64,000 nucleotides of DNA from Salpingoeca rosetta (GCA_033442325.1 JAWQFM010000021.1:76290-140289), one strand, 5' to 3'. Positions 1 to 64,000 are shown, counted from the first letter of the stretch. Made by a program: numbers and translations. Notes: generated from the sequence alone by a model not told the origin.

Positions 1-237
1 ATCCACGGTTGTCACCTTCTTCTTTGGCCCAGCGCTCACAAAAACCTGCCGGGACGGACAGCGAAAGAGAAAACGCACGCACATTCATCCAACACATACG
101 TTGTTAGCGCAGATGTGGTGTGACACAGATGCATGTATCCACTCACTCGCACACGGTCACACACTCACTCACAGCTGCACACACACACACACACTCACTC
201 ACTCACAGCTGCGCACACACACACACACACACACACA

Positions 238-328
<91 letters not shown>

Positions 329-496
329 CAAAACCACACTGACGTAAATATCCAGGAGCTGGTCTTGGGCAAAGTGGGGCGTGACACAGTGGGCGTTGGG
401 GCCACCACAGGGCTGCGGCACAACCACTTGATACAGCACGCTCGCCGTAAACGCGAGGTATGCCGCAATGGCGACCACCACCACCGCATACAACAT
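1..496 (-). CDS. CLPTM1L: CLPTM1-like protein (CLPTM1L family), 5' part; gene runs off the window start
   Basis: Exon 1 (496..344) reads MLYAVVVVAIAAYLAFTASVLYQVVVPQPCGGPNAHCVTPHFAQDQLLDIY. This is an N-terminal TM helix followed by PC-x-C-x-P, resembling the CLPTM1L N-terminus as I recall it. GT donor at 343, intron with (GA)n/(GT)n, AG acceptor, next exon 45..1 (VFVSAGPKKKVTTVD). Confidence 0.6.
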
Positions 497-580
497 CTCC
501 GCTTCAACTTTGTCCTGCTGCTGGCTGGTCGTCTTGGTTGTTGGCGATTGGTGGGAATCGTTGGTTAATTTTCCACAAGG
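497..580. promoter_or_regulatory. Putative bidirectional promoter between CLPTM1L-like and PPR genes
   Basis: Divergent predicted ATGs separated by only 84 bp, with a short AT-rich core (ttggttaatttt). Confidence 0.45.
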
Positions 581-1670
581 ATGCAGCGTGCGGCGAGAAC
601 AACAGCGGCGGCAGTGGTGGTGGGTCGACAGCGTGGTGCTGTGGTGGCACGGCACATGTTCTCGCTACATGTCCACACCTCCTCGCAGCAGAGCAACGGC
701 GGCGGACAAATGGCCACCACAACGTGCTTGGGATGTGCGCACCTGCGTGGGGCCTCTCTATCGTGGCAGGTTCGGCGCGGGCTGGCATCGCAGCGACCCC
801 TGCACCAGCAACTTGCAACCTCACAGCGTGGGCTTGGGCCGCGTGCAAGCCTGACTTCTTCAACGCGGGCATCATCGCAGCTGCAGCAGCAGCTCGATCG
901 CACCCTTTTGCACGCTTCTTCCGTCACTGCGCCACTTTCAGCGCAGCGTGAACAGTGCCACGAGCAGCAAGAGACTGGCGATGCAAGACACCATGCTGAT
1001 CAACGTCGCGGGACAGCTCCATCCCCTGCACCGTTGACAACGGCATCGGACATGTCACGCAGGCAACTGAAGCGCGTTCGCAAGCAATTGAAACAACACG
1101 TAGAATCTGGGCAGTACGATCGTGTTGTGGCATTTGTGCGCGCCCTGGTGCGCTCCCTACTTGAAGGCGCTGGCCGTGGCGGGCACGCCCAAAACACAGC
1201 CACTGGCACAGCCGCCGACGCAGCCGCGCGCACAGGTGGCGGCAGCAACCATGGTACCGTCAATCGTGCTGACAGCTCCCATACTCCACGCCACCGGGTA
1301 GCACACAGCACAGAACAACAGAGGCAGCCGCGACAGCCGCGACAGCGAACCCTTGATGGCCCCTCGATGTGCATGGTGGTTGAGGCGATGACAGCGGCGC
1401 TAGATGTGCGGGAAGTGCTGGAACTGACAACGCAGCTGCGTGCAACCAACCACGCCTTCCCGCGCCAGGCGCCAGCGGTATTTATTGAACAGCTGATGCG
1501 CAAGCACTTTGCTCGCACTCCCCACGCCCACAACGACAATGTCTCGGATGACTACGACGATGATGGTGCTACAAGCCGGGATGGTCGTGACGACCAGACG
1601 ATGCCCACGTCGCAACCTCCACACTCCCCAGACGGTGCCACAAACACCTTTTTCAGCCATCAGCACGATC

Positions 1671-1758
<88 letters not shown>

Positions 1759-1780
1759 CCAACAACAACACCAACAACAA

Positions 1781-1818
<38 letters not shown>

Positions 1819-2743
1819 ACACACAAGCGACTCACACCCGAGACCGCCATCGCCTCCTCCATCCCCGTCATCAGCTGCACCACAGCGCTGGACAAGGCAC
1901 CCAATAACAGCAACAGCAGCAGCAGCACCTGCAATGCGGGGGCGCGATGCCGTGTCGCTGTTCCTCGAGTTCCGCCGCTTGACCGGCACCACGCTGAGCG
2001 CAGCGTTGGTTGATGAGGTTGGCCGGCGCCTGAGGCACGTAGTGCCGCCGGGTGTGCTGCGAGACGTGCTGCACGGCTTGGCCTGGGAACTGGCGAGGCG
2101 CGGGCTGCACATGCCGCCCCGGGCGTGGCACACGTACGTGGTCGCTGTGCGGCGGGCCGGCGACGTGGGCGACGTGGGCGACGTGCTTGACCTAGCAGAG
2201 CAGACGCGCGTGCGGCTGAACCGGCACCAGTACGCGCTGCTGCTGCAGTTGGCGAGCGGGTGCCGGCGAGAAGAGCTGGTGGAGCACGTCTTCCAGCACA
2301 TGTGCGACAACGGGGTTGAGCCTGCGGTGTGGGCGTGGTCGGAGCGCATGCGCTGCTTTGCACTCAGGGGCGATGTGGCCAAAGTGGAGGGCATGATCCA
2401 GGAGATGAAGCGGCTGCGGCTGGTGCTGCTGCCGGCTGTGTTCCACCGCTTCTTGGAGGCGCACGTGCACGCCGGCGACTTGTCTGGTGCGGAGCAGGTG
2501 TACAACATCTTCGTGCGCACGGGCCACAAGGTGCACCCTGCGCTGCTGCTGCCGCTGCTGCGGGCGTACTTGGAGGAGCACCGGCCCGACGCCGCGCTGA
2601 GCGTGCTTGTTCGCATGCGCACGCATGCCCTCCACGTGCGCAGCAGCGACATTGACGCCATCATTGACATGTACACCGCCAACCGTGACGTTGCCGGCCT
2701 CCTCAAGGCCCGCGCTTTTCGTGACGCCATCAACAAGGCATAG
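581..2743 (+). CDS. Pentatricopeptide-repeat (PPR) protein, probably mitochondrial, with a long polyQ tract
   Basis: Single-exon 720-aa ORF. The N-terminus is Arg-rich and acid-poor, like a mitochondrial presequence. The C-terminal third has ~35-aa helical repeats (YALLLQLASGCRREELVEHVFQHMCDNGVEP; WSERMRCFALRGDVAKVEGMIQEMKRLRL; FHRFLEAHVHAGDLSGAEQVYNIF; LLRAYLEEHRPDAALSVLVRM). Confidence 0.8.
1670..1820 (+). repeat. (CAA)n/(CAG)n coding microsatellite (polyQ) in the PPR gene
   Basis: CAA then CAG triplets, in frame, with two His interruptions. Confidence 0.95.
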
Positions 2744-2831
2744 GGTCATGTCGACCGTGTAGTGTGTTTGTGTGTGTTGAGAGTGTGCGCAGCTGTGTGT
2801 GTGTGTGTGTGTGTTTTGAGAGTGTGCGCAG

Positions 2832-2864
<33 letters not shown>

Positions 2865-3562
2865 GAGAGTGTGCGTGTGTGTGTGTAGAGAGAGAGAGCG
2901 CGAGCTCGTGTCACATCACTCGACCTTGGGCCACACAAAACCACACGTGATTAAATGACCATCAAATCACATCAATCACCAGTCACGCTGACGACAGGAT
3001 AAAAAGGTTGTTGTAGTCACCGTTTTTGCCTGCATGCACGAAAATTTTCCTCCCCAAAACCAAAAGACCACACCCGACCGAACAACGCGAAGCCAAACAG
3101 CCAAAACCAAAACCACGCCAAAACAACTCGCTCGCTCGCGAACTTTTCAGCAGGGTGCGGTCCAAAACACTTGTGCCAAACACAACCCTTCCGTCCTCGG
3201 CTGGCTCGCTGCTTGCGTCTTCCCGCACCCCACACACGCACACGCACACACGCACAAGCACGCATACGCAGCACAGTCCTGCCTTCTGCGCGTTCAAACA
3301 CCCTTGCTGACATCTTCCACGAAGGAGAAGGCGGCGGCGCGGCAACAACGACCACCAAACAGCCACTGCACAGGTGAGAGCACGTTGCCAGTGACAGCCA
3401 CTGGCCGCCAACCACGCTTGTTGGTGTACCGGCATCCGGCGTGCCCCCGATGTCTTGTCTGGCATCCCCTTTGATGTGCTGCATGCAGCTTTGGGTGGCT
3501 GGTGGGTATCAGCCTTCAAAGCAAACATGCCCCGTCAAGTCGTCAGTGTTTGCTGTACTGCC

Positions 3563-3624
<62 letters not shown>

Positions 3625-3681
3625 TGTGGAAAGTGTGATCGCTGCGTGACAAACATGTGTGTGCGCATGTGTAGCAGACGC

Positions 3682-3750
<69 letters not shown>

Positions 3751-4230
3751 CGTGTGTGTCTGCAGTTGCGATCTGCACATGTGTGTTGTCAGTCTGTCAG
3801 TCATACGCCACCACCACCACCACCACAAACAACAGCAAGCACGCCTTGTCCTCCCACCCCCCCCCCCTTTGCGTTGCTTTGGGACTTCCATTTGCTCTGC
3901 CAGCGAGGCTTGCGTGTCTCCACATCTGTCTCGTGCCATCCTCTGGCAGCATCCTCCACCTTCTTCTCGCTCTTCTCCTCTGTCGCTGCCATCGCGTGCA
4001 ATCACACTCCGCACCTACCTCCTTACTGCTTGCTCGCCCCCTCCCCCCTACACTCACCCCTCCACGCACATCCACGTACACGCACACGCACGCACACGCG
4101 CCCACACGCGCACGCCCAGGTGCTCGCTTGCTTGGCGACACCGTTGCCTGCCTCCACTTGCCTGGGCAGCCACAACCAAAACGGCAACGTGCTGCGACGT
4201 CGCCACACACTTCAAGGTGGCCGCAGTGGA

Positions 4231-7200
4231 ATGCGACCCGCCGCCCGCGCGGGTCAGCACCACCCGTTGCATGTGTCTGTCGTTCGGACCCTCATCACAG
4301 CGCTGCTCCTGTCACTATGCTGGCAAGCGGCGTTGCTCCAGCCTGCAGCCTTCCTGGCTGCAGCTGACCCTTCATCAACAACCACAACAACAACAACAAC
4401 CACAGGTGAGCCGCATCGCGTTGGCAGATCGTCCAGCTTGCCTGGCTGCTGAAATGCATGATAGCTGGCATGATCACNNNNNNNNNNNNNNNNNNNNNNN
4501 NNNNNNNNNNNNNNNNNNNNNNNNNNNNNNNNNNNNNNNNNNNNNNNNNNNNNNNNNNNNNNNNNNNNNNNNNNNNNGCACGCGATCATGTACACACAGC
4601 GCACATCCGCACTGCAAAGGCTCATGTCCACAGACATGCTTGCACGCACCAGCAACCAACCCCCCCCCACCCCACACACACATAATACAGATACACACCC
4701 CCCCACCCACACACACACATAATACAGATACATATCCACAATCCTACACACACACACATATAATACAGATACACACACACGAATGCCATGTGAAGATGCA
4801 TCGCTCATGTCTGCTGTATGCATTGCGCTTCGGTGATAGAAGGGATTGGGTTGTCCACAACACAGGATATGGGCACGCTCGCACAGACAACCACTGTCGC
4901 AGACACGATGCAGCCCACCACTGCAGACACCAGCAACACCACCAGCAGCGATACAACCACGCCAGAACCGACAACGGACACTGCGGAGATGACCACGGGG
5001 GAGCTGACGACGACAGATGACGTGGGCGATCCCGCAACATCAACAGCGCCCATGACAACCATAAACGCAGTGTCGTCGTCAACCAGTACCACCGCACCAA
5101 TTGAGACAACGACTGGCACCGACCTGACCACCACCGACACCCTCGAGGAAACCACCGCTGACACATCCACATCAACAAGTACATCGACAAGCACATCCAC
5201 AAGCACATCCACCTCCACCTCCAGCAGCAGCAGCACGTCGGCGATTGACACGACCAGTGCTGACCTGACGACAACGGAGGGGCTTGAGGAAACGACCACA
5301 GACACATCCACTTCATCAAGCACGTCCACATCCACATCCACAAGTACCTCCACATCCACATCCACCTCCACCTCCACCTCCACCTCCACCTCCAGCAGCA
5401 GCAGCAGCAGCACGTCGGCGATTGACACGACCAGTGCTGACCTGACGACAACGGAGGGGCTTGAGGACACGACCACAGACACCTCAACATCCACGTCCAC
5501 ATCCACATCCACAAGTACGTCCACATCCACTTCATCAAGCACGTCCACATCCACATCCACAAGTACCTCCACATCCACGTCAACCTCGACATCCACATCC
5601 TCGTCCACCTCCACCTCCACCTCCAGCAGCAGCAGCAGCAGCACGTCGGCGATTGACACGACCACTGCTGACCTGACGACAACGGAGGGGCTTGAGGAAA
5701 CGACCACAGACACATCCACTTCATCAAGCACATCCACGTCCACATCCACAAGTACCTCCACATCCTCGTCACCTCCACTCCACCTCCACCTCCAAGGGCA
5801 TGACTACCTCTGACTCCTAACAATTGACACGACCAGTGCTGACCTGACGACAACGGAGGGGCTTGAGGACACGACCACAGACACCTCAACATCCACGTCC
5901 ACATCCACATCCACAAGTACGTCCACATCCACTTCATCAAGCACGTCCACATCCACATCCACAAGTACCTCCACATCCACGTCAACCTCGACATCCACAT
6001 CCTCGTCCACCTCCACCTCCACCTCCAGCAGCAGCAGCAGCAGCACGTCGGCGATTGACACGACCACTGCTGACCTGACGACAACGGAGGGGCTTGAGGA
6101 AACGACCACAGACACATCCACTTCATCAAGCACATCCACGTCCACATCCACAAGTACCTCCACATCCTCGTCCACCTCCACCTCCACCTCCACCTCCAGC
6201 AGTAGCAGCAGCACGTCGGCGATTGACACGACCACTGCTGACTTGACAACAACGGAGGAGCTTGAGGAAACGACCACAGACACCTCAACATCCACGTCCA
6301 CATCCACGAGTACGTCCACATCCTCGTTCTCATCCAGTTCTGTCAAGACAACAGCTGACCTGACGACAACGAATGACCTTGAAACAACGACCCAGGAGCT
6401 TCTGGAAACAACAACAGACACGAGCACAAGCACAAGCACAAGTTCGAGCACGTCAACCTCGACATCCACCAGCACGAGCAGCAGCTCCACGAGTGGTGTC
6501 ACAACAGATGACCTCACGACCACCGAGGCCCTGGAAGAGACGACCACAGACACGTCCACATCCACGTCAACATCGAGCTCAACATCAACATCGAGCTCAA
6601 CGTCTTCATCGACGTCCACATCCACATCGACGAGCAGCAGTGTTGAGACAACAGCTGCGCTGCCGACCACGGGTGACGTTGAGACAACAGCTCAGGACCT
6701 GCAGGAGACAACAACAGACACGAGCACAAGCACGTCAACGTCCAGCTCAACGTCCTCGTCCAGCTCCACATCCTCGTCTTCATCAACTTCGACGTTGACA
6801 TCTACGTCAAGCACTACAGATGTGCTGCCGACAACCCCGCTTGCTGTGACGACAGAGGGGATGCCAGAAACGACGACAGACACGAGCACAAGCACCTCAA
6901 CCTCAACCTCAACCTCAACCTCAACCTCAACCTCAACCTCAACCTCAACCTCAACCTCAACCTCGTCGTCCTCCTCCACGTCGTCATCATCGTCCACCAG
7001 CACGAGCACCACCACCACCAGCACAATCGACTTGCCCACAACCCTGCTGCTTGTTGAAACGACAGACCGTCTCCCGGACACCACCACTGACACGAGCACC
7101 AGCACTAGCACGTCCATCTCGTCATCCACCTCCACGTCAACATCATCCTCATCCTCCACATCGACGTCAACTTCAACGTCTTCCTCTTCCTCGTCATCCA

Positions 7201-10200
7201 GCTCTTCTGCAGTGTTGCCTGACACGACATTTGCCATCCCAACGACAGACGTTGGCCTTGAGCCAACGACCCAGGACACTGTCACATCCACATCTACCTC
7301 TACATCCACATCTACCTCCACATCCACATCTACCTCCACATCCACATCCACCTTCACATCGACGTCAAGTTCCTCGAGCTCATCCACAACAAACTCGCAA
7401 GTCGCTGTGCCCGAGTCCACGTTTGTTGTTCCGACGACCGATATCGGTGGTGAACTGACAACCCAAGACGTCACCTCGACCTCCACATCGTCGTCCACCT
7501 CCACATCGTCGTCGACCTCCACGTCTTCAACAGCATCGACAACCACCACGACCATGCCTGCGGTCGACACCACCTTCCAGGACTTTGATGCCACCACGCA
7601 CGCTGATTTGCCAACCACAGATGCGCTGCCTGGTGCTGCCGAGCGCGGTGCTCAAGCAACGTTGGAGGAGGACTGGCTGTCCACGCCAGACTGGACAACG
7701 ACGGCTGAAGGAACAAAGGCACCAAGCGCGGTGGCGACAACGATGGCTGGTGATGACACGACAGTAGGCGAGCAGGTCACGGTGGACAGTTTGGGCAGCA
7801 CGGTCGACGCCCTGCCCACAACCGCTGATCATGTGGCTGATGCCACAGCCACAGCTACAGCCGGCACGACGACAACCACAACGACAGGGCTGCCTGACAC
7901 CACAGCGTGGGAGGAAACATCTGCGGATGTTGACGTGGTGACCACAGATGTGCCTGCCACTGCCAATCCCAGAGCAGGGGCAACAACCGAACCGAGCACA
8001 CCGGCCACAGCGGCTGCTGCACCGACATCGCAGGACTGGGAAGCAACGACTGCCGATGACGCTGTCGCCAGCACTGCAGATGTTGTGTCATCTTCTTCCG
8101 ATCTTACAACAACTACAGCCACCACCACCACGACAACAACAACAACAGCGGACGTCCAGATTACGAGTGACGCGGGTGCTGCGACAACAGAAGATGATGA
8201 GCAGCTGCTGACCACCGCCGATGGCGTGCTATCGTCACCGGCAGCCCCACCAACAGCGGGTGCAACGGCGCGTGTGGCAACAACAACCCAGGATGACGAA
8301 CTGGTGAGCACAGGTGCGTCTGAGACGACGGACGATGCTGGCGGTGCGGCAAGCACGATTGACCTGAATGACGCGCGCACGGTGTCAACGCTCAGACCAG
8401 CGGGTGCAGAGCCGCTCGCCACCACCACAACCGCGACAACCACGGCTCAGCCCGTGACGTCGACGATGATGGAGACATCAACGGCACTCCCAGACACCAC
8501 CACCGGCGAGGATGCTGCGGCATCGACTGTTGATGAGACGACAACAGACACACTGGAAGACACAACGAGCGAAGCAGCATCCACAACCGCCCATGCCGAA
8601 GACACAACGGCTGACGTCACAACATCTGCACAGGACGCTCCGCTCACAACCACCGACGCTGGCACAGCAACCACACTGCCAACAACAGCGACTGCTGAGG
8701 CGACTACCGCAGACGAAACCACAACAAATGGCGCCATTGAAACAACGACAGCGGAAGCTGTGGCGACAACGACAGACGGCCTACCCGCGAGCACAGCAGG
8801 TGCATCCACCACAACCGTGGCAACGACAGAAACAGCAACAACAGCTGCTGCTGTTGACACGACAACCGATGACGACATGACAACACGCGATGCCATCGAC
8901 ACCACGGCGGACGATTTTACAACCACCGCCGCCGCCGCCACCACCACTGCTACGACGGCTACTTCCACCACGACGCCTGTTGTTGAGACGACGACGTTGG
9001 ATGATGTCGCCACAACCACCAGCGACTGGGACACGACGGTGGACGCTGAAGGGTCTCTGTCGTTCTCGGCAGCGACAACCACGACCCAGGCACCCAGCGT
9101 TCCCACAACGCACGATGATCCCACAACGCACGATGATCCCACAACGCGTGCCGAAGCCGAAACAACAACGGATGACTTGGTCACGACGACGACGTTGACA
9201 ACCAGTACCACCATCCCCACCACGGCTGTGGATGGCACGACACGCGATGATGCCACAACCTGGGATGAGGGCGCCACGACAACAGATGGTTCTGTCGACA
9301 CCTCAGCTCCATCAACTGCAACAGCTATTCCTGCCACGACGCGTGCTGAGCAAACGACGCATGATGAAGCTGCTCTCACCACCACTGACGATGTCCAGCC
9401 TACGACTGATGATGGTTTGACTACCACCACCACCACCACCACGATGACGACAACGACATCAAGCACCGCATCAACCACCACATCAACAACAGCAGCGGAT
9501 GCGACAATTGAGGTGGCAACGACACTCGATGAGCAAACCACGCGCGAGGCGGTGGAGACGACGGATGCTGTTACGACCACCACGACCACGATAACGACAA
9601 CTGTGGCTGACACCACCCGTGCAGAAGAAGAAGTGACAACCCATGATGGTGGCGACCCTGACGCGGAGACAACAGCGGATGCGAACGTCGCGACGGAGGA
9701 ATCATCCACAGCAGTGCCACCAACAACCACTGTTGAGGAAACAGCCACAACTGATGGTGCAGATGTGGTTGACACGACCATCGACATGGATGTGCCCACG
9801 ACAGCGACCGAGCCTGTCACTGGCAGTGCTCGCAAGCGGGCAACGACAACCACCGTTCCAGCCGCGTTCACCACAGATGGGTCGTTGATGACGACAGCGG
9901 AGCCAATGGACACAACAACGGATGACATGACCTCCACGTCCACGACCACAACCACGTCCACACCCGTGCCAACCACAGAAGAGCAGCTCCCGTCCACCGA
10001 CAACGCTGATGATTTGCTGTTCACAAGCACAGACCAAGGTGTCACATCCACATCCACGTCCACGTCCACGTCCACACCCGTGCCCACTACGGAGGAACAG
10101 CTCCCGTCCACCGACAACGCTGATGATTTGCTGTTCACAAGCACAGACCAAGGTGTCACATCCACATCCACGTCCACGTCCACGTCCACACCCGTGCCCA

Positions 10201-13200
10201 CTACGGAGGAACAGCTCCCGTCCACCGACAACGCTGAAGACTTGCTGTTCACAAGCACGGACCAAGGTGTTACCTCCACGTCCACGTCCACGTCCACGTC
10301 CACACCCGTGCCAACCACAGAAGAGCAGCTCCCGTCCACCGACAACTCAGATGAGCTGCTCACAAGCACGGATATGGGTATGGACACGACACCAGCGACA
10401 ACGACGACAACGACCACCACCACCACCACCACCACCACTACGGCAGCAACGACTGAGGATGTTGCTCCAACGAGCGATGACTCTGCGTCGTTCATGAGCA
10501 CGGCCGACAATGCGGAGGTGCTGTCAACAACAAACGATGTGACGTCCACATCAAGTAGCACGTCAAGTTCGACCTCGTCCACGCCAACGACCATCGTGCC
10601 GACAACACAGCCCTTGGTCGCGTCCACAGAAGATGCTGCTGCGTTTGCCTCCACAACAGACGACACGGCAACAACAAGCACGTCAACTGCACCGCAAGTT
10701 CCGACCACAGAGGCTCTGGTGGCATCGACAGATGATGCAGGTGGTCTGCTTCCGACAACGCAGGATGTCACGTCCACCGGCACATCGACATCCACTTCGA
10801 CGTCAACGTCAACGTCAACGTCAACATCCTCCTCCTCGTCATCGTCGTCGTCGCAAGTTCCCACAACAGACGCAGTGGTGCCGTCCACGGATGAACAGCT
10901 GCTGATGAGCACGAGCGATGATGCTGCGGTGCTGTCAACCACCAACGATGACGTGACATCCACATCCACCAGCACCTCCACATCATCATCATCATCCTCC
11001 TCCTCCTCGTCGTCCTCGAGTGCGTCCTCGACGGTGCTGCCCACTACCCAGCCGGAAATGGCTTCCACAGATGACAGCGAGCTGCTGTCCACAACGGAAG
11101 ATCTGACGACTACCACGACGACCACGACAACAACAACGACAACGACGTCAACGCAGATGCCGACTACGCAACCTGCGTTTGCCTCCACGGATGACATGGA
11201 GCTGCTGGCCACAACCACGGACAGTATCACATCCACGTCAACATCCACATCAACATCCACCTCAACGTCGTCATCGTCATCGTCATCCACTGTGCTTCCA
11301 ACCACGCAGCCGTTACTCGCATCCACAGACAACGGCGAGCTGTTGGCAACGACCACAGACGAAGTGACATCGACATCCACCAGTCCATCGTCATCGTCAT
11401 CGTCATCGTCATCCACATCAACATCGTTTGCACCGCGCACCACGGAAGGTCTCTTGGCATCGACTGATGGCGGCGAGCTGCTTGCAACCACCACTGATGA
11501 GATGACTTCCACGCCTACTTCCACGTCCATTTCGACGTCGACGTCATCCTCGACATCCTCCACCACCACAATATTGCCGACGACACAGCCCATGTTCGCC
11601 TCTACAGATGAGGAGCAGCTGCTGGCGACAACGACGGACGAGGTTACATCCACGTCGACGTCAACTTCAACAAGCACGTCGTCGTCCTCCTCTTCCTCCT
11701 CTTCTTCCACTGTGTTGCCAACCACACAACCGTTCATTGCCTCGACGGATGAGGCAGGAATGCTGTCAACAACCAATGACCAGGAGATGTCGTCCGCTTC
11801 AACCAGCACTACCACCACGTCGTCATCGTCATCCCCCGTGCCGCCAACGACAGAGCAAGTGTTTGCGTCAACAGACGAAGGTGTGCTCCTGTCCACCACA
11901 ACCGACGTGACGTCGACAAGCACGACCACAACCACGACATCCACGTCATCTGTGGCGCCTCCAACCACAGAGCTCTTCGTTGCATCCACAGACGATGGCG
12001 GGCTGTTGGCGACGACAACAGATGAAGTGACGTCCACAACGCCGAGCATGTCTTCGTCATCGTCGTCGTCAGTCGCACCACCCACTACGGACGCCCTGTT
12101 TGCATCCACAGACGACGGTGGCCTGCTGGCGACAACGACAGATGAGGCGGCCTCGAGCTCTACCACAACGTCCACATCAACAAGCTCGTCCACGTCCACA
12201 TCCACATTGTCCTCAACATCGTCTTCGTCGTCTTCGTCGTCAGTTGTGTTGCCGACGACACAGCCTGTGTTTGCCTCCACGGACGATGGGCAGTTGCTGG
12301 CCACGACGGCCGATATCGGAACGTCATCAACAAGCACGTCCACGTCCACGTCATCAAAGCCGATTGCGACAACCCAGGACGTGGTGCGCACCACCGATGA
12401 CGGCTTGCTCGTGCCGACAACGGACGAGGGCCTGGTCACGTCCACCTCCAGCACATCGTCATCGTCAACATCAACGGCACCGCCTGTGGCCACCACCGAT
12501 GTTGGGTTTGAGCACACGACGGAGGAGGACCTGCTGCCAACCACCGCCGATATCACGTCGACCTCAAGCAGCACGTCCACGTCGTTTGTGCCAGACGCAG
12601 TCATCTGTGTCAACGACACGGTTCTATACCGGGACGTAGTGCTGGTGCTGGACAGCTCGGCCAGCCTGCACCAGAGCGGATGGGCGGACGTGACGGACTT
12701 TGCGTCCGCCTTCCTGGAGGCGTTCCCCTCGGACACGACGCACGCGCGCGTGGCCGTGGTCGTGTTCTCCACCCGCGCATCGCTGGTTGCGGACTTTGAT
12801 GACTACCTCGGTGATCTGCGTGGCCTCGCGTCTGTTGTGGAGACGCTTCCCTTTGAGAACGGCGCTACAGCCACAGACAGGGCGCTGCGCTTTGTGCGGC
12901 AAAACCTCATTTCCTCCGTCGATGCCGGCCGCCGGTCGAATGTGGGGTCGGTTGTGATCACGGTGACGGATGGCGAGCCGAGTGCCTTTCAAGAAGACGT
13001 GCAGCAGCGTGTGGATGAGCTGGTGGCAGTTGGCGCGCAGCTGTACGCGGTTGGCGCTGGCGACTTGGTGTCAGACAGCACGCTGAACTTGCTGGGCCCC
13101 GACGGCGTGTTTCGCGTGGAGTCCACGCGCTGGCTGTTTGATCTCCTTGCTGACAACGAATTCGACCCGATCCTGTGCGGGGCTGCGGGCCCCTCCACGC

Positions 13201-16200
13201 TCTCCACCTCCTCACCACTCAAGTCCGTGTCCTCGCTGCCGTTCACGACCGAGGCCATCACGTCGTCGGCCGTCGTGCCGCTGTGCGCCTCGGATCCGAG
13301 TGCCGACGTGCTCTATCAGGACGTGGTGCTGGTGCTGGACAGCTCCGCGAGTCTTCTTGAGGAAGGGTGGGCGGCTGTCGCAGAGTTTGGTGCCTTGTTC
13401 CTGGAGGCGTTCCCCTCGGACACGACGCACGCGCGCGTGGCCGTGGTCGTGTTCTCCACCCGCGCATCGCTGGTTGCGGACTTTGATGACTACCTCGGTG
13501 ATCTGCGTGGCCTCGCGTCTGTTGTGGAGACGCTTCCCTTTGAGAACGGCGCTACAGCCACAGACAGGGCGCTCAAGTTTGTGCGGGAGAGGCTCGTGAC
13601 TGCAACGGGTGTGGGCCGCCGGTCGAATGTGGGGTCGGTTGTGATCACGGTGACGGATGGTGAGCCGAGCGCACTGCAGGAAGACGTGCAGCAGCGTGTG
13701 GATGAGCTGGTTGCCGTTGGCGCGCAGCTATATGCAGTTGGTGCCGGCGACCTGGTGTCGGACAGCACGCTGAACTTGCTGGGCCCCGACGGCGTCCACC
13801 ACGTTGATGATGTGAACCACCTGCAGGATTTGGTGTTCAACAGCGACTTTGACGCGATGCTGTGTGGTGTTGTCGATGTTGGCACGAGCACGACCACCAC
13901 GACCACCACGATCAGCTCGACATCAACGTCAACATCAACGTCGTCTTCCACTTCCTCTTACACATCAACGTCAACATCAACGTCGTCTTCCACTTCCTCT
14001 TACACGTCAACCTCCACCTCGACCTCTTCTTCCACTTCCTCCTACACGTCGACATTCTCGTCCACCTCCTCGTCTTCATCAAGCTCCACCTTCTCCTCCA
14101 CCTCGTCTTCCACTTCCTCCTCCACATCCTCGACCACGACAACTGACGCGTGGCCAACCAGTGCGCCGTCCACATCGTCATCGTCTTCGACTTCGTCTTC
14201 GACGTCATCGTCTGTCTCGACCACAACGACGACAATCACAACCGGTGTACCTGGGTCGACATCGTCGTCTTCATCCACATCATCATCCACATCATCATCC
14301 ACATCATCGTCGTTGTCGACTGCGACGCAGGGCGACGCACCCTCCACTTCATCATCGTCATCGTCCTCCACTTCGTCGTCGACGTCCTCAACGACTGAAA
14401 CGCCAAGCTTCCCGTCGACCTCATCTTCGTCATCGTCGTCCACATCATCCACATTCACGCCACCAACCACATCCTCGTCCTCATCCACATCGTCATCGAC
14501 ATCAACGACGCTGTCGACTTCGACATCGTCGTCCACCTCCACTTCCACCAGTGGTGTCATCTCATTCTCTGCCAGCAGCACGTCCACGTCCACATCATCT
14601 TCGTCGTCGACATCATCGTCGTCGTCAACCTCTCTCAGCACGTCAACCTCTACCTCCTCTTCGACGTCCACCTCGCAGACCACGTCCACATCATCGTCCA
14701 CAACATCATCAACCTCCTCATCCACGTCGTCTTCGATCTCATCGTCCACTTCAAGCACAACCTCAAGCTCGACATCAAGTTCGACGAGTACGTCCACATC
14801 ATCATCTTCGTCTTCTTCGACCACCACGTCGACTTCGACGTCTACAACGTCCTCTTCATCCACATCCACATCCACGTCCACATCCACATCCACATCCACA
14901 TCGTCTTCGTCTTCGTCTTCGTCTTCCTCCAGCACATCCACGTCCACTTCCACGTCGTCCTCTTCCTCCACCACAACGTCCACATCCACATCATCGTCCT
15001 CATCAACATCAACCTCCACGTCATCTTCGTCTTCCTCCAGCACATCCACGTCCACTTCCACGTCGTCCTCTTCTTCCACGACCACATCCACATCCACGTC
15101 CACTTCCACATCCACGTCCACATCGACATCTGTCACGACGACAACGCCCGAGGTGCCGTTTGCCTCTGCTGGGCGACAGCTGAGCTTTGAGGCTGCTGAT
15201 GGTCCGGCTTCAGACTCGTGGCAACTCGACACAAATGCGCGCGTGGTGGATGTGAGTGGCGGCCTGTGCACGCTGGTGCAGTGCAATGCGACAGACAGCA
15301 CGCTGCTGCCGCCCGGTGATGGCACGGCGGCGCTGCTGTTCAGCGGAGCAGGGCAGGCCCAGCGCAGCGTTCGCGTGGTCTTTGACGGCCGAACGCTGGT
15401 GAGTGTGCGGTTTGCGCTTGGCTGGCCACTCGGTGCGCCATTACCAGACTCGCTGTGGGTGACCGTGGCGGTGGTGTCGCACACGAGCACAGCAGGGCCC
15501 GTGACGGCCCTGCCTTCCCAGCAACGCATTCGTCCGATGGAGCTGCCACTGCTGCACGAAGGCAGCATGGCTGAGGCTGAGGCGCTGCTTGTGGTGGATG
15601 CCCCTGATGGTGCCGGTGTGACCAGTGTCGACCTTGCGCTGACGCTGGCGACCAACGCCACGTCACCCAGCGACAGGCTGCTGTTTGACAATGTCGCGGT
15701 GAGCGTGAGTAGCTTCACATACGACACGCTTGTTGATCTGAACGGCCCTGCGCCCGGCTTGGACGCCGAGGCCGCGTACAGGCGAGGCGAGACGCCCTCG
15801 TTTGTGTGCCCGTACGCGCGCGTGTTTGACTTGGGCACGGGTCGCCCAACGACGCTGCTGCTGCAGCTGGATGACGGCGCAACGCAGGAACAGGTGCTGT
15901 CGGCGTCACGCGTGCCCGGGTCCTCGCTGACGTACTTTGAGGGCGTGCTGCTCATCACAGCAGACTCCACACCGGCATACGCGGGGGCGCTGCGAACGGC
16001 AAGCTTCCTCGACACGGACGTGGACGGCACGAATGTGCAGCTGCTGGATGTGGGCGTGAGCCTGACGCCCGTCTCTGCGCCCGCGGCCGTGCACCTGCGC
16101 GTGCTGCCCGAGTGCTCGCTGGACCCGGACTGCGTTGTGCCAAACGCGTGTGACGCGAGCCCGTGCGCCAACGGCGGGACGTGCATTGCCAATGCGACAG

Positions 16201-18614
16201 ATCCAACCCTGTTCACGTGCAACTGCACGTCTGCGTTTGAAGGCCCCACCTGTGAGATGCCGCGCGACACGGACTGTGAGGTGTATGCGGATGCGTGCCT
16301 GAACGGAGGGACCTGCGTGAACCTTGCTGGCCTCGACAACTACACGTGTGCGTGCCGGCCTGGCTTTGAAGGCGACGACTGCGGCGTGAACATTGACGAG
16401 TGCGACACCATGCCGTGCGCCAACGGAGGCACGTGCTACGATGGCGAGAATCGGCGCTATTGCCTCTGCCCGCTCGGGTTTGATGGTGAGAGCTGTGAGC
16501 TTGAACTGTGCGAGCCTGTGAACTGCGATGAGGACGGGCAGATTTGCATTCCCGACGACAACGTCGTCACCACAGACCGCGATGGCAACATCATCTTCAA
16601 CCCAGACATTGACTCCTCGCCCTGCGGAACCTTCAAGTCATGCCAGGTGTGTGTGTGTGTGTGTGTGTGTTCTTTTGTATGTGTGTGTGTTCTTTTGTAT
16701 GTGTGTGTGTTCTTTTGTATGTGTGTGTTCTTTGCTATGGGTGCTTGTGTATGTGCGTGTGCTGTGCCTTTGCGTGTGCTGTGCGTGCCCACTCTTCCAA
16801 CTTGCGTGCATGCATGCACACGTTCGCGTATGCGCTCGTCTCATCCCATCGTTTGTGACGTGACTGCGCGTGACTTGAGCAGGAGGGTGTGTGCTGCTTT
16901 GCACCGGAGTTTTGCACGCTGAACAGCACGGTGCTGGCGCTGCTGACCAACGAGACCGTCACAGCAGCGGCCGTGCCTGCACCACAAGGCCACGGCGTGT
17001 ATGACCTGGCGACCGTCGGCGCCGTGTCTACGGTTGACCTTGTGGGCAATGTGGACGGGTACCTGCTGCGACGTCAGGGCACGTTGTACATCACCTTCCG
17101 GCCGGCGTCAGCGAGCGCGAGCGGCGAGCTGCTGCGGCTGCAGATGACCTCCTCCGATGTGCTGCTGTCTGTGCTGGTGTCCACATACATCCTGACGGTG
17201 CGGGTGGAGGACACGGCATCTGCGCAGCTGTACGACGAGGTTGCCTCATCACTTGAGGACCGCTGGTACATGCTCATGGTCGTGGTGAACGACACGCGTG
17301 TGGACGTGCACCTGAACAAGCAGCTGTTTGACTCCTTTGACATCGCGCAGCCGCTCCCCGCTGGCGCCGATGGTGACGCCGCCTTCACCCTTGGTCGCAG
17401 GTCGTCGTCGTCACTCGCTGCGTACGTGTACGCGCCGAGTGCACGCTTTGTAAATGGCGGCGCAGCGCAGCGGGACCTGGCACCTCTGGATCTGTTGGGG
17501 ATGGGGGATGGCCGTGGTGGCTTGTCTGCAGTAAACGGCGTGTTTACCTTCACGGCAAATGAGAGTCAGTACCTGCAATTTGATGACCCGCCACTCGTCA
17601 CCGACGTTCTCACCATCGTCGCCACAGGTGCGTATTTTTATGTGTGTGTGTGTGTGTGTGTAAATAGGGGGGTTGTTTGTTCGCTTGCTTGTTTGTTCGC
17701 TTGCTTATTTGTTCGCTTGCTTGTTTGTTCGCTTGCTTGTTTGTTTGTTTGTTTGTTTGTTTGTGTGTTTGCTTGTTTGTTTGTTTGTTTGTTTGCTTGC
17801 TTGTTTGTTTGCTTGTTTGTTTGCTTGTTTGTTTGTTTGTTTGTTTGTTTGTTTGTTTGTTTGCTTGCTTGCTTGTTTGTTTGTTCGTGGATGTCGCTGT
17901 GAATCACGAGTTACCTCATTCGTGTTGTGGGATGAGTTTTCACCTTGATTCCAGTCAGCCATCGTGATTGTGCCGCAGTCTGCGACTCACACTCGTTCTT
18001 TGTCCTTGACGCTGTTTTTGTTTCGCAGTGGAGCAAGAAGCAAACAACAACGGCTACTTGCTAGCGAAACACGCGAGTGACGACGATCGCAGGCTCTATT
18101 CGCTCTACTACTCGGCCACAAGGCAAAGGTGTGTGTGTGTGTGTGTGTGCATTTGCCGTCATCGCCGCTGTTTATCTTCGTTGCCTTGGCACAACGTGCC
18201 GACAACCCTTGAGTTCTTTGTCCACCAGTCCACCCCCATCCCTCCCTCGGCAAATTGCTCACTTTGTGTCTCACATGTACCCTTGGGATTCTTGTGTCTT
18301 CTTGATATTGGTGTTGCAGCATATGCGTGTACTACTCGGATGCGAGCAAGGCGGTACGAAGCCGGTGCCTGGCATATGTCAACGATGGCGGTCGCCACGA
18401 GCTCGTGGTGAGCATGACGGCGTCAACCATCATGCTGAGTGTCGATGGCACCGTGACGGGCATGCTTGACGTGATCGACCCGCTGGTTGACGCGGCAGGC
18501 ACGCTGTATGCGGGCCGTCGGTTTGGCGCCTCTTCCCCGCCCTTTGCCTTTGAGGGCACCATGCATGAGCTTCGCGTGCACTATTCAGGATCATCGGACC
18601 CGTCTTCGTTCTAG
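4231..18614 (+). CDS. Giant secreted Ser/Thr-rich mucin-like protein with 2x VWA, 3x EGF and C-terminal LamG/TSPN-like domains (~4,370 aa)
   Basis: Exons 4231-4405 (hydrophobic signal LITALLLSLCWQAALL..AAA), 4840-16646, 16883-17627, 18029-18128 and 18320-18614 have compatible phases. It contains thousands of S/T/D/E residues, two VWA domains with a MIDAS motif (DVVLVLDSSAS, TATDRAL, VITVTDG), three EGFs (CANGGTC, CLNGGTC, CANGGTC) and LamG-like beta domains. No TM segment is seen. One in-frame TGA lies at 5811-5813, and intron 1 contains an N gap. Confidence 0.75.
4478..4577. other. Assembly gap (100 N)
   Basis: Run of N characters. Confidence 1.
5421..6172 (+). repeat. Near-perfect tandem duplication with a 402-bp period in the mucin repeat region
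   Basis: 5421-5770 matches 5823-6172; the identical alternate-frame ORFs at 5461 and 5863 confirm this. The junction 5771-5822 is degenerate. Confidence 0.9.
9961..10350 (+). repeat. 114-bp (38-aa) coding tandem repeat, ~3.5 copies
   Basis: Unit TPVPTTEEQLPSTDNADDLLFTSTDQGVTSTSTSTSTS recurs at 9961, 10075, 10189 and 10303. Confidence 0.9.
12630..13800 (+). repeat. Duplicated VWA-domain coding segments (offset 687 bp)
   Basis: 12711-12885 is essentially identical to 13398-13572, and the flanks are highly similar. Confidence 0.9.
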
Positions 18615-18615
18615 G

Positions 18616-18722
<107 letters not shown>

Positions 18723-19525
18723 TGTGTGTGTGTGTGTGTGTGTGTGTACAGCAACATGTTTACACGAACAGAGAAAGGGGATGAAAGAGAGAGTGTGTGT
18801 AAGTGCTGTGTTGGGTGGGGAAAAGGGAGGTGAAAGAGAGCTTGTGTGGGGTGGGATGAGAGAGTGAGCGATGTTCTTGTTTCTGCTTGGGTGAGGGACC
18901 CTGTGAATGACATGTACTTACCTTGCACTTGAGCACTCTTCTTCTTCTGTTTGTTGTCCTGTCTGTGAAGTGAATTCATCGCGTGGTGTGATGCCACGCT
19001 GTTCAGAGAGGCTGCTCGTTGATGCCTCGTGTTTGTCTGTTTGCCTTTTGTTTTGTGCTGAATTTTATGTTAACCAACCCTCAACTCCCTTGCTTGAGAG
19101 TGCCAATGAACTGCTGAACCCGAATGCGGTGCTTGCATGCAAGCAACAAGCAAAGAGAGGGAGGGTGGAGATAGGGAGATAAGGAGATGGAGCGAGAGAA
19201 TCAGAAAAGGTAGAGTAGAAGAGTACTAAGAGTAGAAGCTGAGAAGACCAGAAGAGAGAGGGGGGTGTTGTGTTGTGTGAAGTGGCAGCGCCAAAAGCAG
19301 ATCGTCTCGACTGTCAGCACCATGGAAAAATAGTGGAAGACATGGCAAAGAACGTTCAGGCGGCCCCAAAATGGCTCTTTGTCTCCATTTTCACATCAGC
19401 CAAGGTGTTACCGCGTGGTTGAGAGAAAAGCACACACACACGTTGTTCTTTGCGAGAAGCAATCAAGACACATCCACCTCCTCCCCCCCCCCCGCCCAAA
19501 GCTTCCCGTCGATCCATCTGCCATC

Positions 19526-24084
<4,559 letters not shown>

Positions 24085-24917
24085 GCAAGACGCCACCGGC
24101 ACCGCCACGAGTAGTACACGCTGGCATCGCCACCATGATGATACGGCACCATGACGCGCTGTGAGCCGTGTTGGAGCGTGTGTTGAGGCTGGTATTTTCG
24201 GTTCTGTGTTGTGCGCTCTGGTGCCGTGAATGACGTTCAGCAAAACTTTGAATTCTATGTCTGTTCGCGTTGTCCTCCCATGTTGTTGGTGCTGTTGTTG
24301 TGCTTTTCTTTCCTACAACGTAGCTGGCTGTGGTCTAACACGTGTGTGTTTAGTTTGTCTGGTTGTCGTTTTCTGTTTCCTAAGGGGTGATGATGATGAG
24401 GTTTTTGGTCGCTCAGATGTTGCATGTCGGTGATTGTGCTCGTGTCTATGTAGTTGTCGGTTCGCTTCCTTTCTCTCACTCTTCTCTTCTTCCCTTCCCT
24501 CTCCATTCACATCTCGTGTTTTTCCTCCTCTCTTCTTCTCTCTCGTGTTGCGCGATGCACTGTCATCGCTGCACCCGCTCTTCCTCCCTCCCCCAGCCGG
24601 TTGTGCCGCTGCTGCGTGGGACCAGGGTGTGCGCACGTGTGTGTATGTGTGCATGTGCAAGAGCTGTCGGTCCTTGGGTCGGTTCGTTTATTCGATTAAT
24701 GATGGTGACAGCGTGCACACGTGGAGACGCCAGCAACAAATACAACAAATTCACAAGAGCTGACAATCCGAAGAGAGAGAGAGTGTGTGTGTGTGTGTAT
24801 GTCTGTGTCTTTGTGTGTGTGTGTGTGTGTGTCTGTGTGTGTGTGTCTGTGTGTGTGTGTGTGTCTCTGTGTGTGTGTGTGTGTGTGCGTGCGTGCGTGC
24901 GTGGTCGCTACGCCGCA

Positions 24918-25018
24918 TCACAGGTGCAAGTGCTGGGGTGGCACGACACGGTGTGCGAGCTGTTCATCATCAAACCGCCAGTGCTCATCTGAGAACGGCG
25001 AGTCATCATCATCATCAG

Positions 25019-25049
<31 letters not shown>

Positions 25050-25750
25050 AGCAGCAGTGTTGCCATGGTCTTCACGGTCCTCCTCTGGAAGCATCACCAT
25101 CTCAATCGCCTGATGCTGTCGATCATGCACCGGTTCTTCTGCAGTGGACGGGTCTGCATCAGGCGCGGGTGCCTTGTGTTGCTGCAGCCGTTGCTGCTGC
25201 TGCTGCCGTTGCTGCTGCCGTTGATGTGGTTGACACTTTGGTTGCTTTGCAGGCGGTGTGCCATCATCACCATTGCCATCATCACCGCTACTGCCGTGCT
25301 TCCTGCTTCTGCTGCGTGCAAAGTAGTGGCTGAGCTGACGCGTTTCCGGGCGCTTGCGCATATTTGTCGCCACCAGGGACACTGGTGACATTGACATTGC
25401 GAGGAGAACATTGACGCTGCGTGAGGTGCTGGACACCACAACCGTATGGGGCAGCTACATGTAATCATACGCAGCCACAAGCACGAAACACGCACAACAT
25501 ACGCAAAACACACACCAAACACACAACAAACACACACACATGCACATGCACCTCGTGTGATGAGCTGTGTTGGGTCCTTGATGAGGTAGCGCAGCAGAGA
25601 CCACGCAGTCTTGGCGAGCTTGGTCGCGTTGCCTGCAAGCTCGCTCTCATCCATGACTCGACCGAGGGACACGGACGACGGAAAGGCAACACTCCGCGCA
25701 ACTTCAGAGGCAACCTCATGACGCCTGCAGCATACATGGTGCGCGAGTGC

Positions 25751-25809
<59 letters not shown>

Positions 25810-28381
25810 GGGGCTGAGGTGAATGGCATGGACACAATACGCGCACAACATTGGGTTCGACACACATACACAAGCACACAAGCACACAAGCACACGCACG
25901 CACGCACGCATGCACACAAGCACACACACACACGAACGCACGCACGCACGCACGCACAAGCACACATACACACACACACAAGCACACACACACACACGAA
26001 CGCACGCACGCACACAAATGCGCTCAACGGAACACAAAGAGCTGGTGTCATCACACAATCTACCTGCAGTGTAATGTGAGTGTTCGTGGCACTTGTGATG
26101 GAAACTCCTGAATGCGTTCCAACAGCTCAACCGACATGTCCTGTTGGTACACGTATGCGCGTGGGTGTGATGATGAGAAACAACGTCGTTAACGTGAGCG
26201 ACTGAAAACAAGTCGGCAAACAAACCCTGACAACAACAACGAATACGACAACGAGCAACGCTGTACCACCAGAAACGTGCAGCGAAATAACCTGGAAGAA
26301 GCGCATGAGGACGTCTCGGCACTCGATGGTGACCGGGTTCAACATCTGACAACGGTGGCATCAATGTCACAATCGAAATGAAGCGAGTGAGAATGGCGCG
26401 AGGCGCAACCAACAAGTTACATACATACACATACACATACATGCACATACACATGCACATACACATGCACATACACGCATGCTCATACGCACGCACTTAC
26501 ACATACACATACACATACACAAACACATACACATACACATACACAAACACATACACATGCACATGCACATGCACACACACATACACATACACATGCACAT
26601 GCACATGCACATGCACATGCACATGCACATACACACATACACCTTTCCAGTGGGGTTACCCAGCTCGTCATACTCGAGCTTTGCAACCGGGGTAAGGGAG
26701 CTGTGTGTTCCATAACTCTTCGGTGGCCCTTGGCGCGTGACGTGGCGGTGGTCGCGGCCAAAGCACCACTCCAGCACACGCGCCGCCTCGCTCGCCTCCA
26801 CACGCAGCAGGTTGGCTGAGAACACAACGGTCGCAGCACGAGACCAACTACAAGCGTGAGCAGCACACACGCACGCGCAAACAAACATACACAAACGTAC
26901 AGACATAAACTCACACACACACACACTTACACAAACGTACAGACATAAACTCACACACACACACATGCATGCATGCATGCGCACGCATACAAACACACGC
27001 ATGTACGCAAGCGTTCACGTGCACATATGCACGCCCACGCATGTACGCAAACTCACATACATACATACATACATACATACATACATACATACATACATAC
27101 ATACATACATACATACATACATACATACATACATACATACATACATACATACATACATGCATGCACACATACATACATACATACATACATACATACATAC
27201 ATACATACGCACCGATTTCGGGCTGAGAGAGACGCTGCAAGGCAGCGGCACTGGCAATGTTGGCTTGTTGCAAGAGTTGTTTCTTGGGCCCGAGTCCAGG
27301 AAGCTTCCAAGGTGGTGTGGATTGAAGTACCCGTGTAGCATCCGCAGTTGTTCGGAGGCAGACGATGCCAAACGGCTTGGCCTGGCACGAGGCAAGCTTC
27401 GCCAGCAGCATGTTGTGAGCCACGCCAACAGAGACGCGGTACCCCGTGAGGGAATAGCAGGCGCGCTGCACCGCTTTGGCCACGCGTAGTGCCGTCGAAG
27501 TGTCGCTTGTCCCCAGCTTAATGTACGCCTCGTCGATGCTGGCCACTTGCAGCAGGTCCTGTTTTGTCAGACCGCTCCGTATTGCGTCCATGACTTGCTT
27601 TGATGCACGTCGATACGGGCGGTATGACACTCGCCCCGACAACCTCTCTGCTCGAAACGTCAGCAGGCGCACGTTGCGTTGCATGGCGTGAAACGAAAGC
27701 GGGACAGGATGCGTGCAATCCAACGCACATACGCAGGCAACCCGCAGTGCACACGGTAGTGCACACACACACACACAGTGTACACACGCACAGTGTACAC
27801 ACACACAGTACACATAGTAATGCACACGCACAGTGTACACACACACAGTGTACACAGTGTACACAGCGTACACACACACATACATAGAGTACGCACATGA
27901 AACCATACATACACAGTGCACGGACAGTCAACGCACCCGTGAAGACGTGAAGAACATGGCCTCCACGCGGGAGAAGGACCCGTCTTGCTTGGCGTGGTGT
28001 CATGTGCTTGTAGACGCCCAGCCTGCGAGCGGCGTGCGAAACAGCAATAATGTCCTGGTGCTGCTGCACGCATACTGGCGTGTGACACGTCAACATCTGC
28101 GCCTGCTCGTGGTTGTGGCGATCGGCGCCATGCTTCGCTGCTTTCTCCCGATCCGCTTCCTCCTCCTCAACCACCACTGCACGGAATCTCGCGTGCGACT
28201 CGTCACCTTCGTCCTGTACATATCGCAGTCGCTTCTGGTACTGCCGTTGCTGCCGTTGCTGCCGCAGTTGTTGTTGTTGTTGTTGTTGTTGCTGCTGCTG
28301 GTGGTGCTGCTGGCGGTGGTTTCGGCGTGCCACCTCCACCTGGCAGAAGAACGCGTCCACATCGACGTGCAGCACCGACAT
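24918..28381 (-). CDS. Y-family translesion DNA polymerase, pol eta-like (multi-exon)
   Basis: Motifs [13 protein letters not shown] (Phe steric gate), [51 protein letters not shown] and GPPKSYG. A PIP-like TRQLSHYF lies in the last exon. Internal 3' exon boundaries are approximate. Confidence 0.88.
27057..27207. repeat. (CATA)n tetranucleotide microsatellite, intronic
   Basis: Direct inspection; lies in a polymerase intron. Confidence 0.95.
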
Positions 28382-28494
28382 TGTGTCCGCTTGTGTGCAA
28401 GCAACAAGCAAGTCGTGCGATAGTCTTCTTCTTGTTCCAACAAGCCGAGTCCTTCGTGCATTAATAATCTTGTGGTGTCGGAATAACCCACGCA
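28382..28494. promoter_or_regulatory. Putative bidirectional promoter between pol eta-like and ankyrin-Ig genes
   Basis: Divergent predicted ATGs separated by 113 bp, with an AT-rich core (cattaataatc). Confidence 0.45.
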
Positions 28495-29507
28495 ATGGCG
28501 GGCCGGAACAGCAAGGTGCGCTGTGTGTTGCCTGGCTGCGATTGAGCCGCGAGCAGTGTGGCACTGGCTGGATGGTTGGCTTGACATGAGACATGACACT
28601 GGCGCTGCCTTTTGGCGGTGGCTGCTGGCACTCGCACATGCACCTGCCCTCTTGTGCGTGTCGACATGCCTACACGTGCCCTCGTTGTCACCCCCACCTG
28701 CCACAACAGCAGCACTCACAACTGCCACAACGACACTCACATGTACAACATAACATGTACAACAACTGTTGTGTTGCACTGTGCACGGCACAGCCGCGTG
28801 CGCTCAAGGAGCTTGAGTTTGACCACCCAGGTGTCAAGAACCAAGACCTTGGAAGCGTCGATGCAAGGTCAGCTCACATGTCTTGGAAACGTGCGCATGT
28901 TCACCTCTGCCACGCATCCATGTTGCCCACCACACACTGCGTTTTCACCACATCGCGCCCAAACCACCACCTCACACGCGTTTGCATGCCCTTGCAGTGA
29001 CCGAGAGCAGCGCAAGCTGCAGCAGGCCTTGGCACTGATTGCCAAGAAGGAGAGGGCATCCATGCCACCAAAGTCCCAGGTTGGTGCTTGTACTCTCTCG
29101 TGGTGCTTCGACAGACACGCACGCATGCAATGTTCAAGTTGATGTTTTGGAGGGGAAACGCCGAGATGCGGGGGTTTGTCGAGCTTATCGCCTGCGCAAT
29201 ACTGCCTGCGCAGCGTGCCACCTGTGTGGAGGCTCACCAATGCCCTGCCTGTCACGTTACTAATTTAGAGCGAGACACCTGCCAGCAAGCCCAAGGATGG
29301 GACCAAGGACACCAGCTCGACACAGGCCGCCTCGACAACAGCGCAAGAGCCCTCATCAAAGAAGCAGCCGGTCAAAGCAAAGCGCAAGACAGCTGCCCCG
29401 AAGAAGGTCAACAAGAAGCCCGCCAAGAAGCCCGCCAAAAAGGCAGTCACGCCATCCACCATCAACAAACGCAACCAGTGAGTCGCTCGCCCTTGCATCG
29501 TGTGTGT

Positions 29508-29541
<34 letters not shown>

Positions 29542-32500
29542 GTGCGACTGTTTATTGTGGTGTGTGTGTGTGTGTGTGTTGTGCATCTCAGCAGATCGCG
29601 CATGCTTGCTAACTGCCCACTCACGCCTACACACGCCTACCCGTGCATGCATGCACACACACACACGCACACACGCGCGTTCTATTTTGTCTCCAGCGTT
29701 GGAGAAACCAAGCTTCAGCTTGCTGTCGCTTCAAACAACCTCGACAAAGTCAAGAAACTGCTCGACCAGGGTGCAGGTATATGTGTGTCGTTGTCGTTGG
29801 TCACTTTGTGCGCTTGTACCTCTCTGTGCGCGTCTGTCCTTCATACCTTGTGCAGTATCCTCATCCTCTCCTCACACTTGGCATGCCGCCCCCGCCCCCC
29901 AACTGTTGCTGTTTGTATGTCAACCAACGCCTTAGATGTCAATATCCCTGATTATGCGGGCTGGGCACCAGTGCACGTGGCCGCGCATCCGGACATCATG
30001 AAGCTCCTGCTCAAGGTGCGCTCGTTCCCCTGCCGTGTACCGTCTTCTGTCAACCACACATCACACATGACGAGGCGACAACATAGCGTGTCCACACTGA
30101 GAAGGAAGCAGTGTATGATCAAAGTCACCCCCATAACGCACACAAAGAGAGTACACGCCTTTTTCACGCACGTGCGCTGATCAATCACCCCCCCCCCCTT
30201 GCTTCCACAATATGATTCATCTCTCTGTGTCTGTCTGTACCTCTCTGTCTACATTTGTCGATTGCATGTGTCTATGATATGTGGGCAGGCTGGTGCTGAC
30301 CCGAATGTGGTTATCGGCCAGTCTGGCAACACGGCGCTGCACGAAGCCGCCTTGCTCAGCAACGGGCCCGTCATCCGCCTCCTCCTCAAACACGGCGCAG
30401 ACCCAACCCTCCAAAACAGGTGCCGTGTCTTAACCCGTGTTCTGTGTGTATGTAAGTGTGTGGGGATGTTGGGGGGGTGGGATGGTTATATGTGTGTTCA
30501 CATACAGGTGTGTGTTGATCCCTCCCCCCTCCCCGTTTGTCGATCTCCATATGTGCCCGCTCCAACCCTGCTCCAAACGTCTGTCCTCCCGCCCCTGCCT
30601 TCATCTCTCCCTGTCGACATGCTGACCGTCCTTCTACACCAACCACCACCACTCCGGCTCCATCCCTTCACAACCCCCCCTCCTCCTCCTCCTGCTGCTA
30701 CTGCAGGTCTGGGCAGACGGCGTCGGAGCTTGCGCCCGATCTGCAGCTGCAGAATCTCCTGCGAAATGCAGAGTTTGAACCACCCAAGAAGCGAAAGCAG
30801 CGCGGCAAGGCAGCCGTGCTCGCGACAGACGGCAACGACAGCAGCAGAAACAGTGATGGTGATGATGGTGGTGATGATGGTGATGGTGATGGTGATGATG
30901 TTAATGATGAGGACGGCACAGCTGGAGCAGCAACGGCAGCTATTGTTGCACCGAAGAAAGCGAAAACAAAGGACAGCAGCAGCAGCAGCAGCAGGACAGG
31001 CACGGTCAAAGCGCAGCCGAAGAGCACGGGCAAGAAGACGAAGAAGAAGAAGAAGAAGACAGTGGCGGTGGCGGCGGGGAGCAAGGCGACGGGCAAGCGA
31101 ACTGTGCGTCGCTCATCCTCTGCAGTTAGCAGCAGCAGTGATGATGACGACGACGACATCACCGTCGTGGTGAGTTGGGTGGTGTGTGTGTGTGTGTGGC
31201 TGCCAGCTTGTGGTGATATGTGGCTGTGCAGTGGTCTTGAGCGGGGGGGGGGGGGTTCACTCATGCACATGCTCTCATGCACATGCTCGCATGCACATAC
31301 GCATTTCACTTGCGTGTGTGCCCCTGCTTCATGCCACGTGCCATGACGCGCTGCGTTGACAGGTACAGCGGCCAACGACGTTGAAACCGGCGCTGCGGAC
31401 GGGTGCGGGGTCACCAAAAGCAACAGCAACAGCAACAACGGCAACGACAACAACAACATCAGCAGCAGCAGCAGCAAGATCGGGGAAGAGGTCATCCACG
31501 GCTGCACCACATTCTGCGTCGACAGGGGCATCGCGGCCAACAGTGACGGTTGTTGCTCCGAAGCAGACCGCGTCCAACCAAGGTATGGTGCGATGCCGGT
31601 GCGGCGATGATTTGAACACATTCACCCAAGGACTGCCATGATACGCCCTCACCTCTTCACTGACGCAGCGCGCGTCACAAACAACAACAAACAAACAACA
31701 ACAAGAACAGCTTGAACAGCAACGAAGACCGTTCACCTCATGCACGCCCGCTTTCTTCTCGCTTGTCTGGGATGTGTGCAGGGCCTGTGCGGATTGAAGT
31801 TGAGCCCGATGCTGCGAGTGTGATGAGCGGGACGTATGCCATCTTCTACTGCAAGGCTGCTGGGGAGCCGCCGCTGCGGTACCAGTGGACACAGGGCGGC
31901 CGGCCTCTCAAGGACGCGCACGACGCCCCCTGGGACGCAATATCAGGCGCAGACACAGAGACACTCATTATCCGCAGGCCACGGTCCGTGCACCCGTTCG
32001 TTTGTGAGCTTGTGTTTGTGCTTGTCTGTGTGTCCGTGTCCGTGTCTGTGTCTGTGTCTGTGTCTGTTTGTCTGTCTGCGTCTGTTTGTCTGTCTGCCTG
32101 TCTCTGTGTTTGTGTGTGTGTGTGTGTGCGTCGTTTGAGAAGCAGGAGCACAGGCACAAAGCACGAAGGAGAGGAGAACATGTTGTAGACATGTGTGTCA
32201 TGGGCTTGAGATGGTGCTGCGCTCTCTTCTCACTGGTGGTTTTCTTGGCGACTGGCATCACTGAACAGGAGTGACTCGTGGAAGAAGAAGGAGCCCGGCA
32301 CGCTGTCGTGTGAGCCCATTTCATGCACTGTGTCCAACGCCCACCGAACAACAACGTCAACCGCTGCCGCCTTTGTCGTCGACGGTGCGTTGCTTCAAGC
32401 AGTCACACCTGCCGCAGCGGTCGCCAACACCCGTTACCGCCCTCTCCACTCATACTTCTTGCATGCATCCCCACGAAGACTAACATCGTCATGAATTTAC

Positions 32501-33007
32501 GAGCACGCACACATACGCTGCCGTTTATCATGTACACACACACTCTCACACCTACACACACTCACACGCCTACCCTCACACACCTACACTCACTCACACT
32601 CACACACACTCACACACACTCACACTCACACACACACACACAATCACTCACACACACACAATCACACACTCACACTCACACACACACAATCACACATACA
32701 ACCCGCCCGCCCCCTCTCCCCCCCCCTCCTGCCCTCGTGACCGTAGAATCGCTGTTTGAGCGGAAAATGCACCTGCAGCGGCAGTACGAATCCCTGCGCG
32801 TGATTGCTGAGCGCCTCAACCTCCCGCCACCACACCCACTCGCCCTGCCAGAGGTCAAGCCCTCCTCAGCGCGCCCAACACACCCCGGTACGCGTGCATG
32901 GTCGTGTTTGCAGGTGGGATGAGGAAATTGTATTTGTTCAGTGTACGGAGCCTTTTCTGTTTGGTGTTGTGTGACTTGACGTCTCGTGTCTCATGTGCTG
33001 TTGCTTT

Positions 33008-33058
<51 letters not shown>

Positions 33059-33954
33059 CCACACACACACCCCTTCCGTCACGCCATGCATGTGACCACT
33101 GACACGTGTGTGGCTTCGGGTCAGATTGGCGGCCGTACGCGGAGGCGGAGGAGCAGCTGCGGCAGTGGCAGCGCACACACAGCGCCGTCCTGCAGTTGCT
33201 GAAGAACAACGCAGGCAAAAACATCTCCCCAGCCGCAATTGCAGCATCAGCCACCAAACAACAGCAGCAGCAGCAGCAGTCGGCACCGAAAGTGCACGTT
33301 GTCCGTTCGGTTGCATCGCCTCCGAGGCCAACCACCGCAACCGGCACCGCCATTGGTGCTGCTGTTGCTACGTCCACCGCCACACGTCAAAGCGACATGA
33401 GCAGCAGCAGCAGTAGCAGGAGTAGACCAGGACACGCGGCGCCGGGCAGCGCGTGGGGCCAACCTGCGCCGTCACAGCCGCCAGCAGCCACAGGCTGGGG
33501 CCAGCCAGCGCCCCAACAACCACAAGCCCATTCAGCATGGGGCCAACCTCCGCCACCGCCACAGCACCAGCACCAGCACCAGCAGCATGCATGGCGGGCG
33601 ATGCCAACAGCAGCACCGCCGCTGCCGCCGCAGCCAGCCACCAATGCGTGGGGTGTGGCCCAGCCGTATATGCAGCGCACAGCACTTCTGCAGCACAACC
33701 CCTACCACGGGCAGCAGGTTCCGCCGCCGCCGCCACCGTTACCGCAGGGTGTGCACCGTGGTCCCCCCGCGCAACACAACGCTTTCCAAACATTCCAACA
33801 ACACCAACAGCAGTTGCAAGTATCGCCTCCTCCTCCTCCTCCTCCTCCACCGCCACCGCCACCACGTCCATCGTCGTCATCATCGGGAGGAGGATCGTGG
33901 GGATCCAACCAGAAGCGCACTGGCCACGCTGCACAGGACACCATCTTCATCTAA
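28495..33954 (+). CDS. Ankyrin-repeat protein with one Ig-like domain and a Pro/Gln/Trp-rich C-terminus (multi-exon)
   Basis: Starts MAGRNSK|GT at 28495. Ankyrin exons: [70 protein letters not shown] basic NLS-like tract reads [17 protein letters not shown]. The Ig exons at 31781-31983 and 32269-32383 read [37 protein letters not shown]. The last exon ends in TAA at 33954. Confidence 0.72.
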
Positions 33955-34009
33955 CTGCGCTCTGTGTGTGTGTGTGTGTGTGCGTGTGTGAATGTGTGTG
34001 TGTGTGTCT

Positions 34010-34064
<55 letters not shown>

Positions 34065-34187
34065 TGTGTGTGTGTGTGTGTCTGTGTGTGTGTGTGTCTG
34101 GCTGTCCTTGCTGTTCGTCAGCACTTTTTCGTGAGGAATGTCAGCAGTTTTCATGCGCACAATACACAAGAACAACAAACAACGACG

Positions 34188-39003
<4,816 letters not shown>

Positions 39004-39113
39004 TGCTCTTTGAGGCCTTGCTTTGGTGTTTGGTGTTTACCTCGAACACGTGTGCGTTTAATGCGTGTGTTTGTGTTTGTGTTTGTATTTGTGTTTGTGT
39101 GTGTGTGTGTATT

Positions 39114-39151
<38 letters not shown>

Positions 39152-39389
39152 CGTGCGTGCGCGCGTTCAAGCGTTCACCGTGTTGTTTGTCGTTTGTGGA
39201 TCGAGCAGCGTCTACTAGAGACGCACGCGTTGCTTTTCCCCGCAACAATTCCTTCATCCCTCTTCTTCTTCCTCATCAGGAGTTGTGGCGTTTGTTAAAA
39301 GACGTGATTCATCGCCAAATACACAAGCCAAGCACGTGTAACCTCGGGCACATCACACGCATGTTCACGCACACATTCGCAGCCATGCA

Positions 39390-39557
39390 TCATGCTTCTG
39401 CCTCTGGGTTGTAGTGTTTGGCCCACAGCGCTCTCCCTACGCGTTCACAAGTCCAACCATTTCCTGTGAACGACAGGCAAACATGCACATCACGTGTGAG
39501 TGTGACAACGGATGAGAACAGCATGCAGCCACATCGTTTTTGCATGAACACAGGTGC

Positions 39558-39619
<62 letters not shown>

Positions 39620-40348
39620 CGTGCGTGTGTGTGTGTGTGCGTGTGTGTGTGTCGTGCGCACCAAGTTCTTTGGCCTTGGCTTGGATGTGCTTCACAAAGT
39701 GCAAGTAGTTCCGCAGCTTGTACTGTCATTGGTTAGGGAGGAGAGTGGGATGGCGTCATGTTAGGTCGCGGACAACAGGAGCAATGACACAAGAAGACAC
39801 ACTTGCACACAGTCGCAAACACGCACGCACACCACACACACACACACACAATACACACTGACAAACACACACTGACAAACACACACACACACACACAGGT
39901 ACGCACAAGCGCGCATGCACGCTTACGTCGATGGGCTGACAGGACGGAATGGCGAGCATGGCCTCATCACTCATGAACGGCGCTCGGGGATCCAACGGTG
40001 CAAGCACGGCAGATGCCGTTGCCGGGCCAACCTAGTTGCGATCATGTTCGATTGAAAAAGACGCCAGTTAGAGGTCGCTCTCACCTCCAGCATCCCTCAA
40101 CCGACAACACCAAACACAACCACACGTACCCCTTTCAACTTTGTCAGGTGGTTGATTGCCTTCTCAACATTGGGCATGGCAGCAAGCGCTGCTGTGGAGC
40201 AATCTCTGCAACGACAATGTCAACCGACACACACATGTGAGTGGATGGGTGAGGCTGCAAACAAATGAGGCTGTGACATGTGTTTCGCACGCCTCCACTG
40301 ACAAAGAAAGAGTGAAAGAGAGAGAGTGAGTGAGTGAGAGAGACAGAC

Positions 40349-40426
<78 letters not shown>

Positions 40427-41052
40427 GCACACACAAATACACACACACAAATACACACACACACACACAAATACACACACACACAAATACACACGCACGT
40501 ACACGTACACACCCGCACATACACATACATGACGAGCTGCTCGTCGTTCTGTTTGACAAGTCGCATCAAGGGCCTGAACTTGCCACGCGTGATCTTCCAT
40601 TCCATGATCTTTTCCAACTCAGGCTTTGTCACGTGCGGCTTGTCCCGCTTCATGGCAGCAGGGCGGAGATCCGTCCACATCCACGCGTCCAGCTCCAGCA
40701 AGCGATGGTGTTTCTTCTTCTTCTTTGTTGCCACTGCGTTGATGGCTGCCTCATAGCCGTCCTCAGCCGCCCGCCATGCCTTCACGTCCGCTGTCTTCCA
40801 CAGCTGCTTTGCTGTCCGCACGACACCAGCATCGCCGTCCTTCACAACCTGCGCCTGCTCCACATGGGTCCTGTCATCACCGCCATCAGCATCAGCAGTC
40901 GCAGCATCAGCAGCAGCGCTCGCCTCCCTCTTCGCCCGCTTCGGCCTCAGCCCTTCTCTTCTTCCCATCGTGTTGTCGTTCACACTCGTTTTGGCGCGTT
41001 TGGGAGGACTTTCAAGGAGCGTCAAGCAGAATGCACCAAACGTGTTGCCCAT
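39390..41052 (-). CDS. Amun-like protein with a helix-hairpin-helix DNA glycosylase-type fold (start uncertain: 40968, 41052 or 41061)
   Basis: LLELDAW..HVTKPELEKIMEWKITRGKFRPLMRLVKQN, then spliced exons give LTKLKG|VGPATASAVL..APFMSDEA and WTCERVGRALW. This matches the Amun/HhH family pattern as I recall it. Confidence 0.75.
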
Positions 41053-41227
41053 CCTCCACATGGCTTCCACTCCTCTCTGCTCACTGATTCATCATTCATT
41101 CGTTCAATAACAGGGCCTACAGCGTCTCCCTCAACCGGCAAGGGAAGAGCAGGAGCAGGATCAAGTAATGGCAACAAGCAATGTAACACAAAAGGAAACT
41201 AAGGCACAAGCAAGCAAGCACGTCACG

Positions 41228-44200
41228 TCACACGCGGCCAGCACCAGGTGGCTTCGGTTTCGGCTTTGGCTTCGGCTTCGGCTTTGGCCTTGCTCCTGGT
41301 CGGGACGATGCCTGCTGGTGCCGCTGCCGCTCCTGTTGCTGGTGGTGCTGGTGCTGTTGTTGTTGTTGTGGATGGGTGGTTGCGGCCATGGCTGGCTTTG
41401 TTGGCTTTGTTGGCTTGGGCGGGCGTGCCTTTGGTTGGGAGGCGCCAGCTGTCGGTGCGCTGGGCCGCGACGACGGCCTTGCTGGTGCGTCACGCTGGGC
41501 GGCGTGTGTAGCGGGTGAAGTTGTTGCCACCGCCGCTGCAGGCCTCGCTGGCTTGCTTGGCTTGCCTTGTATCGGCCTCTCACCCCGACTTGGCCGACGT
41601 GCGGGCCGTGATGGCTTCGATGGGCGCGGGGCATCGCGATCGCCACCGCTCTTGAACACGAGCTTGCCGTGCTTCGGTGGTGGAGCAGCTGGGCGCCCGC
41701 CAGCGGCAGCACCGCCGGATTTGGCGGGTGAGATGCGACGCACATAGTTGCCGGGCACCAGCCCTCGCTCAGCACCGCGGCGGCAGTGCAGCCAGCCACC
41801 CTCCTCGCCCTCAACCGTCAGGATTGTGCCGCGCGCGACCGTCAGCTCCTCGCTGTTGGTCGCTGTCCAATCGTACATGCACGAGACCTGATATGCCTGT
41901 CCGGCCTGCGTGGTGTGTTCGACAGTGGTAGCAGACGCAGCATCGCCTCCCTCCACGTTGTCGTACGAGTGCACGTCATCGTCGTCGTCGTCGTCCACAA
42001 CCGACTCTGCAGTCGTCACCTCAGCCAGGCGAACAGAGGGGCGCCGCGTGCGTCCGCCCCCATCTGCCAGGGGAGTGACATACGTGGCCGGGATGTAGCC
42101 AGCGCGCCCATCGCTGCACGTCGCATACCACCAATCCGCGTTGCTCTTGTCCGTGACCACAACCACGTCGCCGTCCCGCAGTGACATGGCGCCTTCGTGC
42201 TCGGCCATGTATGCGGCCGTGGCACGGTACCTCTCGCCACCCGACGTCTCCTCGCCACCGCCGCCCGCCCTTGCTGCTGACGACGGCACCATAGCAGCCT
42301 GGGCCTGGGCCTGGGCCTGGCGACGGGGCGATCGTGGGGCCGCCACAGGTGTCGGTTTCGCCGGCCCGCGCGCTGACAATGTTGGTGCTGTTCGTGCTGC
42401 TGCTGTTGTTGGTGCTGCTGTTGTTGTTCTTGTTGTTGGTGCTGGTGCCGGGCGCACAGGGGCTGGGCGAGCAGGTGCGTGCTTGGCGGCACCCGTGTGC
42501 TTGGACGTGTTGACGGCGTCGCTGCTGCCCATCGCTGACACGAGCGGGTTTGGTCGTGGTGCCGGTGCAGGCCCATGTGCATTGGCGGTAGTGGTGGCCG
42601 CAGAGTATGCGCCGCCGGTGAACGCGCTGTTGTCGTACGTGGTCATTGTTTGGATGGTGGCCGGGGTGTGCACGCCACGTGCAGCTGGACGTGACGGCGC
42701 ACGCTTCTGCCCGCCTTGGTTCATGCTCTTCCACCCTTTGCTTGCACCGCCAGCACTACTGCTGCCGCTGCTGCTACGGTTGCTGTCACGCCTGCGGTAC
42801 AAGATGATGGCCACGAGAATGGCGAACACGAGCACGCCTGCAACAACACCGCCGATAATGGCGCCCGTGGATGCTCCGCTGCCGTTGGAGGAGGTGGACC
42901 CGCTCGTCACCACACCAACGACGCTCACGTCTGCTGCCAGCTGGCTCGACAGTGCAGCCGCAGCCTCTGTCACCGCCGTCGCCAGCTTGCTGTCCTTCAC
43001 GGATGATGATGCAACCACAGCCCGGTACGCGCGCGTGTCTGATGCGACCTCTCGCCTCCTTCGGGCAGAAGAACTGCTGCCACTGCCGCTCGCTGCCTGG
43101 CTGGTGTCAGCGGCGGCACGCGCAAACGACGCGATGAAGATGGACGGGTCCACGACAGTGCGCATGGCGGTGAGCACGGTCGACTGGAAGGAGGCGTCCG
43201 AGGCCGCGGCAACGCCAGCGATGCCGGCCCGCGTGGTGTTGAGTCTGATGTCAACCTCGACGCCGCAGCACTCCTCCGTGACTGAGAGGGCGCCACACCG
43301 GCTGCCGTTGCCCATGCGCTCATGCATGATGGACCGCTGGCGCGTGCGGGTGCACTGGCTGCACTTGCTCCAGTCGGACCACCCCGATTCCAGGCAGTCA
43401 CGCCGCGTTACGGAGCACACGCCAAACCAGCACTGCGTCACCGTGCCGGCAGCAACATCTGTTTCGTCGCTGGTGCACGTGGTGCCGTCCGCGACAGGCA
43501 GCAGCTGACACGTGCCATCGCCGTTGCACTCGCCAACACGAACCGTCCCCGTATCATTGTTGCTCGCTGACGATGCTGATGATGATGATGATGATGATGA
43601 GGATGACGACGACGACGACGCAGGAACCAGGCATGCGTCAGCGGTTGCGCAGCCCACGGCAGGGTCGCACGGGACGGGGCACGATGCCTGCAGGCACGGC
43701 TGCGTGCGCGTGTCGGAGAGCCCAAGCTGCGCGCACGACCTGCCGCCGAATCGCTCCTCAACACACGTGCGCGTGGACGTGGTGATGCCCTCGCCGCATG
43801 TGGTGGAGCAATCTGACCACGACGACCACTGGCCACACATGCAGTCCTCGGGGCATGGCGTGACATCCTCGCACGAGCGCGTCTGGATTGGAGCGAGGTT
43901 GAGGTCCTGGCACGTGGCACCGCCGTGCTGCGCGTCCGTGCATGTGCGCGAGCGCGTCTCAATGCCGCCTTCACCGCACGACACGCTGCAGTCTGACCAG
44001 CCAGACCAGTTGTTGCACTCGCAGTCCACAGGACACGGGTCCTCATTACACGTCCTCGTCTCTGCGTCGTCCAACCCAAGCTCTGCACACGTCGCGCCGC
44101 CAGCCTGCTGCGGCTCCGAGCACACGCGCGTGCGGGTCTGCTGGCCGCCGTTGCACGAGGCAGAGCACGCTGACCAGGACGACCACGACGTGCATGTGCA

Positions 44201-44481
44201 GTCCGTCGGACACGCGTCTGCATTGCACGCCTCCACGTCTGCTGCTGGCTCGTCACCCACGCACAATTGGTCGCCCTGCGTCCCGTCTGTGCAGCGGCAC
44301 GACCATCCACGCTCGCGCGTACCGCCGCCACAGGGAGCCGAGCATGCGGTGAAGGCTGCATCCTGCTGCCATTCGCAGTACACGGCGTCGCTGTTGCCGC
44401 TGGAACCGCCGCAGCCGCCCGGCCCACACGCATCACACGCGCCCTGCTCCGTGCACTGAAGTTTGGAGATGGCAGGTGGAG

Positions 44482-44554
<73 letters not shown>

Positions 44555-47422
44555 TTTGTGCTCTTTGTGTGAGAGAGTTTGGGGTGGTAACGTAACCTGA
44601 GGTGTGGTGACTACACAAACCCAAGCAAATATGCAACACCATCACGTCCTGCAACAACTTCACACACACACACACACACGGACGCGTACGCATTCACATC
44701 AAAACACCTTCCCGCATATCTCCGTTTCTACTCCCGCACTCACCATGCCCTGTTCGTCTGCGGGCGTGATGCATGGAGTGGTTGCTGGTGCGCGCTCGCA
44801 GGGTGCGTCCGCATCCCACACCAGCGTTGACGATGTGCCGCACTGGCCAGAGTACGGGTAGCAGCCGTTGTCGTTGGCACACGCGCGCACGCATGGGTAG
44901 TTGCGCAGGGAGCACCCAGCGAGGCCTAACGCCATGCGGCAAAACGCCTCGTGGATGTGCGAGCACGTGCCCTGAAAGCAGACGGCGCGGGTTGTGTCGG
45001 CGCCATCAACAAGGTCGCACGAGGTGCCATCCGGGAGCGGCTCACCACGCGGGCACTCGGCAGTCTCACCATCGCACCGCTGCTCGTCAAGACACGGGGT
45101 GGTCGGGTCAGCGCCCCTGCACAGGGTGCCCTTGGGGCGAAGCGTACCATCCGCATTGCAGCACGCGCCGCCAAACCGGCACGGGTCTGGCTGGAGGAAG
45201 CAGCTGCCCTTGGCGGCCACAACCGCCGTGATGTCTTCCTTGGAGCAGGGCGAGAAGAGATATGCGTTGTCTGCCTGCAGGTCGTTGGTGATCTCCGGGA
45301 ACATGACATAGGGGCCCCCCTGCGCGTCAGACGGGTAGCAGCGGTGCGACCCAGGCGTGGAGGAGCAGGAAGGGATGCGCCCACCACCACACAGGACGGT
45401 GCTGCAACAGTCGTGGACTGCCCCCGCGTTGTGGCCAATCTCGTGCGCAGTGACCAGCACCGTCTGCATGAGCGGGACGGCGCCGGCGGAACGCGTGGTC
45501 GAGAACCCCGTGTTGACGACATACGGCCTGCAGCAGTTAGTGGATGGGGGATGGATGGAGAGATTGGACCGGTTGGAGTTGGATGCAGTGTGGTGAGCAG
45601 AAACATGCAGTGGAGGGGGTGTGGGATGGTGTGTCACACTCCACATCAGAAAATGACTAGCGGGTCATTGTCTGCGCACACACTCATGCACATGCACATG
45701 CACATGCACATGCACATGCACACACATGCACATGCACACGAACATACACACACGTATACACACATCCCCACATACATTCACACACATCCCCACATACATT
45801 CACATACATTCAAACACACACACGCTCGCGCGCGGGGAAACTCACTTTCCGCTGTTGGTGAAGATGGTGTATGAGCAGATACCGCCGGCCGTGCGTTCGT
45901 CTGTGGAGCCGCGACTGGCAACACCAAGCGTGCCGCCCGCATCCGTGTGCGTGAAGAAGTGGTTCAGGCACACCTGTTGCGACGTCGGCTCGCCAGCGCC
46001 ACGGACGCGCTTCGTGGCCCCTGCTGCAGCCCCCTCTGCCAACCACTCCTGGTATGACCTCAGGATGGTGTTTGGGTCTTCGGCGGCGCTGTCCCCCTGC
46101 GGCAAACCAACCGCCCCGCCCGTGTAGAAGATGCCTCGGATTTGGAACGAGATGGGGCTGCCACCAAAGTTGCGGTTGTCGTCGTACACGCCATCAACGA
46201 GGTGCAGAATGTCGACAATTCGCGCCTCCGTCTGTGCAAACTGTCGGGCGGTGCACAGGTCGGTGTCCTCGTCGGGCCAGCAGTCGCCGCCCCACGCCCG
46301 CAGGAAGTTCACGTCGTAGTCCACGTATACGCTGCAGATGGTGTGGTCTGGTGACGGTGGGCCCTCGCGGCGCTGCCGTGCGCGTTCGCCGCCGTTGCCT
46401 TCGTCGCTCGGTGGAGTGCCGGGGCCGGTGCTGATATTGGTCTGTGCAATGTCTGCCGTGTGGGGGTGTGCCAGGGACATGGGCTGAAACGCGATGTCAT
46501 GCACGTGCGTAACACACGCGAGCACACCCCTGTCTCCGTTTGCTGCGGGTGTTGCTGGGCGGATGGGCGGTTCAATGGAGTATCGGTCTGCACCGACGCG
46601 AGCCCAGCCCGTGACGCGGCCCGCCTCCCACGACAGCGACACACGCGCATGTGAGTCTTCGGGGTCGCTTGCTGCAAGTGCGTTTAAGTGGTGATTGTGT
46701 GTGTGTGTGTAAGCGAGTGAGTAAGCGAGTGATTGTGTGTGTGTGTGTGCGTGTGTTTGGGGCTTGGCTTGTACGTGCACGTGAGTTTTCGTCTTGTGAC
46801 GGAGGATAGCGTGCACACAAATTACATTGGATGGCATATTCACGGGTCCAATGAGCTCATTAATGGCAAGCAACGAAGCACACACACACACACACCACAC
46901 ACACACACACACACATGCACACACACACACACACCTTCAAAGCCGCTGAGCCAAACAATGTCTGGGTGCAGCGTGGCGCGCGTGTTTGCTTCGCGGTGCA
47001 GGATGTGGTTGTGGTCGCGCAACACCAGGGTCAAGATTGCCCTGTGGCATTGGGGGGGGGAACGATACGTGTGAGGTTGAGACGGTGCATATGCGAGGCG
47101 TACGCACCAAGGTGCAGGACTAGCATGCGCGATTCTGGGCAGCAGCCACAATGAGGCGTGATCCGCTCAGGGCAGGGCAGACACAGGAGCCCTCTCCACC
47201 GTACGTGTTGCTGTCGATGTCCATCAAGGTCACGGTCAGGGGCCCCGATCGCTGGGTGCTGTTCGAGTACGCGCCACCACGAGGGCGATCTTCGTACACA
47301 AGGCGTGTAAGGAGGGCACCGTCGTGCTCACAGGATGACGGCGGCAAGATGGCAGCATGCGTCACACACAGGGCGCAGGCGAGAACGACCAACGCCGCTG
47401 CAGCGCGCAACGTCGTGGCCAT
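41228..47422 (-). CDS. ADAM10/17-like metalloprotease-disintegrin with TSP1 repeats, TM helix and two cytoplasmic SH3 domains (~1,720 aa)
   Basis: Five phase-consistent exons: 47422-47205, 47041-46935, 46671-45846, 45527-44744, 44455-41228. Order: signal peptide, prodomain, furin site RARQRR, HEIGHNAGAVHD with Met-turn YVMFP, disintegrin/Cys-rich region, five TSP1 repeats (WSSWSACSASC..TRTRVC), TM AIIGGVVAGVLVFAILVAIILY, and two SH3 domains (DWWY..GYIPATYV; GGWL..GLVPGNYV). Confidence 0.9.
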
Positions 47423-48123
47423 GCCTCGTGCGGTGTTGATGGCGTGTGTGTCTCTCTGTTTGTCAGTGTGCTTGTCTGCGTCTGCGTCTGCGTCTGTGTG
47501 TGTGTGTGTGGATGTTGATGGCGTCTGCGTCTGTGTATGTGTATGTGTGTGTGTGTGTGTATGTGTGTGTGTGTATGTGTATGTGTGTAGATGTTGATGG
47601 CGTGTGTGTGTCTGCCTACGTCTGTGTCTGCGTGGCTCTCAATAACGGGTATCAGCGCTGCTGTGGTCGCTCGGGTGCTGTGACAGCGCTGCGTTTTGCT
47701 GCTTGTGTGCTGGAGAGAGGAAAATGACTGCGGGTGTGGGGTTGTGTGTGCGTGTGTGTGAATCAAGGCATCAACCCGACCGGCGAGTTCGTTCCAAGTT
47801 CCTGTCGCTGTTGTCTTCGCCCCCACTGCTGGTGTTGTACGTCAATTAATTGTCACAATGCTCATTCACAGCAACGCACATCGCTTGCAGGCACCAGCAA
47901 CCAACCAAGCACGACGGACTTGTTCCTCCTCCTCCCCCACAACCAATCGAGTGCTGAGGAGGCGTTGGTGGTGAGAATGCGCGGCGTGCCGCAGATGTTT
48001 TGTTACATCTTCCGCCAGTTTTCAGGACTGCCACCAACAACAAGGGTAAGGCAACAAGGGCAAGCAAGAACGAAGAAGAAGCGCTGTTGGGCCACTGTCA
48101 AGACACGAGCACAACAGCTCGTG

Positions 48124-50990
48124 ATGATGTTGGTGCACGTGCTGGTGAATGGACGGTTGTGGGACTGGGCCACGGCAGGCACGAGAAGAGGAACGCTGGT
48201 GCTTGTGAACAATGTCATTGCAGATGTAGTTTGGGCAGGCGATGGCGGAGAGACTGAGGGCAAAGCGGCTGCGGAAGAACTGGGCAAGCAGTGGGCAGAG
48301 CGGGTGAAGCTGCACGCTGCAGCTGGAACGCTGCACACCATGATCAGGGGACAAGGCCGGGAGAAGCTGGTGACGCAGGCCCACGAGAACGTTGCCAAGG
48401 CAGAGGGTGTTACTGACGCTGAAGCACAGCCGCAGCAAGCGGCACAGTGGAAGGTTGTGGACCTGGAAGGACGCACCGTCCTGCCTGGGTTGCAGGATGC
48501 GCACCTGCACGTGAGCATTCTTGGCGAGCGCGCGGAACGGATCGACCTGGCACACTGCCGGTCCATTGCAGAGGTTCAACAGGCCCTGCGCGAGGGCGTC
48601 CGCAGAAAGCCCGCGGGCACGTGGTGCATCGGCTACGACTGGGACCACGAGAAGCTTGCCGAAGGACGCCCCTTGACCAGGCAAGAGCTGGACGATGTGA
48701 GCACGGAGCACCCCGTCTTCGCGTTCCGCGTGTGCGTGCACGTTGGCGTCGGTAACACGCTGGCCCTGCAAAAGTGTGGAGTGCCCCTGGAGCGCCCAGC
48801 CAGCATCATGGACATCCTCCCACCGGGCATCACCCCATCATCGGCGGAGGCAGCAGACGACCTGGTCGGGTACAGCGAGGAGGACGGGCTGGCCACGGGT
48901 ATGCTGCGCGAGCACATGTGCTACCACGTGGAGGACATGCTGCGGAAAACGGCCACGTTTGAGCAGCGCCGCGCTCGCATCGTGCGTGGTCTGCAGCAGT
49001 GCCTGCGCGTCGGCCTCACCGCCGTGCAGCCGAATGACGCGCATGCGTGGGACGTGTACACCGCGCTGCACGCTGAAGGCCAACTGCAGGTACGCGTGCA
49101 CCTGACCATTCCTTATGATGAGCTGCACACCCACGCCGATGCACCAGAACGTCCAACGGCAACCTCAGACGACATGCTCCGCTGTGAACGCGTCAAGGTC
49201 CTGTGTCTGTGTCTATGTCTATGTGTGTGTGTGAGTGTCTATGTGTGTGTGAGTGTCTGTGTGTGTGTCTGTCTGTCTATGTGTGTGTGTGCGTGTCTGT
49301 GTGTGCGTGTGTGTGTGTCTGTCTATGTGTGTATCTGTCTGTGTGTGTGCCTGTCTGTCTGTCCGTCTATGTCTGTGTGTCTGTGCCTGTGTGTATGTGT
49401 GTGTGTGTTGAATCAGAGAAAGTGGTGGGCTGTTTGTAGGCTACCACGTGGAGGACATGCTGCGGAAAACGGCCACGTTTGAGCAGCGCCGCGCTCGCAT
49501 CGTGCGTGGTCTGCAGCAGTGCCTGCGCGTCGGCCTCACCGCCGTGCAGCCGAATGACGCGCATGCGTGGGACGTGTACACCGCGCTGCACGCTGAAGGC
49601 CAACTGCAGGTACGCGTGCACCTGACCATTCCTTATGATGAGCTGCACACCCACGCCGATGCACCAGAACGTCCAACGGCAACCTCAGACGACATGCTCC
49701 GCTGTGAACGCGTCAAGGTCCTGTGTCTGTGTCTATGTCTATGTGTGTGTGTGAGTGTCTATGTGTGTGTGAGTGTCTGTGTGTGTGTGTGTCTGTCTAT
49801 GTGTGTATCTGCCTGTGTGCCTGTCTGTCTGTCCGTCTATGTCTGTGTGTCTGTGCCTGTCTGTCTGTCCGTCTATGTCTGTGTGTCTGTGCCTGTGTGT
49901 ATGTGTGTGTGTTGAATCACAGAACGGATGGCTGCTGATTGTGGCTTGTGTATCTGCTCTCTCTGTTTTGTCTCTGGCTGTCTCTCATCAGTCGCTGTTT
50001 ATCATCACCACACCTTCCACGCTTCCATCTGCTTCACGCCTATGCATGTGCAGGTCTTTGCAGACGGCAGCCTCGGCGCCAACACGGCTGCCCTCAGCCT
50101 TCCGTATCGCTGCAAGCACCACCGCGCCACGAAGGGCATCCTCAACTACACCCAGCCCACGCTCGAAACCATGTTTTCCCGCGCAACGCGCAGCGGCTTT
50201 CAACTCGAGGTGCGTGTGTTTGGGCGGTGCGGTATGGCTGGTGTGGTGGGTCTGTCTGCCTCTCTGTCTGTCCCTGTATGTCTGTCTGTCTGTCTGTCTG
50301 TCTGCCTGCCTGTCTGTCTGTGTCCTGACTCGCTTGTCCAAGCCCATCCCCTTCCCGCACACACACACACACACGTTCAAACCAGGTGCACGCCATTGGC
50401 GACGATGCTGCCCACAAGGTTGTGTCTGCGTTTGCAGAGTGCGGGCTCGGCCGGGAGCACCGTCCCATCCTCACCCACTGCCAGGTCCTGCGGCAGGACG
50501 TGGTTGACGCAATGGCGCAGCTGCAGGTCGTCGCAAACATCCAGCCCAGCTTCGTGGTCACAGACGCGGCGTGGGTGATGAAGCGCCTGCCGCCAGCGCT
50601 CCTCACCCACGCGTATGTGTGGAGGACGCTGCTTATGCGCGGCATCCCCTGTGCGGGGGGGAGCGACACGCCTGTGGAGACCGTCAACCCGTTCCGCGGC
50701 ATGTACGACGCCATGTACCGCAACGGCGGCCACGAGGCTGTTGGTGATGGTGGTGATGGTGACGGCGCGCGTGTGTTCAAGCCCGAGGAGCGGCTCTCGT
50801 TCACAGAGGCGCTGCACCTGTACACGCGCGGGGCGGCGTACGCTGGCCGTTGTGAGGACACGCGCGGGTGGCTGGCGCCCGGATACGCAGCCGACCTCAC
50901 CATTGTGGAACACGACGTCTCGCGCGAGCCCCATCGCATGCGCAACATGCTCCCGTACCAAGTCTGGGTGGCCGGCACACCCAGGCTCTG
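48124..50990 (+). CDS. Metal-dependent amidohydrolase, YtcJ/Amidohydro_3-like
   Basis: Motifs [21 protein letters not shown]|[51 protein letters not shown] and [11 protein letters not shown]. Exons ~48124-49197, 50054-50209 and 50386-50990. Confidence 0.9.
48920..49918 (+). repeat. Tandem duplication with a 520-bp period, covering an exon 3' part plus intron start
   Basis: 48920-~49290 is repeated at 49440-~49810, with an identical coding part and slightly different microsatellite tails. Confidence 0.92.
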
Positions 50991-51510
50991 ATTGTGTTTG
51001 TTTGTTTGTTTGTTTGCTTGCTTGCTTGTTTCTTGCTTGTTTGTTTGTTTGTTTGTTCGTTTGTTCGTTGCTGGGTGTGGGCTGCCTGTCCCTTGCCGTC
51101 AGGACTTTGACCCTGACAATAGGAATACATGCGGCTATTCGCGTATGTGATGTGCGCAAGCAATGAAACTAGAGCAAGCGAGACAGCTGATAGATGTGTA
51201 AGAGAGGTACTCTGAACAGGCATATGTATGTCGGCTGGAGCCGTGTACGTCTAAACACATGTATGCGAAGCAAAACAACAAAAGTTGCCGAGGCAAGTCA
51301 ATTACGCGCTGCTGCCTTGTGGCGTGGTGATCCATTTGTGTCTGCTAAGTTGTGTTGTGCCATGTTCTGTTTGGGTATTTCTCCATTAGACGATGTCTCT
51401 CAACAGTCGAGGTGGCAATACATTGGTGCATCAGTGGATGGTTGGAAAGCCATTAAACAAGCAAGCAAATCAGGCAAGCCAGGGGGCGATACACAGACAC
51501 AAAGAGACAA

Positions 51511-51565
<55 letters not shown>

Positions 51566-51581
51566 CACACACACACACGAC

Positions 51582-51614
<33 letters not shown>

Positions 51615-51738
51615 CGACACACACACACACACACTCACACACACACACACACACACAGCACACACACACACACACAGCACACACATGGCGCGCATTTCAC
51701 CTTTTTGAATTTTTCCCGCCGTGTGACACAGGACCATC

Positions 51739-63651
<11,913 letters not shown>

Positions 63652-64000
63652 ATGATTGATAGTGGTGGTAGTGGTGGTGGTGGTGGTGGTGGTGGTGGTG
63701 GTGGTGGTGGTGGTGGTGGTGGTGGTGGTGGTGGTGGTGGTGATGCAGAGGGAGAGGAGAAGCGGGTGGCTTGTAACCGACTCGTGTACGCGTACTCAAG
63801 CAACCATGTAGGCGGAGAGAAAGAGACAGCTTTTCAAGAAGAGGATAGCTGTGCCAGGTGTTTGAACTCATAAATCTGTGTCAGTGTTTCCTTCGAGGCA
63901 GGAATTGTGTTTGTTTGTTGGCTGTAAGTTGTCGCAATGAAACGGACCATGATCAAGTTGAAGAATAGGGTTTTATTGTGATGGCATGTGCGCAGGCCAG

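Follow-up and report, generated by a model that had tools for sequence, protein, structure and literature searches.

In animals, Notch, EGF-ligand, and cytokine signalling are under the control of the sheddases ADAM10 and ADAM17, and how SH3 adaptors that bind their cytoplasmic tails regulate these enzymes is still poorly defined. Within the ADAMTS enzymes, ancillary TSP1 repeats (TSRs) act as docking exosites. Choanoflagellates are the closest relatives of animals and are already known for unusual domain combinations. For example, PMC3082566 describes receptor-type signalling proteins of choanoflagellates, such as the tyrosine kinases of Monosiga, that combine domains in ways unknown from animals. 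PMC4103893 presents interactions with SH3-domain proteins as a presumed means by which the tails of animal ADAM10 are regulated.

A gene of the choanoflagellate Salpingoeca rosetta can be compared with each of these systems. It lies on the minus strand at 47422-41228 of the window (the whole stretch of 64,000 nucleotides that was analyzed) and has five exons, GT-AG introns, and a clean open reading frame of 1,720 amino acids. We consider it reasonably likely that the product is an ADAM10/17-type zinc metalloprotease with type I membrane topology, belonging to a choanoflagellate-specific radiation and functioning, to judge from its domains, as an SH3-scaffolded sheddase. The order of domains is signal peptide, prodomain with an RQRR furin-type site, zinc site and Met-turn, and disintegrin/Cys-rich region, followed by TSP1 repeats, one transmembrane (TM) helix, and a PxxP-rich tail of 521 amino acids with two SH3 domains. 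A sequence-only reading of this DNA had named the signal peptide, furin site, intact zinc motif, single TM helix, and two SH3 domains, all of which are present, and had placed the gene at 41228-47422, which matches the positions of the ATG (47422) and of the stop codon (41230-41228, minus strand).

All features described here are on the minus strand. Exon 1 (47205..47422), defined by the open reading frame, hydropathy, and the RNA joint 47204/47040, holds the start codon, the signal peptide (residues 1-24, 47422-47351; an N-terminal hydrophobic stretch in the hydropathy profile), and the start of the prodomain. The earlier model had four exons and missed the 107-nt exon 2 (47041-46935), which homology and reads add. 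This exon encodes the prodomain segment ILTLVLRDHNHILH...WLSGFE, is placed by its GT-AG borders, reading frame, and RNA depth, and corresponds, in alignments, to the prodomain motif seen in relatives and in ADAM17. Exon 3 (45846..46671) contains the remaining prodomain, RQRR, and the N-terminal half of the catalytic domain, matching Reprolysin_5 (E=3.5e-8). Exon 4 (44744..45527) matches Reprolysin_2 (E=2.6e-16) and contains the zinc site, a clade-specific Cys-rich insertion, the Met-turn, and the disintegrin-like and Cys-rich region; both Reprolysin matches exceed the Pfam cut-off. Exon 5 (44455-41228) is a single unbroken open reading frame that runs from TSR1 through the SH3 domains, and the earlier statement that TSP1 through SH3 share one exon is thus upheld.

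By its sequence matches, the catalytic head is of the ADAM10/17 type, as had been proposed. ADAM17 was the only match when the PDB was searched with pieces of the gene, at E~1e-9 in exon 4 and in exon 3 over CLNHFFTHTDAGGTLGVA. A profile built from the clade scored 151 bits against the catalytic domain of ADAM17 and 120 bits against that of ADAM10. The scores were ~18 bits for ADAMTS-5, ADAM8, and ADAM33 and at most ~22 bits for any catalytic part outside ADAM10/17, and the ADAMTS-5 and ADAMTS-4 domains gave 16-18 bits (E=0.008-0.04). The zinc site HEIGHNAGAVHD (residues 412-423, 45445-45410) has the complete motif HExxHxxGxxHD, and the Met-turn is YVMFP; the H/E/H/G/H of the zinc site and the Met of the Met-turn are invariant in the family alignments. 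The RQRR site (residues 207-210, 46378-46367) lines up with the RxRR/RxKR sites found in relatives and in animal ADAM17. With these motifs in place the enzyme is predicted to be catalytically competent. An alignment of the family with ADAM17 contained no alignable conserved cysteine switch in the prodomain. The disintegrin/Cys-rich assignment is tentative: the Pfam Disintegrin match (23.4 bits) is below the cut-off of 35.1, and homology to the ADAM region is seen only at the level of the family profile, which found RVV-X (E=7e-7), an ADAM17 fragment (7e-4), and ADAM10 fragments (~0.01-0.03). The Cys pattern of this region is conserved within the clade.

TSP1 repeats 1-4 (residues 676-906, 43673..44365) score 23.6, 48.1, 41.3, and 40.6 bits against Pfam TSP_1 when each is scanned alone. 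TSR1 is of the ADAMTS type without WxxW (TSP1_ADAMTS 25.7 bits), and TSR2-4 are canonical, with WSxWS and CSxxCGxG. They are followed by a poly-Ser linker and a small Cys-knot module, read from the sequence (residues 907-1001, 43388..43672), for which no Pfam family match was found. By eye, the pattern of this module, C...DGT.C...C..G.CS, resembles that of the disintegrin-like region. Five repeats had been claimed; four are over the Pfam cut-off and the fifth (residues 1002-1041, 43268..43387) is divergent and falls under it (TSP_1 16.9 against 21.6 bits; TSP1_spondin, E=7.4e-7, also below), with E=1e-9 against a local TSR profile.

The juxtamembrane stalk (residues 1042-1176, 42863..43267) has no cysteines and matches no Pfam family, and the TM helix that follows (residues ~1177-1199, 42794..42862; Kyte-Doolittle peak 3.06) is the only internal hydrophobic segment, with the basic residues of YRRRD after it. 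Within the stalk is a second furin-type site, RRRR (residues 1110-1113, 43063-43052), ~65 residues outside the membrane. Cleavage at this position might release the protease-TSR ectodomain to the matrix, as an analogue of an ADAMTS enzyme, and leave a TM-SH3 stub. The location of RRRR in a Cys-free stretch near the membrane fits such a role, which is nonetheless quite unlikely, given that neither stalk nor RRRR has a counterpart among the relatives compared, that the structure prediction for the stalk is uninformative (AlphaFold pLDDT 40), and that tetrabasic runs also arise by chance in Arg-rich sequence.

The cytoplasmic tail (residues 1200-1720 and the stop codon, 41228..42793) is rich in Ala, Pro, and Arg and contains both SH3 domains, so that TSP1 repeats, TM helix, and SH3 domains are joined in cis as the sequence-only reading had maintained. 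SH3 domain 1 (residues 1387-1442, 42065..42232) scores 46.1 bits for SH3_1 against a cut-off of 22.9, and its best match among solved structures is the SH3 of p47phox; its groove residues are AAY, WW, and P..Y, the second Tyr of ALYDY being Ala. SH3 domain 2 (residues 1501-1554, 41729..41890) scores 38.4 bits for SH3_9 against a cut-off of 30 and has the groove residues MYDW, W, and P.NY. Both are canonical by Pfam score and ligand-groove residues, and are predicted to bind peptides. The tail also has 16 PxxP motifs, 12 of which fit the class I/II consensus, and this number is enriched over composition (7.1 +/- 2.4 in 500 shuffles, z ~3.7); clear enrichment of this kind was not found in the relatives P0121, P0123, and P0138. 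A rather speculative extension, to which we give little weight, is that SH3 domains and PxxP motifs form a self-interacting multivalent module, either a tail closed in cis or clusters in trans, that gates, from inside the cell, the surface activity of a sheddase family with a built-in adaptor, and that the widespread combination of an ADAM10/17 head with TSRs could also retain a condition near the point from which membrane ADAM10/17 and the ADAMTS design with its TSRs both arose.

Transcript evidence demonstrates that the gene is real, expressed, and spliced into one transcript. The earlier claim of a single gene is borne out by one contig of 2,885 nt that spans 43630-47470 with all introns removed, connecting every protease exon, back to exon 1, with the TSP1 exon, and by zero RNA depth over the introns in two raw RNA-seq runs. 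The strand bias of first mates is consistent with minus-strand RNA. The joint 45526/45845 is present in raw reads and contigs, and 47040/47204 is backed by 7 raw reads from X18 and by X4 and X5 contigs; exon 2 has RNA depth and is accounted for by the length of the X4 contig. Over 41480-43562 the X5 contig matches the genome colinearly. Between it and the 2,885-nt contig is a poly-Ser tract (43563-43629) that was masked as a repeat in read mapping and is crossed by no single RNA record; the case that protease and SH3 domains share one molecule here depends on the open reading frame and on the depth being even on both sides.

An artefact of the gene model, in which a secreted or membrane ADAM gene was wrongly joined to a separate, head-to-tail TSP1-TM-SH3 receptor gene, would separate exon 4 from exon 5. 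The joint at issue, 44455/44744, fell below the listing threshold in the raw reads sampled (~26% of each run, local depth 2-6), and RNA depth is ~3-fold higher over the 3' half of the gene, which could reflect 3' bias or an internal start. These points are consistent with two genes. However, the same joint, for which RNA-seq support had been sought, is carried by contigs from two runs, each belonging to a different study; the intron-free contig also argues against this artefact, and exon 4 has no stop at its end and is in phase with exon 5. Furthermore, the fusion is shared by proteins of four other named species, known from transcriptomes, and by P0122/P0262, which are unnamed proteins of Logan contigs, and it occurs in a single open reading frame on a metagenome scaffold (L001), a frame extending from the Met-turn as far as two SH3 domains, the zinc exon lying immediately upstream. 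The artefact is largely refuted and we regard it as extremely improbable.

These relatives place the protein in a wider family. An exhaustive search of 1.84 billion representatives returned only 141 matches, the best-ranked named ones all being choanoflagellates. A TM helix with cytoplasmic SH3 domains is found in Craspedida sp. UC1, Mylnosiga fluctuans, Salpingoeca kvevrii, S. urceolata, and environmental contigs. Reprolysin, TM helix, and cytoplasmic SH3 occur together in P0121, P0122/P0262, P0123, P0153, and P0169, and the N-terminally truncated P0138 retains a disintegrin-like/TSR region, a TM helix, and two SH3 domains. Three of the SH3-tailed relatives with a TM helix also match TSP1 in Pfam. 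In the clade as a whole, a TSR behind the Cys-rich region is widespread, and this arrangement is probably ancestral. By sequence, the S. rosetta protein is one member of a diversified, conserved choanoflagellate clade with cytoplasmic SH3 domains in at least four other named species. The notion of a singular chimera was rejected, because the same plan of head, TM helix, and SH3 recurs in several choanoflagellates. The question of whether the architecture was already described and common has a divided answer: it recurs in other choanoflagellates, and a literature search found no paper describing the protease-SH3 combination. The family is apparently undescribed, with relatives already in public databases as unnamed proteins. 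The view that the architecture is unlike that of animals agrees with the two labelled animal matches, a ray ADAM17 and a coral protein, neither of which has it.

Diversification within the clade also bears on whether catalysis is the main activity. The TSR array of the S. rosetta protein is expanded (4-5 repeats, with 0-2 detected in most relatives), its long tail is rich in PxxP motifs and SH3 domains, and sister members of the clade have SH2, malectin, or SUEL-lectin/PAN modules in place of the SH3 tail or in addition. Such swapping of tails and addition of lectin modules fits receptor-like diversification, and the protein might be mainly an adhesion or matrix receptor, in which TSP1 repeats bind ligand, the SH3 tail signals or anchors actin, and the protease is vestigial or serves self-processing only. 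We consider this unlikely. Throughout the clade, the S. rosetta member included, there is no variation in zinc site, Met-turn, or furin site, which argues for selection on catalysis.

As an SH3-scaffolded sheddase, the protein would be activated from its zymogen at RQRR by a proprotein convertase, and at the cell surface would cut membrane-proximal or matrix substrates, with the TSP1 array as a substrate- or matrix-docking exosite. The SH3 domains would link the protease to proline-rich partners, either its own tail, for self-inhibition or clustering, or proteins of the cytoskeleton and of endocytosis. Where the enzyme sits and how active it is would then be set from inside the cell by an adaptor of the kind that animal ADAMs recruit in trans. 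It is from domains that we infer the sheddase and signalling-receptor functions. The wider significance is that, in the closest relatives of animals, a conserved family has the adaptor fused to the protease and TSP1 repeats fused to the ectodomain; it provides a natural and simplified setting in which to ask how ectodomain shedding is steered by SH3-proline interactions in the cytoplasm, and indicates that animal ADAMTS enzymes are not alone in combining a protease with TSP1 repeats. The finding is moderately surprising, since choanoflagellates are known for odd domain combinations and relatives are already deposited.

Compared with animal ADAM17 and ADAM10, the protein has the same type I membrane topology, aligned furin site, and catalytic subtype, followed by a putative disintegrin-like/Cys-rich region, and shares with ADAM17 the prodomain motif W[YF]xGxV...SxVR. 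It differs in the clade-specific Cys-rich insertion, located after the third zinc-binding His, and in a tail that itself carries SH3 domains rather than PxxP motifs only. TSP1 repeats occupy the position of the ADAM17 membrane-proximal domain, PF16698, which matched no piece of the gene and is present in the ray ADAM17 (P0222) and the coral protein (P0192). In a catalytic-domain tree with ADAM17-type anchors and no labelled ADAM10 sequence, which does not give the branching order of ADAM10, ADAM17, and the clade, the choanoflagellate clade, the S. rosetta protein included, is split from the animal ADAM17-type group with support of 100/99. Membership of the ADAM17 orthologue group was rejected on this separation and on the lack of PF16698. 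The split means that the clade looks like a choanoflagellate lineage-specific radiation, and lends no support to reading the suggested 'pre-metazoan sheddase' as ancestral to the animal enzymes.

The resemblance to ADAMTS enzymes is in the succession of a reprolysin-superfamily protease, a disintegrin-like region, and TSP1 repeats, and TSP1_ADAMTS is the best or only Pfam match for TSR1 in the S. rosetta protein and its relatives. The idea of a merger of ADAM and ADAMTS holds for this domain composition. It does not extend to the catalytic domain, where ~18 bits against 151 for ADAM17 indicate that it is not of the ADAMTS type, or to the ADAMTS Cys-rich and spacer modules, none of which was detected in a Pfam scan of the gene pieces. 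The TSRs follow an ADAM10/17-type disintegrin/Cys-rich region, and the protein is membrane-anchored (TM 1177-1199), whereas ADAMTS enzymes are secreted. ADAMTS membership was rejected on the TM helix, the lack of Cys-rich and spacer modules, and the lack of any PF01421 match on the gene pieces. As in the regulation of animal ADAMs by SH3 adaptors, a proline-rich ADAM tail (here with 12 class I/II-like motifs) is paired with SH3 domains, which in S. rosetta are on the same polypeptide instead of on adaptor proteins recruited in trans. Finally, extracellular modules have been shuffled with cytoplasmic signalling domains in a lineage-specific manner, as in other choanoflagellate signalling proteins; the shuffled core, in contrast to that of the Monosiga tyrosine kinases, is a protease and not a kinase.

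The ADAM-like gene of the window belongs to a real, conserved choanoflagellate family of ADAM10/17 type that has apparently not been described so far. It lies on the minus strand of a eukaryotic region with a G + C content of about 58–66%, in which introns are short and rich in (CA)n/(GT)n. Five exons (47422–47205, 47041–46935, 46671–45846, 45527–44744 and 44455–41228), all with GT-AG boundaries, give a clean ORF of 1,720 codons. The sequence-only reading placed the 44744/44455 junction and both ends of the coding sequence correctly and overlooked the 107-nt exon 2 at 47041–46935. A four-exon model without this exon is likewise in frame, so the choice was decided by RNA and homology. The joint 47040/47204 was found in seven raw reads and in contigs, which proves exon 2. 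The exon is also validated by the prodomain motif W[YF]xGxVxGxxxSxVR, which spans the exon 2/3 junction and is common to the window protein, its relatives and ADAM17 in alignment. No paralogues of the gene were found elsewhere in the window. The downstream neighbour, a minus-strand ORF at 40144–41070, encodes a Lys/Ala-rich product that runs into (CA)n-derived Cys/Val repeats.

RNA reads, with about 26% of each raw run sampled, and assembled contigs were aligned to positions 41480–47470. In two raw RNA-seq runs the exons were covered and depth was zero in the intron bins 44480–44679 and 46680–46879. Nearly all first mates were on the plus strand, which for usual stranded libraries indicates minus-strand RNA. 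Depth over the 3′ half was about three-fold higher. Raw reads (1 and 4) as well as contigs carry the joint 45526/45845. The protease-to-TSP1 joint, 44455/44744, was checked in transcripts and is present in contigs from two different studies (run X4, depth 151; run X5, depth 8); in the sampled raw reads, where depth was 2–6, it was below the threshold for listing. A 2,885-nt contig of X4 comprises 43630–44455, 44744–45526, 45845–46677, a piece of about 100 letters and 47204–47470, and the short piece is taken as exon 2 because the lengths match. This contig is spliced mRNA linking the first TSP1 repeats (TSRs) to exon 1. Since one intron-free molecule joins the start of exon 5 to exon 1, the protease and TSP1 exons belong to a single gene, as had been proposed.

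Further downstream, a contig of X5 is colinear with the genome over 41480–43562 and covers the SH3 domains, the transmembrane (TM) helix, the stalk and TSR5. The poly-Ser tract between the two contigs (43563–43629) is masked as a repeat, short-read contigs break there and none of the listed records bridges it; continuity across it is judged from the uninterrupted ORF and the coverage on either side. A low-complexity coding stretch in exon 5 (42291–42455) is likewise masked for read mapping. In one contig of X5 (depth 5.3), 47108 is connected with 46671 on the minus strand via an alternative GTGCGT donor; this form skips exon 2, retains an in-frame TAG at 47122–47120 and probably represents either an assembly artefact or a minor, non-productive isoform.

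The domain content of the protein was analyzed with Pfam on exon pieces, with TSP1 repeats scanned singly; analyses of the catalytic domain were made on exon pieces and on relatives. Reprolysin_5 and Reprolysin_2 scored above their cut-offs, and Disintegrin fell below its own (23.4 bits vs 35.1). The five TSP1 repeats of the earlier reading stand in part: repeats 1–4 pass the cut-off, with 23.6, 48.1, 41.3 and 40.6 bits, and the fifth is divergent and below it (TSP1_spondin, E = 7e-7). Both SH3 domains are above cut-off. Hydropathy gave an N-terminal signal and a single TM helix at about residues 1177–1199, with no other hydrophobic segments. A furin-type site, RQRR, at residues 207–210 is aligned across the family; the same prodomain alignment was searched for a cysteine switch and showed no conserved alignable Cys. 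The zinc site HEIGHNAGAVHD occupies residues 412–423 and the Met-turn is YVMFP. Directly after the third zinc-binding His there is a Cys-rich insertion, CCSTVLCGGGRIPSCSSTPGSHRC (window 45410–45340, residues ~424–447), which is present in most aligned choanoflagellate proteins, whereas animal ADAM17 lacks it.

The catalytic head is classed as ADAM10/17-type, not ADAMTS-type, because of structure matches and profile scores. For two pieces of the catalytic exons, ADAM17/TACE was the sole match among solved structures. A clade profile built from 15 relatives, from the catalytic domain through TSR1, scored 151 bits against ADAM17 (E = 4e-43) and 120 bits against ADAM10 (E = 1e-33), compared with about 18 bits (E = 0.005–0.01) for the catalytic domains of ADAMTS-5, ADAM8 and ADAM33. 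The ADAM10/17-like head suggested earlier is thus upheld. By sequence comparison the protein is not an ADAM17 orthologue: the membrane-proximal domain of ADAM17, carried by ray ADAM17 and a coral homologue, is missing from it. In a 33-row tree (LG+C20), which contained no labelled ADAM10 or ADAMTS sequence, choanoflagellate-type sequences and the animal ADAM17-type group were split at 100/99 support. Given this split, the suggested pre-metazoan sheddase is not shown to be ancestral to the animal enzymes.

A HMMER search, run exhaustively with exon 4 as query, returned only 141 proteins at E ≤ 0.001 among 1.84 billion representatives. The named top matches were choanoflagellates without exception, including Craspedida sp. 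UC1 (source of the nearest relative protein), Mylnosiga fluctuans, Salpingoeca kvevrii, S. urceolata, Microstomoeca roanoka, Hartaetosiga gracilis and Monosiga brevicollis, and the acanthoecids Diaphanoeca, Didymoeca, Stephanoeca and Bicosta. ADAM17 of animals came up only as a weak match (E = 3e-5). In about 20 matches a TSR immediately follows the Cys-rich region, with cysteines that do not vary across the family alignment, for which reason the combination of head and TSR is probably ancestral to the clade. What distinguishes the window gene within the clade is a TSR array enlarged to 4–5 repeats.

Architectures of these relatives, whose public database entries are unnamed or labelled 'hypothetical', were assigned with Pfam and local profiles. 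Reprolysin, TSP1, TM and three SH3 domains occur in P0121 from Craspedida sp. UC1; Reprolysin, TSP1, TM and SH3 in the unnamed Logan proteins P0122/P0262; Reprolysin, TSR, TM and SH3 in P0153 (S. kvevrii) and P0169 (S. urceolata); and Reprolysin, Disintegrin, TM and SH3 in P0123 (M. fluctuans). P0138, from a marine metagenome, has a TM and two SH3 domains and lies on scaffold L001, where a single ORF (1251–7307) runs from the Met-turn through a disintegrin-like region, divergent TSRs, the TM helix and two SH3 domains to a PPPPRKP-repeat tail, with the zinc-site exon just upstream at 918–1169. This single ORF confirms the protease–SH3 fusion without reliance on a splice model. The chimera is not unique, for the same plan is present in several other choanoflagellates and on L001. 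By eye, the translated L001 tail closes with about seven KPVLSSKPPPPRKP-like repeats in tandem, which would be dense candidate SH3 ligands beside its two SH3 domains.

In two further members, P0127 (S. kvevrii) and P0207 (JGI), this ADAM head is joined to malectin domains, or to SUEL lectin and PAN. Overall, the clade seems, from its predicted architectures, to diversify via exchange of C-terminal modules. In P0141 (ENA metagenome, 1151 aa), which also belongs to the ADAM clade, the TM is followed by a cytoplasmic SH2 in place of SH3; it would thus be a protease with a phosphotyrosine-binding tail. An ESM Atlas feature search with P0121 gave scores ≤0.80 throughout and no named Reprolysin+SH3 cluster. 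In word-index searches the tail query came back blank, probably owing to low-complexity words, the ectodomain query was swamped by multi-TSP1 proteins, with the protein itself not among the matches listed, and the family alignment query gave three matches and missed 7/8 of its own members; no blank from these queries amounts to absence.

The SH3-tailed members fall into at least three sub-lineages of the 33-row tree, interleaved with complete SH3-less members. A single clade of SH3-tailed members was rejected (AU test, p = 0.0003), for a group named after the tree had been seen and with several 'non-SH3' rows being fragments. The SH3 domains of the family share only 20–40% identity and do not clearly resemble one another more than they resemble generic SH3s; for SH3-1, generic animal domains are at least as good a match as the SH3s of relatives. 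These patterns would fit either an ancestral SH3 tail with later losses or several separate gains, and the association of protease and SH3 recurs under either origin.

The predicted protein shows membrane topology, intact catalytic motifs, a conserved furin site, a TSR array and canonical cytoplasmic SH3 domains. A proprotein convertase would activate the enzyme at RQRR, with proteolysis then expected at the cell surface, on membrane-proximal or matrix substrates, the TSRs serving as a putative docking exosite and the SH3 domains presumably binding proline-rich partners. The 521-aa cytoplasmic tail is Ala/Pro/Arg-rich and contains 16 PxxP motifs, compared with 7.1 ± 2.4 in shuffles, with 12/16 fitting the class I/II consensus. 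Because such motifs are enriched in the protein's own tail, SH3–PxxP self-interaction, in cis or in trans, is a reasonable hypothesis. A second furin-type site, RRRR (residues 1110–1113, window 43052–43063), lies in the Cys-free juxtamembrane stalk, where the ectodomain could be released; stalk and site had no counterpart in the relatives compared. That the stalk might be SEA-like and Notch-HD-like, with a furin loop, was considered and dropped, since the 131-aa segment matches no Pfam family, has no homologue in relatives and has an AlphaFold pLDDT of 40.

In a full-text literature search, with most subscription journals outside its scope, no account turned up of an ADAM that carries TSP1 repeats together with cytoplasmic SH3 domains. 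An ADAM gene family has been listed among animal-specific families (Richter et al. 2018, PMC6040629), ADAMTS has been treated as conserved throughout Metazoa (Ozbek et al. 2010, PMC3002383), and fungal ADAM genes have been placed nearest to metazoan ADAM10/17 (Gazave et al. 2009, PMC2770060). Choanoflagellate signalling proteins are known to contain domain combinations unseen in animals (PMC3082566), and regulation of ADAM10 via SH3-domain proteins that bind its tail has been described (PMC4103893).
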